From Blastocatellia bacterium (lineage in GTDB: Bacteria; Acidobacteriota; Blastocatellia; UBA7656): DNA of 64,000 nt. Both the position numbers and the translations under genes were made by a program. Below, one piece after another: positions 1 to 64,000 of this stretch (within the stretch, counting starts at the first letter, position 1; every line of letters begins with the position of its first letter). The stretch covers positions 480,001 through 544,000 of the forward strand of contig CAVXWP010000002.1 of assembly GCA_963765495.1 (NCBI GenBank). Direction: 5' to 3'. The notes under the pieces are model-generated. The model did not search any database. It worked only from the letters and a program-made list of their open reading frames with translations, and was not told where the DNA came from.

Positions 1-525
1 GACCGAAAGACCGTAAACGCCCGCCGCCGCCGCAAGCAACAACAGCACGCCTATGATCTTGATCAGCCCGAACAATTTCATCGCTTCGGCATCGCCCGTC
101 GTGTATTCGAAAAAGATCAGATTCACGGCAAAAAACAGGACGACCATGACCATATCGAATACGCGTTCGATCATAACGGTCGCATAGCTTGCCGATGGGT
201 GAACCCGCTCTTTTACCGAAAGCACGGCGGGCCGGACTATGAACTCTCCCGCGCGCCCCATCAAAAACATTGCCGAAAAGCCCACCACCGTAGCGCGAAA
301 CAACGCCCTGAGCGACGGGTAAGCCATCGGTTCAAGCAATGCGCGCCATCTGAGGACGCGGACGAAATAGGTCCCGACAAGTAAGACAAGGGCCAGAGCG
401 AGTTGCGCCCAGCTCGCCCCGCCGACCTCGGTCCAAACCTGTCTCCAGTCCAGTTTATGCGCGAACCAGTAGACGAATAATCCGCCTACGATAAGGCTCG
501 CTATAGTTTTGAGCCTGCTCTTCAA
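1..525 (-). CDS. Lysylphosphatidylglycerol synthase TM-region / flippase-like membrane protein (UPF0104), 3' end outside window
   Basis: Manual translation from TTG at 525: MKSRLKTIASLIVGGLFVYWF...VRVLRWRALL...GRAGEFIVRPAVLS...IERVFD, with the RW, GE..R and ERxFD motifs typical of the family. Not in the supplied ORF track. Confidence 0.8.
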   Translation of the reverse strand, partial: MKSRLKTIASLIVGGLFVYWFAHKLDWRQVWTEVGGASWAQLALALVLLVGTYFVRVLRWRALLEPMAYPSLRALFRATVVGFSAMFLMGRAGEFIVRPAVLSVKERVHPSASYATVMIERVFDMVMVVLFFAVNLIFFEYTTGDAEAMKLFGLIKIIGVLLLLAAAAGVYGLSV

Positions 526-720
526 AGCTTCCAGCCATTCCGCATAGTATGCTATCTTAAAATCTAAAGGCGCGTGCCGATCATTGATTCCCTGAGTTCG
601 CCTTGATTCAACGGTTCAGCCTCCGGGCACTGAGCCAAGCGGGGATTCTAGCATGAACTCCTGGCCCTTCGCACGTCCCCGACGAGTGTGGGTGAGACGA
701 GGGCGGGCACAAGCCTTGTG

Positions 721-746
721 GGAACATTTCGAGTTACCATCTCGTT
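721..746 (+). promoter_or_regulatory. Putative ECF sigma promoter GGAAC-N17-CGTT (likely autoregulatory)
   Basis: GGAAC at 721-725 and CGTT at 743-746, directly upstream of the ECF sigma gene. The same spacing recurs at 2575-2599. Confidence 0.6.
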
Positions 747-788
747 TAGCGAGTTGGACGACCCCGGGCGATTCTGCCAGGGTTAAGA

Positions 789-1400
789 ATGAAGCTTACG
801 AGAAGGCGACAGGTGGGAGCAAGATTAGCTTTGACGTCAAGCGATGCTGAATTGGTTCAGCGTTGTATAGAAGGAGACCAGCATGCCTGGGCGGAGGTGG
901 TGCGTTCATATTCGCGCCGCATCTACAACCTGGCATACCGCTTTACGTCGAGCCACGCGGCGGCAGAAGACCTGACCCAGGAAGTCTTCATTCGCGTCTA
1001 TCGCTCGCTCGGGCAATACGACGCCGCGCTCGGAGATTTATCGAACTGGCTCATGCGGCTGGCGCGCAATCTGATCATCGACGATTATCGCAAACGCCAG
1101 CGCACGCCTACGGATTCGAGCGACGATCTGGCCGATCACGAATATCACCTGCCTGCCGGTATAGACTCTCCGCAACGCTCGCTTGAGCGCAAGGAGCGCA
1201 GGCTACAGGTGCTTGCGGCCATTGACAAACTTTCTGCCGACCTGCGCGAGTGCGTCATTCTTCGAGACATCGAAGAGTTGACTTACCAGGAGATTGTGGA
1301 CCTCCTCCAGATACCGGAAGGCACGGTCAAGAGCCGGATCAATCGAGGCCGGATCGAGCTGGCCAAGGTGTTGCGCAGGATGAAGGTCAGTCCTGATTAG
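789..1400 (+). CDS. ECF (RpoE/SigW-like) RNA polymerase sigma factor
   Basis: Region 2 (AEDLTQEVFIRVYRSL...WLMRLARNLIID) and region 4 (LTYQEIVDLLQIPEGTVKSRINRGR). The true start may be the TTG at 831. Confidence 0.92.
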   Translation: MKLTRRRQVGARLALTSSDAELVQRCIEGDQHAWAEVVRSYSRRIYNLAYRFTSSHAAAEDLTQEVFIRVYRSLGQYDAALGDLSNWLMRLARNLIIDDYRKRQRTPTDSSDDLADHEYHLPAGIDSPQRSLERKERRLQVLAAIDKLSADLRECVILRDIEELTYQEIVDLLQIPEGTVKSRINRGRIELAKVLRRMKVSPD

Positions 1401-1535
1401 GGCGGCTGGCATCCGGCAGTCCTCAGTAGTCCGTATAAGCCACTGATTGCTGATAGCTGAAATCATATCGCCGATAAGCTTTCGGGCGAGCCGGGAATAC
1501 TTTATGGAGAGTGGAGATTCCTACCACTGAAGACT

Positions 1536-2399
1536 ATGAATTGCAGTAAGTTTGAAGAATCGCTGAGTGAATATCTGGACGGGTTGCTCGAGCCGGGCGA
1601 GGCAAAATTGTTTGGCGCGCACGCGCTACAGTGCCGCTCTTGCCGGGGCTTGCTTGACGAAATCAAAGCCGCGCTCAAGGATTGCCGCGATCAGTTCGAC
1701 CTTGAGCCTTCCGAAGCGCTCGAAGCCTCGCTTGTTCGGATTCCATCCGAATACGGAATGCTTGATTGCGAGGGTTTTCAAGAACTGGTAACAGAGTTTC
1801 TCGACGGGTTCGTGCCGGCCCACACTTATCATCGTTTTGAAACCCACGCGGAAAGCTGTTGTGAGTGTTCGAGTCTTTTAACCGAAGTGGTTTACGCTGT
1901 GGCCGCCTGCCATTCGGTTCATACCTACGAAAATTATGAGGTGCCTGAAGCTTTGTTTAACAAGCTTCAGGCACTGATGCCGGAGAAACGCCGCAGTTTG
2001 AGGCGGGCAATTTCGGATCGTATAACCACGTGGGCCGGGTATTTGATTCCGAGCAAGACTCAGGGCGCGCCCTGGAGTTTTGCCACCGCTTCGATGCTTG
2101 CGTTTTCTACCTTCGCGCTGCTGCTCTTCTCTTTTTCGGATGACAGGACGGTAACCGGGATATACAGGCAGGCTCATCTGAAGGCTGCCGAATTCTACAC
2201 TCAGAGCGCAGACATCTATGCACAAAGGGCCGAGGTAGTCGCTCGCATACAGGAAGTCGGCTCCGGTATAGAAGAGATATGGGACACGCTCGGCGGCACT
2301 GATCCCAACGGAAATCCGACTGCAAAGAAGCCCGCTAAAGAGAATCAAAAGAATGAATCGAGCGCACCCAGACCCAAAGGTTCAAACCAAAAGCACTGA
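1536..2399 (+). CDS. Membrane anti-sigma factor with two tandem zf-HC2 (ZAS) domains
   Basis: C..LSEYLDG..HALQCRSC and C..VTEFLDG..HAESCCEC, one TM helix, adjacent to the ECF sigma gene. Confidence 0.85.
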   Translation: MNCSKFEESLSEYLDGLLEPGEAKLFGAHALQCRSCRGLLDEIKAALKDCRDQFDLEPSEALEASLVRIPSEYGMLDCEGFQELVTEFLDGFVPAHTYHRFETHAESCCECSSLLTEVVYAVAACHSVHTYENYEVPEALFNKLQALMPEKRRSLRRAISDRITTWAGYLIPSKTQGAPWSFATASMLAFSTFALLLFSFSDDRTVTGIYRQAHLKAAEFYTQSADIYAQRAEVVARIQEVGSGIEEIWDTLGGTDPNGNPTAKKPAKENQKNESSAPRPKGSNQKH

Positions 2400-2574
2400 A
2401 GCGAATTCGAAAAGATGCAAATAGGAACGAGCACAACGGGGGACACGAAAAATCCAGAAGAGCGGTGGTCCTCGCGAGGTTTCGGTGTTGCCGCTTTGGT
2501 CGTTGAATCAAGACTGAAAATCAAACGAACGCGAAATAGTTTTTACCTTGATTTATCGAGACAGTAATTCCGCA

Positions 2575-2599
2575 GAACCACAAGCCCTTCGGTTTCGTT
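2575..2599 (+). promoter_or_regulatory. Second putative ECF promoter GAAC-N17-CGTT
   Basis: GAAC at 2575-2578 and CGTT at 2596-2599, about 55 nt upstream of the ATG at 2655. Confidence 0.55.
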
Positions 2600-2654
2600 C
2601 TGAACTTATGAGGGCCGCAAAAGGCGCTACTCATAATATTAAAGATAGGATCAA

Positions 2655-3386
2655 ATGAATATGTACTGTGCTTACCATCCAAATAATCCTGCCCGTGTGC
2701 AATGCAGGAGTTGCTCGCGCTCTTTATGCGCCGCTTGCGATCATCGGATAAAGGGTTCGGCCTACTGCCAGGACTGTATCGTGCTCGGCATCGAAAATCT
2801 TTCGCGCAATTATTACCGGGCAGGCCAGTCGAAAGGGCGCGCCCGCCTTGCAGCTCTCTGCGCGCTGCTGCCCGGCATGGGCGCGGTCTTCAATCGTCAG
2901 AACATCAAGGCCGTCGTCCACTTCGTAACCATCATGGGGATATTCCAGCTTACGCGCATTGACGGGCTTGAAGGCGTATTTGTTCTGGGCGGAATCGCTT
3001 TTTACCTTTACACGATCATCGATGCCTACCGCACGGCGCAGTCGATAGCGCAGGGAGAGAGTCCGGCGGCAAACGAAGAGAGATTCAAGCAATCATTGAT
3101 AAAGCGCGCCCCGACAGTCGGGTTGATATTGATAGTGGCCGGTCTCCTGCTCGTGATTCAGATACTTCATCCGTTCAATCTCATACTCTCGTTTGCGCGG
3201 CTCCTGCCGGTAGCATTGATCGTGCTGGGCGGATACCTGCTCACGCGATACTTCAAACGCTCGCGCGACGGAGGCTCATCGAAAGATCATTCCGAGCGAC
3301 CGCCTTATCAACTTGTGCCCGGAGCATACGGCGGGCGCGAGTCTCAATCTTCCAGCAGGGCGTCTCATCCGTTCGACCGGAGGTAA
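2655..3386 (+). CDS. B-box zinc finger membrane protein
   Basis: N-terminal CAYHP..CRSC..LCAAC..YCQDC followed by about 5 hydrophobic segments. Confidence 0.75.
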   Translation: MNMYCAYHPNNPARVQCRSCSRSLCAACDHRIKGSAYCQDCIVLGIENLSRNYYRAGQSKGRARLAALCALLPGMGAVFNRQNIKAVVHFVTIMGIFQLTRIDGLEGVFVLGGIAFYLYTIIDAYRTAQSIAQGESPAANEERFKQSLIKRAPTVGLILIVAGLLLVIQILHPFNLILSFARLLPVALIVLGGYLLTRYFKRSRDGGSSKDHSERPPYQLVPGAYGGRESQSSSRASHPFDRR

Positions 3387-3389
3387 GAG

Positions 3390-5114
3390 TTGGCATCAGC
3401 GGGCAAAAAGAAGAAGGGCCTGTTACTTGTCGGGCTGCTGCTTGTGACGGCAGGAATCATCTTCGTCACATTTCCGGCAAGCGCAAGCCTGGCCGAATGG
3501 CTGATGCGGCTCTGGCCCGTCTTTCTGATCTGCGCGGGCGTTGTTCGCGTTATGGGATACGCAATCGAGCGCAAGCCTCGCTCGCCTCTGGGCGGAATGT
3601 TCCTGATAATCATCGGAGTTCTTTTTCTTGCCTCCCGTTTTCACTCAGATTTGAATGCGCTACAGATCTACGGACGATACTGGCTGCTGCTGCTTGGCGT
3701 ATTTGCCGGAGTGGAGTTGCTCAGATTCTACTCGCACCGTCACACGGAAGGGCCCCCGCCTCGCCTGTTTACGCCCTGGCGTTTGATCGTAATCGCCTTC
3801 ATCGTGAGCACAGGAGTTCTGGCCAATCGTGTGGCAGGAGACAACCCTTCCCTCTTATCCGCGCTAAAGTTGCCAAAATTTTTGAGCGGCCTGCGTGATT
3901 CCGTGGTCGGCGACAAATACACTTTTAATGACGAGCCCTTCGTAGCGCAGGCCGACAAGGCAGGCAGCAAAGTAACGATCAGAAACAGCTACGGCAGCGT
4001 CAAGGTCACAGGCGGGAGCCAGACTTTTCGCGCAACGCTCAGTAAAGGCGTGCGCGCCTGGAGCGAAGAAGACGCCCGCAAGATAGCCGGAGAGATTCGC
4101 CTGATCGTCAATCAGAACGAGGACGGGTGGGTTATTACCACCAATCGGGAAGAGATCAACAATCAGTTCACGACCGATATTCAAGTCGAGGTTCCTTCCT
4201 CAATCGCGCTCTTCGTTACCAACAGCTATGGCTCGGCCTCGGCGACAGGAGACCTGAGCGGTGTAACGATGAAGGTCAGCTACGGCAGAGCGGATGTGGC
4301 GGGTACAAACGGAGACGTAAATCTCGATCTGACATACAGCGATGCAGGGGTCTCGAACGTAAACGGCGATCTCAATATAAACGGGGCCAGGCGGGTAAAG
4401 ATAGCGGACGTGTCGGGTTCGGTAGAACTCGGGGCCAATAACGGCTCGATAGAGCTTTACAAAATCGCGGGACCGGCTCATGTGGAAGCGCCGTTTTCAT
4501 CCATCAGCGCCGAAGACCTCAGCAGCAGCGCCCGGATCAAGACCGAGCACTCAAGTGTTCGAGTTGCCCGCGCCGCCGATGTGGATATCGAGGCCCCTCA
4601 CTCGGATGTCCACGCCGAAGATATAGCCGGGGATTTGAAAATAACATCCTCTCATAGCAAGATCGATCTCCACTCAATCGGCGGCGAACTGACAATATCT
4701 GCTGATCGAAGCTCGGTTGTGACCGACAACACCGAGGGGCCGATTGACATAAAGACCTCGCACGGCAGTGTAACGGTTCGGAATTTTTATGAAAGCGTGA
4801 ATATCGAAACGAGCTATCGAGATGTGACGCTCGTGTCGGCCATTCAGCCTGAAAACGACATCGAAGTGGAAAACGACCACGGCGCGATAAAACTCGTGCT
4901 TCCCGAGCCGAGTCAGTTTTATCTCGACGCGGCGAGCCACAGCGGGCAGGTCAGGCCAATCGGGTTCAGCAATCTTCCATCGAGGATACGCGACAGCGCC
5001 ACGGTTTCGCTTGGTTCGGATGGGCCGGTCATCAAGCTGAGAACATCTTACAGGGACATAACTATAGAGGCGAACAAAGACCGTCAGGAGCAGGCCGACA
5101 GGGCCGTCAATTGA
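3390..5114 (+). CDS. Membrane protein with LiaF-like TM region and DUF4097 (adhesin-like beta-repeat) domain
   Basis: N-terminal TM helices with LWPVFLI and YWLLLL motifs, and repeated 'I.TS.G.V.V..I.G' beta units in the C-terminal two thirds. Confidence 0.75.
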   Translation: MASAGKKKKGLLLVGLLLVTAGIIFVTFPASASLAEWLMRLWPVFLICAGVVRVMGYAIERKPRSPLGGMFLIIIGVLFLASRFHSDLNALQIYGRYWLLLLGVFAGVELLRFYSHRHTEGPPPRLFTPWRLIVIAFIVSTGVLANRVAGDNPSLLSALKLPKFLSGLRDSVVGDKYTFNDEPFVAQADKAGSKVTIRNSYGSVKVTGGSQTFRATLSKGVRAWSEEDARKIAGEIRLIVNQNEDGWVITTNREEINNQFTTDIQVEVPSSIALFVTNSYGSASATGDLSGVTMKVSYGRADVAGTNGDVNLDLTYSDAGVSNVNGDLNINGARRVKIADVSGSVELGANNGSIELYKIAGPAHVEAPFSSISAEDLSSSARIKTEHSSVRVARAADVDIEAPHSDVHAEDIAGDLKITSSHSKIDLHSIGGELTISADRSSVVTDNTEGPIDIKTSHGSVTVRNFYESVNIETSYRDVTLVSAIQPENDIEVENDHGAIKLVLPEPSQFYLDAASHSGQVRPIGFSNLPSRIRDSATVSLGSDGPVIKLRTSYRDITIEANKDRQEQADRAVN

Positions 5115-5225
5115 ACTGGAATTGCGGGATGCAGTTTGCCGGATTCAGCAACCGCAATCAACTTCGTCGTCTTCTCTAAAGAAATTGGGTGAAACCGGCA
5201 GTAAAGATTTGAAAGGAGTCAACTC

Positions 5226-5414
5226 ATGGGAATTTTGAGATTCATCATAGGCATTGTGACCTTCGTCATCGCCGTCAAGCTTCTTGCCATACTACTGGTG
5301 CTTGTCGGTTTTGCGTTGAAGCTACTCTGGCTTGCGATAATAGTGGGCTTTTTCGTTTTGATCGGATGGGTCATCTACAAAATAGTATCGCCCTCACGCG
5401 CGGCTCAGGTTTGA
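5226..5414 (+). CDS. Small hydrophobic membrane protein (62 aa)
   Basis: Good SD (AAAGGAG), almost entirely hydrophobic. Confidence 0.75.
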   Translation: MGILRFIIGIVTFVIAVKLLAILLVLVGFALKLLWLAIIVGFFVLIGWVIYKIVSPSRAAQV

Positions 5415-5442
5415 CAGGGGGGGCCTTTGACCTTTTCAGCTG

Positions 5443-5487
5443 TGAGATATTAAATCTCAATTTTGAAAATTGAGATTTAATATCTCA
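5443..5487. repeat. Perfect 22-bp palindrome with 1-nt centre
   Basis: TGAGATATTAAATCTCAATTTT-G-AAAATTGAGATTTAATATCTCA. Confidence 0.9.
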
Positions 5488-5726
5488 GTCGGCCTGCCCT
5501 TTGCAGGCATTTTCAGTTTATTGCAATTCTCATACATCTATTTCAGGATCGACTTGATTCTATTGCCATTTCACGCCTTTGTGTGATAGCCTGCGAAGTC
5601 TGTTTGAGCAGGTTGTACCCCTCACGAACAAGTTTTTGGGAAAGTTTATTTGTAAACTGATCGGGTGTTGCTGTGGGACATTGGCAACATCCCTACACTC
5701 TGCTAACAGAGCAAAGGAGATGTTGA

Positions 5727-6584
5727 ATGTCGAAAGATGATCGCCGCTTGACCTTTCTGATCGTTCCTACCCCTACGTCTAAGGCAAGGCGCATTAGTAT
5801 TCATCATAATGTTATCTATATCGCAGGCGGGGCGGTTGGTCTCTTGCTGCTGCTCGCGCTACTGGCCACCGTGCGCCTGTTGCAGCACGAGACGCTCAAC
5901 TTCAAGTTGATGTCGGTCAAGGCCGAAAATGAAAGCCTCAAGAAACAGAATGACGAATACGAAAGTTCTTACGCAAAGCTCAAGGGGCAGATATCTTATA
6001 TCGAGGACATGTCAAAAGAGCTTGCCCGGCAGGCAAAGATGGAGAACGTCCCCGAGATAGACGATCAGGTAGGCACAGGCGGACCAGAGACGGTGGCGGC
6101 GATTGATCGAGCGGCAGATCAGTTGGAACACAATGTCAGAGAGATAGGCGATCAGTTGCAATCAGACATTCTGCGCGTGGCCTCGATTCCGTCGGGGCTG
6201 CCGGTCAACGGATACATAACCGACGGGCTTGGCCTCAGACGAAACCCCTTCAGCGGAGAGGGTCGCGAAGTCCATAACGGATTGGATATAGCGGTTGAGT
6301 TTGGCACACCCGTCGCCACGACGGCTGACGGATTGGTGATATGGGCCGGGCCTTATGGCGGGTACGGCAATCTCGTGGCCATCTATCACAGCAACGGAAT
6401 CACGACCCGCTACGGCCATCTATCGAGGATCACAGTCGAAGCCGGGCAGCGGGTAAAGCGCGGCGATCAAATAGGCCACGCGGGCAGCACGGGACGGTCG
6501 ACCGGGCCGCACGTGCATTACGAGATACGCGAAAACGATCAGCCGATTGATCCTCTCAGATATGCCGATCTGGCTCGCCCGTAG
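5727..6584 (+). CDS. M23 family metallopeptidase (TM, coiled coil, LytM domain)
   Basis: HNGLD (HxxxD), YGHL and STGPHVHYE (HxH) motifs. Confidence 0.92.
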   Translation: MSKDDRRLTFLIVPTPTSKARRISIHHNVIYIAGGAVGLLLLLALLATVRLLQHETLNFKLMSVKAENESLKKQNDEYESSYAKLKGQISYIEDMSKELARQAKMENVPEIDDQVGTGGPETVAAIDRAADQLEHNVREIGDQLQSDILRVASIPSGLPVNGYITDGLGLRRNPFSGEGREVHNGLDIAVEFGTPVATTADGLVIWAGPYGGYGNLVAIYHSNGITTRYGHLSRITVEAGQRVKRGDQIGHAGSTGRSTGPHVHYEIRENDQPIDPLRYADLARP

Positions 6585-6616
6585 GGGGCGAGGCGGGTTG
6601 ATCTGCCGGGCGCAGG

Positions 6617-6982
6617 CTAGGAAAACAGATCGGTCAGGTCGCTGAAATCAAGCAGATCAAGCAACGAATGATTGCGATCAAGCTTATTTCCGGCGGTCCT
6701 GCGAATCAATTCATCCACTTTCGTACTTACCTCGTTATTTTCTTCTTTATCCGTAGTCTTGTGCAGGCGGCGCAGATCGGATTCTCGAACTTTTAGAAAA
6801 TGTTCCGGCAACCGGCGTCCGCAATAGCTGCAATTGGGACTTGCAAGCGCGAGCAATCTGCGGCGGCAATACGGGCAGGCGCGAAAATCAGGCGCAGCTT
6901 GCCTTATAGGAGCGCCGCAATTCACACATTTCAAAGCGCCTTCGTCGTTTGCGCTCTGGCAATATTCGCAGTTGGTTTCCAT
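6617..6982 (-). CDS. Double zinc-ribbon protein
   Basis: Four CxxC pairs: CEYC, CVNC, CPYC, CSYC. Confidence 0.7.
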   Translation of the reverse strand: METNCEYCQSANDEGALKCVNCGAPIRQAAPDFRACPYCRRRLLALASPNCSYCGRRLPEHFLKVRESDLRRLHKTTDKEENNEVSTKVDELIRRTAGNKLDRNHSLLDLLDFSDLTDLFS

Positions 6983-7143
6983 CTATCAAAGGTCTTGACT
7001 GATCAAACACTGTAGGGGATTTACGGTTTCGATCATAAGCGAAGACCGAAAGGCTCACAACACTTTTCCGATAACCCACGACCTTTGATCACGATTTTTA
7101 CGATTCAGCCCCGTACGGGCGGGCATTCGATTTTCTACCTAGC

Positions 7144-7173
7144 TTGACACTCAATTTCCCGTGGAAGTAAGAT
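7144..7173 (+). promoter_or_regulatory. Putative sigma-70 promoter of the nuo operon
   Basis: TTGACA (7144-7149), N18, TAAGAT (7168-7173). Confidence 0.5.
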
Positions 7174-7244
7174 GCGTAGTCTTGGAGGGCGGCAAATTTT
7201 TTGCCCGTTATAAGGCTGTCGCCCGAATTGGAGACTTGACTTAT

Positions 7245-7649
7245 ATGAATCAAGCCGCGTCTGGAATAGCTGACTACATACCGATACTTCTCATCTTCAT
7301 CATCGCAACCGGATTCGCCGTGGTAATGATCGTCATGTCGAGGTTTGCGGGCAGGAATCGCCCCACGAAAGAGAAACTCGCGCCTTACGAGTGCGGCGTC
7401 GAACCTGTCGGCACGGCCCGCGAGCGCCAATCGGTGAAGTTTTATCTGGTGGCAATGATATTCTTGCTATTCGATCTTGAGGCCGTATTTCTTGTGCCCT
7501 GGGCAGCAGTCTTTTCCGGCGTGCTCAAAGACCCGCAATATAGCTCGCTCAAATACGTATTCTACGGCGAAATGATGGTCTTTATGGTTATACTGGCCGT
7601 CGGCCTCATCTATGTGTGGCGCAAAGGCATTCTCGAATGGAACCGCTGA
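7245..7649 (+). CDS. nuoA: NADH-quinone oxidoreductase subunit A
   Basis: PYECG and KFYLVAMIFLLFDLEAVFLVPWA motifs, ending WRKGILEW. Start placed at ATG 7245. Confidence 0.95.
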   Translation: MNQAASGIADYIPILLIFIIATGFAVVMIVMSRFAGRNRPTKEKLAPYECGVEPVGTARERQSVKFYLVAMIFLLFDLEAVFLVPWAAVFSGVLKDPQYSSLKYVFYGEMMVFMVILAVGLIYVWRKGILEWNR

Positions 7650-7686
7650 AGCCGCAGGTTTGCTTTGGCACGCTACAGATTATCCT

Positions 7687-8709
7687 ATGACGATTGATAT
7701 CCTGCTAGAGTGGCTGATTAAGATCGGCGTTATCTTCATTATTCTGCTGACCGTCGTCGCTTACATGAGCTACATGGAGCGAAGGGTGGCCGGGTGGATT
7801 CAATTGCGAGTAGGCCCGAACCGCGTAGGCCCGCTCGGGCTTTTACAACCGCTCGCCGACGGGCTGAAATTTATCTTTAAAGAAGACATCATCCCTACGG
7901 ATGCGAATCGCTGGCTCTATCTGGCGGCTCCGGCCGTGGCCATCATCCCGGCGCTTATGAGCTTTATCGTTATCCCTTTCGGAAGCTCTGTAAATCTCTT
8001 TGGGCGCGAGATCGCGCTTCGCGTCACGCGACTCGATGTGGCGCTGCTCTACATTCTGGCCATCGGATCGGTAGGTGTGTACGGCGTGGTGCTGGCCGGG
8101 TGGTCTTCAAACAATAAATACTCGCTGCTTGGAAGCCTGCGAGCGAGCGCGCAGATGATAAGCTACGAGCTTTCGCTTGGAATTTCGATAGCGGGTGTGT
8201 TGATGCTTGCCGGTACGCTCGATCTGGTCAATATAGTCGAGTTGCAGAGCGGCAGATGGCTCGGGTTTATTCCGCGCTGGAACATATTCTTGCAGCCGCT
8301 TGGATTTGTGATCTTTTTTATCTCGGCAATGGCTGAAACCAATCGCGTGCCTTTCGATCTGCCCGAGGCAGAAGCCGAGCTTGTCGCGGGTTACTTCACT
8401 GAGTATTCCTCTATGAAATTCGCGATGTTTTTCATGAGCGAATACTTCCACCTGATCACGGTGACATCAATAGCGACGACGCTCTATTTCGGCGGGTGGA
8501 ACGGCCCGTTTGTGAGCCGGTTTCCCTTCTTGAGCCTCGTATATTTCGTGCTCAAGGTCTTTGTGTTTATCTTCATCTTCATGTGGATTCGCTTCACGTT
8601 GCCGCGATTCCGCTACGATCAACTGATGCGCTTCGGATGGAAAGTGCTGCTGCCTGCGGCGATTATCAACGTGGTTATCACGGCGACAGTATTACTGTTC
8701 GTGAGCTAG
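7687..8709 (+). CDS. nuoH: NADH-quinone oxidoreductase subunit H
   Basis: [38 protein letters not shown] and [10 protein letters not shown] motifs. Confidence 0.96.
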
Positions 8710-8719
8710 AGCGCCAACA

Positions 8720-9226
8720 ATGGAAAAAGCCCTCTTCATCATCTTTGCTGTCATTGCGGTCATAACCGCGCTCAATATCCTTATCCAACGCAACCCGCTT
8801 TACAGCGCCCTGTCGCTTATTGGCACGCTTGCCTCGCTATCGGTGCTGTATGTGACGCTGAGGGCGCAATTCATCGCGGCCATTCAGATAGTCGTTTACG
8901 CGGGCGCGATAATGGTATTGTTCCTCTTTGTGATAATGCTGCTCAACGCGCCTAAAGAGACGCTCCATATAGACAAGCAAAAGGGTCTCAGGTATCTGGC
9001 CATACCGTTTGCGGGGATGCTTCTGGCCGAGACTTTTTTCGTGATCTGGCAAGTGCCGTACAAGGTCTTGCCCGCGCCTGAGACGACCGACCGCGCGCTC
9101 GGCACTACCTGGAGCATCGGGACAAAACTGTTTACCGATTATCTGCTGCCGTTTGAAGTGACATCGGTCCTGATTCTGATGGCGATTGTGGGCGCGATGG
9201 TCCTTGCGCGCCGCGAAGGAGACTGA
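8720..9226 (+). CDS. nuoJ: NADH-quinone oxidoreductase subunit J
   Basis: QIVVYAGAIMVLFLFVIMLLN and YLLPFE motifs. Confidence 0.95.
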   Translation: MEKALFIIFAVIAVITALNILIQRNPLYSALSLIGTLASLSVLYVTLRAQFIAAIQIVVYAGAIMVLFLFVIMLLNAPKETLHIDKQKGLRYLAIPFAGMLLAETFFVIWQVPYKVLPAPETTDRALGTTWSIGTKLFTDYLLPFEVTSVLILMAIVGAMVLARREGD

Positions 9227-9228
9227 TT

Positions 9229-9280
9229 GATTTTAGATTTTAGATTTTGGATTAAGATTCGAAATCCAAAATCTAAAATC
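9229..9280. repeat. Heptamer (GATTTTR)n inverted-repeat element
   Basis: Perfect 18-bp arms at 9236-9253 and 9263-9280, between nuoJ and nuoK. Confidence 0.9.
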
Positions 9281-9333
9281 GCGCTGCGCGAAGCGCATAA
9301 TGCGCCAAGAAAATCTAAAATTCTGGAGAGAGT

Positions 9334-9636
9334 ATGGTTCCTTTATCGTGGTATCTGGGTCTGTCGGCTTTGCTTTTTACGATAGGCGCTATAGGAGTCT
9401 TTATCAAACGCAATGCGATCACGATATTCCTGTGCATAGAGCTTATGCTCAACGGGGTCAACCTGTCGCTGGTCGCGTTTTCGGCCTTCTTTCACGAGAT
9501 CACCGGACAACTTTTTGTCTTTATCGTGATGACGGTGGCCGCAGCCGAAGCGGCTGTCGGTCTTGCAATTATTATCTCCATCTTTAGAACACGCGAAACG
9601 CTCAACGTAGACGAAGCCGACGCGCTGAAGCTGTGA
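9334..9636 (+). CDS. nuoK: NADH-quinone oxidoreductase subunit K
   Basis: IELMLN and [12 protein letters not shown] motifs. Confidence 0.96.
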
Positions 9637-9653
9637 GAGAGTGCTGACATAAA

Positions 9654-11777
9654 ATGCAAACCTCATTCTTACTTGCGCCAATAATATTAGCGCCGCTCGT
9701 GGGTGCACTGATACTCGGACTGCTGGGCAAAAAAATGTCCGAGCGCACGATAGGCATTATCGCCTGCTCTACGGTAGCTCTCTCGTGCGTACTCTCTTTT
9801 TACGCCTTCTTCACGCGGTTGCTGCCGCTCGCCGGAGAAGAGCGGAGAGTTCACGAACACCTTTTCACGTGGATAAACGTAGGCAATTTCCGCTCAGACT
9901 TCTCGCTGCTGCTCGACCCGCTTTCCGGCGTCTATATACTCTTCATCACATTTGTCGCCCTCTGGATTCATGTCTTCGCAACGGGCTATATGCGCGGCGA
10001 AGATGGTTACTGGCGGTTCTTCGCCTATCTGAACCTGTTCATGTTCGCGATGCTCACGCTCGTGCTTGCCGACAATTTCCTGCTGATGTTTGTGGGATGG
10101 GAAGGCGTGGGGCTTTGCTCGTATCTGCTGATCGGCTTTTACTACACTAGAGGCTATGCCAATGACGCGGCAAAGAAGGCGTTTATCGTCAACCGCGTAG
10201 GCGATTTCGGATTCGCGCTCGGGCTGTTTTTGCTATTCTGGAAATCCGGCTCGATCTTCTATTTCAACGACCCGCGAGGCATTCCGAGCGCCTTCGAATG
10301 GGCTATGACTCAGGCCACCGAACCGCTCACGTTTGCGGCGATATTTGCGGGCGGGCTTACGACGATCGCCGCCTTAATGTTTGTAGGCGCAACAGGAAAG
10401 AGCGCACAGATACCGCTTTACGTCTGGCTGCCCGACGCGATGGCAGGCCCTACGCCTGTGAGCGCGCTCATACACGCCGCGACGATGGTGACGGCGGGCG
10501 TCTACATGGTGGCGCGCGCAAGTTCGATATTCATCCACGCGCCTTCGGCCATGATGATAGTAGCGATCATCGGCGCGGCCACGGCGCTGTTTGCCGCAAC
10601 AATCGGCATCGCGCAGTGGGACATCAAAAAAGTGCTGGCTTACTCGACCGTCTCTCAGCTTGGCTATATGTTTTTAGCCTGCGGAGTGGGCGCATTCAGC
10701 GCGGGGATATTTCACGTCTTTACTCACGCGTTCTTCAAGGCGCTGCTCTTTTTAGGGTCCGGCTCCGTGATCATAGGCATGCATCACGAGCAGGACATGC
10801 GCCGGATGGGCGGTTTGAAGAAATACATGAAGATCACGTTTGCGACGATGGCCGCGGGCTGGCTGGCGATTTCGGGCGTGCCTTTGCTTTCGGGTTTCTT
10901 CAGCAAAGACGAAATCCTTTATCAATCATTCACGACCTCTGTCTTGCCCGCGCCCTGGCCCACGGTGCTATGGGCCGTAGGCGCGATAACGGCTCTTTTG
11001 ACCGCGATCTATATGACCCGGTTGATGGTCGTCACATTCTGGGGCGATGAGCGGTACGATCAGCCTATCATTGATGACCCTGAGCAAAAATCGCATTCCG
11101 ATCAGGCGGTGACTCCGCACGGGGTCGGACCCGACGAGCACTCGCATCATCACGGCAAGCCGCACGAATCGCCGCTTTCGATGACGCTGCCTCTCATAGT
11201 GCTCGCGGTGGGCGCGGTCTTTGCCGGTTTTCTTGGAGTCCCGGAGGGGCTTTCAGGCGGCGCGATTCCGAATTACATAGAGCATTTTCTCGAACCATCC
11301 ATTGCCCATCTTGGTGAAGTCGCGCACGCGGAAGCGGGAAGAGGTATAGAAGCCTCACCGGCAGCACGCGAAATAGCCCCCGCAAGTCATGAAGAATCCG
11401 CGGCAGCAGAAGGCCACGGCACAGAGATCGCACTGACCGTGGTTTCATCCGTGATTGCGATACTTGGGATACTGGCCGGGTGGGTCTGGTTCAGGAGGCA
11501 GCCGCTATGGAAACCGCCGCGATTACTCGAAGAAAAATACTATGTCGATGAGGTCTATGACGCGGCGATCATTGAGCCGATCAAGACAGGCTCGACCAGC
11601 ATACTGTGGAAGATCATCGACGTGGGCCTGATCGACGGCGCGGTAAACAGCGCGGCTGCAACGGCCCGAGGACTGGGGAGCGCTCTGCGCTATCTGCAAT
11701 CCGGCTTTGCCCGCAGCTATGTGGCCGTAGTCGTGCTGGGCGCGCTGCTTTTGATCGGATACTTTGTCATAAGGTAG
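9654..11777 (+). CDS. nuoL: NADH-quinone oxidoreductase subunit L
   Basis: GWEGVGLCSYLLIGF, GKSAQIPLYVWLPDAMAGPTPVSALIHAATMV and HAFFKALLF motifs. Confidence 0.96.
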   Translation: MQTSFLLAPIILAPLVGALILGLLGKKMSERTIGIIACSTVALSCVLSFYAFFTRLLPLAGEERRVHEHLFTWINVGNFRSDFSLLLDPLSGVYILFITFVALWIHVFATGYMRGEDGYWRFFAYLNLFMFAMLTLVLADNFLLMFVGWEGVGLCSYLLIGFYYTRGYANDAAKKAFIVNRVGDFGFALGLFLLFWKSGSIFYFNDPRGIPSAFEWAMTQATEPLTFAAIFAGGLTTIAALMFVGATGKSAQIPLYVWLPDAMAGPTPVSALIHAATMVTAGVYMVARASSIFIHAPSAMMIVAIIGAATALFAATIGIAQWDIKKVLAYSTVSQLGYMFLACGVGAFSAGIFHVFTHAFFKALLFLGSGSVIIGMHHEQDMRRMGGLKKYMKITFATMAAGWLAISGVPLLSGFFSKDEILYQSFTTSVLPAPWPTVLWAVGAITALLTAIYMTRLMVVTFWGDERYDQPIIDDPEQKSHSDQAVTPHGVGPDEHSHHHGKPHESPLSMTLPLIVLAVGAVFAGFLGVPEGLSGGAIPNYIEHFLEPSIAHLGEVAHAEAGRGIEASPAAREIAPASHEESAAAEGHGTEIALTVVSSVIAILGILAGWVWFRRQPLWKPPRLLEEKYYVDEVYDAAIIEPIKTGSTSILWKIIDVGLIDGAVNSAAATARGLGSALRYLQSGFARSYVAVVVLGALLLIGYFVIR

Positions 11778-11794
11778 AGGCGAGACTTTTTAAG

Positions 11795-13369
11795 ATGGAA
11801 ACTTATCTGCTCACTATAATCACGCTGCTGCCGGTCGCGGGCGCGATCCTGCTCGCCTTCCTCGGGCAAGGCGACGGCGCAAAAGAGAAGATGCTGAAAT
11901 GGACCGCGCTGCTTGTCGCCCTGCTGACATTTGCGGTCTCGCTTGCGCTCCCCTTCGGATTCAAATCCGGGGCCGGTCTTCAGTTTGAAACAAATATTCC
12001 ATGGATCACAGCTTTCAATCTGGGTGTGAACTATCACGTAGCGATTGACGGGTTGAGCCTCTGGCTCGTGATGCTTACGACATTGCTTGTCCCAGTGGCG
12101 ATGCTCTCTTCGTGGAACTCGATCCACTTCCGGCTGCGCGAGTTTCTGATCTCAATGCTGGCGCTTGAGACGGGGATGATAGGCGTGTTCATTGCGATGG
12201 ACATGTTTTTGTTCTACCTGTTCTGGGAAGTTATGCTCGTGCCGATGTACTTTCTGATTGGCGTGTGGGGTGGCGAGCGGCGCATCTACGCGGCGATCAA
12301 GTTTGTCATATACACGGTGATCGGCTCTCTTCTGATGCTGGCCGGAATAATCGCGCTCTATTCCCTGCACGGGCAGGCGACGGGCAATTACACATTCGAC
12401 ATCGCGACTATCACTGCGGCAGTAAAATCATCACCCTTTCTGACCTTTGAGCAACAGGAATGGTTGTTTGCCGCCTTCGCCATCGCGTTCCTGATAAAGG
12501 TGCCGCTCTTTCCTTTTCACACGTGGCTGCCCGATGCGCACGTCGAAGCGCCGACGGCAGGGTCGGTTATACTTGCGGGCGTGCTGCTCAAGATGGGCAC
12601 TTACGGGTTGATGCGCTTCAATCTGCCGATCTTCCCGGATGCTTCGCATTACTTCGCAACGCTCATCTCTACGCTCGCCGTCATAGGCATAATCTACGGC
12701 GCGCTTGTGGCGATGGTGCAGCCAGATTTAAAGAAGCTTGTGGCCTACTCTTCGGTGAGCCATCTTGGTTTTGTGGTGCTTGGAATATTCTCATTCACCG
12801 ACCAGGGATTGCAGGGTGCGCTCTATCAGATGCTCAATCACGGGGTTTCGACCGGCGCGCTCTTTATGATCGTGGGCATGGTTTACGACAGACGGCACAC
12901 CCGGCAGATAGCCGAATTCGGCGGGCTGGCCAGCGTCATGCCCGTCTATTCGTCGCTCTTTCTGGTCGTCACGCTGTCGTCAATCGCATTGCCGCTTTTG
13001 AACGGATTCGTAGGCGAATTTTTGATCCTCGTAGGCACGTTCACTTCATCTGTGCTTCCTCACGCGAGGCTGTTTGCAGCGTTTGCGGCTACGGGGATGA
13101 TACTGTCGGCGGTTTACATGCTCTGGATGTATCAGCGAGTGATAATGGGCGAGACCACTAATCCGGAAAATATGAAGCTCGCGGATTTGAATGGAAGAGA
13201 GAAGCTGGCCCTTGCGCCGATGATAATCCTGATCTTCGTGATGGGTATATATCCGAGCCTCTTCCTTTCACGCAGCGATGCGGCTGTCACATCAATTCGA
13301 GAGCGTGTCAACCCCGCGCCCGTGACGGCGACCGCTTCGGAAAAGAATATCGAGATTGCAGAACACTGA
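11795..13369 (+). CDS. nuoM: NADH-quinone oxidoreductase subunit M
   Basis: FWEVMLVPMYFLIGVWG and KVPLFPFHTWLPDAHVEAPT motifs. Start placed at ATG 11795. Confidence 0.96.
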   Translation: METYLLTIITLLPVAGAILLAFLGQGDGAKEKMLKWTALLVALLTFAVSLALPFGFKSGAGLQFETNIPWITAFNLGVNYHVAIDGLSLWLVMLTTLLVPVAMLSSWNSIHFRLREFLISMLALETGMIGVFIAMDMFLFYLFWEVMLVPMYFLIGVWGGERRIYAAIKFVIYTVIGSLLMLAGIIALYSLHGQATGNYTFDIATITAAVKSSPFLTFEQQEWLFAAFAIAFLIKVPLFPFHTWLPDAHVEAPTAGSVILAGVLLKMGTYGLMRFNLPIFPDASHYFATLISTLAVIGIIYGALVAMVQPDLKKLVAYSSVSHLGFVVLGIFSFTDQGLQGALYQMLNHGVSTGALFMIVGMVYDRRHTRQIAEFGGLASVMPVYSSLFLVVTLSSIALPLLNGFVGEFLILVGTFTSSVLPHARLFAAFAATGMILSAVYMLWMYQRVIMGETTNPENMKLADLNGREKLALAPMIILIFVMGIYPSLFLSRSDAAVTSIRERVNPAPVTATASEKNIEIAEH

Positions 13370-13371
13370 AT

Positions 13372-14892
13372 ATGAACCAGATTTCTATAGACTATCACGC
13401 GATCCTGCCGGAGACGATCACTGCCCTCGTCGCCGTCATCATCATGCTGCTCGACGCATTCTCGCGCAAAATCGAGACTCGCATCGCGGGCGCGATGTCG
13501 CTTGTGGGGCTGGCAGGAGCCGCGGCAGCAGTCTTTAGCCTGTGGGGCCGAAACGGCGAAACATCCTTCGCGGGTATGATCATCACGGATGATTTCAGGC
13601 TCTTTTTCGCGATGATCTTTCTGATCGTAACATTTCTGATCGTCCTGATTTCGCTTCGATGGGTGGGAGACGAACAACTGCCGACGGGCGAATACTTCGC
13701 GCTTCTGATGTTTGCCACCACGGGCATGCTGTTTATGTCGGCGGCAAATGATCTGGTGATGATCTTTCTCGGGCTTGAGATCACATCAATATCAACTTAT
13801 GTGTTGTGCGGATACCGCAGGCGCGACCCGCGCTCGAACGAATCGGCGGTCAAGTATTTCATACTCGGTTCGTTCTCGACGGCCTTTTTGCTATTCGGCA
13901 TCACGCTCATTTATGGAGCGAGCTACAATCCGGCAGCCACGCCTGTCGCCACCACGAATCTGTTGTTACTGAAAGAGCGGTTCTCATCGGGGGTGCTTTT
14001 TTCCGAGCAATTGCTCTTTGCGGGCGCGGCTATGATGATCGTTGGGTTCGGGTTCAAAGTAGCTACCGCGCCTTTCCACATCTGGTCGCCGGATGTTTAC
14101 GAAGGCGCGCCTACGCCCGTGACCGCGTTTCTTTCCACGGGATCAAAGGCCGCTGCCTTCGCCGCATTCTCACGCGTGTTCATACTGACTTTCGCCGCGA
14201 CACCGATTGTTGGAGGGCTGGCAAACGGAGTGATGCCCGCGTTGCACGAGGTAATTACAAACTCGCTATGGGTGATGGCTGCGCTGACTATGACGATTGG
14301 CAATCTGGTCGCAATCGTTCAGAGCAACATCAAGCGAATGCTCGCCTACTCATCAATCGCGCACGCGGGGTACGCGCTTGTGGGGATGGTGGCTATGGAT
14401 TGGCGCTCGGTGGCGTTTTATCTGTTGAGCTACGTTGTGATCAACATAGGCGCGTTCGCCGTGATCGAGGTCATTGCAAGGCGCGGCGACAAGCGAACCG
14501 AGATAGCGGATTACGCGGGGATAGGGTTTCAAACAATCGGGCTTGCGGCGGCGCTTTCGCTCTTTCTGCTTTCGCTCGCGGGGATACCGCTGACGGCCGG
14601 GTTTATGGGCAAGCTGCTTGTCTTCAAATCGGCCTGGGGAGCCGGTTTCCACGGGCTCGTCGTCATAGGCGTGATCAACAGCGCGATCTCCTGGTACTTC
14701 TATCTGCGAGTCATAGTGGCGATGTTTTTCGCCGAACCCGCTGTCGGATTCAAAGCGCCTGTCGTGGCCCGCTCACTGGCGGCGGCTCTAATCCTGACCA
14801 TCCTCGGCACTCTTTATCTCGGCATTCTGCCGGGCCGCGTGCTCGGCGCGCTTGAGCGGGCGAGCGATCAGATTCATACTGCGCTGAAGTGA
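13372..14892 (+). CDS. nuoN: NADH-quinone oxidoreductase subunit N
   Basis: ESAVKYFILGS, FKVATAPFHIWSPDVYEGAPTPV and KRMLAYSSIAHAGY motifs. Confidence 0.96.
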   Translation: MNQISIDYHAILPETITALVAVIIMLLDAFSRKIETRIAGAMSLVGLAGAAAAVFSLWGRNGETSFAGMIITDDFRLFFAMIFLIVTFLIVLISLRWVGDEQLPTGEYFALLMFATTGMLFMSAANDLVMIFLGLEITSISTYVLCGYRRRDPRSNESAVKYFILGSFSTAFLLFGITLIYGASYNPAATPVATTNLLLLKERFSSGVLFSEQLLFAGAAMMIVGFGFKVATAPFHIWSPDVYEGAPTPVTAFLSTGSKAAAFAAFSRVFILTFAATPIVGGLANGVMPALHEVITNSLWVMAALTMTIGNLVAIVQSNIKRMLAYSSIAHAGYALVGMVAMDWRSVAFYLLSYVVINIGAFAVIEVIARRGDKRTEIADYAGIGFQTIGLAAALSLFLLSLAGIPLTAGFMGKLLVFKSAWGAGFHGLVVIGVINSAISWYFYLRVIVAMFFAEPAVGFKAPVVARSLAAALILTILGTLYLGILPGRVLGALERASDQIHTALK

Positions 14893-15428
14893 TGGCTAAG
14901 ATAGAATCTCTCTCAGACCGCATTCCAAAGTCCGCAAGGACGGTCAAGGCCGAAGACATCGTCGCCGAGATCAAACGCCATCTTGGCAATCACGCTCTGG
15001 ATGCGCTCTACCGCGACCGCATTCTTTCACAGCGGACCCGCCAGTACCAGTTGGACGCGCCGGTAAAGGCTGCTCGCGTAGAGGTGCTGCACACTCTGCT
15101 CGGCATAGAGCTAAAGATAGGAAATCGGCGATTGCTCTGTCCCGACCTCGCAACGGCTCGTTACCTGTCGGTCTTCGCCCGCCTCGGCTCGGATGTCATA
15201 GCCGTGCCTTACGACATCACTCAAATCTCTTCAATAGCCGACGAGCTTGAATCAAGCTGGCATCGAATGACGCTTCTGGTGGATCATTTCACCGTAGACC
15301 GCAGCGAGCGACTGCGCGGGCTGGTCTTAAAGCGACTGCTCAAAGACATACGAAAGGCAATTGCCGAGCAGGGCGCGGGGACGAAATTTCCGAAGTTCAA
15401 TCAAAAGACCAGACAGCGAAAAGAATAA
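14889..15428 (+). CDS. Hypothetical soluble basic protein, overlapping the nuoN stop
   Basis: 179-aa ORF with GTGATG overlap at the nuoN TGA. No recognised domain. Confidence 0.7.
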   Translation: MMAKIESLSDRIPKSARTVKAEDIVAEIKRHLGNHALDALYRDRILSQRTRQYQLDAPVKAARVEVLHTLLGIELKIGNRRLLCPDLATARYLSVFARLGSDVIAVPYDITQISSIADELESSWHRMTLLVDHFTVDRSERLRGLVLKRLLKDIRKAIAEQGAGTKFPKFNQKTRQRKE

Positions 15429-15471
15429 AACCTAAAGGATAAAATTTGCGGCAGTTGGAAAGGACGAACGG

Positions 15472-16116
15472 GTGGGTCGAAGGTCTGTTAATTTCGATAG
15501 AATTGCTTCACTGCTCTCTCCTTTTTTTCGCAACAGGCGGATGCGCCTGTTTTGCGAAATCGCGTCACCTTCGGCCGACACTTCGATTCTTGATATAGGC
15601 GGCTACGCCTGGTTCTGGGCGGATTTGCCCGTAAAATCCGACATCACGATAATCAACATCGAAAAACCGAATATCAGTTCATCCGAGCGCGAGGCATATC
15701 AATTCGTGATGGCCGACGGCAGAAATCTCCCTTTCCCCGATAACGCTTTTGACATAGTGTTTTCCAATTCTGTTATAGAACACCTCTTCACATACGAGAA
15801 TCAAAAGCGATTTGCGGAAGAGACAAGAAAAGCCGGCAAGCGGCTGTGGGTGCAAACTCCGGCCAGATGGTTCCCAATAGAGACCCATCTGAAAAGCCCT
15901 TTGATTCATTACCTCCCGGCTTCTATGCAGCGAAAGCTGATAAAGAATTTTTCGGTGTGGGGACTTATGACAAGGCCGACACAGGAAGAGACTGACGCGC
16001 TTTTAAGTGAGATTCGATTGCTGACCTACAAAGAGATGAAAGACCTCTTCCCCGATTGCCGGATCATCAAGGAAAAATTTCTCTTCTTCACAAAATCCTA
16101 CATAGCTTATAGATGA
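15472..16116 (+). CDS. Class I SAM-dependent methyltransferase
   Basis: ILDIGG motif I and LPFPDNAFDIVFSNSVIEHL. Confidence 0.88.
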   Translation: MGRRSVNFDRIASLLSPFFRNRRMRLFCEIASPSADTSILDIGGYAWFWADLPVKSDITIINIEKPNISSSEREAYQFVMADGRNLPFPDNAFDIVFSNSVIEHLFTYENQKRFAEETRKAGKRLWVQTPARWFPIETHLKSPLIHYLPASMQRKLIKNFSVWGLMTRPTQEETDALLSEIRLLTYKEMKDLFPDCRIIKEKFLFFTKSYIAYR

Positions 16117-16193
16117 TGCGTGATGCGTGAGATTGGGAATACACTGTTAAAAGGAGACTATCTTTAAAATCACGTATCACGCATCACGCATCA
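16114..16193. repeat. Heptamer (TGATGCG)n...(CGCATCA)n inverted-repeat element, family A
   Basis: TGATGCGTGATGCGTGA ... TCACGTATCACGCATCACGCATCA. The first TGA is the methyltransferase stop. Confidence 0.88.
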
Positions 16194-16252
16194 TTTTTTG
16201 CGCTTCATTGCACCTTAGCGTGCCCCTTCCCTCCGTGCTATACTTTTTCCGC

Positions 16253-17056
16253 ATGGCCGACAGTGATGACAGTATGCTGGATAAAGCCGAAGGGGTGGCA
16301 AGACGGCTTCTCGAACGGCTCGGCGCCAAGGTTGACAGCAAGATGGGCGCAACCGACAAGGAAGTCCTCAGCCCGCGCGAGGTCGGAGAATTGACCTCCC
16401 GCATAGAACGAACTATCGAATCACATCTCAGAGAAGATAAGAACGGCACAAAACGCGTCGCGCCAAATCGTTTTCAGGTACTCTTCACATACGAAGAGAC
16501 ATCACGGCTCAACACAAAATATATCGAAGCTCTCGGCTTGGAACTCAAAGCCTCGATATATGAATACATCAACAATCGGCGGTACGAGGTTCGCGGTCCC
16601 TTCGAAGTGAAAACGGGTCGAGACCTGTTTGCAAAAACCACGGTCGTCAAAGCTTTCTTTGAAGGGGATACAGCGGCCTCAAATCCGGTCGATCCCGTTT
16701 CCGACCCTCCCCCCCAGCCAGGCGGCCAGCCCGCAAAGCCTTCTACAGACCGAAGGGTATCGCTTCGCACATCTGACGGACAGAGCTTTATCATCAATTT
16801 GAAACCGGGCGGCGCTCCGGCGCATATCGGGCGCGCTTCGAATTGCGCGATACGCATAGATGATGCGAGCATCTCCCGGATGCACTGCTCCGTCACGTTG
16901 CGCAGCAACGGCGATATTGTTATAGCCGATCTAGGCAGTTCAAACGGTACATCTCTCAACAACCAGATGCTTGGCACAAACGAAGCCCGCTCGATAGATA
17001 CCGGCGACACAATCGGAGTCGGAGACATCATACTTAATGTAGCTGAGATCGAATGA
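16253..17056 (+). CDS. FhaA-like protein (DUF3662-like N-domain plus C-terminal FHA domain)
   Basis: VAPNRFQV N-domain motif, Pro-rich linker, FHA motifs IGR, ISRMH and DLGSSNGT. Confidence 0.85.
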   Translation: MADSDDSMLDKAEGVARRLLERLGAKVDSKMGATDKEVLSPREVGELTSRIERTIESHLREDKNGTKRVAPNRFQVLFTYEETSRLNTKYIEALGLELKASIYEYINNRRYEVRGPFEVKTGRDLFAKTTVVKAFFEGDTAASNPVDPVSDPPPQPGGQPAKPSTDRRVSLRTSDGQSFIINLKPGGAPAHIGRASNCAIRIDDASISRMHCSVTLRSNGDIVIADLGSSNGTSLNNQMLGTNEARSIDTGDTIGVGDIILNVAEIE

Positions 17057-17147
17057 CGATCTGCTTCCCGGACGCAATCGGTTTAACGAACATCAAAGGC
17101 AGGCTTCATCGTATCTGAAGTCAGCCTGTGGTTTTGGAGTAATCTCT

Positions 17148-18947
17148 ATGCTCATACCCTTTATCCTCACAATCATATTTGGCGCGGCAAGTCTGCTCTT
17201 GATGCTGGTGCTTGGATGGGCCGCCTGGCGACACCGCAATCCGCCGGTCGCAACCGAAGGCTCGACGGCAGAAGAGCTAAAGGATTTTGGCCCCACCGCC
17301 ACGAATCGCTGGATTCGCGGGCTGAGAGTCTTTTTTATACTGCTCATACTGGCCGTTTTCGGCTTCCATTCCTACTGGGTCTTCAAAGCCGATTCGAGCG
17401 ATACCTTCAAGAGCGCAAAGGGGATGGACCTCAGAAATCGCAGGCTTGCCGAAAGCGGGCTGAAGGGGTGGGTGCTTGACCGCAGCGGGAAACTTGAATC
17501 TGCCCTGGTCCGATACCGCGCCGATGCCGGAGTCATCTCGCGAGAATACCCGCTCGGCGAAGCCGCCGTTCACCTGACCGGCTATTCTGATTTCATATTT
17601 GGCGCGGGAGGGCTGGAACACGCCTATAGCGACTGGCTCACAAAGCCCGTCAGCACCTATAACGAACTGACGTCGCCCGTACCCGTGGGGCATGATTTGA
17701 AGGTATCAATAGATTCGAATTTTCAGAAGGAAGCCTATAACCTTGTAAAAGGCGCGGGCAAACCCGCAGCGGCCGTCGTTTTGTTGTTGCCAAATAATGA
17801 GGTGCTGGCGATGGCCTCGGCTCCGAGTTTCGATCCCTCCGCGGTAAACGATACGGAGACCTGGCATAAGCTTTCGGAACAGGCCGAGCAGGCTCCCCTC
17901 ATCAGCCCGCTCGTCAATCGCGCGCTCGGAACCCTTGTAACAGGTGGCCCTGCCTTTTATTACAGACCCGGCTCGACATTCAAGACCTTTGTCGCGGCCG
18001 TAGCCATCGACAGCGGCGTCACAAACGAAAGATTCACCTGCAAAGCGGAAGGGTTTACGCCTCAAGGCTCGGGCCGCGCAATAAGGGATTTTGCGGGCGA
18101 GGTGCACGGCACCATCGGATTGCAAGATGCTTTCACACATTCGTGCAATCAGTATTTCGCCCAGCTCGGCCTCAAGCTTGGCCGCGAACGACTGGCCAAT
18201 TACGCCCGCCGGTTGAATTACTCAACCTCGCCCAGCGACAACATCAGCCGCTCGACAAACCTCTGGGAGATACTTCACGGCGACCCCGATGAATTTAACT
18301 TTATCTTTGCGCCACCCGTCACAAGGATGAACCTCTCATCTGATGCGACTCCTTATGATGTTGCGCTCCAATCATTCGGTCAAGGGTTCGATGATTTGAC
18401 GGTGATATCTATGGCAGTTTTGGCTGCGGCCGCCGCAAGCCAGGATGGTTCATTCGTAGCTCCAACGTTTGAGACCGATGCGCCAAGAAAGGTCATAGGT
18501 CCGTTTATCACCCCGCAATCTGCCGCCACGCTTCGCGCGCTTATGCGCTCGGTAGTAGAAAGCGGGACAGCCAGAGGCGCATTCGCTCCGCTTGCGGGAC
18601 GAATAAGCGCGGGCGGAAAGACAGGCACCGCCGACCGCGTAATCCCTCTCTACGACCGCGACGGCAATAAGGTGGTTGATTATGTGGATAAAGACGGCGA
18701 GAAGCACTACAAAACACTAGAAGCCACCGATTCGTGGTTTATAGGTTTTGCGCCGGCCGATAACCCGCGCATAGCCTATGCCGTCGTCGTGGAAAACGGC
18801 GGAGAAGGCTCGAAAGCCGCCGCGCCCATCGCGGTCAAACTGATACAGGCCGCCGCATCACTCGGCTATATCGGCGGCGGAGCCCCGGTACCGGCCCAGC
18901 CAAGATCGGCCCGCCCTGCCCGGCCTGCGACAGGGGGAAATCGTTGA
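17148..18947 (+). CDS. Class B penicillin-binding transpeptidase (PbpA-like)
   Basis: PGSTFK (SxxK), SCN (SxN) and KTGTA motifs, N-terminal TM helices, REYPLG. Confidence 0.9.
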   Translation: MLIPFILTIIFGAASLLLMLVLGWAAWRHRNPPVATEGSTAEELKDFGPTATNRWIRGLRVFFILLILAVFGFHSYWVFKADSSDTFKSAKGMDLRNRRLAESGLKGWVLDRSGKLESALVRYRADAGVISREYPLGEAAVHLTGYSDFIFGAGGLEHAYSDWLTKPVSTYNELTSPVPVGHDLKVSIDSNFQKEAYNLVKGAGKPAAAVVLLLPNNEVLAMASAPSFDPSAVNDTETWHKLSEQAEQAPLISPLVNRALGTLVTGGPAFYYRPGSTFKTFVAAVAIDSGVTNERFTCKAEGFTPQGSGRAIRDFAGEVHGTIGLQDAFTHSCNQYFAQLGLKLGRERLANYARRLNYSTSPSDNISRSTNLWEILHGDPDEFNFIFAPPVTRMNLSSDATPYDVALQSFGQGFDDLTVISMAVLAAAAASQDGSFVAPTFETDAPRKVIGPFITPQSAATLRALMRSVVESGTARGAFAPLAGRISAGGKTGTADRVIPLYDRDGNKVVDYVDKDGEKHYKTLEATDSWFIGFAPADNPRIAYAVVVENGGEGSKAAAPIAVKLIQAAASLGYIGGGAPVPAQPRSARPARPATGGNR

Positions 18948-18988
18948 GATAATTTCTTGCTGGACGCTTACATACGAGGCGCTAAAGA

Positions 18989-20635
18989 ATGGAAAATTCC
19001 AAATTACGTTTTAATCGCACGAGTCCATCACTTCATCTGATAGCGATTGCCGTCATATTTGTCCTTGCCTTTTTAGGCTATGTTGCTGTCATCTGGTCAG
19101 GAGGGCTTCGCGGCTACGATCCGAGCAAGGTAGTCGCTGCCCGCGATCTGGCTCTATTTGTTCCGTTAATCGCCATCTTCTTCTGGCTGACGCGCAAGCA
19201 GAAATATCGCGGCGAGATGCTGCTGTTGACCGTGGCGATATTTCTCTTTGCCTTTGGTTTGTTGATGCAGTATCGGCTCTTTTCCGATCCCGAATACGGC
19301 GCTCGGGGCGGGGAGCGGTCAAAGGCGCGAAGCGCCAAGGCCCAGACCATACGGCTGCTGAATATCGAGACGGCCTACGACGACGAGAAAAAGACCTTTC
19401 TCTTTGGCAAGCCCGATGCCGTTCCCGAACGCCCGGCTGCCGAAACCAAGGAGGTATACGAATATACCACGGGCGACATTCTGACCTCGGTAAACACATA
19501 CATACCGATAGCCGCGTTTCTGGCTCTGGCAGTGGGTTTCGCGGTTTTCAAGAGCGACAATATGCTCCTGTGGCTGCAACGCCACGCCCTGCTCATAGGG
19601 CTGGTCACGCTGCTGCCGTTTGCAATCGTGGTGCTGCTCTTTAGTCAGGAAGGAAAATTTCTCGGTCAGACAACACCCTGGGAGGCTGTAAAGATACTCT
19701 TCCTTGTGAGCTTCGCCGGGATGCTCGCAGACACATATCATCATTTGCGCCGAACGCGCTGGGGATTGCCTCCGGCTCGTTATTTCTTTCCCTTTCTGTT
19801 GATAGCGGCCATGCCCGTGGTTCCCTTCTTCGCGCTGTCGGACTTCGGCCAGATGTTAGTCTTCTTCGGCGTTTACGTTATGCTCTACATCGTAGCCGTT
19901 CGCAAAAAGGCGCAGATGGCCTATGCGCTGCTGCTTGTGGCCGTAGTTTTTGGCGGATTCTTTTTGGCTTCGAGCGCGAAATCAGGCTTTGGCATCCCGG
20001 GCCGCGTCTATTTCAGGTTTTATCAGTGGGCCCACACCTGGGAGCCGCCACCGCCCGATACCTGGTGGTGGAAACGAGATTACGAGCGATATTTGAAAGC
20101 AACCAACCTGAATCCTGACCCCAATAACGAGCGGGAAGTCGCCCAGCGCAACCGCGAGGCGTGGTCCGACAAGGTGCTGCAACAGTCTCAAGGATTGTTT
20201 GGCATCAACGGGGGCGGCGTGACGGGTGAAGGGCTGGGGCTGGGCTACCCGGAGACGGTCCCAATATCGGATTCGGATTTCATCTATGCCGCTGTTGGGG
20301 AGGAAACTGGGCTTATGGGCGGGCTCGCTTTGCTGCTAGCTATAGTTGTATTCGTTTTCGCAGGCACTGCCATCAGTATTGGGGCTACAGATATGTTCAC
20401 AAAGCTGCTGGCCGCCGGATTTACTGCATTCGTGGGCTTTCAGGCTATAGTCAATATCGGAGGCGTGCTCCGCTTACTTCCTATGACCGGAATCACACTG
20501 CCTTTTGTGAGCCACGGCGGCTGGTCGCTCATCACCTCTTTTGCAATGCTCGGGATACTTCTGGCCTTCTCTCATCGTAACGCCGTCGCGCGTCCGATCG
20601 TAGAGAAAACGCCTGAATTTATTCCCGTCAGGTGA
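18989..20635 (+). CDS. SEDS family peptidoglycan glycosyltransferase (RodA/FtsW-like)
   Basis: SDFGQ, GEGLGLG, SDFIYAAVGEETG and PMTGITLPFVSHGGWSL motifs. Confidence 0.9.
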   Translation: MENSKLRFNRTSPSLHLIAIAVIFVLAFLGYVAVIWSGGLRGYDPSKVVAARDLALFVPLIAIFFWLTRKQKYRGEMLLLTVAIFLFAFGLLMQYRLFSDPEYGARGGERSKARSAKAQTIRLLNIETAYDDEKKTFLFGKPDAVPERPAAETKEVYEYTTGDILTSVNTYIPIAAFLALAVGFAVFKSDNMLLWLQRHALLIGLVTLLPFAIVVLLFSQEGKFLGQTTPWEAVKILFLVSFAGMLADTYHHLRRTRWGLPPARYFFPFLLIAAMPVVPFFALSDFGQMLVFFGVYVMLYIVAVRKKAQMAYALLLVAVVFGGFFLASSAKSGFGIPGRVYFRFYQWAHTWEPPPPDTWWWKRDYERYLKATNLNPDPNNEREVAQRNREAWSDKVLQQSQGLFGINGGGVTGEGLGLGYPETVPISDSDFIYAAVGEETGLMGGLALLLAIVVFVFAGTAISIGATDMFTKLLAAGFTAFVGFQAIVNIGGVLRLLPMTGITLPFVSHGGWSLITSFAMLGILLAFSHRNAVARPIVEKTPEFIPVR

Positions 20636-20777
20636 AATTTGGGGCCGGTTTTCATATTTTGCGGCATTTGTGTCCCAATTCGAGCGATTGTAAAATAGCT
20701 CTTAACGGTAGGGGCAATCAAAGAAAGTAGCAGTATATGCAACAGATAGCGCGTGAAATAACCTTGATTCAGAAGAC

Positions 20778-20793
20778 TGGCACGAGTGTTGCT
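20778..20793 (+). promoter_or_regulatory. Sigma-54 (-24/-12) promoter
   Basis: TGGCACG-AGTG-TTGCT, an exact match to the TGGCACG-N4-TTGCW consensus. Confidence 0.7.
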
Positions 20794-20803
20794 CCTTTAT
20801 AAG

Positions 20804-20893
20804 ATACATTTTAAGGGCATCACCCACCCAACGATGCTCGCAAGATACAACCTGAGGGGCCAAGAGGCATCGGATGATTCCGATGCCTTTTTA
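20804..20893 (+). ncRNA. Candidate sigma-54-dependent small RNA (about 90 nt)
   Basis: Bounded by the sigma-54 promoter and an intrinsic terminator. Internal hairpin GGGCATC-ACCCACCCAAC-GATGCTC. No credible ORF. Confidence 0.5.
20865..20892 (+). terminator. Rho-independent terminator
   Basis: AGGCATCGGA-TGAT-TCCGATGCCT, a 10-bp stem followed by a T run. Confidence 0.8.
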
Positions 20894-20989
20894 CTTTGCC
20901 CGGAAATAAAAGACGCAACTCAGATGATAAGGTTTGGCATCCGAATTCGCAGAGCCATTAATACTTCCAAAATGCAGGTTAGAATGCTT

Positions 20990-21096
20990 GAAATAGACCA
21001 CGGATGAACGCGGATGCGACGGATTTTCGCGGATCTGATCAAATATGGTCAAACACGTGCCGGTCCGTCGCATCCGCGTCCGTCCTGGCCTATTTC
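20990..21096. repeat. MITE/REP-like inverted-repeat element of about 107 bp with CGGAT periodic arms, copy 1
   Basis: Ends GAAATAGACCACGG...CCTGGCCTATTTC, CGGAT every 9-10 nt. Related to 63123-63230. Confidence 0.8.
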
Positions 21097-21148
21097 TACG
21101 TGCTCTTCATTCATGATCATTTGTACAAATCTCTTGCTGTCAAGAACA

Positions 21149-21179
21149 CCGGCCCCGACCCCCGACACCTGGCCCCCGG
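21149..21179. repeat. Degenerate GC-rich heptamer tandem repeat
   Basis: CCGGC CCCGACC CCCGACA CCTGGCC CCCGG, abutting the VWA gene stop. Confidence 0.65.
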
Positions 21180-21180
21180 T

Positions 21181-22110
21181 TTAATATTTGGCCCGGTAGC
21201 GGCCTGGATGAGAGCCTTTAGTGCGAAGTTTAATATCATCGGTATGTGGCATCAGAAGAAGTCTTCTAGCGTTTATCGGGCTTATACCGGAGGGCGCGTA
21301 TACCAGACGATACCAGTTCTTTCTCAAGTCTTCGCTAATCTGCTTGGCGGCATCAGCGATGTTCTCGAAATCTAAAATCGCGCCGCCTGTGCCTGTGGTG
21401 AGTTGTTCGAGCGCCGCCGGGGGCTTGGGCTTGTCTCGAAGAAGCGCCCCGCGCGTACGGTCCTTTACCTGAATGGCATAAAGGATAATATTTTCATCCT
21501 GTAGCGCATAAAGAGCATCATCGAATTTAGTCTTGCTCTGGCTGTCGTAGCCGTCGCTTATCAGGATGATGACACGTTTTTCTATTCCGGTCTTAGCCTG
21601 ATGCGCAAGCGCATCGGATACGGCTATTATCGCGTCGAACAGGTTTGGGACACCTTTGCGAATGATCTTTGACGATGCCGCTTGCAGCTTTGAAAGATCG
21701 GGGGTCATGTCTTCGATGATCTCGGCCGATTCGTTGTAGCCGACAAGCATCATCTCGTCATCTTCGTAAAGTTCGTTTACAACGGCAAGCACTGCCTGCT
21801 GGAGAGCGCCGGCATCGGCCTTGAGGCTCAGACTGCTATCTATCATCAGGATGATGCGAGAGCCTTTGTCGAGACGGGTGAATGATTCGATCTCTTGAGG
21901 AGTCCCGGCATCATACAGATCAAACTCGTCTCTTGAGACCTGTCTGCCTTCGGGCGCGTGAACTATAACGTTCAACGTTTCCGTGCGGCTGTAAGGAGCG
22001 CTTCCCTTTCCCGATTGCGCCTGAGTTGCGCTGGCAAGGCTAAGCGACACGATCAACAATGATATGAGTCTGAGTGATGAGAGCGGCATCGAAGACTTTA
22101 CCGATGGCAT
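21181..22110 (-). CDS. Secreted VWA-domain protein (Acidobacteria VWFA-related type)
   Basis: Signal peptide, MIDSSLS (DxSxS MIDAS), IILISDG and LTTGTGG. SD AGGAG before the ATG at 22110. Confidence 0.85.
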   Translation of the reverse strand: MPSVKSSMPLSSLRLISLLIVSLSLASATQAQSGKGSAPYSRTETLNVIVHAPEGRQVSRDEFDLYDAGTPQEIESFTRLDKGSRIILMIDSSLSLKADAGALQQAVLAVVNELYEDDEMMLVGYNESAEIIEDMTPDLSKLQAASSKIIRKGVPNLFDAIIAVSDALAHQAKTGIEKRVIILISDGYDSQSKTKFDDALYALQDENIILYAIQVKDRTRGALLRDKPKPPAALEQLTTGTGGAILDFENIADAAKQISEDLRKNWYRLVYAPSGISPINARRLLLMPHTDDIKLRTKGSHPGRYRAKY

Positions 22111-22301
22111 TTGAACTACTCCTGGGCAAATGTTGTTAAAAGGCTGGCGATACTGCTTTCGCAAACCGCCGCGTAGCGATTTCAGTAAACGATTTTCCGG
22201 CAATCAAATTATTCCAGAACGATGCGGAGGCGCGCAACTCCGACCGTCAACAGGGTGGTTTATGGTATCGGGAAAAGACCCGGCAAGCTCTCAGTAATTT
22301 C

Positions 22302-22330
22302 TTGACAGCGTTTGAGTTGGCCCATATAAT
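22302..22330 (+). promoter_or_regulatory. Consensus sigma-70 promoter of the HU gene
   Basis: TTGACA-N17-TATAAT, perfect consensus. Confidence 0.85.
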
Positions 22331-22390
22331 GGCAGCCTTTCGTACACGAGGCTCTCAAGGAATTCAATAGAAGAAAAAACGGAGGCTAGC

Positions 22391-22654
22391 GTGATCAAGC
22401 TGGATATAGTCAATCAGGTGGCCGATAAGACAGGCGTTCCAAAGATCAAGGCCGAAGTGGCTGTCGAGGCTTTGTTTGAAGCTATGAAGAACGCTTTACA
22501 ACGAGGTGATCGCATTGAGTTGCGCGGCTTCGGTGTCTTCGTAGTCAAGCCCCGCAAGCGTGGCGTCGGTCGCAATCCTCGCACGGGTGAAGTTACCGAT
22601 ATTCCACCGGGCAAAACGATCAGATTCAAACCCGGCAAAGAGCTTCAATCCTGA
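22391..22654 (+). CDS. HU/IHF family DNA-binding protein
   Basis: IELRGFGVF..KPRK..GRNPRTGE..FKPGKEL, SD GGAGG. Confidence 0.95.
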   Translation: MIKLDIVNQVADKTGVPKIKAEVAVEALFEAMKNALQRGDRIELRGFGVFVVKPRKRGVGRNPRTGEVTDIPPGKTIRFKPGKELQS

Positions 22655-22805
22655 TCCGGCGGCAAGCGACAGGCGTTTGTGAGCCTTAAGGCCAGAGCAT
22701 GCCCGGCAAGGGGTTGTAAATTCCTACTGATGATCGGTATCCAAAATTAGGGTGTCCGCCTCTGGCGGTTGACAGCCGAGTATTCAGCAGGAGTATTCTT
22801 ATTTT

Positions 22806-23813
22806 GTGGAAAGTACAAACCAGCCTTATCTTTTTCCCGAAGGTCAACCGTCACAACCGATGATAGATGAGCGCCTTTTGGTCTTGCCGCGTCCAAAAGA
22901 GCTATCACCTTCTCGCGTGGCGTTGCATATAGTGCTGCTCGTCGTGACAGGCATTACAACTACGCTGACCGGCGCGGCGCTTTCGGTCGAGGGTTTAACC
23001 GAATCTTCGTCGCTTATTCAGGAATTACTTGCTCCATTCATCGCGATCTTCACACAGGCAGCAGCGGGTAACTGGTCCGCGCTTACAAACGGATTTATCT
23101 TTGCCTTCACCCTGCTTACCATCCTCGGAGCGCACGAGATGGGCCATTATTTCGCCTGTCGTCATTATCGAATACGGGCCACGCTCCCTTTTTTCATACC
23201 TGCCCCGCCGATGCTTACTCCGTTTGGCACATTCGGCGCGGTGATAAAAATCAAAGAACCGATTACGACTCGCCGGGCGTTGTTTGATATAGGAATAGCA
23301 GGACCGCTCGCCGGGTTCGCCTTCGCCCTCCCCGCTTCAATCATCGGACTGATGATTGCAAAACCCGCTCAGCCCGTGACCGGGGGGTTACAATTTCATG
23401 ACCCGCTGTTTTTCATACTTATTATGAAGCTGTTTGGCCTGCCCAAGTGGATAGAGTGGAACCCGGTTTACTGGGCATCCTGGGGCGCGCTGCTTGTGAC
23501 TGCGCTAAACCTTTTCCCCGTGGGCCAGCTTGACGGAGGTCACGTCCTTTACGCTGTGACGGGCCGCCGCTTTCACAAATGGTTCTCGCGCATCACGGTG
23601 CTGGCAGTTGCGCTGCTTGCGGTCGCGTCGTTTGTCTTCTACGGCTCGCCTATATGGTTTCTCTGGACGTGCGTGTTGCTTTTTCTGCTCAAGGTCGGTC
23701 ATCCTCCTCTGATGGAAGAAGAGCCGCTCGGCACAGCAAGAATCATTCTGGCCGTGGTGGCTGCCTTAGTCTTTCTGCTCTGTTTCATGCCTTTTCCAAT
23801 CACGATCTCCTGA
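22806..23813 (+). CDS. Site-2 protease (M50) family membrane metalloprotease
   Basis: HEMGH (HExxH), AGPLAG and NLFPVGQLDGGH motifs. Confidence 0.92.
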   Translation: MESTNQPYLFPEGQPSQPMIDERLLVLPRPKELSPSRVALHIVLLVVTGITTTLTGAALSVEGLTESSSLIQELLAPFIAIFTQAAAGNWSALTNGFIFAFTLLTILGAHEMGHYFACRHYRIRATLPFFIPAPPMLTPFGTFGAVIKIKEPITTRRALFDIGIAGPLAGFAFALPASIIGLMIAKPAQPVTGGLQFHDPLFFILIMKLFGLPKWIEWNPVYWASWGALLVTALNLFPVGQLDGGHVLYAVTGRRFHKWFSRITVLAVALLAVASFVFYGSPIWFLWTCVLLFLLKVGHPPLMEEEPLGTARIILAVVAALVFLLCFMPFPITIS

Positions 23814-23955
23814 TGGATAAGAACGGATGGGACCTGCCTCCGCCGCTTCATCGCGCTATGGCTTGACAACGTGACATGGTATCATAGCCGGGTATTATTG
23901 CCGGGTCGCCGATAGTGCTACAAACCAAACGTAGGTTTATTATTCGAGGAGGAAA

Positions 23956-24819
23956 ATGGCAGAATCAGATCATTTCAAAATGCCGCCGCTCGCTTATCTC
24001 AATGCCGAATTCCTGAACGGCCAGGAAGCGAGAATCATACGAATCCTTTCGGAGTATATAGAGCCTGCCGCGCGTCTTCGTCGCTATCGCGTTCGCGACA
24101 CAATAGTATTTTTCGGATCGGCCCGCTCGGTCACGCCCGAAGTCGCTCAGATGAAATTGCTATCGCTCAAGGAAAAAATAGAAGAGTCGGGCGGGATTAC
24201 TCCCGAACTCGAAGCCGCGCAATTAAAGGCTCAATACGCGGTAAAGCTGGCACGGTACTATCAGCACGCGGTGGAGCTTTCCCGGCGAATGACCGAGTGG
24301 TCAAAGGCCTTGACGGGCGAAAGGCATTTCATAATCTGCTCCGGCGGCGGCGGCGGAATGATGGAGGCCGCAAATCAGGGCGCGTCGCTGGCCGGAGGCA
24401 AAAACATCGGCCTGAACATCAACCTGCCTTTTGAGCAGGAAGTGAATCATTACGTCTCGCGCGAATTGATCTTTAACTTTCATTACTTTTTCATGCGCAA
24501 GTTCTGGTTCGTCTATCTGGCCAAGGCGCTTGTGGTCTTTCCGGGCGGCTTCGGAACTATGGACGAGATGTTCGAAGTGTTGACGCTGATTCAAACAAAG
24601 ATGCCCCGCAAGAACATGCCCGTAGTCCTTTTCGGCACAGAGTTCTGGAATGAGATAATAAACTTTGAAGCGCTCGCAAAATGGGGGGTGATCAGCCCCA
24701 AGGACACGGATATATTTTTCATGACCGATTCGGTTGATGATGCCTTCGAGTACCTGACCACAAAGCTCGAAAAACTCTACCTGATGCCAGAGGGCCTCGA
24801 ACAGGTAAAACTTACGTGA
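23956..24819 (+). CDS. LOG family protein (TIGR00730-type Rossmann fold)
   Basis: FFGSAR, GGGGGMMEAAN, YFFMRK and PGGFGTMDE motifs. Confidence 0.92.
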   Translation: MAESDHFKMPPLAYLNAEFLNGQEARIIRILSEYIEPAARLRRYRVRDTIVFFGSARSVTPEVAQMKLLSLKEKIEESGGITPELEAAQLKAQYAVKLARYYQHAVELSRRMTEWSKALTGERHFIICSGGGGGMMEAANQGASLAGGKNIGLNINLPFEQEVNHYVSRELIFNFHYFFMRKFWFVYLAKALVVFPGGFGTMDEMFEVLTLIQTKMPRKNMPVVLFGTEFWNEIINFEALAKWGVISPKDTDIFFMTDSVDDAFEYLTTKLEKLYLMPEGLEQVKLT

Positions 24820-24927
24820 TGCGTGATGCGTGACGCAAGCAGGCTTGCAAGTGGCTCTGAACCTGCGGCCGGTCTGAAAGTCACGCAACAGGATTCACGA
24901 TTCACGGTTCACGATTCACGATTCACA
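24815..24927. repeat. Heptamer inverted-repeat element, family A
   Basis: (CGTGATG)n left arm contains the LOG stop. (TTCACGA)n right arm abuts the convergent stop at 24930. Confidence 0.85.
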
Positions 24928-24929
24928 AC

Positions 24930-25643
24930 TCATTTCACAGGCAGATCATTGATAGCGTCTATTATGCGCTCGATCAGATTCAGGTATTGGCCAAATATTT
25001 CATTGGCATCGGATTCGAGCCACACCTCATCGCTCGTATCGTAATCAAAAATGCGCTCAAGGACAGACTTATCAAGCTTCAGCAATTCGGCTAGTTTTAG
25101 GGCACAGGCTCGCGCATCGAATGGAGCGCGGCTGCCGAGCATTTCGAGCGCGTGGCGAAACAGTATCGCGAAGGTATCGAGTGAATCGGTCATCAATTGG
25201 GCAAGCCGCGCGGGGTTTGCCGATGCGGGAATGTAAAGCGTGCGCAGCCGCAGGAGTTTGCCGCGAAGCTCATATTCGAGCTGGTGACGCAGGTTTTGCG
25301 TGTCAATCTCAAGGGCATCGAAAGGACTCTCGCCGTAAAGGACGCGATGAGCACGGCTCATATCGATGAATTCCATCGGGAAAACGTCGGATGAATCTGT
25401 CACTTCGCGGCTGGTGAAGTAGATTGGAGGCGGGTTGCCCTGTCTGCGCCAGTCTTCCGCCAGTTCATGCGCCTCTTTCAAATCGCGGGGCGTTATTCGA
25501 CCGAGCACGACCAGGATATTTTTTGGCTCGTCATCATCCACCTGTTCGCCCGCAATAGCAGAGCCATAAAGTACGACAGACCTCAGATTCTCTTTATGCT
25601 TGCCAGTCAATCGCTCCACGAGATGAGTCAATGCTTCTGCCAA
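24930..25643 (-). CDS. Nucleotidyltransferase-like domain protein (TPM/LemA-operon associated)
   Basis: SVVLYGSA, DVFPMEFIDM and LRHQLEYELRGKLLRLR. Start placed at TTG 25643 after SD GGAGG. Confidence 0.75.
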   Translation of the reverse strand: MAEALTHLVERLTGKHKENLRSVVLYGSAIAGEQVDDDEPKNILVVLGRITPRDLKEAHELAEDWRRQGNPPPIYFTSREVTDSSDVFPMEFIDMSRAHRVLYGESPFDALEIDTQNLRHQLEYELRGKLLRLRTLYIPASANPARLAQLMTDSLDTFAILFRHALEMLGSRAPFDARACALKLAELLKLDKSVLERIFDYDTSDEVWLESDANEIFGQYLNLIERIIDAINDLPVK

Positions 25644-25692
25644 TATTATTAAACCTCCATTAGCGGTACACGAGATTTTGTGAATGATCGCC

Positions 25693-26571
25693 CTACCAGC
25701 TATCGCTTGCGCCGCCGCCGCCGAAATCTCCGCCGCCGCCAAATCCGCCGAAGCCACCTGATCCGCCATCCATTCCGCCCCAGTCCGAGCCTCCACGGTG
25801 GCCGCCCATTCCGCCAAAACCGCCTCGCCCGCCGCCAAGGATCATCCCCAGCAACATCCAATTAAGCCCGCTGCCGCGTCTGCCGTACCGTCTGCCGCCG
25901 GGGCCGCCTCGCCCGCCGCCTATCGCGTTGATAATCATGAAGAGGATGAATATGCCAAGCATAATTAGTGACGGTGAGATTCTTATTCCCCGGCTGCGCC
26001 TCTCGCTTCCGCGATAGGCTTGCCTTTTGTCTATGCCATCCATCGAGATGCCCTGTTTATCGGCTATCGTCGCCACGATAGTCTGCACCCCGGTGGTCAA
26101 TGCCTGATTAAACCGGCCCGCCTGAAAATCGTCTCTCATGCGACGGATCAATTCAAACGCAAGACCATCGGGTATATCTCCTTCGAGGTGGCGGCTGATT
26201 TCCATGCGCGTATCGCCGTGATAGAGACCATCACTGCCGGGCTCTTTGATCACAACCAGAAGCAATGCGGCGGGAGTCTTTGCCCCGCGCCCGACTCCCC
26301 ATTGACGACCGAGTTGCAGCCCGTACTGTTCTATGGTGTAGCCATGTAAATCAGCTTCGGGGATGGTAACGACGGATATCTCTATCTGGCTGCGGTCGCG
26401 GAAATTCTCAAGCAGTGTTTCAAGATTCTGTCTGGTCGAGGAATCGAGTTTGTTCGCAAAGTCATTCACCATACCCTGTGGCTGGGGCAACTGAGGTTGA
26501 GCCATAGAGATTGATGAAAATAAGAACAAGACCGTTAATACTCTGAAAGCCGGAGAGAGTCTCTTTATCAT
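25693..26571 (-). CDS. TPM domain protein (YgcG-like) with Gly-rich tail
   Basis: VNDFA, QWGVG, LEGDIPD, TM helix and C-terminal GGFGGGGDFGGGGASDSW. Confidence 0.9.
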   Translation of the reverse strand: MIKRLSPAFRVLTVLFLFSSISMAQPQLPQPQGMVNDFANKLDSSTRQNLETLLENFRDRSQIEISVVTIPEADLHGYTIEQYGLQLGRQWGVGRGAKTPAALLLVVIKEPGSDGLYHGDTRMEISRHLEGDIPDGLAFELIRRMRDDFQAGRFNQALTTGVQTIVATIADKQGISMDGIDKRQAYRGSERRSRGIRISPSLIMLGIFILFMIINAIGGGRGGPGGRRYGRRGSGLNWMLLGMILGGGRGGFGGMGGHRGGSDWGGMDGGSGGFGGFGGGGDFGGGGASDSW

Positions 26572-26968
26572 AATTCCATTTCCTTGCCGCAACCACGAAT
26601 AAGATTTTCGGTGAATTGTTTTTAACATCCGGCGGCTTGACGATCCTTCAATACTTATCATGACTAATATTGACCTCACTATTCATGATAACTGACGGGG
26701 CGGGAAAAAGGAAAAAGATCCGCGCTGAGGTTTCAATCAGGTTGAGCGATAACGGTTGTGTTTGTGGAAATCGGTTTATGGATTTGACCTCGGAAGCGTG
26801 TTGCTGTTGAATATTGGCAACCGCAATCTCCAAAGAGGGGTTGACACTTGCCGGGCAATAATTTTTGTGGTGCAGGCGCAGCCATAGTTTTTCGAAGAGA
26901 GCGCCATTCAAGTCTCCTGATGCGGCATACCGGCGCGCCGTTCTTGAGATTGATGAGGAGATCGGCGA

Positions 26969-29146
26969 ATGTATTGCAGAGCATGCGGCGCATCGGTCAG
27001 CGATGCGGCAAATCACTGCCCGATATGTGGGGCTTCGACTCACACCGAAAGGCTTGATGACAAGACCGCTCAAGTTGACTCGGGGCGGGCAGACAATCAG
27101 CGGGACCCCTTGATAGGGCGCATCCTGGCCGGACGTTTCCGCATACTGGAAAAAATCGGTCAGGGCGGCATGGGAATCGTCTACAAGGGAGAGCACATAA
27201 GCATCAAGCGCCTGACGGCGATCAAGATACTGGCCTTGGACCTTGCGACCAATCAGGAATTTGTAGCTCGCTTCCGGCGAGAAGCCGAGATGGCAAGCAA
27301 TATTAATCATCCTAATGCCGTAGGCATTTACGATTTCGGCGAAGCCGAAGACGGGCTGGTCTATCTGGCGATGGAGTATCTGGATGGAGAGCCATTATCT
27401 GAAATACTGCGGCAGGAAGGTCCGCTCCCAATCGCGCGCGTCGTAAGCATCATCTATCAGGCGGCAGAGGCTCTGGATGCGGCGCATCAGATGGGCATCA
27501 TCCATCGCGATTTCAAGCCGGACAATGTGATGATCTGCCAGAGAGGAAGCCGCCCAGACTGGGTCAAAGTAGTCGATTTCGGTCTGGCCAAACGGACTCG
27601 TATGGAATCGCCGCAAGAAGCATTGACCCGCACGGGATTCATGCTCGGCACGCCGGATTATATGTCTCCCGAACAGGTGCTCGGCGAAGAGTTGACTCCG
27701 CGCTCGGACCTTTACAGCCTTGCCCTTGTGGCCTACGAAATGCTCACCTGCAAACTTCCTTTTTCAGGGTCAACGCCGCAAAACCAGATGTTCAAACGTT
27801 TGATCGAACCACCGGCGTCATTACTCGCCACAAGGCCGGACCTGCCTCTGCCTGCCGCGCTTGAAAGCGTCTTGATGAAAGCCCTTGCGCGCGATCCAAA
27901 TGATCGTCATTTGTCGGCTCTCGAATTCGCATCGGAACTCGATCAGGCAGCATTGGCGGGCGCGGGCGCAAGAGGGAGTTCTTCTGTAACGGTCGCGCAG
28001 GCTAAACCGGCCGCCACAACAAACCTCACCTGCAATCGATGCGGCGCAACTGCTTCGGGTGAACAGCGATTTTGCGATGTCTGCGGAACGCCGCTTTCAG
28101 CCACGGCCGTTACTATGCCGCCTCCTGTGACAAGCCCGGGTATAGCTCCGGCCTACGATCAGGTGGCATCCGGGTTTTCGGCTCCGGCTGTTGCATCTCC
28201 GCCCGCAACAATCGGCCTCGAACCTGATCGTAAGAAGAGAGGCAGGAATACGGCTGTCTGGATCATGACTCTCGTGGCATTGATCGCAATAGGCGTAGCC
28301 GTTTATTTCGCCACCAGAGGAACATTATTCCCACCAAAGGTATCGCCATCCGACAGGGTGGTAGCATCGCTCCGCAGGGCAGTCGATTATGGAAGACTGA
28401 TGTTGTTCTCACCCGACGACGCCTATTCGTTCTATTATCAGCTAAAAGACCTTGACCCGAATAATCAAGCACTCAAAGAGATCGCCCCTTCCGTCCTCCC
28501 ACAACTGCGCAGCATGGGTGATGCGATCTTCGATCAAAAGACAGCCATAGGTGCGGATGATTTGACAAACCAGGACTGGGCAAAGGCGCTTCGAATTTAT
28601 AAATGGGCGCATGACCTTGATCCTGCCGATAGAACCATAGAGGCGCGGTGGAGATTTAGCGAGGGTGAGGTGGCAAAATCAGAGAACAGAAGAGACGATG
28701 CCGACCGCAGTTTCTATGCCGCCTCTCAAATAGACCCTGCCTGGGCACTGCCGCAAAACAGCATGGGATTGCTGCGCGCTGAAAACAAGAAATATTCTGA
28801 TGCTCTGCAGTTTTATATGCGCGCAATCAAACTCCAGTCCGATTGGGAAATTCCCTACAACAACGTTGGGACGACATATTTTCTCCTGAAGGATTACGAT
28901 AAAGCCGAAGCCTGGTACCGCAAGGCCCTTGAGATCAATCCCAACTGGTCGCGACCTTATATGTGGCTGGGAACACTCTACGAGCAAAAGGATATGCCCG
29001 AGAAGGCTATTGAAGAATATCAGACGGCGCTTAACCTTGATCCAAACGGAAAGTCAATAAACGTTACCCAGATTCAAAAGAGGATCGAAGAGCTTCAGCA
29101 GAAGGTCGAGCAGTCTCAACAAAAGACCGAGCAACAGCAGCAATAG
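26969..29146 (+). CDS. Membrane Hanks-type Ser/Thr kinase with two zinc ribbons and extracytoplasmic TPR repeats
   Basis: GQGGMG, HRDFKPDN, DFG and GTPDYMSPEQ. CxxC pairs lie either side of the kinase, then a TM helix and TPR-like repeats. Confidence 0.92.
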   Translation: MYCRACGASVSDAANHCPICGASTHTERLDDKTAQVDSGRADNQRDPLIGRILAGRFRILEKIGQGGMGIVYKGEHISIKRLTAIKILALDLATNQEFVARFRREAEMASNINHPNAVGIYDFGEAEDGLVYLAMEYLDGEPLSEILRQEGPLPIARVVSIIYQAAEALDAAHQMGIIHRDFKPDNVMICQRGSRPDWVKVVDFGLAKRTRMESPQEALTRTGFMLGTPDYMSPEQVLGEELTPRSDLYSLALVAYEMLTCKLPFSGSTPQNQMFKRLIEPPASLLATRPDLPLPAALESVLMKALARDPNDRHLSALEFASELDQAALAGAGARGSSSVTVAQAKPAATTNLTCNRCGATASGEQRFCDVCGTPLSATAVTMPPPVTSPGIAPAYDQVASGFSAPAVASPPATIGLEPDRKKRGRNTAVWIMTLVALIAIGVAVYFATRGTLFPPKVSPSDRVVASLRRAVDYGRLMLFSPDDAYSFYYQLKDLDPNNQALKEIAPSVLPQLRSMGDAIFDQKTAIGADDLTNQDWAKALRIYKWAHDLDPADRTIEARWRFSEGEVAKSENRRDDADRSFYAASQIDPAWALPQNSMGLLRAENKKYSDALQFYMRAIKLQSDWEIPYNNVGTTYFLLKDYDKAEAWYRKALEINPNWSRPYMWLGTLYEQKDMPEKAIEEYQTALNLDPNGKSINVTQIQKRIEELQQKVEQSQQKTEQQQQ

Positions 29147-29193
29147 ACGGCGCTCAGGACTGCCGCTAATTCCGTAGCAGGTTATAACGCAGG

Positions 29194-29979
29194 TTATAAC
29201 GAATGCCCGACACCCAGAGACTCAAGGAGTAAATCCATGACGTAGAGGAGAGCCACTCCGGCAAAGACCATAAGCGAGGCCCTCAACCCTCCCTCGCGGG
29301 TGTTGACTTCCGGAATAAGATCGGAGGCCGCGACATAGAGCGTGACCCCCGCCGAAAGCGGCAGCGCGTAGGAAGAAAGCGAGCGGGAGTAAACATCAAT
29401 GCCTTGAAATGCCACGACCAGCGTCACGCCTGTCAAGGTCGCCAATCCAATCAAGAATGCAGATATTAATGCGCTGCGGCGACTGCGGCCCGCTGCAAGC
29501 ATCATAGAGGCTACGGTAAATCCTTCCGGCAGTTTGTGAAGCAGTATGGCCACGAAAATGATCAGACCCAGTTCGAAGCTCACCACCGAGGCCACGGCTA
29601 TCGAGACGCCGTCAAAAAAACTGTGAATCATCAATGCGCCTACTCCCGCCACGGCAGCGTGATGCGCCAGCATTGCATCTTCGTGAGTCTCTTCTCCAAA
29701 ATGGAAATGTGGCGCAACCGTGTGCTCCGCCAGTTGGATGAGCAGATAGCCTGCAAGCAACCACAACATTGGGACAAGCACCTCACCTGACCATAGCGAT
29801 ACCGTCTCAGGTATGATCTTTAGAAAGACCGCCGCCAGCATGAAGCCCGCCCCCAGGGCTATCAGATACCTGAGCGCTTCGTGCCCCAAACGACGCGTCG
29901 AGACCAAAAGTCCACCAAGAATGTTAGCTACCGCCGCCATCAAACCATAAAGGAATATATAAAAAGTCCCCTTTGTCAT
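29194..29979 (-). CDS. ZIP family metal transporter
   Basis: HFHFGEETH loop, HSFFDG, HKLPEG and ASDLIPE motifs. Confidence 0.92.
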   Translation of the reverse strand: MTKGTFYIFLYGLMAAVANILGGLLVSTRRLGHEALRYLIALGAGFMLAAVFLKIIPETVSLWSGEVLVPMLWLLAGYLLIQLAEHTVAPHFHFGEETHEDAMLAHHAAVAGVGALMIHSFFDGVSIAVASVVSFELGLIIFVAILLHKLPEGFTVASMMLAAGRSRRSALISAFLIGLATLTGVTLVVAFQGIDVYSRSLSSYALPLSAGVTLYVAASDLIPEVNTREGGLRASLMVFAGVALLYVMDLLLESLGVGHSL

Positions 29980-30153
29980 CCGTCACGCCTCTTTTCGCCT
30001 GCCAAAGCCTCGCACTATACCATAATTATCCCCTCCCGGAATATGCGAAATTTCATGCACTCGCTACCCCTTTCATAAACCTGCCTTCGTTTAGAAGTCA
30101 TCAGTTAAAGCTCTTACACCTGTCGCAGCCCTCCCATTTATAAAATTTCACTA

Positions 30154-30216
30154 TTGACAGCCATTCTCTTCTGACATACCATCCTCAAGCAGTGGACCAA
30201 AGTGGACCGAAGTGGA
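30154..30216 (+). promoter_or_regulatory. Pmra promoter with three MraZ boxes
   Basis: TTGACA(30154)-N17-TACCAT, then AGTGGA repeated at 30191, 30201 and 30211 (10-nt period), matching known GTGG-type MraZ direct repeats. Confidence 0.8.
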
Positions 30217-30299
30217 ACTGAGGTCAAAAACATTTGAAAACAGCAGTAAGAGTGAGATGGTTAAGATTGCACTTTAAGTTTTAGGCATAACGCGCTAAG

Positions 30300-30743
30300 A
30301 TGCTAAGAGGAAGTTACACGGTCAGGATGGACGAAAAAGGCCGCATCAAGCTCCCTGCTGCCTACCGTCGCTATGTTGACGAGCATTACGGTTCAGAATT
30401 CTATGTAACAAGTGTGACAGGCGAATGCGCGCGCCTGTACCCGATGCCGGAGTGGCTGTTGATTGAAGAGAAACTTCAAGCCAAAGGCACTAATGATATG
30501 ACTGTGAGGAAGTTCCTGGATCGCACAAATTTTTTCGGCCAGTTGGCAGAGATGGACTCTCAGGGCCGCATACTTATCCATCCGCTTTTGCGCACTGACG
30601 CGAACCTGGTCGGAGAGGTTTCGGTGCTCGGATACCTACAGTATTTGGAAGTATGGAGCCTGGATAGGTTCAAGGCAACCCGTCTGGATAGTCAGCCCTA
30701 CACCGCCGAGGATGAGGCGAATCTGGCTCAGATGGGTATATGA
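30300..30743 (+). CDS. mraZ: Transcriptional regulator MraZ
   Basis: Duplicated MDEKGR / MDSQGR motifs, first gene of the dcw cluster. Confidence 0.95.
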   Translation: MLRGSYTVRMDEKGRIKLPAAYRRYVDEHYGSEFYVTSVTGECARLYPMPEWLLIEEKLQAKGTNDMTVRKFLDRTNFFGQLAEMDSQGRILIHPLLRTDANLVGEVSVLGYLQYLEVWSLDRFKATRLDSQPYTAEDEANLAQMGI

Positions 30744-30765
30744 ATCGAATTTCGATGGAACGAAA

Positions 30766-31758
30766 ATGCTCACACACGACGATGAGGAAAGCCGGGCGCA
30801 CGAGCCTGTTTTGCTGGATGAAGTCATCAGGTGGCTTGAGCCTGAAAGAGGTGGCATCTTCGTAGACTGCACGCTTGGGCCGGGCGGACACTCCGAAGCT
30901 ATGCTTCGAGCATCACCCGAGACTAAGGTGATCGGTATAGACCGCGACATTGAAGCCCTGGAATTAGCGCAAAAGCGGTTGGCGATTTTTGAAAACAGAT
31001 TCCAGACGGTCCACGCCGGTTTCGACGAATTAGGCAATGTCCTGACCAGCCTTAACGTGAAAGGCATTCAGGGAGGGCTGGCCGATTTGGGCGTTTCATC
31101 GTTGCAACTTGATCATAGCGAGCGCGGGTTCAGTTTCACTCAGGATGCTCCGCTAGACATGCGAATGGATCAGGGTGGTGGAGAAACTGCCGCCGAAATA
31201 GTCAATCGGCTCCCAGAGGCTGAACTGGCAGATTTGATCTTTGGATACGGAGAAGAGCGAGGCTCACGCAAAATCGCCCGCGCGATCATACGAGAGCGGG
31301 AACGCCAGCCTATAGCTACCACGGGCAGGCTTGCGGAGATCATCGTGCGAGCGCTCAAGGTCCCCGGCAGATGGCGCATACATCCCGCGACTCGCACTTT
31401 TCAGGCTCTGCGGATCGCGGTCAACGATGAATTGAATGCGTTGGAGCGATTTATTCCCGACGCCATATCGGCGCTGGAGAGCGGCGGGCGGCTCGCCATC
31501 ATATCTTTTCATTCGCTGGAGGACCGCATCGTCAAACGGAGATTCTTATTAGAATCGGGCCGGTGTAACTGCCCGGTGGGAATGAGAAGGAGCAGTCTTC
31601 CGATTGATTCGGGCGAGGTTGAATGTATATGCGCTCACTGTGGCGCGCAGAGGCGAGTAAGTATTCTGACGCGTAAGCCTGTGAGGCCCAGCCAGGCAGA
31701 AGTGGAGCGTAATCCGCGCGCTCGCAGCGCCCTTCTTCGAGTGTGCGAGAAAATTTAG
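30766..31758 (+). CDS. rsmH: 16S rRNA m4C1402 methyltransferase RsmH
   Basis: HEPVLL, DCTLGPGGHS, DLGVSS, FQALRIAVNDEL, FHSLEDR and NPRARSA motifs. Confidence 0.96.
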   Translation: MLTHDDEESRAHEPVLLDEVIRWLEPERGGIFVDCTLGPGGHSEAMLRASPETKVIGIDRDIEALELAQKRLAIFENRFQTVHAGFDELGNVLTSLNVKGIQGGLADLGVSSLQLDHSERGFSFTQDAPLDMRMDQGGGETAAEIVNRLPEAELADLIFGYGEERGSRKIARAIIRERERQPIATTGRLAEIIVRALKVPGRWRIHPATRTFQALRIAVNDELNALERFIPDAISALESGGRLAIISFHSLEDRIVKRRFLLESGRCNCPVGMRRSSLPIDSGEVECICAHCGAQRRVSILTRKPVRPSQAEVERNPRARSALLRVCEKI

Positions 31759-31881
31759 TGACCGATTACAACAGGCCGGTTCCCCCCTAAATGAACAAAC
31801 CGGTCTGGCAGGCGGCTTTTCAGGATGTGGATCTAGTCATCCCAAAAAGCCTTAATCCAATCCCGTATTGAGGCATAAATT

Positions 31882-32250
31882 ATGACCAGTCGCTTTTATC
31901 CCGATAAATCAATTCAAAACGCAACCGTGGCTCGACCCGTCAGGGCGCGTGTTTTTGTCTGGCTGATCGTGATCGCCGTGGCCGGCACTATTGTATCGAG
32001 CGGATTCGTCATCTCAGCGCGTCAGCACTTCGAAGCAGTGGCACTCGGCTATCAAAGCGAAGAGCTTCGGCGCGAGGCTATACAGCTTGAAGAAAAGAAG
32101 CGCCAGCTTGAACTGGAGCACGCCCGCGCCTCTTCGCCGGTAGAGATCGTGCGGCAGGCAGAGAAGATAGGGCTTGAGCGAACAGGCGCAAGCGAAGACC
32201 ACTCTGACTCGAAATCACAGACAGGCAGTACAAAGGGGGCGCGCCCGTAG
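31882..32250 (+). CDS. ftsL: Cell division protein FtsL
   Basis: Single TM helix plus coiled coil, located between rsmH and ftsI. Confidence 0.75.
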   Translation: MTSRFYPDKSIQNATVARPVRARVFVWLIVIAVAGTIVSSGFVISARQHFEAVALGYQSEELRREAIQLEEKKRQLELEHARASSPVEIVRQAEKIGLERTGASEDHSDSKSQTGSTKGARP

Positions 32251-32282
32251 TTTTCAGTCTCTGAGTAGTTTTCAGTCTCTGA
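32247..32282. repeat. Exact 18-bp tandem duplication
   Basis: GTAGTTTTCAGTCTCTGA twice, starting at the ftsL stop. Confidence 0.9.
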
Positions 32283-32298
32283 AACGCAGGCTCGATAG

Positions 32299-34407
32299 AT
32301 GATGAAAGCGAAGGCCAACAAAACTTCAACCAGGCGGCTGGTGATCATTCAGGTAGCGGTGATGGTGTGGACGCTGGCCATTGGCGTAAAGCTCGCCTGG
32401 CTTCAGGTGCACGAACATGACTGGCTGCTGGCGCGCGCCGGAAGACAACAGCAATTCTCGGTGCCTCTCTCTCCAACCAGAGGTCTGATCTATGACTGCA
32501 ACGGCAACGAGCTTGCCCGCTCGGTCAAAGTCAATTCGCTTTACGCAAGCCCGGCCGAAATTACCGACCCCGACATGGTCGCGGATCGCCTGTCCAGGCT
32601 CCTTGATGTGGATCGCGATGCGCTTTTCAAACGCCTAACATCAAGCCTTGTGCTTGTGGCTGTAAAGCGCAAACTCACAGATGAAGAGTCGGCGAAAGTC
32701 GAGGCTCTGAAGCTGCCCGGTCTTCGATTCGTGCCTGAGATGAAGCGATTCTATGTAAGCGGTGCCAGCGCTGCCCATGTGCTCGGGTTTGTCGATATGG
32801 ACGAAAAGGGTGTGGGCGGGCTTGAGTTGACTTATGACAAGATGATCTGCGGGCAGGAAGGCAAATTGCTGCTTGACGTAGATGCGCTCAAAAAGTCCTA
32901 CGATCACGAGATCGAAGAATCAATCCCCGGAGCAAACATCAACCTGACCATAGATATAATGATTCAGCACTACGCCGAAGAGGCGCTGGCTCGCGAGGTC
33001 CGTTCAAGCCACGCGCGGGGCGGCACCATCGTAGTCATCAGACCCGCTACGGGAGAGATTCTTGCTCTTGCCAACTATCCGACTTTCGATCCGAATAATG
33101 TAGCCGAGTCAAATGATATTCAGCGCCGCAATCGGGCAGTCGAGACCGCCTTCGAGCCCGGTTCGATATTCAAGATAGTCACCTACTCGGCGGCGCTCGA
33201 AGAGAAGATCATCACCCCCGATTCCAAGATTGATTGCCAGGGCGGGCAGATTCGTATCGCCAATCGTATTGTTCACGACCATCCTTATGGCGTGCTCACA
33301 GCCGCTCAGGCGCTTGCCAAATCATCCAACGTCGCGGCCATCAAACTGGGTTTGCGACTTGGCAATGAGCGGCTTGCAAGATACATAGACAAGTTCGGAT
33401 TTGGTCGCCGCACCGGCATAGAGCTTCCGGCCGAATCTCGCGGACTCTATAAGGACGTCAGCGAATGGGGGCCGACTTCTATCGGCTCGATACCAATGGG
33501 CCACGAAGTAGGCGTAACGGCATTGCAGGCCGTAGCCGCGTTTGCCGCGATTGCAAACGGCGGCATCTGGGTACAACCCCATCTGGTCAGCCAGGTCAGC
33601 TCTGCTTCCGGCGAAATTCTCCAGCAGTATAAAGGCGAATCACACCGGGTTGTGAGCGAAGCCACCGCAAATGCGTTAAAAGAGATGTTGGAAGGCGTAG
33701 TGGTTCGAGGAACAGGCAGGCGAGCGCAAATAAGCGGCTATCGAGCAGCGGGCAAGACCGGAACCGCGCAGAAAGTCGATCCTAAAACAGGTCGCTACTC
33801 TAATGTCGCGCATATCGCTTCGTTTGCCGGATTCGCTCCGGCAGACAACCCTGAGATTGCCTGCATAGTCTCGATAGACGAGCCGCAGGGAGCGCATCAC
33901 GGAGGTGACGTGGCTGCGCCGGTCTTTGCACAGGTGGTTTCCGACGCGCTGCACACTCTCGGAGTTCCGCCGGAGGATGATCCTCAGGCTCAAGTGGCTA
34001 TGAGTGATTTCCAGGTCTATGACGCGCCTCACGCAATATTTGACGGCCACGCTTCCGAAGAGAAACCCTCCGACAAGAGACCCGCGATTGACATCGCCAC
34101 CAACACGACTGAAAGGGCGGATGTTTCCAGACTGCGAAACCCGGTTGTTGTACCCGACCTCACAGGAAAAGGGCTTCGAGAGGCCATAGCGCTTTGCGCC
34201 TCGCGCGGATTGGACGTAGAGGCGAGCGGCGACGGCATAATAACAGGACAGAGCCCGCCGCCGGGCACGCTTGTCGCCGAAGAGACTACCTGTCATTTGA
34301 GATTATCGAAGCGAGTCGCAAAAAATGAGAGGCCCCCGGGCGCAAAACCGGCTTCGCGGCCCGCAACCAAAACAGCTAAAGGAGTGACGACGAGGGCCAA
34401 CTATTGA
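32299..34407 (+). CDS. ftsI: Septal transpeptidase FtsI (PBP3) with C-terminal PASTA domain
   Basis: RGLIYD.NG, GLE, EPGSIFK, KSSN, KTGTAQK and PASTA VPDLTGK..QSPPPG. Confidence 0.94.
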   Translation: MMKAKANKTSTRRLVIIQVAVMVWTLAIGVKLAWLQVHEHDWLLARAGRQQQFSVPLSPTRGLIYDCNGNELARSVKVNSLYASPAEITDPDMVADRLSRLLDVDRDALFKRLTSSLVLVAVKRKLTDEESAKVEALKLPGLRFVPEMKRFYVSGASAAHVLGFVDMDEKGVGGLELTYDKMICGQEGKLLLDVDALKKSYDHEIEESIPGANINLTIDIMIQHYAEEALAREVRSSHARGGTIVVIRPATGEILALANYPTFDPNNVAESNDIQRRNRAVETAFEPGSIFKIVTYSAALEEKIITPDSKIDCQGGQIRIANRIVHDHPYGVLTAAQALAKSSNVAAIKLGLRLGNERLARYIDKFGFGRRTGIELPAESRGLYKDVSEWGPTSIGSIPMGHEVGVTALQAVAAFAAIANGGIWVQPHLVSQVSSASGEILQQYKGESHRVVSEATANALKEMLEGVVVRGTGRRAQISGYRAAGKTGTAQKVDPKTGRYSNVAHIASFAGFAPADNPEIACIVSIDEPQGAHHGGDVAAPVFAQVVSDALHTLGVPPEDDPQAQVAMSDFQVYDAPHAIFDGHASEEKPSDKRPAIDIATNTTERADVSRLRNPVVVPDLTGKGLREAIALCASRGLDVEASGDGIITGQSPPPGTLVAEETTCHLRLSKRVAKNERPPGAKPASRPATKTAKGVTTRANY

Positions 34408-34410
34408 AGT

Positions 34411-34498
34411 GTGATTCGTGATTCGTGATTTTCGGGCAGCCGATTTTTTTGCAAGCATCCTTTCTCACGAACCATGAATCAAGAATCACGGATCACGA
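34411..34498. repeat. Heptamer inverted-repeat element, family A variant (GTGATTC)n
   Basis: GTGATTCGTGATTCGTGA ... GAATCAAGAATCACGGATCACGA, running straight into the murE ATG. Confidence 0.8.
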
Positions 34499-36049
34499 AT
34501 GAAACTCGCGGAACTGGCAAAAGAGATATGTGCGATTGCCGCCACCGGGGCGCTCGATTCCAATGCGCGCGATGTAACACACGACTCTCGCGCATGCGCT
34601 CCGGGCACCGTCTTTGTCGCTATCAGCGGAGAGAAAGTTGACGCGCACGACTTTATTTCGCAGGCGGTCGAGCGAGGCGCGGTCGCGGTTATCTCGGAGC
34701 GGCAGAGCGATCTGGCGCAGGCCCCGGCATGGATAGAGGTTTCCGATGCGCGAGGGGCTCAGGCTCAGGCGGCGGCAGCCGTGCACGGTCACCCGTCGCA
34801 AAAATTAAAGCTTGTGGGTATCACAGGGACGAACGGCAAGACAACGACTGCGCACTTGATAGATTCGATCATTAGAGCGGCAGAAGGAACATCGGCAATG
34901 TTCGGAACCATTCAATACAGAATAGCCGAAGAATCGGCGACCGCGCATCATACTACTCCTGAATCATCCGATATTCAGCGTATGCTTGCGCAGGCGGTCG
35001 CTGCCGGTTGCCGCTCTGCCGTGATGGAGGTCTCTTCTCATGCAATCGAGCTCCGTCGCGCGCTCGGCTTGAAGTTTGCCGCTGCCGTCTTCACCAATCT
35101 CACACGCGACCACCTCGATTATCACAAGACGATGGAAAGCTACTTCGCCGCAAAAGAGAAGCTCTTCAACGGGGGTGTAGGCTATGATCCCGGCGCGTCA
35201 ATAATCAATATTGACGACGAGTACGGGCGCAGGCTCACAAAGACTGCCAGAGGGGACAAGATCACCTACGGCTTCAACCCAAATGCCGATGTGCGCACGG
35301 ATGATTTTTCGATAACCGCACGCGGTCTTCGCTTCACGGCTCTCACGCCATCGGGACGCGCCGAAATCACATCATCGCTTGTTGGGCGGCCTCACGTTTA
35401 CAACACGCTCGCGGCCATCGCCACAGGATTGGCTCTGGGATTCGATTTGGAGACCGTGGCGCGCGGAGTGGCTGAAAACCCGGGCGTTGCCGGTCGCTTC
35501 GAGCGCGTAATACCTGATGACGAGCACCCGGCAGATTTCGCTGTCATCGTAGATTATGCGCACACAGACGATGCGTTAAAGAATGTCTTGCAAACAGCGC
35601 GTGAAATCGTCAGCGGGGGCCGGGGACCGGGGGCCGGGGACCGGGAAGAGACGAGGAGAGAATCATCGCATCAACAGGAGGCGGGGAGAGTCATAACTGT
35701 CTTTGGATGCGGCGGCGACAGGGATCGTACCAAGCGAGCGCCGATGGGTGAAATCGCCGCTCGCCTGAGCGATTTCGTTATAGCCACTTCGGATAATCCC
35801 CGAAGCGAGGATCCTCTGAAAATCATCGAAGATATCGAAGTTGGACTCAAAAGCGCGGGACAGCCTTATATAAGGATGGCTGACCGGCGCGATGCAATTT
35901 TTCGCGCGATCAATGAAGCGCAAAGGGGCGACATAGTTGTAATTGCGGGCAAGGGGCACGAGACGTATCAGATATTAGGCGATCAAACAATCCATTTCGA
36001 TGATCGCGAAGTAGCACGCGAAGCGATGAAACGAAGGGATGAGGGATGA
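34499..36049 (+). CDS. murE: UDP-MurNAc-tripeptide synthetase MurE (meso-DAP type)
   Basis: GITGTNGKTT, MEVSSH, DYAHT, FGCGGDRD, DNPR (DAP specificity) and AGKGHE motifs. Confidence 0.96.
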   Translation: MKLAELAKEICAIAATGALDSNARDVTHDSRACAPGTVFVAISGEKVDAHDFISQAVERGAVAVISERQSDLAQAPAWIEVSDARGAQAQAAAAVHGHPSQKLKLVGITGTNGKTTTAHLIDSIIRAAEGTSAMFGTIQYRIAEESATAHHTTPESSDIQRMLAQAVAAGCRSAVMEVSSHAIELRRALGLKFAAAVFTNLTRDHLDYHKTMESYFAAKEKLFNGGVGYDPGASIINIDDEYGRRLTKTARGDKITYGFNPNADVRTDDFSITARGLRFTALTPSGRAEITSSLVGRPHVYNTLAAIATGLALGFDLETVARGVAENPGVAGRFERVIPDDEHPADFAVIVDYAHTDDALKNVLQTAREIVSGGRGPGAGDREETRRESSHQQEAGRVITVFGCGGDRDRTKRAPMGEIAARLSDFVIATSDNPRSEDPLKIIEDIEVGLKSAGQPYIRMADRRDAIFRAINEAQRGDIVVIAGKGHETYQILGDQTIHFDDREVAREAMKRRDEG

Positions 36050-36153
36050 GGGATGAGGGATGAAAAGGACTGGCAGGAAAGACTTCGATAAATGGTCGTT
36101 CGGATTAATCAGGCTGTGACCAGCCTCCTTTTCATCCCTCATCCCTCATCCCT
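36035..36153. repeat. Heptamer (AGGGATG)n inverted-repeat element
   Basis: Perfect 28-bp arms at 36042-36069 and 36126-36153. Contains the murE stop. Confidence 0.92.
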
Positions 36154-36161
36154 GCTGAGGC

Positions 36162-37271
36162 GTGATGTTTTATTACTTAAAACTATTTCAGGACGTCCAC
36201 GATAGCCTTTCGTTTCTGCGGCTGTTCGATTTCGTCACGTTTCGCACGGCCTGGGCGGCTATAACGGCGCTTGTCATCAGCCTGATGTTTGGTCCGCGAA
36301 TGATTTCGATGTTGAGGCAATTTCAAATCGGCCAGCAAATCCGCGAGGAAGGACCGCGCTCGCATCAGTCCAAGCGCGGGACTCCCACTATGGGCGGAGT
36401 GCTGATTATCCTTGCCGTAACAATCTCGACTCTGCTGTGGTCGAATCTTTCGGTCGCTTACGTCTGGGTGGCGGTCGGCGCAACCGTAGCGTTTGGCGCG
36501 ATAGGCTTTGCCGACGATTATCTAAAGATCAAGCGCCAGCATAATCTGGGGCTTACAGGAAAAGAAAAACTCGCTCTGCAATTCGCCGTAGCTATCATAA
36601 TGGGGCTGGTGCTTCACTATTTCACCGCCTACAACACAAAGCTGAGCGTGCCTTTTGTAAAGACGTTTAACCCTGAGATATGGTGGCCGATTTATCTGCT
36701 CGTATTTGCGCCCATAGTGGTTGTCGGATGCTCGAATTCCGTGAATCTTACGGACGGGCTGGACGGGCTGGCTATCTCCGTCACTATGGTGACGGCGGCG
36801 GCGCTCACGGGCTTTACCTATGTTACCGGCCATGTAGTTTTCGCCAATTATCTGGGTCTGGTCTTTAACTCAGAGGTTCACGAGTTGACTATCTTCTGCG
36901 CCGCGCTGACAGGGGCAAGCCTCGGTTTTTTATGGTTCAACGCACCGCCCGCCGAAGTCTTCATGGGTGATGTGGGATCGCTCGGAATCGGAGGAGCCAT
37001 AGGCGCGGTCGCGGTGATGATAAAGCAGGAATTCCTGCTTGTGATGATCGGAGGCGTATTCGTCATCGAAGGGTTGTCGGTCATTTTGCAGGTTGCCTCT
37101 TTTAAGCTGTTTCGCAGACGAATTTTCAAGATGGCTCCGCTGCATCATCATTTCGAACTGTCGTACCCGCCGGAGGTCTCGCGGCGCATGGAATCAAAGA
37201 TAGTCTTTCGATTTCTTATACTGGCGATACTGCTCGCGCTGCTCGCGCTTTCCACTTTGAAGCTCAGGTAA
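36162..37271 (+). CDS. mraY: Phospho-MurNAc-pentapeptide transferase MraY
   Basis: [31 protein letters not shown] and MAPLHHHFE motifs. Confidence 0.97.
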
Positions 37272-37273
37272 GA

Positions 37274-37329
37274 GAGTTTTGAGTTTTGAGTTTTGAGTTT
37301 TGAGTTTTGAGTTTTGAGTTTTGAGTTTT
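37274..37329. repeat. Perfect heptamer microsatellite (GAGTTTT)x8
   Basis: Eight exact copies fill the mraY-murD spacer. Confidence 0.95.
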
Positions 37330-37335
37330 TTCGAA

Positions 37336-38766
37336 ATGGAATTGGAAGGCAAAAAGGTACTGGTCGTCGGCATCGCTCGCAGCGGAGTGGCGGCTGCTCG
37401 GCTGCTCGCCTCCCGAGGTGCGATGGTGATAGCAAACGACATCCGCAACGAGTCGGCGCTCGTTTCCGAGGTCGAGCAGTTACGCGAGGCGGGCGTGATG
37501 ATTTCGCTTGGCAGCCATCCTGAAAGCCTCTTTGATAATGCCGATCTGATAGTGCTATCTCCGGGCGTGCCGGGCAATATCGCGCCGCTTCAAATAGCCC
37601 GACGGGCCGGTATCAAAATCATCAGCGAGGTCGAGCTTGCTTCTCGCTTCCTGCGAGGCAGATGGATCGGCATCACGGGCTCGAACGGCAAGACCACGAC
37701 TACGGCGCTTATAAATGAGTTGATGCGCGCGGCGGGCGCGAAAACCATAGTAGGAGGAAACATAGGCACGGCGCTCACAAGCATGGTCGAAGCATCGAGT
37801 GACGATTCGTGGATCGTGGCGGAGCTTTCCAGCTTTCAACTCGAAGAGATCGAGAAACTGCGGCCAGAGGTTGCGCTCATCACAAACATCACGCCCGATC
37901 ACCTTGACCGCTACGACTCGCTCGATGATTACGTGCGGGCCAAACACCGGATATTTATGAACCAGTCGGGTTCTGATTGGGCTGTGCTGAACGGCCAGGA
38001 CCCGACCATCAACGAGATGGTTTTGTCGATGGGAGTGCCTTCCAAACGTGTCTATTTCAGTTCGCGCGGAAGCGGCACGCTCTCGGGCGAGAGGGCCGGA
38101 ATCTATGTAAGCGGCGACCGGATCGTCACGACGCTTCTGGCCGAAGGCGATAGCGAAATCGATGTAATCGCGCTCGAAGACATCTCAATACCCGGCATGC
38201 ACAATGTCGAAAACGTGATGGCCGCGCTCGCCGTGACCTTTTGCGCGAAGGAGATAGGTGAGAGCGATCTGCCCGCTTTGCGAGATGCCATCAAAGGTTT
38301 CAAGGGCGTAGAGCATCGCATCGAGTTCGTAGCTGAAATTGACGGGGTTAAATTCTACAACGATTCTAAGGCGACCAATGTTGATTCGACAATAAAGGCG
38401 CTTGAGGCTTTTGCCGGAAATCTGATCCTGATTCTGGGCGGTAAAGACAAGGGCAGCGACTACACTCTGCTTGAGACGCTCGTGCAAGAGCGCGTCAAGC
38501 AAATAATTCTGATCGGCGCGGCGAGCGATAAAATCCTTGGGCAGTTAGAGGGTACGCGCCCGATGACTCGCGCGTCTTCGATGGAAGACGCCGTGATGAA
38601 ATCCCTTGAGAGGGCCGTGCCCGGCGATACGGTGCTGCTCTCTCCGGCCTGCGCCAGCTACGATATGTTCGACAACTACGAACATCGTGGCCGCGTGTTT
38701 AAGGAAGCGGTTCTCAAACTGACCAAACGGCTCGACCACGGGGAGAGCGGCGCGGTCACGATGTAA
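37336..38766 (+). CDS. murD: UDP-MurNAc-L-Ala:D-Glu ligase MurD
   Basis: VLSPGV, GITGSNGKTTT, ELSSFQLE, NDSKATN and LLSPACASYDMF motifs. Start placed at ATG 37336. Confidence 0.96.
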   Translation: MELEGKKVLVVGIARSGVAAARLLASRGAMVIANDIRNESALVSEVEQLREAGVMISLGSHPESLFDNADLIVLSPGVPGNIAPLQIARRAGIKIISEVELASRFLRGRWIGITGSNGKTTTTALINELMRAAGAKTIVGGNIGTALTSMVEASSDDSWIVAELSSFQLEEIEKLRPEVALITNITPDHLDRYDSLDDYVRAKHRIFMNQSGSDWAVLNGQDPTINEMVLSMGVPSKRVYFSSRGSGTLSGERAGIYVSGDRIVTTLLAEGDSEIDVIALEDISIPGMHNVENVMAALAVTFCAKEIGESDLPALRDAIKGFKGVEHRIEFVAEIDGVKFYNDSKATNVDSTIKALEAFAGNLILILGGKDKGSDYTLLETLVQERVKQIILIGAASDKILGQLEGTRPMTRASSMEDAVMKSLERAVPGDTVLLSPACASYDMFDNYEHRGRVFKEAVLKLTKRLDHGESGAVTM

Positions 38767-38778
38767 GGCGGAGTCCAG

Positions 38779-39963
38779 GTGAAAACAGGTTACAAGGTGA
38801 CAAACCCGCGATGGAAGCGTGACCGCGCGCCGCTTTCCGGCATGGCGACAGGGAGTCTGAATGCCGGGCGCGAGTTGTCTGTTGACAAGCTGTTGCTGAC
38901 GCTCGTGATAGGGCTGACGCTGTTCGGGGTAGTAATGGTCTACAGCGCATCGGCCATACTGGCTGAACAGAATTACGGCAGCCAGTTTTACTTTCTCACC
39001 CGGCAGGCAATATGGGCCGGACTTGGCCTTGTGGCAATGGCCGTCGCCATGCGAATAGATTATCGCCACTACAAGCGACCGGCGGTCGTGATGACATTGT
39101 TAGGTGTGACTTTCCTGCTTCTGGTTGCGGTATTCGCCTTTCCAAAGGTCAATGCCACACACCGATGGATCAGATACGGCGGGTTCTTTTCACTGCAACC
39201 GGCTGAATTTGCCAAACTGGCTCTGGTAGCCTTTTTGGGGTTCTTCCTTGAAAGGAAAGCCAAAGAATTGGACGACTTGAAAGAGACATTTTTGCCCGTG
39301 GTCGCGATATCGGGATTGATGATAGTGCTGGTGGCTGCCGAACCCGATCTGGGCACGGCAATGTCTTTGGGGCTTGTGTTCGTAGTCATGGCCTTTCAAG
39401 CCGGTGTTCCCGTGCGCCGTCTTGCATTGCTGGCTGTCCCGGCAGCGCCCGCGCTGGCCGGGATGCTCATATTCGTGCCGTGGAGGCTCCAGCGCCTGAT
39501 GGATTTCGTAGACCCGTGGAAGAATCAGACTACTTCGGGATTTCAAGTAGTTCAATCGCTGATAGCGATAGGGAGCGGGGGGACAAGCGGAGTCGGATTC
39601 GCGCAGGGCAAGCAGAAGCTTTTTTATTTGCCCGCGCCGCACTCTGATTTCATATTCGCGGTCATCGGTGAAGAGTTGGGATTGATCGGGTCGATCACTA
39701 TCGTCTTTCTCTTCGCAATGCTGGCTTGGCGCGGGTTCAAAGCGGCGAAATGCGCCCCCGACATGTTTGGACAACTCGTAGCCGTAGGAATGACCGTGAT
39801 GATCGCGGCACAGGCATTCTTTAATATGAGTGTGGCGCTTTCGCTTGTGCCTACCAAAGGCATACCGTTGCCCTTCATCAGCCACGGCGGCTCGTCGCTT
39901 GCCATCAGCCTGTTTGCAGCGGGCGTGCTGTTGAATGTGTCCAAACACGGGAGGACGGGGTGA
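38779..39963 (+). CDS. ftsW: Cell division SEDS protein FtsW
   Basis: MVYSAS, QPAEFAK, EPDLG, HSDFIFAVIGEELG and PTKGIPLPFISHGGSS motifs. Confidence 0.95.
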   Translation: MKTGYKVTNPRWKRDRAPLSGMATGSLNAGRELSVDKLLLTLVIGLTLFGVVMVYSASAILAEQNYGSQFYFLTRQAIWAGLGLVAMAVAMRIDYRHYKRPAVVMTLLGVTFLLLVAVFAFPKVNATHRWIRYGGFFSLQPAEFAKLALVAFLGFFLERKAKELDDLKETFLPVVAISGLMIVLVAAEPDLGTAMSLGLVFVVMAFQAGVPVRRLALLAVPAAPALAGMLIFVPWRLQRLMDFVDPWKNQTTSGFQVVQSLIAIGSGGTSGVGFAQGKQKLFYLPAPHSDFIFAVIGEELGLIGSITIVFLFAMLAWRGFKAAKCAPDMFGQLVAVGMTVMIAAQAFFNMSVALSLVPTKGIPLPFISHGGSSLAISLFAAGVLLNVSKHGRTG

Positions 39964-40058
39964 TTTTAGATTTTGGATTTTGGATTTGAAGAGATAATTT
40001 GCATACAGCTTTAATACTCAATCCAAAAATCTAAAATCCAAAATCCAAAATCCAAAAT
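39961..40058. repeat. Heptamer (GATTTTR)n inverted-repeat element
   Basis: TGATTTTAGATTTTGGATTTTGGATT ... AAAATCTAAAATCCAAAATCCAAAATCCAAAAT, starting at the ftsW stop. Confidence 0.9.
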
Positions 40059-40062
40059 TGAT

Positions 40063-41148
40063 ATGAGGGTCATCATCGCGGCGGGCGGGACAGGCGGGCA
40101 TATTTATCCGGGCGTGGCCATCGCGCACGAACTCAGACGGCGCGATCCCGGCGCGGAGATTCTCTTTGTAGGCACGGCGCGAGGGCTTGAATCGAAGATC
40201 GTGCCGCGTGAAGGCTTCGAGCTGGAATTGATAAAGGTAGGCGCTCTCAAGGGCGTATCGGTCTTTGAAAGAACAAAGTCGCTTTCGGAACTGCCCACAA
40301 GTTTTGTCTCCGCGCTCGGGATACTGAGGCGATTCCGGCCCGATGTGGTAATCGGAGTTGGCGGCTATTCGTCGGGGCCTACGCTGTTGATGGCGGCGCT
40401 TCGGAGGATACCCACGATGGTCGTGGAGCCAAACGCGATGCCCGGCTTTACAAATCGCGTGCTGGCGCGTTTCGTAAAGGCCGCCGCGCTGACATTTGAA
40501 GAGGCGAAGCCGTATTTCCGTGGTCGCGCGGTTGTGACGGGGAACCCGGTTCGCGGCGACTTTGCAAACTTGAAGAAGAAAGAGAGAGGCGATAAGTTGC
40601 ACATCCTTATATTTGGGGGCAGTCAGGGCGCGCATGCCATAAATACTACGATGGCACAGGCTCTGCCTTTGCTCGCAAATAAGAGAGATGATCTGGTCAT
40701 CACGCATCAGACCGGCGAGCGGGATTTGGAAGAGGTCAAGCGCGGATACGCGGAGGCCGGTTTTGAAGGCGCTGACGTGAGGCCGTTCATACACGACATG
40801 GCCAGCCATTTCGAGCAGGCGGATGTGCTGATATGCAGGGCGGGCGCTACGACAGCGGCAGAGGTCGCGGCAGCCGGGAAGGCGGCAATATTTGTTCCCT
40901 TCCCTTTTGCGACCGACGACCATCAGCGCAAAAACGCCGAGGCATTTCAAAACGCGGGCGCGGGCCGGATGATACTTCAACAGGAGTTGTCGCCCGAACG
41001 GATGGCCAAAGAGATAATCAACTTGATCGAGCGACCCGAAGAGATCAGCCGTATGGAAGAGGCCAGCCGCGCGCTCGGCCACAAGGATTCGACCGAGCGC
41101 GCCGTTGATCTGGCATTTGAGATTTCAAATTTGAGGTCTGAGATTTGA
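40063..41148 (+). CDS. murG: MurG GlcNAc transferase
   Basis: [29 protein letters not shown] and HQRKNA motifs. Confidence 0.96.
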
Positions 41149-41158
41149 GATTCGATTT

Positions 41159-42538
41159 ATGCTTTTTAGAGGAATAAGACATATTCACCTAGTCGGCATA
41201 GGCGGAATCGGCATGAGCGGAATCGCCGAGGTCCTGCTCTCGCTTGGCGAAAACTTCCGCGTGACCGGAAGCGATATGAAACGCTCGCCGATTACCGACC
41301 GGCTTGAAGCGATGGGCGCAACCGTCTGGGAAGGTCACAGCAGCGAACACATCGCCGAGGCCGATGTGGTTGTCATCTCGTCAGCAATACGAGACGACAA
41401 CCCGGAGGTGACGGCGGCGCGCCAGCGATTGATTCCAGTCATTCCGCGCGCCGAGATGCTTGCGGAATTGATGCGGCTTTACCGCCACGGAATAGCGGTC
41501 GCGGGCACTCACGGCAAGACCACGACTACTTCGATGATCGCGCATCTGATGACCGCTACGAGTTTCGACCCGGCCGTAGTCGTCGGGGGTCGCGTGGCTT
41601 CGCTTGGTTCGAATGCCCGGCTCGGGCGGGGCGAATACATCGTCGTGGAGGCGGATGAATCGGACGGGTCGCTTTTGATGCTTACGCCGACAATCGCCGT
41701 GCTTACAAACATTGACAGCGACCATCTCGACTTTTTTTGCGGAGGGATCGACGAAATAAAAACCTGCTTCGCATCATTCGTCAACAGAGTGCCGTTTTAC
41801 GGCTCGATCATCCTCTGCCTCGACGATCAAAACGTGCAGGAGATCATCCCGCAGATCGCCCGGCGAACGATCAGCTACGGGCTTGCGGCGCAGGCCGATG
41901 TTTCGGCGTGGAATGTTCAGTCGAACGCGAATTTCGGCTCGGAATTCACCGTGCGCGCCTTTGGTTCTGAGATGGGAAAGATGACGCTTCCGGTGCCCGG
42001 TCTCCATAACGTCTACAACGCACTGGCCACGGTGGCGGTGGGGCTGGACCTCAACATGGAGTTCGACTCGATAGTCGAGGCTATGAGCGGGTTTCACGGA
42101 GCCGAGCGAAGGTTTCAGATCAAAGGCGAAGAATCGGGCGTACTGGTCGTCGACGATTACGGTCATCATCCGACCGAGATAAAGGCGACGCTCGCCGCCG
42201 CGCGCACTTCGGGTCGGCGGGTTATCACCCTGTTTCAGCCGCATCGCTACACGCGCACGCGCGACCTTTTGGACGATTTCGCCCGCGCCTTTTATGGCGC
42301 TGACATACTGCTTGTCGCAGATATTTATGCGGCGAGCGAAGACCCGATTGAGGGAATAACCGGCCAGGCACTGGCCGAAAAAATAGAGCGCTTCGGCCAC
42401 CGACATGTCGAGTATATTGGCAAACTCGCGAGCGCAGCCCCAAGATTGAAAGAGATCGCCCAGCCCGGCGACCTCGTTCTGACGCTCGGAGCAGGCAACG
42501 TGTGGCAAGCAGGAGAAGAGTTGCTCAAAATCCTATGA
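41159..42538 (+). CDS. murC: UDP-MurNAc:L-Ala ligase MurC
   Basis: [32 protein letters not shown] and FQPHRYTR motifs. Confidence 0.97.
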
Positions 42539-42552
42539 AAAGAAGTCACACA

Positions 42553-42677
42553 GACACGCGGGTCAAGAGACCCCCGGACGCGGAGAGACGGGGACGCGGC
42601 GAAAAGGGCATGAATTTTATCAGCCCCGCCCGCCGAGCAAATCCCCGCATCCCGGCGTCTGCGCGTCTCCGTGTCTC
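42553..42677. repeat. Octamer-based (GACGCGGR-like) imperfect inverted-repeat element
   Basis: GGACGCGGAGAGACGGGGACGCGGCGA ... TCCCCGCATCCCGGCGTCTGCGCGTCTCCGTGTCTC, between murC and ftsQ. Confidence 0.7.
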
Positions 42678-42694
42678 AAGTGGGAGGTGGCATT

Positions 42695-43693
42695 TTGGGA
42701 GCGACACAAAAGAGCGGATCCGGCGCACGCGCGCAGGTCGTTATCCCGCGTTCATCGCGGAAGATAAAACGGCCGCGGTCGCACAAATCACCCTTTTCGG
42801 GCGCGGGCGATTTGCTGCAATCTGTTTCCGTATTCCTGAAGCCAGCGGCAGTCGTCGTTTTCGTAGTGCTTATGATCTATGGCTATAACGCGGTGGCCGG
42901 ATCGAAGTTGTTTGAACTCAACAGGGTCGAGGTCAATACAAAAAGCGATGGTCTTCGCAAGGACGTTGAAGAGACGGTGCGTCGCGCCGTGGGGCAATCG
43001 AAATTGCTCGACATCGACCTTGAGGCTATAAGGAAGAGCGTTGAGTTGCTACCTCGGGTACGCTCGGCCACGGTGGCGCGGGCATTGCCCGATGCAATCT
43101 CGGTCCACGTGACCGAGCGGCAGCCTGTGGTGCTCGCGCGGCGCGAATCGGGGCAACTGGTCTGGGTCGATGATGATGGTGTAGAGATGGGCGACATTTC
43201 GGATTTCAGGTCCGAGGGGTCGAAGGATGGTTCAGGCGAGAGGGCGGCTATCCCCCCAATCGCAAAAGGGCTTTCGGAAGGCAAACGCTCGTCGGCTGCT
43301 GTAGCCGATGACCGCGAGCGCATAGCTCTTTACAAAGAGATCGAAGACGGGTTCAAGAAGGAACCGAATCCCGTCTGGGGTCTGCTTGACGAGATTGACC
43401 TGACCTTTATAAGAGACGTGAACATGCGGCTGGCAAATTCGCCGGTCACGGTACACGTCGGAGGCCAGGATTTTCGCAATCGGTTTGAGACGGCTATACA
43501 GGTGCTGGCCGCCATCAAACAGGGAGATTCCGAACTGTTGAGCCGCTTCCGAATCCAGGACCCGGAGCGGCTGATCGAAAACGCGGATAACATCAATTTC
43601 ATAGATGTGGCGCGTTCTGACCGTATAGTTTTGAACTTCTCCAGCCCCGGCAGGGAGAAGATAGCCGTAAAGCAGGAGACTAATAAGAAGTGA
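42695..43693 (+). CDS. ftsQ: Cell division protein FtsQ/DivIB
   Basis: Basic N-terminal tail, TM helix, POTRA-type LPRVRSATVARALPDAISVHVTERQP, located before ftsA. Start TTG follows GGGAGG. Confidence 0.88.
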   Translation: MGATQKSGSGARAQVVIPRSSRKIKRPRSHKSPFSGAGDLLQSVSVFLKPAAVVVFVVLMIYGYNAVAGSKLFELNRVEVNTKSDGLRKDVEETVRRAVGQSKLLDIDLEAIRKSVELLPRVRSATVARALPDAISVHVTERQPVVLARRESGQLVWVDDDGVEMGDISDFRSEGSKDGSGERAAIPPIAKGLSEGKRSSAAVADDRERIALYKEIEDGFKKEPNPVWGLLDEIDLTFIRDVNMRLANSPVTVHVGGQDFRNRFETAIQVLAAIKQGDSELLSRFRIQDPERLIENADNINFIDVARSDRIVLNFSSPGREKIAVKQETNKK

Positions 43694-43784
43694 TGCGCGA
43701 AGCGTGATGCGTGATTTTTCGGCAAGGGTCGGATCAAGAGCAACCGGCTGAATATCACGAATCACGAATCACACATCACGCATC
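43690..43784. repeat. Heptamer inverted-repeat element, family A
   Basis: GTGATGCGCGAAGCGTGATGCGTGAT ... ATCACGAATCACGAATCACACATCACGCATC. Contains the ftsQ stop. Confidence 0.85.
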
Positions 43785-43811
43785 GCTCAATGCAGGGCCG
43801 GAGGATTATCA

Positions 43812-45047
43812 ATGCCAAAGGGACATAAACATATTGCCGCGCTCGACATCGGAACGACCGAGGTCAGGGCAGTAGTCGGCGAAATAACAGAAACAGATCA
43901 ACTTGAAATTATCGGCATCGGTCGCGCGCCCTCGCGTGGTGTGCGCAAAGGCGTCGTGGTCAATATTGAAGCTACGGTAGATGCCATAAAACATGCCGTG
44001 GAAGAAGCGGAGATGATGTGCGGTCTGCCCGTTGACGCGGTCTATGTGAGTCTGGGAGGCGCGCAGGTGCGAGGAGTCAACTCTCGGGGAGTCATCGCGA
44101 TCAGTCGCCGCAATCGTGATATTACCGAAGAGGATGTCTATCGCGTGATCGAGCAGGCGCGGGCCGTTAGCGTGCCTACCGATCGCGAAATCATAGATGT
44201 GCTGCCGCAAGAGTTCACCGTCGACGGCCAGGATGGTATAGGCAACCCCATAGGCTTTCTCGGCATGCGGCTAGAGGCCGCCGTCCATGTCGTGACCTCG
44301 CCAATCACCGCGCGCCAAAACGTCATCACCTCGGTCAATCGCTCGGGGATGATGGTAACCGATACGGTTGTCTCTCACGTCGCGGGCAGCGAATCTACGC
44401 TCACCCCGGATGAGAAAGAGTACGGCGCGGCAGTCATAGACATCGGAGCGGACATAACCAATCTGACTATCTATTTCCGCGATGCCATAAGGCACACGGC
44501 GGTCTTTCCGATGGGGGGCAGCCATTTCACAAACGACATCGCCGTCGGTCTGCGCACTCCGGTCCCGGAAGCCGAGCGCATAAAGCGGAGCGAAGGCTGC
44601 GCGCTTGTGGCCCTCATGGCCGACCACGAACGCATGCAGATGGTGGAAGTCCCGTCCGTAGGCGGACGCCAGCCGCGCATGCTCAGCCGTCAGATACTCT
44701 GCGAGATTCTTCAGCCGCGGGCCGAAGAGATATTCTCACTGGCAGGGGACGAAATACAGCGCGCCGGGTTTGAGCGACAGATACTGTCGAGCGTTGTGCT
44801 GATAGGCGGCGGTTCGCTGATGGACGGGGTGGTCGAGATGGCCGAGCAGGTGCTCGATTTGCCCGCCCGCCACGGCATGCCCGATTTCGTCGGCGGGCTT
44901 ACGGGCGAGATAGACAGTCCCGCCTATGCAACGGTAGTCGGTACCATGCTTTACGGTTTTCACAAGCAGATGAATATGAAAAAAATTCATTCGCTCAAGG
45001 ATGGAGCGCCGAAACCAACCGGCTTTTTGCGCAGAATGTTTGGGTGA
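43812..45047 (+). CDS. ftsA: Cell division protein FtsA
   Basis: ALDIGTT, GVRKGVVVNI, IDIGA, TNDIAVGLRTP..AERIK and LIGGGS motifs. Confidence 0.96.
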   Translation: MPKGHKHIAALDIGTTEVRAVVGEITETDQLEIIGIGRAPSRGVRKGVVVNIEATVDAIKHAVEEAEMMCGLPVDAVYVSLGGAQVRGVNSRGVIAISRRNRDITEEDVYRVIEQARAVSVPTDREIIDVLPQEFTVDGQDGIGNPIGFLGMRLEAAVHVVTSPITARQNVITSVNRSGMMVTDTVVSHVAGSESTLTPDEKEYGAAVIDIGADITNLTIYFRDAIRHTAVFPMGGSHFTNDIAVGLRTPVPEAERIKRSEGCALVALMADHERMQMVEVPSVGGRQPRMLSRQILCEILQPRAEEIFSLAGDEIQRAGFERQILSSVVLIGGGSLMDGVVEMAEQVLDLPARHGMPDFVGGLTGEIDSPAYATVVGTMLYGFHKQMNMKKIHSLKDGAPKPTGFLRRMFG

Positions 45048-45087
45048 AAAAAAACTAAAAAATGTTTACAAGCATCCGAAAAAATAG

Positions 45088-45116
45088 TTGTGAGGCTAGG
45101 GCGACTGTGCTACTAT
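45088..45116 (+). promoter_or_regulatory. Putative internal ftsZ promoter
   Basis: TTGTGA-N17-TACTAT with extended -10 TG at 45108-45109. Confidence 0.55.
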
Positions 45117-45375
45117 GCGGTGTGTCTTCAGGAACAAGGTCTACCATATATTGTAGCAATCGGCTGCCCGCCTCAAAGGCATTGTTAGGAGAACCCCCAC
45201 CGCGATGGACGCCAGACAACAGCGCCCAGAGGGGTATTTGTGTGTGTTTGTCAGACACCTCTGGCAATGTTTGAAGTATTTGCAGTTTGAATAGGCTTTG
45301 AGGATGAGTGAGTATCGGCAATATTGCCCTTCGCTCACCCGGTTGCTAATTGATAGCTCGCAGGAGGCACCCATA

Positions 45376-46527
45376 ATGTCAACGGACGAACGAAAAGAAA
45401 TCCGCAGCGGACTCATAACATTCGATGAACCGATCCAGGCGGTCAACGGAGCCAATATAAAGGTGATTGGCATCGGTGGCGGAGGCGGCAATGCGGTAAA
45501 CAGAATGATCGAAGCCGGGATCGAAGGGGTCCAGTTCCTGGTTGCAAATACGGATCTGCAGGCTTTGAAAAATTCCAGGGCCTCGATAAAGCTCCAGGTA
45601 GGCGAGAAATTGACTCGCGGGCTTGGGGCGGGCGGCGACCCCGAGATAGGTCGCCAGTCGGCGCTTGAAGACACGGAGAAGATCATCGAAGCGATTGAAG
45701 GCGCTGATATGGTCTTTATCACTACGGGACTGGGCGGCGGAACCGGCACGGGCGCGGCCCCGATAATCGCAAGCCTCGCCACAGAGCTTGGCGCGCTCAC
45801 GGTCGCCGTTGTGACAAAGCCTTTCCGTTTCGAAGGACGCCGCCGCCAGCGCCAGGCCGAACAGGGGCTCAACGAATTGCGCGAATGCGTCGATACGGTC
45901 ATCACGATCCCAAACGAGCGATTGCTAAACGCGGTTACAAAGGCCACTCCCTTTGTCGAATCCTTCAAGCTGGCTGACGATGTTCTGCGCCAGGCCGTGC
46001 AGGGCATATCCGACATCATCACCGTGCCCGGCCTGATAAACGTGGATTTTGCTGATGTTAAGACCATCATGGCCGGGATGGGCATAGCCCTTATGGGAAC
46101 GGGGTCGGCATCGGGCGAAAGCCGCGCGCTTGAAGCCACTCAGCGAGCTATATCGAGCCCGCTGCTGGAAGAGGCTTCGATAGAAGGGGCAAAGGGATTG
46201 CTTGTGAATGTGACGGGCGGGACCGATTTGACGCTGTTTGAGGTCAACGAGGCGATGTCGATCATCCACGATTCGGCAGACCCGGATGCCAACATCATAT
46301 TCGGCGCTGTGCTTGACGACCGTCAGGGCGACGAGATGAAAATAACCGTAATCGCTACAGGATTTGAAAAAGCGGTGACATCGGCAGAGCCTGTGCGCCC
46401 GTTTCCGGGACCGCCTTCGAACGACCCGCGAGGCGGAGGTCCGGGACATCGAAACGACGATATGGGCGAACCAATCCGCCGCGACGATATAAATGTTCCG
46501 GCCTTTATGCGCAAGAAAGCCGATTAG
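45376..46527 (+). CDS. ftsZ: Cell division protein FtsZ
   Basis: [15 protein letters not shown] tubulin signature, INVDFAD and C-terminal [18 protein letters not shown] before ATG 45376. Confidence 0.98.
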
Positions 46528-46552
46528 CGCCGAAAGACTCCTGCAAGCTAAG

Positions 46553-46587
46553 GGGCCGCTGCTCATTTTGCAGCGGCCCTTTGTTTT
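46553..46587 (+). terminator. Rho-independent terminator of the dcw cluster
   Basis: GGGCCGCTGC-TCATTTT-GCAGCGGCCC followed by TTTGTTTT. Confidence 0.88.
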
Positions 46588-46857
46588 ATAGTTGAATGAG
46601 CGTGCTGAAAGTAAAAATCCCGGACCTTCAGGTGAATTCATTTGAGTTTTCCGCCGGGGAGCACTAAAATGCATTTTGCTCGCCAAGATTCCATCGGAGG
46701 ATCGTTATGCTGTATTTGCAGCCCTATCAACGAGGTCCTGCAACATAAACCGGACACACTGCAATATCTATAGTTTCCTTTTCAGCAACCAGAGTGATAA
46801 AACCCTCTTTGAAGGGTAGGGATATTCAAGCCCGTGTCGTAGCGGAGACATAACTGG

Positions 46858-48612
46858 ATGCAAACAGTAGATGAACTGGAAATAAGTTACACCCAATTAG
46901 AGAGTCCAAAGATCAAGACCCGGCTCACTCTGTTTGACAGGCTCGAACAGAGAAAGACGATTCTATTGATCGCGATGGTCGCTCTGGCCTTTTGCGTACG
47001 CGTCTACAGGCTGGACGAAGCGGGGCTTGCCGAAGATGAAGCCAACAAAATATTTGCCGTCCGCGTCTATCATCAGGGCGACTTCACGGTGAATTCCGAA
47101 CACCCTATGGTGATGAAGATGTTGAGCTTCATCTCTCTGGAGTTGAGCGATGTATGGAACCGTCTGATCAGGGGACGAGCGGGACTCGCCATCGCGGAAG
47201 AGACGGCCTTGAGACTGCCCAATGTGTTATTCGGGGCGCTCACCGTCATTCCTTTGTTGCTGTTTACGACCGCGATTCTGGGCTTCCGCGTGGGGCTTAT
47301 CAGTTCCCTTCTCTGGACGCTCGGGCTAAACGCCATCTGGTTCAACCGCGTAGGCAAGGAAGACACGTTGCTGGTCTTCTTTATGTTCGTGGGTTTCTAT
47401 TTTTACTACAGGGCGAAATCCGAGCCCGCTTCAAACCCGGCGGGCGAGGAGAAATTCTTCGCGCTTGCAGGCATGGCTTTCGGGTTGATGCTGGCGTCAA
47501 AGTATTTCCCGCATTTTCTTGGGCTGAGCGCCCTGTTTTACAACATAATAGGAAACGACAGCCAAAACAATCGCCCGAAATCGGGCCGCATCAAGCTCAT
47601 CTTTTTCGGCTCTATTATTCTATCCATAGCCATCTTCAACTGGGCCGCCTTTGTTCCGCAAACGTGGCGTTATCTGCTTGCCTGGCTCCGCGAAGATTTG
47701 CTGACACACCACGGCTACAGGATAGGGGATTCGCTTTATCCGAACGACTTAACGGATACGCCCGGCGGGATGCCCTGGTACTTTTATTTTCTGTATCTGG
47801 GGGTCAAGATCCCGCTCCCTCTCCTTATAGCCTTTGCCGTGGGTGTCTTCGAAATATTCCGCCGCCGCATTCAGCCCGATGCCCCTGTGGATAAGCCCGG
47901 CTTTTACGGGCGAGGATATCTTTTCTTGCGGATGATGGTTTTCTTATGGCTTATTCCGATGGCAATAATGGGAGCCAAGTTTTTGCGCTACACGCTCACC
48001 TTGATGCCTTTCGTTTATATGACGGCGGCGGTCGGCATAGTAGTCATCTGGCGCGTGATTGCAGGTTGGATGAAGAGACTATCTTTTGAGCAAAGAATCG
48101 CGCGAATCGCCATAGCAACAACCGTGGTCGCTGTTTTCATAGTTGCGCCCTCGATTGCCACGCTGAACAGCCTGCCAACTCCGAGCCTGTTTATGAATGC
48201 GATAGGAGGCAACCGCGCGGGCTATTTCTTTCCTCACGACGAATTCTATGATCTGGGCGCGAGAGAGAGCATAAAGTACATTGCCGACAATGCGCCGGAG
48301 GGCATCACTATTGCCAGCGAAGTACCCGGTGTCGTGCAGTACTACCTCCAGAAGTACAACCGGACCGATATAAAATCACTGGCGATCTCACATCCTGAAT
48401 TCAGTCTTGCCCGAAGCCGTCCTTATTACGTTTTGTTGCAGCCGGGACGGGTCTATTTCGAAAATCAAGAAATCTTCAAATTTATCGAGCGCACATATCC
48501 GGTCGTGCAGGCCAGCACTTACGAGGGCGTAGCCGCGTCTCAGGTTTACAAGGTGACGGATGGCGGCCCGCCCGATGCAGGGATGGCGGCAGGCCGCCAA
48601 TCACTCAGATGA
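46858..48612 (+). CDS. GT-C fold (ArnT/PMT-like) polyprenyl-phosphate-sugar glycosyltransferase
   Basis: DE motif after TM1 (AEDEA), EHP, LRLPNVLFG, ASKY and PWYFY, many TM helices. Confidence 0.85.
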   Translation: MQTVDELEISYTQLESPKIKTRLTLFDRLEQRKTILLIAMVALAFCVRVYRLDEAGLAEDEANKIFAVRVYHQGDFTVNSEHPMVMKMLSFISLELSDVWNRLIRGRAGLAIAEETALRLPNVLFGALTVIPLLLFTTAILGFRVGLISSLLWTLGLNAIWFNRVGKEDTLLVFFMFVGFYFYYRAKSEPASNPAGEEKFFALAGMAFGLMLASKYFPHFLGLSALFYNIIGNDSQNNRPKSGRIKLIFFGSIILSIAIFNWAAFVPQTWRYLLAWLREDLLTHHGYRIGDSLYPNDLTDTPGGMPWYFYFLYLGVKIPLPLLIAFAVGVFEIFRRRIQPDAPVDKPGFYGRGYLFLRMMVFLWLIPMAIMGAKFLRYTLTLMPFVYMTAAVGIVVIWRVIAGWMKRLSFEQRIARIAIATTVVAVFIVAPSIATLNSLPTPSLFMNAIGGNRAGYFFPHDEFYDLGARESIKYIADNAPEGITIASEVPGVVQYYLQKYNRTDIKSLAISHPEFSLARSRPYYVLLQPGRVYFENQEIFKFIERTYPVVQASTYEGVAASQVYKVTDGGPPDAGMAAGRQSLR

Positions 48613-49502
48613 AGCGGTTAATTATAAACGCGGATGATTTTGGATTCACGCCCGGAGTTAACGCCGGGATTGTCCGGGCGTTTCAGGAAGGCATTTTGAC
48701 AAGCACTACCATAATGGCCAACGGCGAAGCCTTCGATGATGCGGTGACGCTTGCCCTCGCAAATCCCGGCCTCGGAGTGGGCTGTCATCTGGCAGTTGTA
48801 GGAGGCCGCCCCGTAGCCCCAACGCGCGAGGTCGCTTCACTGGTAGATGAAAACGGATTTATGCCTGCCACCCTGACACAATTGATGATGAAGATGGCAC
48901 GCGGCGCCGTTCAAACAACAGACATAGAACGTGAATTCCGCGCTCAGATCGAGCGGGTAGTAAAAGCAGGCATAAAGCCTTCTCACCTCGACACTCATAA
49001 ACACACGCATATGCATCCGCGAGTAATGAAAGCGCTTGCGCGGGTAGCCGTTGAATACGGCATCACGAGCATTCGCAATCCCTTCGAGAATATTCAGGGT
49101 CCCCGACCGACAGGCGATGCCGCTCGCGCTCAAAGGCGCGCCTATTTCAAACAATATATCATCTCGCTTGCCGTCAAAGGGCAGGCATGGCGATTCAACC
49201 GCGTAGTCCGGTCCAATCAATTGCGAACGCCGGATAACTTTTTCGGCGTCGCCCTGACCGGGTTGCTCGATAGCTCGGCGGTTCATCAAATAATCGGTTC
49301 GGTGAAAGAGGGTACGACCGAGTTGATGTGCCATCCGGGCATCTGTGACCGGGCACTTGAACAGGCGACAACGCGCCTGAAGCACGAACGCGAGCGAGAG
49401 CTTGAAGCCCTCACCGAACCTGCTCTGCGGCGCTTTGCTTTAGAGCAAGGAATAGAATTAATCAGCTACAAGGAATTTGAGTATCACCATGTTGGAAATT
49501 GA
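48609..49502 (+). CDS. YdjC/ChbG/HpnK family deacetylase
   Basis: INADDFG, GVGCHL, HLDTHKHTH and ELMCHPG motifs. Confidence 0.92.
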   Translation: MKRLIINADDFGFTPGVNAGIVRAFQEGILTSTTIMANGEAFDDAVTLALANPGLGVGCHLAVVGGRPVAPTREVASLVDENGFMPATLTQLMMKMARGAVQTTDIEREFRAQIERVVKAGIKPSHLDTHKHTHMHPRVMKALARVAVEYGITSIRNPFENIQGPRPTGDAARAQRRAYFKQYIISLAVKGQAWRFNRVVRSNQLRTPDNFFGVALTGLLDSSAVHQIIGSVKEGTTELMCHPGICDRALEQATTRLKHERERELEALTEPALRRFALEQGIELISYKEFEYHHVGN

Positions 49503-50511
49503 AGGAGTCTATCCGAAGTATTCCGTAGTCATCCCTTTTCACAATGAACAGGAGAGCATAGAAGAACTCTACATCAGGCTTTCGGATGTGATGAGCGGGC
49601 GATTTGAGCCTGTCGAGTTCATCTTCATTGATGACCATAGCACGGATGCCACGGCCCGAATTCTGGCCAGAATAGCCGGGCAGGACCCTCGCGTAGTCGT
49701 GATCCGATTGAAGCGCAACTACGGCCAGACCGTGGCGCTTGCAGCCGGGTTCGATTACGCCGAAGGCGATGTAATCATCTCAATGGATGGCGACCTGCAA
49801 CACGACCCTGCCGATGTTCCCCTATTTATTTCAGAGTATGAAAGAACGGAGTGCGACATCGTAAGCGGGTGGCGAAAGAAACGAGTTGACAACTTTCTGC
49901 TGCGCCGATTCCCTTCGAGAGTAGCCAACTGGCTGATGGCGAAATTGTCCGGCGTAAACATCCACGACTTCGGCACCACATTCAAACTATATCGCAAAGA
50001 CACGATCAAGCAGATAAGGCTTTACGGAGATATGCACCGATTTATCCCGGCGCTCGCGTCGTGGGACGGAGCTACGATAACAGAGGTGCCGATTCGCAAC
50101 ATAGAGCGCCCGGGCGGGCAATCACATTACGGGTTGTCGAGGACCGTGCGCGTCCTGTTCGATCTGATTACGATCAGATTTTTGCTGAAATATGTGACGC
50201 GGCCTTTGCATTTTTTTGGCCCTCCCGGGTTGCTCAGCACAACGGTCGGGATATTGATAACCTGTTTCCTGCTGATAAAAAAGGCACTCTACAGCATTGA
50301 TCTTATGGACCATCACGGCCCCATCATGTTGCTGGGAGCGGTGCTCATCATCGCAGGGATTCAGCTAATCACTTCCGGGTTGATCGGAGAGATATTGAGC
50401 CGTACCTATTTCGAATCTCAGGGCAAGACCATCTACTCAATTGAAAAGATCACAAAATCGAGTGGGGCTCCACCCGTTGTGCAGCCCCCTGATTACGCAG
50501 ACAAGTTTTGA
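49489..50511 (+). CDS. GT2 polyprenyl-phosphate glycosyltransferase (ArnC/GtrB/DPM1-like)
   Basis: VIPFHNE, DDHSTD, NYGQ, MDGDLQHDP, HRFIP and two C-terminal TM helices. Confidence 0.9.
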   Translation: MLEIEGVYPKYSVVIPFHNEQESIEELYIRLSDVMSGRFEPVEFIFIDDHSTDATARILARIAGQDPRVVVIRLKRNYGQTVALAAGFDYAEGDVIISMDGDLQHDPADVPLFISEYERTECDIVSGWRKKRVDNFLLRRFPSRVANWLMAKLSGVNIHDFGTTFKLYRKDTIKQIRLYGDMHRFIPALASWDGATITEVPIRNIERPGGQSHYGLSRTVRVLFDLITIRFLLKYVTRPLHFFGPPGLLSTTVGILITCFLLIKKALYSIDLMDHHGPIMLLGAVLIIAGIQLITSGLIGEILSRTYFESQGKTIYSIEKITKSSGAPPVVQPPDYADKF

Positions 50512-50528
50512 GTGTGGACGCGCGCTCA

Positions 50529-51344
50529 TCAGTCTTCGATGATGAAGTAATCGGCGCGAGAAAGCGTAGTCTGTGAGCTTGCCGGGCGCGGAAGTTCTAC
50601 ACGGTCGCGGCGGATCTTGTTTGAGATCACTACCGGGGGTTGCTCACCATAATCAAGCAGGGCGTGGAAGGGCAAGCTGTCGAACCGTTCCGAACCCTCC
50701 GAGTGTCTGAGGATGCTTTCGCCTTGCGGGCCGCTGAGGGTTTCAAACAATTCAACGCCACGCAAATGGCCGCGATTATCCACCACGACAACAGGGATCA
50801 TCTCCGCCTGCCCGCCGTCGGAAGGCTGCTCCAACACGCGACGCTCCATCTCGCGCAGTTGATCTTTTTTCTCGTTGAGCAGATCGGAAAGCTTCAGGAG
50901 CATCTCCTCACTGAGGTTTTCGATTTCAGGCTTCTCCCGGGCAAAGAGGGTCTCTTCCCAATCACGAATCATATCCCATGCCCGCTCGGGAATTTCGGCC
51001 TGTTCGGATTGGGCCGGATTATACCGGGCGGCAATCTGTTCAACGCGCGAATACTCGGCCAATTCCTCGATGCACCTCTGGCAGGTAGCCACGTGCGCGG
51101 CCGTTTTCGGGTCGTGTTCGCCATAGAAGAGCGTAGCCAGCCGGCTCACATCCGGGTGGGATTCCGGGATTTGAGACTTGAGATTTGCGGCTTGAGACTT
51201 GAGGGCGCGCACGATTTCTGCCACCGATTCGCACTCGGGGCATTCGGATATGTGCTGTTTGATCTCCTCTTCGGAGCGATCATCAAGACCGCCGTTAAGA
51301 TAATCAAATAATTGGGTGTCGGGATGCGTTGACTTACTCTCCAT
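50529..51344 (-). CDS. Soluble anti-sigma-like protein with two ZAS-like motifs
   Basis: H..DYLNG..HISECPEC and HP..HVATCQRC, no TM helix, downstream of an ECF sigma gene. Confidence 0.7.
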   Translation of the reverse strand: MESKSTHPDTQLFDYLNGGLDDRSEEEIKQHISECPECESVAEIVRALKSQAANLKSQIPESHPDVSRLATLFYGEHDPKTAAHVATCQRCIEELAEYSRVEQIAARYNPAQSEQAEIPERAWDMIRDWEETLFAREKPEIENLSEEMLLKLSDLLNEKKDQLREMERRVLEQPSDGGQAEMIPVVVVDNRGHLRGVELFETLSGPQGESILRHSEGSERFDSLPFHALLDYGEQPPVVISNKIRRDRVELPRPASSQTTLSRADYFIIED

Positions 51345-51366
51345 ACTTCACCTGAATCGATAATGA

Positions 51367-52077
51367 TTATGTGCCGGAAACCTTTGGGGGGTTGCCAAGC
51401 AACTGCTCGGCCGATGTAATGCCATGCTCTTCGAGCCAGTTCATCAACCTGACGCGCAGGCGGCGGGCTCGCTGATAGACCAGATCTTCAGAGATATCGT
51501 ACTTTTCCGAAATCTCTTTGGCACCCAGTCCACCGATTATGTACTCGTTCACAATCATTCCGTCTTTCCAATCGCGACAGACATCTTCAAGCAGGCTGTC
51601 TACGATCTTTCTCTGCTCGCGATTGAGCATGCGCGTTTCGGGCGAAGGCTCCCTCGAAGGCGCGGAGTCAATCGCCGTAGGCAGGTCCGAATCCGGGTCA
51701 GCCATCCGGCGTGGATTCCACGACTTGTCGCGGCGCACTCGTCTGATCGTATCGATCATCTCGCTGCTCGCGATCCTTGCAATAAAGCTTGAGAGTTTCC
51801 CTTCTCTGCGCCATTGCACCAGACCCCTGTAAACCTTGAAGACCACCCGCGAAATCACATCGTCGGCAGAATCCCAGGCAGGGAAATTATACCTGGAGCT
51901 ACGCACAACGTGATTTATCAGCCATTGATAGCGGCCCAAAATCGCTTCGAAACAGAGATGTGCCCTCTGGCGGTCGCTCTTAGCGTGCTCCAGAAACTGG
52001 TCTACAAGCTCCTCATCATCCAAATTGTCGAGCAGGCTTTTATCAGCCCTGTCTTCCGATCCTATCTGGTCCGACAT
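51367..52077 (-). CDS. Divergent ECF sigma-70 factor
   Basis: ADDVISRVVFKVYRGL..LSSFIARIA region 2 and AKEISEKYDISEDLVYQRARRLR HTH. Confidence 0.85.
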   Translation of the reverse strand: MSDQIGSEDRADKSLLDNLDDEELVDQFLEHAKSDRQRAHLCFEAILGRYQWLINHVVRSSRYNFPAWDSADDVISRVVFKVYRGLVQWRREGKLSSFIARIASSEMIDTIRRVRRDKSWNPRRMADPDSDLPTAIDSAPSREPSPETRMLNREQRKIVDSLLEDVCRDWKDGMIVNEYIIGGLGAKEISEKYDISEDLVYQRARRLRVRLMNWLEEHGITSAEQLLGNPPKVSGT

Positions 52078-52198
52078 GCGCTACCTTATTTCCGTTTCTG
52101 AATGTCCGGTAACCGGCGAGCGCATTTTATCATCCTGACTGATTTGCTGAAAGCCCGGTCGGCTAGACGGGGGGTGAAAGAAATGCCTGACAGGAGAC

Positions 52199-52294
52199 GT
52201 GATGCGTGAAGAGTGATCCGTGATTTACAAGGATTGAAAGGTGTCTTAAACCTGCGGCCTAGCTGAAAATCACGGATCACTCTTCACGCATCAC
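52199..52294. repeat. Heptamer inverted-repeat element, family A
   Basis: Perfect 28-bp arms at 52199-52226 and 52267-52294. The right arm encodes the last codons and stop of the serine hydrolase. Confidence 0.92.
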
Positions 52295-53215
52295 TCTTGA
52301 AATATCGGCAATCAATTTGTGGGCGCGAGGTTCGCTTTCGATGCCCCGCGTTAAGACTACCAGGACGTAGGGTTTGCGATGAGGCGGAAAAACTATGGCG
52401 GCATCGTGATTGATCCCGGTAATCGATCCGGTCTTGTGAGCGACCAGGAAAGTCGCTGGCAATCCCGAGGGGATACCTTCGTTGAACTGCTGTTTGAGCA
52501 GTATCTTTATCATCTTGTTTGATGCATCGGCAGATACGGCTCGACGCTCGGCTATCAATCGCAGGATAATCAACAGGTCGCGGGCCGTCGTCGTATTATT
52601 CATCCCGCGCTCGTAGGCTTTGCCGTCTTCAACGCCGCGCAGTACGCGAATATTTGCGGCTCCTATCTGGCGCATCAACTCCATAACGCGCGGGGCCTTT
52701 ATCCGGTCTATCAAAATATTGGTAGCCAGATTGCTGCTTGAGACTATCATCAATCGAACAAGCTCGCGTATGGTCTCCTTCTGTTCGACCATTTTATAAA
52801 GCGATTGCTCGGAATCGCTATCGGGTGAAATCGAGAAATGAGTGCCGTCGGCTATGCTGACGAAATCATTTTTTATAGTTATGGATTGATCGAGCGAGAG
52901 CTTGCCCTGACTCTCCTGGCGAAAGACCTCCATCATTACAGGAATCTTCATCGTACTTGCCGCGTGAAAGCTCTCATCAGCATTGATCATTATCTGGTTG
53001 CCGTTTGCAAAGTCGTAAAAGGCCACGGCCACCATTTCGGCTCCGCTTTCGCCAATCAGCCTCTCTATATTTTCGCGCCAGTCATCAAGACCTGCCGGGC
53101 CGGATTGGTAAGCAGAAACGGAGAGCGAGCAAACAATAAAGGCAGAGATAAGCGCGACACAGGCAAAGGCACGAACATAAAAGAGAAGTCGGGTTGCGCT
53201 TGGACAGGTTCGCAT
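52277..53215 (-). CDS. Class A beta-lactamase-related serine hydrolase
   Basis: AASTMK (SxxK), SSN (SxN) and HKTG motifs, signal peptide. Confidence 0.88.
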   Translation of the reverse strand: MRTCPSATRLLFYVRAFACVALISAFIVCSLSVSAYQSGPAGLDDWRENIERLIGESGAEMVAVAFYDFANGNQIMINADESFHAASTMKIPVMMEVFRQESQGKLSLDQSITIKNDFVSIADGTHFSISPDSDSEQSLYKMVEQKETIRELVRLMIVSSSNLATNILIDRIKAPRVMELMRQIGAANIRVLRGVEDGKAYERGMNNTTTARDLLIILRLIAERRAVSADASNKMIKILLKQQFNEGIPSGLPATFLVAHKTGSITGINHDAAIVFPPHRKPYVLVVLTRGIESEPRAHKLIADISRVMREE

Positions 53216-53218
53216 AAT

Positions 53219-53641
53219 TCAGGAGCGTTTCAGGGCGCGGGCCATCAAACCGAGTCCGGCTGCAAAAAGCGTCAGCATCAGGATGGTATTGAACAGACTT
53301 GTGCGCTCAAAATAGATTTGCAGATTGGCCAGTATGCCTACGAATATTATCACCGCGCCGCCGCCTGCCAGCAGCCACCCGGCTATGGATTTTCCATTGA
53401 AAAAGAGCAGACCTATTCCGATAACAAGCGGTATCAGCGTAAGCCCGAAGGTGTTGCCGCCCCACCACGCCCAGTAACCGCTGGTTACCTGCACCTGATT
53501 CAAGATCAGGTATCCGCCGGCGATGGCCAGCGCAAGCCCGAACAGAAACATCCCGGTTCCGCCCGGCGTGCCGCCCGGCCCCTCGAATTTACGGGGGCCG
53601 CTCTCTTTATCGGTATCCGATTCATCCATCATAGGTTTCAT
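53219..53641 (-). CDS. Small 4-TM membrane protein
   Basis: GPGGTPGG motif followed by four hydrophobic helices. Start placed 8 nt after a -10 box. Confidence 0.75.
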   Translation of the reverse strand: MKPMMDESDTDKESGPRKFEGPGGTPGGTGMFLFGLALAIAGGYLILNQVQVTSGYWAWWGGNTFGLTLIPLVIGIGLLFFNGKSIAGWLLAGGGAVIIFVGILANLQIYFERTSLFNTILMLTLFAAGLGLMARALKRS

Positions 53642-53649
53642 TGGCCGGA

Positions 53650-53678
53650 AGATTATCATTGTGCGCGCCGCCGGTCAA
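53650..53678 (-). promoter_or_regulatory. Sigma-70 promoter, probably leaderless transcript
   Basis: Minus-strand TTGACC-N17-TAATCT with extended TG. The ATG lies 8 nt downstream with no SD. Confidence 0.65.
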
Positions 53679-53784
53679 TAATCGATCTCAACGGCTTGCT
53701 GATGCGAAAAATTGGAACTAACCTTGAGCAGCGGCTTTGAATTTGTGTGGAGCAGACTTTCAGGCCACCTTTGAAGGAGCGATT

Positions 53785-54435
53785 ATGATAAGTCATTCGA
53801 GGTTATTGATTGCGCTTTTTACTATTACGTTGATATTTGCGCTAAGAGTGGCGGGTGCGGCTCAGGAGTCATCCGGCCAGGACACGACGAGAAAGCCGCG
53901 TCCTTCCCGCTCAGATCAAAAACCCGCCGATGAGACGGTCGTAAAAGACGACGCGGAAAATGCACTTGAAACCACTGACCAGGCAATGCGCCGTGTGATG
54001 GTGCGCCTGTCGGATCAGATAGGACTGCTCACGAATGAGGTCAAACGACTTCGCAAAGAGACCGAGCGCAATTCACAAACGATGGAGCTTTTGCTTTTGG
54101 AAGAGCGTCTCGCAAGAGTCGAATCAAAACTCGAAGATGCGCAGGACCAGAAATATCAATTCGATGCGCAGGAACTCGACATTCAGCGCCGCCAGCAAAA
54201 CATCCAGCAGGAGGTGATGTTGAGAGGCGGATTGCGGCGCGATGAAGCCGAACGGGCCATCCGCGCAGAGTTCCAGCGCGCCCTGGAAAACATCCACAAA
54301 CAGCAGGAGTTTTACGAGCAGCGCATAGCCGAACTCCAGGCCGAAGCCGAACGCCTCCGCCTGCGCGTGCAAACTCTCAGATTAAAGCTTGAACCGCCAG
54401 ACGAGCCAAAAGAGCCGTCTCAGCAACAGGACTGA
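53785..54435 (+). CDS. Secreted long coiled-coil protein
   Basis: SD AAGGAG, signal peptide (AGA-AQ), Q/E/R-rich heptads. Confidence 0.75.
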   Translation: MISHSRLLIALFTITLIFALRVAGAAQESSGQDTTRKPRPSRSDQKPADETVVKDDAENALETTDQAMRRVMVRLSDQIGLLTNEVKRLRKETERNSQTMELLLLEERLARVESKLEDAQDQKYQFDAQELDIQRRQQNIQQEVMLRGGLRRDEAERAIRAEFQRALENIHKQQEFYEQRIAELQAEAERLRLRVQTLRLKLEPPDEPKEPSQQQD

Positions 54436-54459
54436 GGCGATATCCTGTCGCCAAAACGA

Positions 54460-55707
54460 TCAGCGATCAACAATCGTTACCTTGCATGGAATCTCGACCC
54501 GGGGGTTCTGCGGATCATCCGTATCTACTCGCAGGACTCCATTGTATCTCCCCGCGACAGGATGGCTTTCCGGGTTCCACTCTATCTTGACGACATAATT
54601 GCTGCCCTCGACGACGGTTTGCAGACTCAGTCTGAGGAAAGGAAGCGATGACTCGAGTTTGATCGGATGGAATGTGCCTGCAAGCTTTCTTATACCTGCT
54701 CTCCCGAGTCTCGGACTGAACGTATTGAGATTCGATAAAGAAACCTTGCCAAGATCGACCACATCGGGCGTATGAACCAGGCTTTCACCCAAAACGTTGA
54801 GGGATAGCTCTATCGCCAGCCCTTCGGAATCCGCCCCTTCGGGCTTGAGAAGGATCGGCACAGAGCGAGTACCCGCCTCGCTCATCGGATCAACATCAAC
54901 GCTCAATTTGTAGCCGTTCCCCTCGTCGCTCAGTTTATATTTAACCGTTCCGGCAGCACCGGAGGTCAGTAGCAGTTTCCGAGCCTCCTCGCCTGCGGGC
55001 CTTATTCTGAGCCAGAAGCTGAAAGCTTTGCCTCGCTCAAGCGTGATTGCCGGGTGAGCCGATGGCCAGATTTTGAAATCGCCGGAGGGCTCGCCAAACT
55101 GGGTATTGGCATTGGCAATGCGCTTAACAAAATCTGGAAGAGCGATTATCACGCCAAAGACCCTCAGTTTTATAACCGGGTGGCTCGGGTCGTTGGTCAG
55201 CAACTCGAAGTTTTGCTCCAGAGGGCCAACTTTGTCTGCGACGTGAATTGCTATGCGAATGGTGCCAGCCTGACCAGGCTGTATGACTTTTGGAAAGTAA
55301 AAGTCAACCGCGCTACATCAGACGGGCGACCGGGGCGCGAGAGAAAACTTTGCCTGGAAGAGGTCAAAGCGAATCGCGGCGCGGGGTTTGGCCGATTTTT
55401 TGATTGACGCCTTTCGAGTTGCGGGTGTTTCGGCTTGAGAGAGTTCAAGAGGCGCGGCCCCGGCATTCTTCACCACGAACAATTGCATGAGTTCTTCGCC
55501 TACGACTACTTCGCCGAGGTCTTTACTCCCTGCGCCCATAACGAGCAGCGGCAGACTCGAAGCAGATTGCTGCCGTTGGCCCCTGGCTTCGGCAGTAATA
55601 AAAGGTAAGGCGGGCAGCAGCAATGCCATGAAGAAGGCTAAAGAGCGCAGAGCGCCGTAGCGTAAAATGCTCGGGTGTGACATTGAATGGAGCGATCGTT
55701 CCGGCAT
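54460..55707 (-). CDS. Exported DUF1573-like (Ig-fold) protein interrupted by one in-frame TGA at 55318-55320 (recoded gene or nonsense pseudogene)
   Basis: ORFs 55318..55707 and 54460..55203 are in the same frame. The sequence between them is open: ...RSPV*CSAVDFYFPKVIQPGQAGTIRIAIHVADKVGPLEQNFELLTNDP..., which completes the DUF1573 pattern begun by DLGEV..F..KNAGAAPLEL. Confidence 0.7.
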
Positions 55708-55810
55708 GATTAAAAACGTATACAGTTTGAGCGCGTCAGGGTTTAAGTTCTTTCACACGCGCTCATCTGAGATTTCACAAGTCTCAAATCTCGGCTTGTA
55801 CAGAACGATT

Positions 55811-56683
55811 CTACTCTGAATCCTTTTGCAGAGGCTTTATTCCCGCCTGACGATTCAATACATAATCGAAGAGTCTTTCGGGCAGGAAACGTTTAGCCGC
55901 AATCGCCAGTCGCGCGTGTCGTGGAGCGGCATAGCGCGGGCGCGGATGCTCTGATGTAAGCGAGCGCATAATGAGTTCGGCTATATCGTCGGGCTTGCCT
56001 GCCATCCGCCTCATCCGTTCATACCCTTGCTTGAAATTCTCATAAAACGGCGCGTATGGACTCTCTTTCTCGACGATGGGTTTCGATACTTCATTGGCTA
56101 CCTGAAGAAATTCGGTGACTATAAAACCGGGCTCGATTACGACTACCTTGATGCCAAACGGAGCAAGCTCTCCGCGCAATCCGTCGGAGACGGCTTCGAG
56201 CGCGTGTTTTGTTGCGTCGTAGACGGAAGAGAGCGGGCGGGCAACTCGCCCGGCGACGGAGCTGACATTGACTATGCGCCCGCTTCTCTGTTTTCGCATT
56301 ATGGGAATGACAAGCTGGGTGAGCGCGATCAGAGAAAAGAGGTTTGTCTCGAAATTCCGGCGGATGTTTTCGATGGGGACCATCTCGATGGGACCGCGCT
56401 GGCCGTATCCCGCGTTGTTGACGAGCGCGTCGATGCGGCCTGTCATGCCGAGGGTTTCGCGCACGATTCGCTCGCGGTCTTCGTCCCGCGTGATGTCTGC
56501 CGGTATTGCGAGCGCGCTTCCCCCCGAGGCTTCGATTTCGCCTTTCATCTGTTCGAGCCGCTCGCGCCTGCGCGCAACCAGCACGATCAGCGCCCCTTCG
56601 CGCGCAAGCATGTAGGAGGCGGCTTCGCCTATACCGGCCGACGCGCCCGTTATTATTACTACCTGTCCGTCAAGTCTTCCCAT
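55811..56683 (-). CDS. SDR family oxidoreductase
   Basis: TGASAGIG, NNAG, SS and YDATK (YxxxK) motifs. Confidence 0.93.
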   Translation of the reverse strand: MGRLDGQVVIITGASAGIGEAASYMLAREGALIVLVARRRERLEQMKGEIEASGGSALAIPADITRDEDRERIVRETLGMTGRIDALVNNAGYGQRGPIEMVPIENIRRNFETNLFSLIALTQLVIPIMRKQRSGRIVNVSSVAGRVARPLSSVYDATKHALEAVSDGLRGELAPFGIKVVVIEPGFIVTEFLQVANEVSKPIVEKESPYAPFYENFKQGYERMRRMAGKPDDIAELIMRSLTSEHPRPRYAAPRHARLAIAAKRFLPERLFDYVLNRQAGIKPLQKDSE

Positions 56684-56735
56684 AAACCCTTGAAGCTCAG
56701 ATTTTCAGATTTCAGATTTGAGGAATCTAAATCCG

Positions 56736-57467
56736 TTAGAACTTGGATGAGAGATAATATCTGACCATGCTGCGCCAGGTAGGCCAGTCGTGCGGCTGGT
56801 CATGGCCCCACATATCCAGCTCGTGAGGGATGCCCTTACTGGCCAGTATCCCCGACAATCGCTTCGAGCCTTCCGGGTTTTCCCATTGTCCCTGCCCCGT
56901 GACTATATAGATGAGTCTCTTCTGTTGCAGGAGCCAGAGGTCGTGGTCTCCCATATTCGGCAGATAGTCAACCGGGTTGTTGAAATAGATATTGTCATCG
57001 TAATAATCGCCCGAAAAGTAATGAAGTATGTCGTAATCGCCGCTCATCGCGAGCACGCCGTCAAACAGATCGGGTCTGCGAAATAACTGGTTGGCTGCAT
57101 GGAATGCGCCCAGGCTGGCCCCGCCTGTTATGATGCCTATACGGCTCTGACAGCTATTCCAGATAAACGGGACTATCTCATTTGCGATGTAATTATTGTA
57201 CTGCACCTGCCGCCACGCTTTTTCACCCGGATGCACACTGTCATTGAGCCAGCTAGCCCGGTTGATGCTGTCGATGGAAAAGACCTTGACCTTTCCCGCT
57301 TCGATAAACTCAGCCATCGCGTCAATCAGATAGAACCGCTCGTATTCCAGAAAATCTGCCGCCGCCGTCGGGAACATCAGCAGCGGGAATCCATAATGAC
57401 CATAGGTGACGATTGACATGGGGCGATTCAGACTTGGGCTGTGCCAGGTGTCTATATTTCTATGCAT
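56736..57467 (-). CDS. Esterase family alpha/beta hydrolase
   Basis: WHSPSL, YGHYG.PLLMFPT, GASLG nucleophile elbow and HDWPTW. Confidence 0.88.
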   Translation of the reverse strand: MHRNIDTWHSPSLNRPMSIVTYGHYGFPLLMFPTAAADFLEYERFYLIDAMAEFIEAGKVKVFSIDSINRASWLNDSVHPGEKAWRQVQYNNYIANEIVPFIWNSCQSRIGIITGGASLGAFHAANQLFRRPDLFDGVLAMSGDYDILHYFSGDYYDDNIYFNNPVDYLPNMGDHDLWLLQQKRLIYIVTGQGQWENPEGSKRLSGILASKGIPHELDMWGHDQPHDWPTWRSMVRYYLSSKF

Positions 57468-57627
57468 TCAGCATCTCCTGTTCTTCTCAGATTCTAATGG
57501 CGCGTACCCTGCTAACAGGTAAGGCCGCTCGATAACGCATAATAAAAGCACGGAGCGCGATACTTACGCAACCGGGCAGATACCTGCGCTCGCAATTCCC
57601 TCTGATTTTGAGTCAATATTTTTCCGC

Positions 57628-59046
57628 TCAACGAACGGGGCGGCACTTCCAGTAATAATTATTAAAGCCTTCGGCCGTATAGAGCTTGCGAAATGTCATC
57701 TCGACCGGCTGCTCGATCTTTACATCCTCCGGGTTGCGGTCGGTCATCATCAGGTAGGCCCGGCCTCCGCCCTCGAAATCGACTATGCTCATAACCGTGG
57801 GCGGATCGGGGTCGGCATTCAGGAAATCAACCGTAAAAGTAAAGAGCCGGGCAGGCTTATCGGCCAGTCGGACGCTTTCAAAGTTATCTTTAGACTGACA
57901 TCCGATGCACAGGCGCTGGCGCGGATACTGTACCTTGCCGCAGGCGAGACAGCGATAGCCGTAAAACTTATAAATCTCATCGCGGCGGCGCAGGCTTTGA
58001 GCAGCGGAAGCGGTAGGCGACTGACGGCGCGCGGCTTCGGTTTCAAGCAGATCGCGAAATCTGGCGTATCGTTCGTAATTTTCAAGATAGCCTTTCGATT
58101 CCAGATACCCGCGCACGCCCCTTTGCGCCGACCCTCTCAACTCTTCTATCTCTTCGGTGACTTCAAAGAGCAAAGCGTCACACCCGTTGCCGTAACCGAC
58201 TACGAGAAGTTTTTCGCCCGGCTGCGCGTCTTCCAGAACAGACGAGAGCACAAGCAGAGGCATCGCCGTGCCCGTGCTCCCTACGGATGAAAAGAGGTGA
58301 TCGGGGATCTGTTCGGCTTTGAATCCGAGCAACTTCGCCACGCCCGCAAGAGCGCCCTGATCCGGCGCATAAAAGATCGCCTTTGCGATTTCCGAGGGGC
58401 CGACCCCTGTGCGCTCGAACAAATCATTTACCGTATGTCTCACAACCCTTTGATACCCTTGCGACACGGCGAACCGCTCTTCCCATCCTGTGACAAACTG
58501 ATCGTCGGCCTTGCGCCAGACATCGGTGATTTCATCCACGGTCGAATGGGCGGCGATAAGTTTTGCGATCACCCGATCACAGCCTATCTCCACTGCCGAA
58601 GCCGCATCGCCAAACACCCGTTCGTTTGCCGACCTGGGCGGGGCAATTCGAGTATCGGCAGCGGCGATGATAATCTTTAAGGCAGAACCCGATTCGACCG
58701 AATCTGCCGCCGCGCGAATGGCTGTGGTGGCCGATCTCAGGGAGTTGGTATAGTCTGCGGTCCTCACGTCCATCCGCAGATCGGCCACCGTGGCAATCAG
58801 CGCCGAAGCCTGTTTCTCGCTATAAGGCGAAGTAGTCGAGGCAAAGACGAGGCCGTCAACTTCGCGCCCCTCGCGCTCGCCGAGCAGGTCGCGAACGGCT
58901 TCGATTGCCATAGTGATCGAGTCTTCATCGACTCCGGCAACGGCGCGCTCGCCCGCGCCCGCTCGCCCGCCCCAGGCTCTTGCGATCTCTTTATGAGTAA
59001 GACGATAAAAAGGTATGTACGCTCCGAAAGCCGTTATTCCTGTCAT
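57628..59046 (-). CDS. HMG-CoA synthase-like thiolase-fold protein fused to DUF35 (zinc ribbon plus OB-fold)
   Basis: GAYIPFYRL, DEDSITMA, FASTTSPYSEKQ and GDAASA, with C-terminal CLAC..YP..CIGC and VEMTFRK..YYWK. Confidence 0.85.
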   Translation of the reverse strand: MTGITAFGAYIPFYRLTHKEIARAWGGRAGAGERAVAGVDEDSITMAIEAVRDLLGEREGREVDGLVFASTTSPYSEKQASALIATVADLRMDVRTADYTNSLRSATTAIRAAADSVESGSALKIIIAAADTRIAPPRSANERVFGDAASAVEIGCDRVIAKLIAAHSTVDEITDVWRKADDQFVTGWEERFAVSQGYQRVVRHTVNDLFERTGVGPSEIAKAIFYAPDQGALAGVAKLLGFKAEQIPDHLFSSVGSTGTAMPLLVLSSVLEDAQPGEKLLVVGYGNGCDALLFEVTEEIEELRGSAQRGVRGYLESKGYLENYERYARFRDLLETEAARRQSPTASAAQSLRRRDEIYKFYGYRCLACGKVQYPRQRLCIGCQSKDNFESVRLADKPARLFTFTVDFLNADPDPPTVMSIVDFEGGGRAYLMMTDRNPEDVKIEQPVEMTFRKLYTAEGFNNYYWKCRPVR

Positions 59047-59318
59047 GAAAAGTCTCCGCGCGCAGGTATACCAGAGCCGTTTCACAGGAGTCAAGGCAGG
59101 TTATATCCGCACAGGAAAGAACTGATCGCCTTATGAAAAATCTTTGCCTGCCCTGTGCCTTTGCGCCCTGGCGAGCAACTATTTCTCGCCCATCCGCTAA
59201 GTAACCTGAATATGCAAAGATTTTCCTGAGAATTTAATGAGCTATGGAATTCGCCTTCGATTGAAGTTTTCTGCTTTCGTCATTATTCTTGTACATCCGA
59301 AAAGGAGCCGGATTATTT

Positions 59319-60170
59319 ATGAAAGAGACTTTTGCCAAGCCAGCAAAACCAAATCGCCTTGCCGGTCGATTTCATCTTGCCGCGATGCTGATCCTTTTTC
59401 TTTCGATGACGGCGGCAGCGCAAAAGGCAACGGGGACCGCTGCCGCCACCACACAGGCCGACAACGAATACCAGACCGGCGCTGTGCTCTGGACGCAAAC
59501 GGCAGCCGAGGTTCGCGCCCTGCGTTTTCAGGCTTTTAAGCTTGCGCGGCTGGTCTTTGACCGCGACCTCAGAGCAAATCGTCGTTCGCGAAGACGCGCG
59601 GTCGTCGTGGATGTGGATGAGACGGTCCTTGATAACAGCCGTTATCAAGCCGGGTTGATCCTAAATCGCCAGCCTTTCACCGAAGCTACGTGGACCGAGT
59701 GGTGTAATCGAGCCGAGGCGGACGCAATCCCTGGAGCGGTAGAATTCTTGCGCTACGCGGCATCGCGAGGGGCGCGAATATTCTACGTGACCAACCGCCG
59801 GGAGACGGTGAAAGAAGCGACGATACGCAACCTAAAACAGAAGGGGTTTCCTGATATAAGCGAGCAGACTGTAATGACGCGAACGGATGTTTCGAGTAAA
59901 GAACCGCGCCGCGAGCAGATCCGCCGACGTTATCGTATCGTGTTGTTTGCGGGCGATAATCTGGCCGATTTCAGCGACATTTTTGGAGGCAGGACTCCCG
60001 AAGAGAGAGCCTCCGCCGCTGACGGGGCGCGCAATAAATTCGGCGCGCAATTCATCGTGCTGCCAAACGCGATGTACGGCGATTGGGAAAGCGCCGTCTA
60101 CGGCAATGACTTCAAATTGAGCGAGGAAGAGAAGGCAGCGCGCAGGAAAGCGGCGCTCAAATCGCAATGA
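59319..60170 (+). CDS. Class C acid phosphatase / 5'-nucleotidase, e(P4) family (HAD)
   Basis: DVDETVLDNS, YVTNR, GDNLADF and LPNAMYGDWE motifs. Confidence 0.92.
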   Translation: MKETFAKPAKPNRLAGRFHLAAMLILFLSMTAAAQKATGTAAATTQADNEYQTGAVLWTQTAAEVRALRFQAFKLARLVFDRDLRANRRSRRRAVVVDVDETVLDNSRYQAGLILNRQPFTEATWTEWCNRAEADAIPGAVEFLRYAASRGARIFYVTNRRETVKEATIRNLKQKGFPDISEQTVMTRTDVSSKEPRREQIRRRYRIVLFAGDNLADFSDIFGGRTPEERASAADGARNKFGAQFIVLPNAMYGDWESAVYGNDFKLSEEEKAARRKAALKSQ

Positions 60171-60206
60171 GGCGATTCAAATTGCGCCTCTCTTATCCGT
60201 TTTTAT

Positions 60207-60770
60207 TTAGCGCAATATGGTTTTATCGGGCTGTTCATCTTCCCACGTAGCGGATGTTATCCACCATCGCGACCCGTCAAAATAAAGCTCGATGCTGTTT
60301 ATGCCGCGAGCGATCACCGGGCCGTCGGCTTTATTGCGCGTTTCATAGGTGCTGAATACCTGCGCGATGTTGTCATACTGCTGAGTGACGCGTTTCACCT
60401 CGCGTTCGAAGAATCCCTCTTTCACCATGTATGCGTCTGCGCTGTCCACATAAGTCTGATGGTCCATCACGACTGCTTGCGGCTTGCCGTCACGCACGTC
60501 CACGGCGATGAATCTGATCCCCGGCAGGTAGAGCGTGCGGTCACGCGCCCACTGTCTGGGCTGGCCTGCCGGACCTGATATCACATCGTAAAAGGCCGCG
60601 ATTATCCCGTCCAGCGTAGCGACATCGGCAGGGCTCGGCGCGATAGTCTCGACTTTCATCTGAGGCGGTTTCTGAGACTTCGCGCTCTTCTGCGCGAACG
60701 TTGAATCATCCATTTGACAGATCAGTATTACAATCAGAATGAGGAGTCCGGGCAGGATGATCGAGCGCAT
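60207..60770 (-). CDS. Secreted NTF2/SnoaL-like hypothetical protein
   Basis: Signal peptide, YDVISGPAG..R.W, GFFERE, IAQVFSTYE and RGINSI.L..DG.RWWI. Confidence 0.7.
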   Translation of the reverse strand: MRSIILPGLLILIVILICQMDDSTFAQKSAKSQKPPQMKVETIAPSPADVATLDGIIAAFYDVISGPAGQPRQWARDRTLYLPGIRFIAVDVRDGKPQAVVMDHQTYVDSADAYMVKEGFFEREVKRVTQQYDNIAQVFSTYETRNKADGPVIARGINSIELYFDGSRWWITSATWEDEQPDKTILR

Positions 60771-60845
60771 AGTCTCTCCTTTCCATTCGCAAATGAAGTG
60801 ACATCACCGATTATTGAATAAACAAGCCTTGAGTTTCTTATCGCA

Positions 60846-60896
60846 CTTCGCGTCTTTGCCGGTAACAGGTTCTCGCAAAGACGCGAAGACGCAAAG
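60846..60896. repeat. Octamer (CGCRAAGA)n inverted-repeat element
   Basis: Perfect 14-bp arms CTTCGCGTCTTTGC (60846-60859) and GCAAAGACGCGAAG (60875-60888), plus an extra unit. Confidence 0.8.
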
Positions 60897-60928
60897 TAGG
60901 CTAAGAATTTCCTGAGAATTATATGGCC

Positions 60929-62953
60929 CTAACGCCGCAGGGCAGAAAGAGCTACGCGGAATCCGAAGATATAGTTAGCCCCCTCGGGCGTTGCCCATGT
61001 TCGGTCGGCAGAGCGGCAGATGCCGGCATTGCCGTACCACGACCCGCCGCGCAGCACGCGGTCGAGCACAGCCTCGGTATCTTCGAATGCCGTGCCGTCC
61101 GTAGGCGTATTCTGATAGCTATTCTGCCACTCGTCCTGGCACCATTCCCAGAGATTGCCGTGCATATCGAACAGACCGAAACCGTTTGCCATCTTTGTGC
61201 TTCCCACAGGCATGGTCTTTTGTCTGTTGAGCCCTTTCGCCTCATCCGCGTAAGGATACTCTCCGTTGTAATTGACAAGCTCGGGCGTGATCGTATCGCC
61301 GAAATGAAAGGGCGTCTCGGTTCTGGCGCGACAGGCATATTCCCATTCGGCCTCAGAGGGAAGCCGGTATGCGCGTCCGGTCTTTAAGGAAAGCCGGGCA
61401 CAAAACTCCGTCGCGTCTTCCCACGAGATGGTGTCAACCGGCAGATTATCTCCCTTGAATTTGGAAGGGCTGGGGTTCAAATCGTATTCAACTTTGGGCA
61501 GCGCGGCCACGGCTCTCCACTGCGCCTGAGTGATTTCGAATTTTCCCATGTAAAACGGCGGGACGTTGACCTGATGTTGAGGCCCTTCATAAGGCAGCCG
61601 CTCCTTTTCGTTATCCGGCGAACCCATCATGAATGCGCCTCCGGGGATTTCCACCATATCCAGCATCGCCCCGTTGAGGTCTTCTGAAAAAACCCGCATC
61701 TCACCCTGTCGCTTTCTTGTTACGCGACCCGCCGAATCCAGCATCACTAAATCGAAGGTAAAAGGCCGCAAGGGCGGAACTTCTATCTTTGGTAGCGAAG
61801 CATCCCCAGCCGGTTTCAAAGCCGTCGATGCCTCTATCATCTCTCCTCGATTTTCGCCACGCCTGAACCCAACCCATAGCGCCAGAGCCACTATGACCAT
61901 CATCGCGGCAGCCATGCCGATCCGCACGAAAGGCACCCGGCCTCTCGCTCCTGTTTGCGTGTTTCTCCCTCCGACAGCCTCTACCTCCGTAGCCTGAACT
62001 GGTGACACTTGAACCGAGGTTGTGGAATCGGATTCGGGAGAAATGCTTGCGCCTTCCGACGAACCTTCAAAAGGCTCGGCTCCGCTGCTCCTGATAATGG
62101 TGACATCTTCACGTCCGGGCAGATTATGCATCGCGGCTCGCCAGGCTTTCCGCATCTGGGCCGCGTTTGCAGGGCGAAGCTCGCGGTTCTGCTCCATAGC
62201 CTTCATCAGGATGTCGGCAATGGTCCGAGGCACATCCGGGTTCAAGTCGCAGGCAGCCACCAGCGGATCGGGCTGGCCGCAGATGGAAGCCGACGCGCGC
62301 GCAAGAGCATCGGGCGGCGTCACACAGGTCATCAAATGCTGAAGCGTGGCGGCGAGCGAATAGAGGTCGCTGCGCGGGTCTGTGCCTGTTCCCTGAATCT
62401 GTTCAAGCGGCGCGTAGTGCGGTGTGTAGCCCAGAATGCTTCCGCCCCCGGTCACTTGCGACATCATCTGCGGCGAGCCTTTAGCCAGCCCGAAATCGAG
62501 CAGGATTATCTCTCCGCGCTCGGTCAGCTTCAGATTCTGCGGTTTGATATCTCGATGGATGATCGGCGGCTCTTGCGCGTGAAGGTATTCAAGCGAGTCG
62601 AGCAGTATATCGCCCCACTTGAGGACATCGCTGACGGCAAAAGGCTTGCCGAGGCGTTCGAGAAGTGTGGCCAGATCGTCACCCGGAATGTATTGCATAA
62701 TGAGGAACTGGCCTGCGTCCTCCATGAAATGGTCGCTTACAACCGGAAGGGCGGCGTGCCGCAGCCCGGCAAGCAACCGGGCCTCGCGCTCGAAGGCTTT
62801 GCGAAGATGGTCATCGGTAAAAAAAGTCTCTTTGAGCGCGATGATGCTGCCCAGGCGCTGATCCCTCGCCTGATAAACCGCGCCCATTCCGCCTTGAGCT
62901 ATTAACCTGATGACCAGATAACGATTCTGTAACAGGGTGTCGGGTGCAAGCAT
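60929..62953 (-). CDS. Membrane Ser/Thr kinase with extracytoplasmic FGE-sulfatase (SUMF1-like) domain
   Basis: QGGMGAVY, HRDIKPQN, DFG, YAPLEQ, TM helix, RLPSEAEWEYACRA, GLFDMHGNLWEW and RGGSW. Confidence 0.93.
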   Translation of the reverse strand: MLAPDTLLQNRYLVIRLIAQGGMGAVYQARDQRLGSIIALKETFFTDDHLRKAFEREARLLAGLRHAALPVVSDHFMEDAGQFLIMQYIPGDDLATLLERLGKPFAVSDVLKWGDILLDSLEYLHAQEPPIIHRDIKPQNLKLTERGEIILLDFGLAKGSPQMMSQVTGGGSILGYTPHYAPLEQIQGTGTDPRSDLYSLAATLQHLMTCVTPPDALARASASICGQPDPLVAACDLNPDVPRTIADILMKAMEQNRELRPANAAQMRKAWRAAMHNLPGREDVTIIRSSGAEPFEGSSEGASISPESDSTTSVQVSPVQATEVEAVGGRNTQTGARGRVPFVRIGMAAAMMVIVALALWVGFRRGENRGEMIEASTALKPAGDASLPKIEVPPLRPFTFDLVMLDSAGRVTRKRQGEMRVFSEDLNGAMLDMVEIPGGAFMMGSPDNEKERLPYEGPQHQVNVPPFYMGKFEITQAQWRAVAALPKVEYDLNPSPSKFKGDNLPVDTISWEDATEFCARLSLKTGRAYRLPSEAEWEYACRARTETPFHFGDTITPELVNYNGEYPYADEAKGLNRQKTMPVGSTKMANGFGLFDMHGNLWEWCQDEWQNSYQNTPTDGTAFEDTEAVLDRVLRGGSWYGNAGICRSADRTWATPEGANYIFGFRVALSALRR

Positions 62954-63122
62954 AACGATTCCTTATCTCATCCGAGAAAAACGTTCGATAACCTGCTCGG
63001 GAGCACTGGAGCTACGGGGGATTATCGCGCCTGTACCTACATTAAACAAGAGATATTTCCACGGGATCAGGAACTTCGTGGCAGGGCTGTTTGGTTTTCC
63101 AGGAATGTAGGGTAGGAAATTA

Positions 63123-63230
63123 GAAACAGGCCACGGAATCGACGGGTTTTCACGGATTTTCACGGATTTGACCGTATAGTGTCTGATCCGCGTAAATCCG
63201 CCCGATCCGCGTAAATCCGTTGCCTATTCC
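63123..63230. repeat. MITE/REP-like inverted-repeat element of about 108 bp, copy 2 (inverted relative to copy 1)
   Basis: GAAACAGGCCACGG...CCGTTGCCTATTCC, with (CACGGATTTT)n and (ATCCGCGTAA)n arms. Confidence 0.8.
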
Positions 63231-63276
63231 CATTTGCCCGATTTGATTTTGAGGAATACCCAAATACCCGGATATA

Positions 63277-63999
63277 TCATTTATCCTTCTCTTCATCTTT
63301 GGGAATGAGACTTTTGAACTCTTCCATCGCGGCGAGCGATTTAAAATCTTCTTCTTCTGCCAATCCGTAAGCCAACTCTTCATCAAGTTCGACGGCTCGT
63401 TTGAGCGAGGCAATGGCTTCCTGCTTTCGCCCCAGACGGGAAAGGGCGCAGGCGCGATTGTAATGCCCTTCGGCATCCTCTTCGTCTATCTTAATCGCCC
63501 GATCGGCAGAGGCCAGAGCCGCCGCCCAGTCCTGTAATTGGCGATAGGCTTCGGCCAGTGCGATGTGCGGATAGGTGAGAGTTTTATCTATCTCGCCCGC
63601 CTTCTTGAAAAAAGGCAGCGCCTCTTTTGCGCGATCACTGTTGAGGCGGATGCGGCCAATATAATAATTTGCCATCGCGCTTTTCGCCATCCTCTGAGGA
63701 GCTGAAGCGGCAAGCCCCTCGGCCAGATCGTTCTTCTGGTCAAGATAGAAATGGCTCATCAGATTTGCAAAAAGATCGTTATCCGAACGCCCATACTTCG
63801 CGCCTTCGTCTATCAATGCACACGCATCTTTGAAGCGCCCCGCGTAGGCGAGAAATTCGGCCAGATCGACATAGGCGGCCTGGTTGTGCGGGTCGCGTTC
63901 GAGCGCCGCGCGATATTCGCTCTCCGCCTGCCGGGCGTCGCCCGTTTCCCTGTAAAGCGACGCGAGCCCCGTGTGGGCGCGAGGGTCATCGGGCTCAAG
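63277..63999 (-). CDS. TPR repeat protein, 5' end outside window
   Basis: Frame stays open to the window edge (LEPDDPRAHTGLASLYRETG...). TPR units and the C-terminal YNRACALSRLG..LKRAVELD..DFKSL cap are present. Confidence 0.85.
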   Translation of the reverse strand, partial: LEPDDPRAHTGLASLYRETGDARQAESEYRAALERDPHNQAAYVDLAEFLAYAGRFKDACALIDEGAKYGRSDNDLFANLMSHFYLDQKNDLAEGLAASAPQRMAKSAMANYYIGRIRLNSDRAKEALPFFKKAGEIDKTLTYPHIALAEAYRQLQDWAAALASADRAIKIDEEDAEGHYNRACALSRLGRKQEAIASLKRAVELDEELAYGLAEEEDFKSLAAMEEFKSLIPKDEEKDK

Positions 64000-64000
64000 C

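Follow-up and report, generated by a model that had tools for sequence, protein, structure and literature searches.

The window, i.e., the whole 64,000 nt of Blastocatellia DNA that was analysed, harbors a sigma-54 promoter box and two hairpins in the gap between a rodA-like gene and a convergent gene for a VWA-domain protein. The features of this region, several of them predicted, are the following:

18989..20635, plus strand: FtsW/RodA/SpoVE-family gene upstream (PF01098), syntenic neighbor of the window copy
20641..20677, plus strand: conserved enhancer-like element with the core GGCAWT-NN-TGTCCCA at 20663-20677; predicted sigma-54 activator site
20739..20749, plus strand: conserved CAACAGTTA-like element, some 38 bp upstream of the box, degenerate in the window copy; imperfect IHF-like site with a putative role
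20778..20793, plus strand: sigma-54 -24/-12 promoter box, exact consensus
20804..20893, plus strand: predicted small RNA of about 90 nt (fold and covariance model), its start placed by the position of the -12 element
20815..20839, plus strand: hairpin P1 with a C-rich loop at 20822-20832; two-sided change in 3/7 pairs, 97% of cells paired
20849..20863, plus strand: 15-nt linker AACCUGAGGGGCCAA, invariant across the aligned copies; predicted main recognition segment
20865..20892, plus strand: intrinsic-terminator hairpin with U tail; two-sided change in 4/8 modelled pairs, 99.3% of cells paired
21181..22203, minus strand: convergent VWA-domain gene (PF13519, PF00092; supported by synteny)

The original prediction had claimed a box TGGCACG-N4-TTGCT, and this was present exactly at 20778-20793. 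The hairpin at 20815-20839, the linker and the terminator stem of 10 bp (20865-20888), with a U tail reaching 20892, were likewise found where they had been placed. It had further been stated that the box lies between the two convergent genes with no protein gene to drive. This agreed with the gene calls, as the next long gene called on the same strand downstream, of the HU/IHF family, lies 1.6 kb away. The rpoN gene, on whose presence the prediction depended, was present in the genome. The upstream DNA, described as AT-rich, was only modestly so (58% AT over 142 bp). The strict box was seen 8 times in the 7.3-Mb genome compared to 1.2 times expected, and boxes with other spacer lengths were seen 0-4 times. 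The fold of 20804-20893 had an energy of -32.3 kcal/mol (z -4.98), and none of 200 shuffled sequences was as good. The terminator hairpin was absent from the output of a simple terminator scan, probably because the fold runs the stem into the U tract.

Two kinds of repeats were also seen close to the locus. The stretch 20920-21003 is one unit of a dispersed repeat (about 84 bp), to which many other stretches of the genome are related. Tandem repeats of the heptamer GGCCCCY/GACCCCY occur at 21150-21180 and genome-wide; they are intergenic and often stand directly before start codons.

The source genome has three copies of the RNA at unrelated loci, one at rodA, another before recA and the third next to a proteasome-family (hslV-like) gene. 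By BLAST, the RNA was found in 21 of 24 genomes of the Blastocatellia family and in 0 of 16 others. With the covariance model it was found in 30 of 34 family genomes, with 1-4 copies per carrier genome. The model gave one weak match among 116 other genomes of the class and none in 150 genomes drawn across the phylum. The weak match (G157, 29.7 bits) was discarded, since it was merely a terminator with a partial linker. The four family genomes without the RNA belong to two genera, and one of these keeps the rodA-VWA arrangement without the promoter. In GTDB a pattern scan matched 104 times: 67 matches were full copies including the box, one was an RNA that lacks it and 36 did not show the architecture; the titles of the full copies were mostly Blastocatellia, and a few carried other taxon names. 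Metagenomes added 67 further stretches, and viral contigs gave no match to the RNA. In one locus (L217) the whole unit was tandemly duplicated, including the promoter.

The prediction that promoter and hairpins would be conserved in relatives held. The sigma-54 box was located 18-26 nt before P1 in 127 of 130 copies. Of the 131 pattern matches, the four not counted among these 127 were a chance match, a foreign copy, a copy with a lost box and a copy with a degenerate -24 element. Both stems covaried: in 38 distinct sequences 98.2% of cells were paired and 7 of 15 pairs showed two-sided change. None of 500 shuffles reached values as high, a control which is inflated by the relatedness of the sequences. 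Across the stems 29 G-U pairs were counted versus a single A-C pair, and this excess fixes the plus strand. The linker was invariant in all 36 aligned copies derived from BLAST and in all 29 loci derived from the model, although both searches favor copies that have retained the linker. The loop occurred in 29 variants among 131 copies. A pseudoknot between loop and linker was rejected, as none of its 3 pairs showed two-sided change. In a recA-side copy (L264, genome G022) the promoter was lost and the linker sequence had decayed, as would be expected if selection acts on the transcript. A metagenomic copy (L196) that lacks the box and has an intact RNA counts against our preferred reading (see below).

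Rfam showed no gathering-level match in the window and only two chance-level matches at E = 3. No description of such an RNA in the lineage was found in our literature searches, as had been supposed; motif catalogues in supplements or elsewhere could contain it. We are highly confident that the locus is a real, uncatalogued sigma-54 small-RNA gene restricted to this family. Acidobacteria are abundant in soils, and we found no trans-acting sRNA circuit described for Blastocatellia in the literature.

The core of the enhancer-like element sits about 108 bp before the -24 box at the window copy. The TGTC(C/T)CA core was located about 108 bp upstream in copies of the rodA type and 125 bp upstream in the recA type, and was anchored in 90 of 101 non-recA and 22 of 24 recA-type upstream regions. 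In total 111 intergenic sigma-54 boxes were called in the genome. By eye, many of these seem to precede genes that we take to be of small membrane, CBS-, Hsp20- or pilin-like type, and the boxes possibly represent a sigma-54 stress regulon. Only 5 of the 111 had the word TGTCBC at -105 to -126, and three of these five were the RNA copies. The extended core occurred twice in the genome, each time at an RNA copy. The extended pattern was derived from the RNA loci themselves and about 3 chance occurrences are expected, and the two occurrences therefore show only that the core is not used elsewhere. We infer that one activator may be largely devoted to these RNAs. By motif, the genome has 26 candidate activators. 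A candidate near the third copy was rejected, being 82-83% identical in four RNA-less genomes.

An IHF-like site had originally been proposed near 20757-20769. This site was misplaced: its spacer has 2 bases versus 4 in the consensus, and a site with a 4-base spacer was found in the proposed zone in none of 101 upstream regions, the window included. The CAACAGTTA-like element was present, with up to 2 mismatches, in 57 of 101 regions, compared to 1 of 101 for either of two control stretches.

For the function of the RNA we favor, with a probability of roughly 0.55, regulation of other mRNAs by base-pairing, i.e., a Qrr-like, enhancer-dependent small RNA. An enhancer-binding protein at the shared upstream site is predicted to activate transcription from the sigma-54 promoter. 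The RNA of about 90 nt would then pair with other mRNAs, presumably helped by Hfq, the gene for which is present in the genome. The invariant linker would act as the main seed and the C-rich loop as a second seed that could cover ribosome-binding sites of the GGUGG type. The enhancer-dependent regulatory RNA that had been proposed is upheld with regard to rpoN, the conserved box and the copies away from rodA, only in part with regard to the loop as the working part, and not with regard to the IHF site. For the loop, a match to the ribosome-binding site of one conserved gene speaks in its favor, while the 29 loop variants, the invariance of the linker and weak co-variation speak against it.

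Other readings of the conserved structure were weighed against base-pairing. The element sits between convergent genes and might serve merely as a rodA/VWA terminator; it might also be a DNA site, or a gene for a tiny protein starting at an ATG in the first stem; 29 of 38 aligned copies have this ATG in the reading frame of the linker. We consider all of these very improbable. Copies also lie at unrelated loci away from rodA and have their own promoter, so that the hairpin is more than a rodA terminator, as the original prediction had held. The RNA-less genome L174 keeps rodA-VWA with a different hairpin and with the box missing. The strand specificity of the G-U pairs argues against any reading without an RNA. 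In 9 of 38 copies the frame does not stay open, and the linker shows no variation at third codon positions.

A more serious competitor is a decoy function as in GlmY or CrcZ: the linker would be a protein recognition site through which the RNA titrates an RNA-binding protein. A 15-nt segment that is fully invariant, with no conserved mRNA target found, fits such a role, as does the GGGGC sequence that the linker has in common with a second family of sigma-54 RNAs, where it is part of GGGGGC loops (see below). A RapZ-family gene lies beside rpoN in the source genome, but RapZ-family genes are widespread and were present in 7 of 14 control genomes. Sponges of the Csr/Crc type carry repeated sites, unlike the single motif per RNA seen here. 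Moreover, csrA was not found in the source genome, which is 98% complete, and no Rfam match to GlmY/GlmZ or CrcZ was obtained. We regard a decoy as possible, at about one chance in four.

For base-pairing through the loop, the best predicted target is a family-specific gene for a protein of 128 aa (G000:C1:1300083-1300469). It adjoins the recA copy in back-to-back orientation, is equipped with a separate sigma-54 box and was present in 23 of 24 family genomes and in 0 of 16 others. The protein had no Pfam family, and an Atlas search gave low-score leads only. Its ribosome-binding site is GGGTGG, a sequence present at this position in 18 of 5575 genes. The 34 orthologues comprised 29 from RNA-bearing and 4 from RNA-less genomes; one further orthologue was excluded, as the RNA of its genome had not been retrieved. 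A Watson-Crick helix of at least 5 bp between loop and ribosome-binding site was possible in 23 of 29 RNA-bearing genomes and in 0 of 4 RNA-less genomes, compared to a background of 89 of 1859 genes. In 6 of the 29 genomes the helix had 4 bp or less, and genomes with multiple copies get several chances for a match. An ordinary Shine-Dalgarno site likewise contains GGUG (16S 3' end). In all three genomes of genus g4 loop and ribosome-binding site were switched together (CUACC with GGUAG). Cognate pairing compared to permutations gave p = 0.03 for 29 genomes, but the median p was 0.20 with one genome per genus, and p was 0.32 without genus g4; an initial test with 20 genomes had given p = 0.14. 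The co-variation rests on genus g4, and the predicted pairing at the 128-aa gene is a weak lead, not a proof.

Upstream of the 128-aa gene, at L023:3554-3783 (G000:C1:1299853-1300082), the sigma-54 box is followed by a leader of 230 nt with conserved blocks and a hairpin. This could represent a further RNA or a leader that regulates in cis. As another loop target, thrB was rejected, the site being present in 1 of 3 parsed leaders (of 6 loci).

The 15 invariant bases of the linker exceed the usual need of one mRNA seed. When the linker was compared to mRNA leaders, rankings in single genomes had no clear outlier and no conserved target was found. A family-wide search with a seed plus ATG pattern gave mainly self-matches, with no recurring leader among the matches listed. 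Several candidates were dropped. For dnaJ, 24 leaders were parsed from 30 loci, one of them ending at a contig edge, and the site was present in only 1 of the 24. The recA leader had a match in 13 of 23 cases, and this was absent from the source genome. An enrichment of the seed complement at -50 to -21 of start codons was traced to the GGCCCCY heptamer repeats. Among the candidate leaders, that of trehalose-6-phosphate synthase had no orthologue in the loci retrieved.

The linker might instead act on a tRNA with the anticodon CAU, which we take to be of the Ile2 type (the ARAGORN label is Met). By invading the 5' strand of the acceptor arm or imitating its 3' strand, it would hold down the decoding of AUA or the processing of the tRNA. 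The linker can form a helix of 10 bp, including one G-U pair, with tRNA bases 1-10, the best among 49 tRNA genes called, and a helix of 13 bp with one tRNA precursor in the source genome. Of 1000 shuffles, 2 reached 10 bp when only the first 14 bases of each tRNA were counted, but 51 did so when the helix could lie anywhere in a tRNA, and the lead was found after the fact. In three genomes of RNA-less genera the linker shares 12 identical bases with the tRNA 3' end, but only 8 with that of the source genome's own tRNA. UU at -2/-1 of the tRNA gene was seen in 6 of 17 cases in RNA-bearing genomes, where the pairing with the leader is retained, versus 0 of 13 in others; it is missing from 11 of the 17. 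The same tRNA 5' end occurs in RNA-less genomes, so that co-variation offers no test, and no synteny was seen between RNA copies and the tRNA locus. The match may reflect an origin from a duplicated tRNA 3' end and not a function; such a duplicated end or chance is likelier than function, and we give an action on the tRNA little credence. Integration often occurs at the gene for the CAU tRNA, and partial 3' duplicates were seen in many family genomes (L318, L319 and relatives).

A close copy of the RNA (model E 6e-15) was found at L097:1423-1582 (G041:C9), titled Candidatus Saccharibacteria, in a 1-Mb genome of Patescibacteria type that gave no match for rpoN. The copy lies antisense between dnaK and genes leading to dnaJ. 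It has a sigma-70-like promoter and an added 5' hairpin; this scores as a terminator, and the copy may therefore not be expressed. Apart from weak terminator-like or unrelated matches, no such copy was found in 60 relatives by BLAST or in 39 by the model. With one genome only, an assembly fault is possible. A scheme that joins these leads would have a signal-induced anti-tRNA or mimic of the tRNA arm gate AUA-containing genes while the loop silences ribosome-binding sites of the GGUGG type, with a symbiont of Patescibacteria type having captured a copy behind its own promoter. We rate this scheme as a long shot, just like the tRNA reading itself. Should either the tRNA link or the captured copy turn out to be functional, this would amount to a new mechanism.

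Regulation by base-pairing, our preferred reading, has its closest parallel in the Qrr RNAs. The report on qrr1 describes LuxO-driven sigma-54 transcription and repression of litR (PMC10162802), and a five-copy state is described for Qrr of the Vibrionaceae. As far as these accounts go, the features in common are a stand-alone short RNA behind a sigma-54 box with an upstream activator site (here judged from sequence), an intrinsic terminator, an hfq gene in the genome and several paralogues with a common conserved segment, here in 1-4 copies per genome. In contrast to Qrr, the RNA belongs to another phylum, the activator-site motif differs from the one described, and Rfam gave no gathering-level match for Qrr in the window and none at E up to 5. 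The family mirrors the layout of the Qrr circuit: there are several copies, and these have an enhancer in common as well as a recognition segment that does not change. Its activator site is defined, and its candidate target lends itself to tests in E. coli.

For the homologous sigma-54 small RNAs GlmY and GlmZ of Enterobacteriaceae, GlrR sites of the form TGTC-N10-GACA and IHF sites between enhancer and promoter are described (PMC3045617). The activator sites found here also start with TGTC, and the recA-type copies read TGTC-N9-GACA. The spacing differs from the N10 of that description, being N9 in the recA type, while the rodA type has GGCAWT-NN-TGTCCCA, and there was no Rfam match. No link to glmS was seen in the neighborhoods examined. 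The RNA has about half the length of GlmY. CsrB, RsmZ and CrcZ contain repeated GGA or AAN motifs, unlike the RNA described here. With 6C RNA of Actinobacteria and other small RNAs with C-rich loops it shares, by the published account (PMC6486639), a hairpin loop whose C-rich sequence could pair with G-rich translation starts. It differs from 6C RNA as portrayed there by the variable loop, the separate invariant linker, the sigma-54 promoter and the lack of an Rfam match. Overall, the RNA would work most like Qrr and its promoter resembles that of glmY; by model match it belongs to neither.

A second family of sigma-54 RNAs with twin hairpins and A-N-GGGGGC loops was observed at four loci (L181-L184; G000:C1:817688+, C1:952462-, C7:734999+ and C9:169177-). 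It has no Rfam match and lacks the enhancer word of the linker RNA. Pairing of the linker RNA with these four RNAs was unremarkable (-8.5 to -15.2 kcal/mol). Taken with the other sigma-54 RNAs of the genome, the linker RNA suggests that a large sigma-54 regulon, with its 111 intergenic boxes, has a layer of RNAs beneath it. A precedent exists in paralogous RNAs for which pairing with leaders dependent on sigma-54 has been predicted (PMC4626219, as far as that source goes). A short element on the plus strand at G000:C12:184994 is structured and contains two AGCCCCCTT motifs; these are complementary to the GGGGGC loops, which makes the element a possible partner of the second family.

Follow-up and report, generated by a model that had tools for sequence, protein, structure and literature searches.

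The locus examined here raises a simple question: does an in-frame TGA in the cysteine motif of a putative exported protein end a gene, or is it decoded within one? The site lies in a Blastocatellia genome, on the minus strand of a window of 64,000 nucleotides, the whole stretch of DNA that was analysed. The original prediction described a frame of about 415 codons interrupted only by a TGA at 55318-55320. Re-derivation of the frame bears this out: a single minus-strand frame of 415 sense codons runs from an ATG at 55707 to a TGA at 54462-54460, and its sole internal TGA (55320-55318) is codon 130, so that the product reads ...APRSPV-U-CSAVDFYFPKVIQPGQAGTIRIAI...LLTNDP around this position. 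On the comparative and RNA evidence set out below, 55707-54460 is one gene, whose exported product has three Ig-like domains, and its UGA130 is very probably decoded as selenocysteine (Sec). The gene is unannotated, and public gene calls hold truncated fragments only: the public relatives of its C-terminal part are, in 10 of 10 cases, fragments of 230-274 aa, either unnamed or called hypothetical protein. Table 1 presents the features of the locus.

Table 1. Features of the predicted selenoprotein gene, in window coordinates.
Feature	Position	Strand	Description and basis
Whole gene, predicted selenoprotein	54460..55707	(-)	415 sense codons including UGA130, plus terminal TGA stop (54460-54462); orthologues align end to end
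Probable signal peptide, Sec-type	55585..55707	(-)	residues 1-41, A-E-A before predicted cleavage site; read by eye
Ig-like domain 1, first half	55429..55560	(-)	residues 50-93, ..LGEVVVGEEL..F.V.N.G.APLELS; Pfam HYDIN/VesB-like Ig match at residues 63-95; AF2 pLDDT ~90; conserved in orthologue alignment
Insertion, basic and variable, splitting the DUF1573-type domain	55321..55428	(-)	residues 94-129; pLDDT <50; length and sequence differ among orthologues; absent from U-G-C paralogues
In-frame TGA, codon 130, predicted Sec codon	55318..55320	(-)	same column in 45/45 distinct orthologues
Cys131, invariant partner of U130 (vicinal U-C)	55315..55317	(-)	TGT/TGC in all 45 orthologues
Ig-like domain 1, second half	55138..55317	(-)	residues 131-190, with IQPGQAG strand and TNDP motif; PF07610 at residues 136-183; NF041425 at residues 130-187; pLDDT 84-93
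Two more beta-sandwich domains	54463..55119	(-)	residues ~197-305 and 310-415; AF2 model; Foldseek: tandem Ig/ASH-type proteins only
Hairpin 1	55284..55306	(-)	conserved core GACUUU...AAAGUC (55305-55285), start 11-12 nt past UGA; 92.9% of cells paired
Hairpin 2, CAGCCU-GGUC-AGGCUG, putative SelB-binding apical stem-loop	55266..55281	(-)	loop 55275-55272; 3 pairs with compensatory changes

What the TGA interrupts can be read from the protein. Coding conservation is found on both sides, the N-terminal half-domain and the half that follows being kept as protein, and the profile region of the family models PF07610 (Pfam) and NF041425 (NCBIfam) spans the TGA; by these profile matches and the AF2 model, the TGA splits a domain. 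The basic insertion before the motif, put at about 35 aa in the original prediction, is likewise real: the N-x-G motif and U are 49 residues apart here versus 15 in paralogues without the insertion, whose length among orthologues is 27-60 aa. U130 and C131 themselves sit in a region of the AF2 model with pLDDT <50. The signal peptide is probable from a reading of the sequence, and orthologue N-termini are also hydrophobic.

Whether TGA or Cys occupies this column in other Acidobacteriota, a point raised with the prediction, has a clear answer at the level of orthologues: the column is TGA in 45/45 distinct orthologues and the next codon always encodes Cys, so that all of them carry the U-C motif. 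Their pairwise identity is 30-95% (median 44%), and the codons flanking the TGA vary. The orthologue is carried by 51 of the 53 genomes of one Blastocatellia family; exactly one TGA is present in 50 of these 51, the gene of the 51st being cut by a contig end. Outside this family, a search of 398 genomes from the phylum gave no orthologue-level match. A Cys-containing orthologue is likewise absent from the 45, from the 53 family genomes and from the 398 others, so the usual Sec/Cys pairing is visible only with more distant paralogues. Among such homologues, Cys stands at the aligned position in 16 C-G-C forms from other Acidobacteriota and in one in this genome; the S-C-G-C-T motif claimed for DUF1573 domains is recognizable as C-G-C-T or C-G-C-S in all 16 Cys-form relatives fetched from the phylum.

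Two hairpins follow the TGA in the RNA, and refolding reproduced the position and spacing described for each of them. Hairpin 1 (UGACUUUU-ACUUUCC-AAAAGUCA, 55306-55284) starts 11 nt past the UGA and has 8 bp (-5.3 kcal/mol; 1/200 shuffles fold equally well), and hairpin 2 (CAGCCU-GGUC-AGGCUG, 55281-55266), with its loop starting 42 nt past the UGA, has 6 bp (-9.3 kcal/mol; 4/200 shuffles). Jointly they reach -15.2 kcal/mol (z -3.0). The caveats attached to the original prediction, among them the 42-nt distance of loop 2 and the basic insertion, proved to be genuine features of the whole orthologue group and not errors, and the loop of hairpin 1 indeed carries no G at its first two positions.

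Among the orthologues, synonymous-site entropy drops almost to zero at codons +5 to +16, which encode the two hairpins, and nowhere else. The frozen codons are GAC (D+5, 44/44), AAA (38/43), GTC (V+11, 43/44), CAG (39/42), CCT (44/45), GGT (44/45) and CAG (44/44). Elsewhere in the same genes, as summed over the codon table of the orthologue alignment, CCT makes up 73/377 codons at conserved Pro columns and GGT 58/511 at conserved Gly columns. That the constraint on the hairpins acts at the level of RNA, not of protein, is well supported by these codon counts. Part of the hairpin-1 sequence is also protein-constrained, because the D-F..K-V residues are common in Cys forms too.

Covariation, which had been proposed as a check, was borne out for hairpin 2 and not for hairpin 1. 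Across 38 Sec genes, 90.2% of the cells of hairpin 2 are paired and 3 pairs have changed on both sides; its covariation score of 0.248 (shuffled mean 0.084) was reached by 0/500 shuffles, and slid controls left at most 59% of cells paired. With 64 Sec genes, in an alignment that was fitted to a covariance model itself including the TGA, 92.9% of cells are paired and 33 show compensatory changes, a score again reached by 0/500 shuffles. Hairpin 1 is nearly invariant, with one compensatory cell among the 64 sequences; its support thus comes from conservation and from absence in Cys forms. A GGUN tetraloop hairpin is present in 17/19 U-G-C or U-A-C forms versus 1/16 Cys forms, and the GAC..GTC closure of hairpin 1 in 43/45 orthologues, 18/19 U-G-C or U-A-C forms and 1/16 Cys forms; the Cys-form paralogue of the same genome lacks both hairpins. 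The two-hairpin covariance model recovered 64/64 Sec genes and zero Cys forms at E <= 0.001. When the whole 7.3-Mb genome was scanned for open frames in which an in-frame TGA is followed, 16-48 nt downstream, by a hairpin of 6 bp or more with a GGUN tetraloop, 4 matches were obtained, 2 of which are DUF1573 genes including the present one. The combination of TGA and hairpin is no chance event.

Two further pairings were considered. The first, drawn by RNAfold, is a lower stem that would join the two hairpins in a three-way junction; over the 64 Sec genes its energy gain was no better than that of shuffled flanks (mean z 0.12; 4/64 below -2), and its conservation was rejected. The second, preferred by RNAalifold when given the orthologues alone, pairs GUCAG in the loop region with CUGAU, a segment that contains the UGA. 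It does not covary, is disrupted in two sequences (L008 and L014) and is impossible in GGUAAG paralogues, and is recorded here as a minor alternative.

How do these hairpins compare with known SECIS elements? The E. coli fdhF SECIS has a GGUC loop, as does hairpin 2. In the consensus bacterial model as summarized in one review, the apical loop has 3-9 nt, the stem has 4-16 bp, there is a G in the first two loop positions, the MFE is <= -7.5 kcal/mol, and the UGA lies 16-37 nt from the apical loop; the same source mentions that some SECIS elements lie outside this model (PMC13188914). Measured against that summary, hairpin 2 conforms in loop (GGUC), stem (6-7 bp), leading G and energy (-9.3 kcal/mol) and departs in spacing, its loop being 42 nt from the UGA. 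The loop of hairpin 1 is at a canonical distance (21-22 nt) and has no leading G. As in the consensus, the element lies in the coding region straight after the UGA, and a 4-nt apical loop starting with G-G-U caps a G+C-rich stem of 6-7 bp. Unlike the consensus, a separate conserved hairpin stands between the UGA and the SelB-type hairpin, and there is no conserved lower stem. Other Sec genes of this genome (UshA-like) differ in having a GGC-loop hairpin about 27-28 nt past the UGA.

In the mechanism proposed here, SelB loaded with Sec-tRNA(Sec) would bind hairpin 2 at its GGUC tetraloop. Hairpin 1, starting 12 nt past the UGA, would lie about where the mRNA leaves the ribosome with the UGA in the A site, and could act as a folded spacer bringing an otherwise too-distant hairpin 2 into reach: with hairpin 1 skipped, the path from UGA to loop would shorten to some 21 nt in this gene and to some 24 nt in its U-G-C paralogues. 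In the resulting protein, Sec130 and Cys131 would stand side by side where the disordered basic insertion of the DUF1573-type domain ends.

A different division of labour would make hairpin 2 alone the SECIS, with hairpin 1 a by-product of the conserved D-F..K-V codons or a pausing element and not a required spacer. Such a reading would account for the fact that all compensatory changes but one fall in hairpin 2, and D-F-D-K-V is indeed conserved as protein in Cys forms too; yet the Cys forms encode these same residues with varied codons and show the GAC..GTC closure in a single case, whereas the synonymous sites of GAC, GTC and AAA are frozen in Sec forms at the counts given above. One Sec form from another family (L149) does without the GAC..GTC closure, although RNAfold still draws a shifted hairpin there, and in the U-A-C paralogue (L130) a double change from U-A to C-G has kept the helix of hairpin 1. 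Taken together, a dispensable hairpin 1 is, in our judgement, less likely than not.

A second alternative accepts that the UGA is read through and dispenses with selenium: a near-cognate Trp, Cys or Arg would be inserted, stimulated by the hairpins, to give short and long isoforms. Stop-codon readthrough can be stimulated by downstream structure in general, and the spacing of the GGUC loop falls outside the consensus SECIS range quoted above. Against this stands the full Sec machinery of the genome, whose presence had been named as a check: selA (566 bits), selB (374 bits), selD (386 bits) and a tRNA-Sec (71 bits with Rfam; UCA anticodon by ARAGORN) are all present, and selB scores above cut-off in 50/53 genomes of the family. 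The UGA moreover takes the place of the first Cys in a C-x-C motif, where 16/16 distant relatives have Cys and 19 paralogues have Sec, which is the classic Sec/Cys signature, and the loop of hairpin 2, GGU followed by C or A, is of the SelB type and fits the consensus as summarized. The short form would be an incomplete domain of 129 residues, half a beta-sandwich with a disordered tail, and the two-isoform option of the original prediction found no support. Non-Sec readthrough is thus very unlikely. Global reassignment of TGA was ruled out, TGA being an ordinary stop in this genome: it terminates this gene and 21/43 orthologues, and closes 26/37 long open frames of the window. Lastly, automatic gene callers do split the locus, as the 10 fragmentary public relatives attest, but a pair of distinct genes, a pseudogene or a misassembly at this TGA are so improbable as to be negligible, since the identical TGA recurs in 45/45 independent assemblies, which excludes assembly error, conserved coding sequence abuts it on both sides, and it splits a domain. 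The reading first proposed, of a secreted selenoprotein in which U and C are neighbours and which depends on an atypical SECIS of two hairpins, is supported by the TGA conservation, the Sec machinery, the RNA-level constraint, the covariation of hairpin 2 and the lack of the hairpins in Cys forms.

To which family would such a selenoprotein belong? The DUF1573 / OS_HP2 selenoprotein family, modelled by PF07610 and NF041425, goes back to a prediction made for Olavius symbionts (Zhang & Gladyshev 2007, PMC1976440), and U-G-C members are already catalogued in that paper and in the tables of later ones (PMC9312934; PMC13188914 Table 1). The claimed likeness to DUF1573 reflects a real link, albeit a weak one that stays below both curated cut-offs: PF07610 matches residues 136-183 with 22.5 bits (cut-off 26.1), and NF041425 (OS_HP2_seleno) matches residues 130-187 with 41.1 bits (cut-off 100), its profile position 41 falling on U130. 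This genome also holds two bona fide U-G-C paralogues, and the one on contig C8 scores 101.7 bits with NF041425 (cut-off 100) and 83.5 bits with PF07610 and has a matching three-domain architecture. In all, the U-x-C paralogues comprise 18 U-G-C forms and one U-A-C form.

What the predicted protein has in common with DUF1573/OS_HP2 is an exported, Ig-like domain in which Sec replaces the first C-x-C Cys, immediately ahead of the I-x-P-G strand. The profile and the paralogue and orthologue codon alignments agree in placing Sec at the motif's first Cys before the x-P-G strand, and AF2 models a beta-sandwich. Downstream, both groups have a two-hairpin RNA whose GGU(C/A) tetraloop falls on the P-G codons. 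The differences concern the motif, U-C here and U-G-C there; the splitting of the domain, in this orthologue group, by a disordered insertion 27-60 aa long; the longer loop of hairpin 1 and the distance from UGA to tetraloop (42 nt, versus 39 nt in the U-G-C paralogues); and the distribution, this form being found only in one Blastocatellia family. The U-G-C members being already catalogued, the U-C protein is a variant of a known family and not a new one, and the gene is almost certainly an unannotated, unusual branch of that catalogued selenoprotein family. By the rule of one review that a different Sec motif defines a distinct subfamily (PMC13188914), it would form a subfamily of its own, and an unlisted one. 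Full-text literature searches on DUF1573, OS_HP2 or Acidobacteriota selenoproteins turned up no account of the U-C form in main texts.

In mammalian thioredoxin reductase, Sec and Cys are neighbours in a C-terminal GCUG, the pair lying on a flexible segment, much as U130-C131 lies at the end of a disordered insertion. Other neighbouring pairs, among the selenoproteins of PMC13188914 Table 1, are the GxUC of a CopZ-like (2Fe-2S)-binding protein and the CU motif of SaoL, HgcA, SaoC, MbdU and the KCU-star family. The folds and contexts of these proteins are unrelated to the present one, and most of those in the table have C-U, here U-C. As a best guess, U130-C131 would be a putative extracytoplasmic redox or soft-metal-binding site, acting through a selenenylsulfide or a selenolate/thiolate pair. 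Neither fold nor neighbourhood pointed to a role: a Foldseek search of the PDB yielded nothing but tandem Ig/ASH-type proteins (TM 0.17-0.28), and the syntenic neighbours over 39 loci are a short-chain dehydrogenase (24/39), an esterase-like gene (21/39) and a convergent coiled-coil gene (21/39). No linked metal or mercury genes were found in the gene neighbourhood.

A more speculative reading joins RNA and protein, and we put it forward tentatively. This gene and its U-G-C paralogues might use a distinct class of bacterial SECIS, in which a short spacer hairpin, placed where mRNA enters the ribosome, offers SelB a GGUC tetraloop to bind 39-42 nt downstream of the UGA, beyond the range of current search models. 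The exported Ig-like scaffold, through a flexible basic arm bearing the vicinal Sec-Cys pair, might provide a swinging site of redox or soft-metal transfer. If true, bacteria would possess, outside the cell, an equivalent of the mobile Cys-Sec arm known from thioredoxin reductase.

As a SECIS, the tandem-hairpin signal offers a testable case that standard search models would reject, its loop lying past the 16-37 nt of the consensus as summarized in PMC13188914, and natural controls exist for it in the Cys forms and in the U-G-C forms with their different spacing. With the Sec-Cys neighbour pair, the DUF1573 fold would have two kinds of Sec site. For the Blastocatellia, which are soil Acidobacteria, the finding points to a family-wide selenoprotein that gene callers cut in two and curated family models miss, so that selenoproteome counts for these abundant soil bacteria would be too low.

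The first gene in the table below is a genuine, unannotated selenoprotein gene, in which insertion of selenocysteine (Sec) is predicted from comparative sequence data. As originally proposed, a single minus-strand frame is broken only by one TGA, and the peptide around it reads ...APRSPV-U-CSAVDFYFPKVIQPGQAG...TNDP. The N-terminus of the read-through product is hydrophobic and signal-like, and the match of DUF1573-type family models spans the internal TGA. In the orthologue protein alignment, conservation is found both upstream of the TGA (H-D-F-G-E-V-F-A-G-E-E...N-x-G-x-A-P-L-E-L-S) and downstream of it (C-x-x-x-D-F-x-F-E-K-V-I-Q-P-G-Q-A-G...T-N-D-P).

Features of the U-C selenoprotein gene, its hairpins and related genes of the host genome (G000; C8 and C9 are contigs; other coordinates are those of the window, G000:C2:480001-544000)
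Feature	Coordinates	Strand	Description
U-C selenoprotein gene	55707-54460	minus	ATG at 55707, terminal TGA at 54462-54460; read-through product of 415 residues
Internal TGA	55320-55318	minus	single, codon 130; predicted Sec codon
Hairpin 1	55306-55284	minus	8 bp, 7-nt loop, -5.3 kcal/mol
Hairpin 2	55281-55266	minus	6 bp, GGUC loop, -9.3 kcal/mol
Coiled-coil protein gene	53737-54435	plus	directly downstream, convergent; signal-like N-terminus, no Pfam match; syntenic in 21/39 loci
C8 paralogue (L045)	G000:C8:515300-516265		outside window; U-G-C, three-domain, ~365 aa; above both cut-offs (NF041425 101.7 bits, Pfam 83.5 bits)
C9 paralogue (L056)	G000:C9:496227-496505		outside window; U-G-C, small, ~185 aa; 81.9 bits, above Pfam cut-off only
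UshA-like genes (L154-L156)	G000:C8:339409-340707, G000:C9:836222-837553		outside window; in-frame TGA after ..TCG

The TGA is strictly conserved. A six-frame search of 40 relatives returned orthologues at 35–46% identity, with exactly one TGA per match. When all available genomes of the host's taxonomic family were searched, an orthologue was found in 51 of 53, and 50 of these 51 show the one TGA; in the 51st (G058), a contig end falls just past the TGA column. The two family genomes without an orthologue are 89% and 72% complete. Whether TGA or Cys occupies this column was answered by 45 distinct orthologues, pooled from several searches after removal of duplicates (pairwise identity 30–95%, median 44%): all 45 have TGA followed by an invariant Cys, and none has a Cys or sense codon in the TGA column. 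The codons flanking the TGA on both sides are variable. When 401 genomes were sampled evenly across the phylum, matches at orthologue level were confined to the 3 genomes of the host's family; outside it the best match reached 81.8 bits.

The machinery for Sec insertion is present in the host genome, with selA (566 bits), selB (374 bits, cut-off 242), selD (386 bits) and a tRNA-Sec (71 bits with Rfam, anticodon UCA according to ARAGORN) all found; selB is above cut-off in 50 of the 53 family genomes. TGA is also the terminal stop of the U-C gene itself, of 21 of the 43 orthologues whose end falls on the locus, and of 26 of the window's 37 long open frames. The genetic code is therefore standard, and genome-wide reassignment of TGA is ruled out.

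Both hairpins of the original prediction were recovered at their proposed positions, 11 nt (hairpin 1) and 42 nt (loop of hairpin 2) past the UGA. Each is more stable than shuffled sequence, and jointly they reach -15.2 kcal/mol (z -3.0). In the codon alignment of the 45 orthologues, codon entropy at amino-acid-conserved columns is about 0 at codons +5 to +16 after the UGA, the position of the two hairpins, and nowhere else (relative entropy about 0.5–1.0 outside this stretch). The frozen codons are GAC (44/44), AAA (38/43), GTC (43/44), CAG (39/42), CCT (44/45), GGT (44/45) and CAG (44/44). They are a minority choice, CCT being used in 73 of 377 cases at other conserved Pro columns and GGT in 58 of 511 at Gly (summed). 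The constraint over the hairpins acts on the RNA.

Natural controls were provided by 16 Cys-form (C-G-C) relatives from other families of the phylum, which retain much of the peptide D-F-D-K-V-I-x-P-G with varied codons. The tetraloop hairpin is found in only one of these 16, against 17 of 19 Sec forms with U-G-C or U-A-C motifs, and the Cys forms fold less stably on average (-6.6 against -10.95 kcal/mol). Hairpin 1 has its GAC..GTC closure in 1/16 Cys forms, 18/19 U-G-C/U-A-C forms and 43/45 orthologues. A Cys-form paralogue in the host genome (L157, C2:185940-186215, on the same contig outside the window) has neither hairpin and serves as a within-genome natural control. In another Acidobacteriota family, two tandem DUF1573 paralogues about 1.2 kb apart (L149 and L150, G071:C41) comprise a Sec gene (U-G-C), which has the tetraloop hairpin, and a Cys gene (C-G-C), which lacks it. 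The 7.3 Mb genome was also scanned for open frames that contain an in-frame TGA and, 16–48 nt downstream of it, a GGUN tetraloop hairpin of at least 6 bp; of the four matches, two are DUF1573 genes.

Hairpin 2 also covaries. Family genomes carry U-G-C paralogues of two sizes, one about 365 aa long and the other small, and paralogues spell hairpin 2 in other letters (for example CCGCCU-GGUA-AGGCGG, CUCCU-GGUC-AGGAG, CGACCC-GGC-GGGUCG). With 38 Sec genes aligned by MAFFT, 90.2% of hairpin-2 cells are paired (at most 59% in slid controls), three pairs are changed on both sides, and the covariation score of 0.248 (shuffled mean 0.084) was reached by none of 500 shuffles. A covariance model of the hairpins built from 23 orthologues finds 64/64 Sec genes at E <= 0.001 and no Cys form at that threshold (best 20.2 bits, E 0.015). 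The 64-row alignment has both helices 92.9% paired with 33 compensatory cells; it was fitted to this model, which includes the TGA, and shuffle tests are inflated by relatedness. Hairpin 1 is nearly invariant, its sole double change being in a paralogue (L130, from position 3105) of a fourth Sec type, U-A-C (..FTAD-U-A-C-E..). This gene lies a few kb from a U-C orthologue, on the same contig as locus L092, and its hairpin 1 has a compensatory U-A to C-G change. Together with the TGA in 45/45 orthologues, the Sec machinery and the RNA constraint, the covariation of hairpin 2 supports the predicted selenoprotein with a U-C pair and a two-hairpin SECIS. CUGAU (the UGA and its flanks) is complementary to GUCAG in the hairpin 2 loop region (window 55266-55320, minus strand); this pairing, preferred by RNAalifold on orthologues alone, was rejected, as it lacks covariation and is impossible in paralogues. 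A conserved lower stem enclosing both hairpins was sought and not found.

A consensus bacterial SECIS has a 4–16 bp stem, a 3–9 nt loop with G within its first two positions (mostly G then G/U), 16–37 nt from UGA to loop, and an MFE <= -7.5 kcal/mol (PMC13188914). Hairpin 2 agrees in everything but spacing: its loop lies 42 nt past the UGA in the U-C gene and 39 nt in the C8 and C9 paralogues, which have the same tandem hairpins. Conversely, hairpin 1 fits in spacing but lacks the leading G. The host genome also has two UshA-like Sec genes, which score below the NF041198 cut-off and whose GGC-loop hairpins lie about 27–28 nt past the in-frame TGA; the long spacing therefore belongs to the DUF1573 genes and not to the organism. 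Hairpin 1 may be a folded spacer between the UGA and hairpin 2: were it skipped, the path from UGA to loop would be about 21 nt (U-C type) or 24 nt (U-G-C type), in the usual range. Its start, 12 nt past the UGA, would lie near the point where mRNA emerges with UGA in the A site, a geometry known from E. coli work.

OS_HP2 entered the literature in 2007 as a predicted selenoprotein family, at that point comprising two Sec genes and lacking a Cys homologue (PMC1976440). A "DUF1573 domain-containing protein, PF07610, motif UGC" is listed in two reviews, PMC9312934 and PMC13188914 (Table 1), and in the latter DUF1573 is a single entry among 119 families and subfamilies; by the rule of this 2026 table, proteins with another Sec motif count as a separate subfamily. 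The U-C selenoprotein scores under the curated cut-offs of both NF041425 (OS_HP2_seleno) and PF07610. Compared with the C8 paralogue, it lacks the Gly, its domain 1 is split by an insertion of 27–60 aa, and its hairpin-1 loop is two codons longer. All 10 relatives of its C-terminal part in a large protein collection are fragments of 230–274 aa, hypothetical or unnamed. The gene is thus a variant of the known DUF1573/OS_HP2 selenoproteins, marked by its U-C motif, split domain and out-of-range two-hairpin SECIS.

An AF2 model built on the orthologue alignment (mean pLDDT 78.8) has three beta-sandwich domains, with low confidence at residues 3-48 and 94-132, the latter including the insertion and U130/C131; all Foldseek matches were tandem Ig/ASH-type proteins with low TM scores. 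The neighbouring short-chain dehydrogenase, esterase-like and convergent coiled-coil genes (synteny in 21–24 of 39 loci, 66–75% identity) gave no functional lead. Across genomes where these neighbours are 66–75% identical, the U-C selenoprotein is 35–46% identical; it evolves much faster than the dehydrogenase and esterase-like neighbours (window 54460-57467, L090-L128), with the UGA and hairpin codons still frozen. No Cys-type residues other than U130 and C131 are conserved, and adjacent Sec/Cys motifs belong mostly to metal-related families in the catalogue (Table 1, PMC13188914). Judged from the Sec-Cys pair and this catalogue, the U-C selenoprotein may have a redox or soft-metal role.
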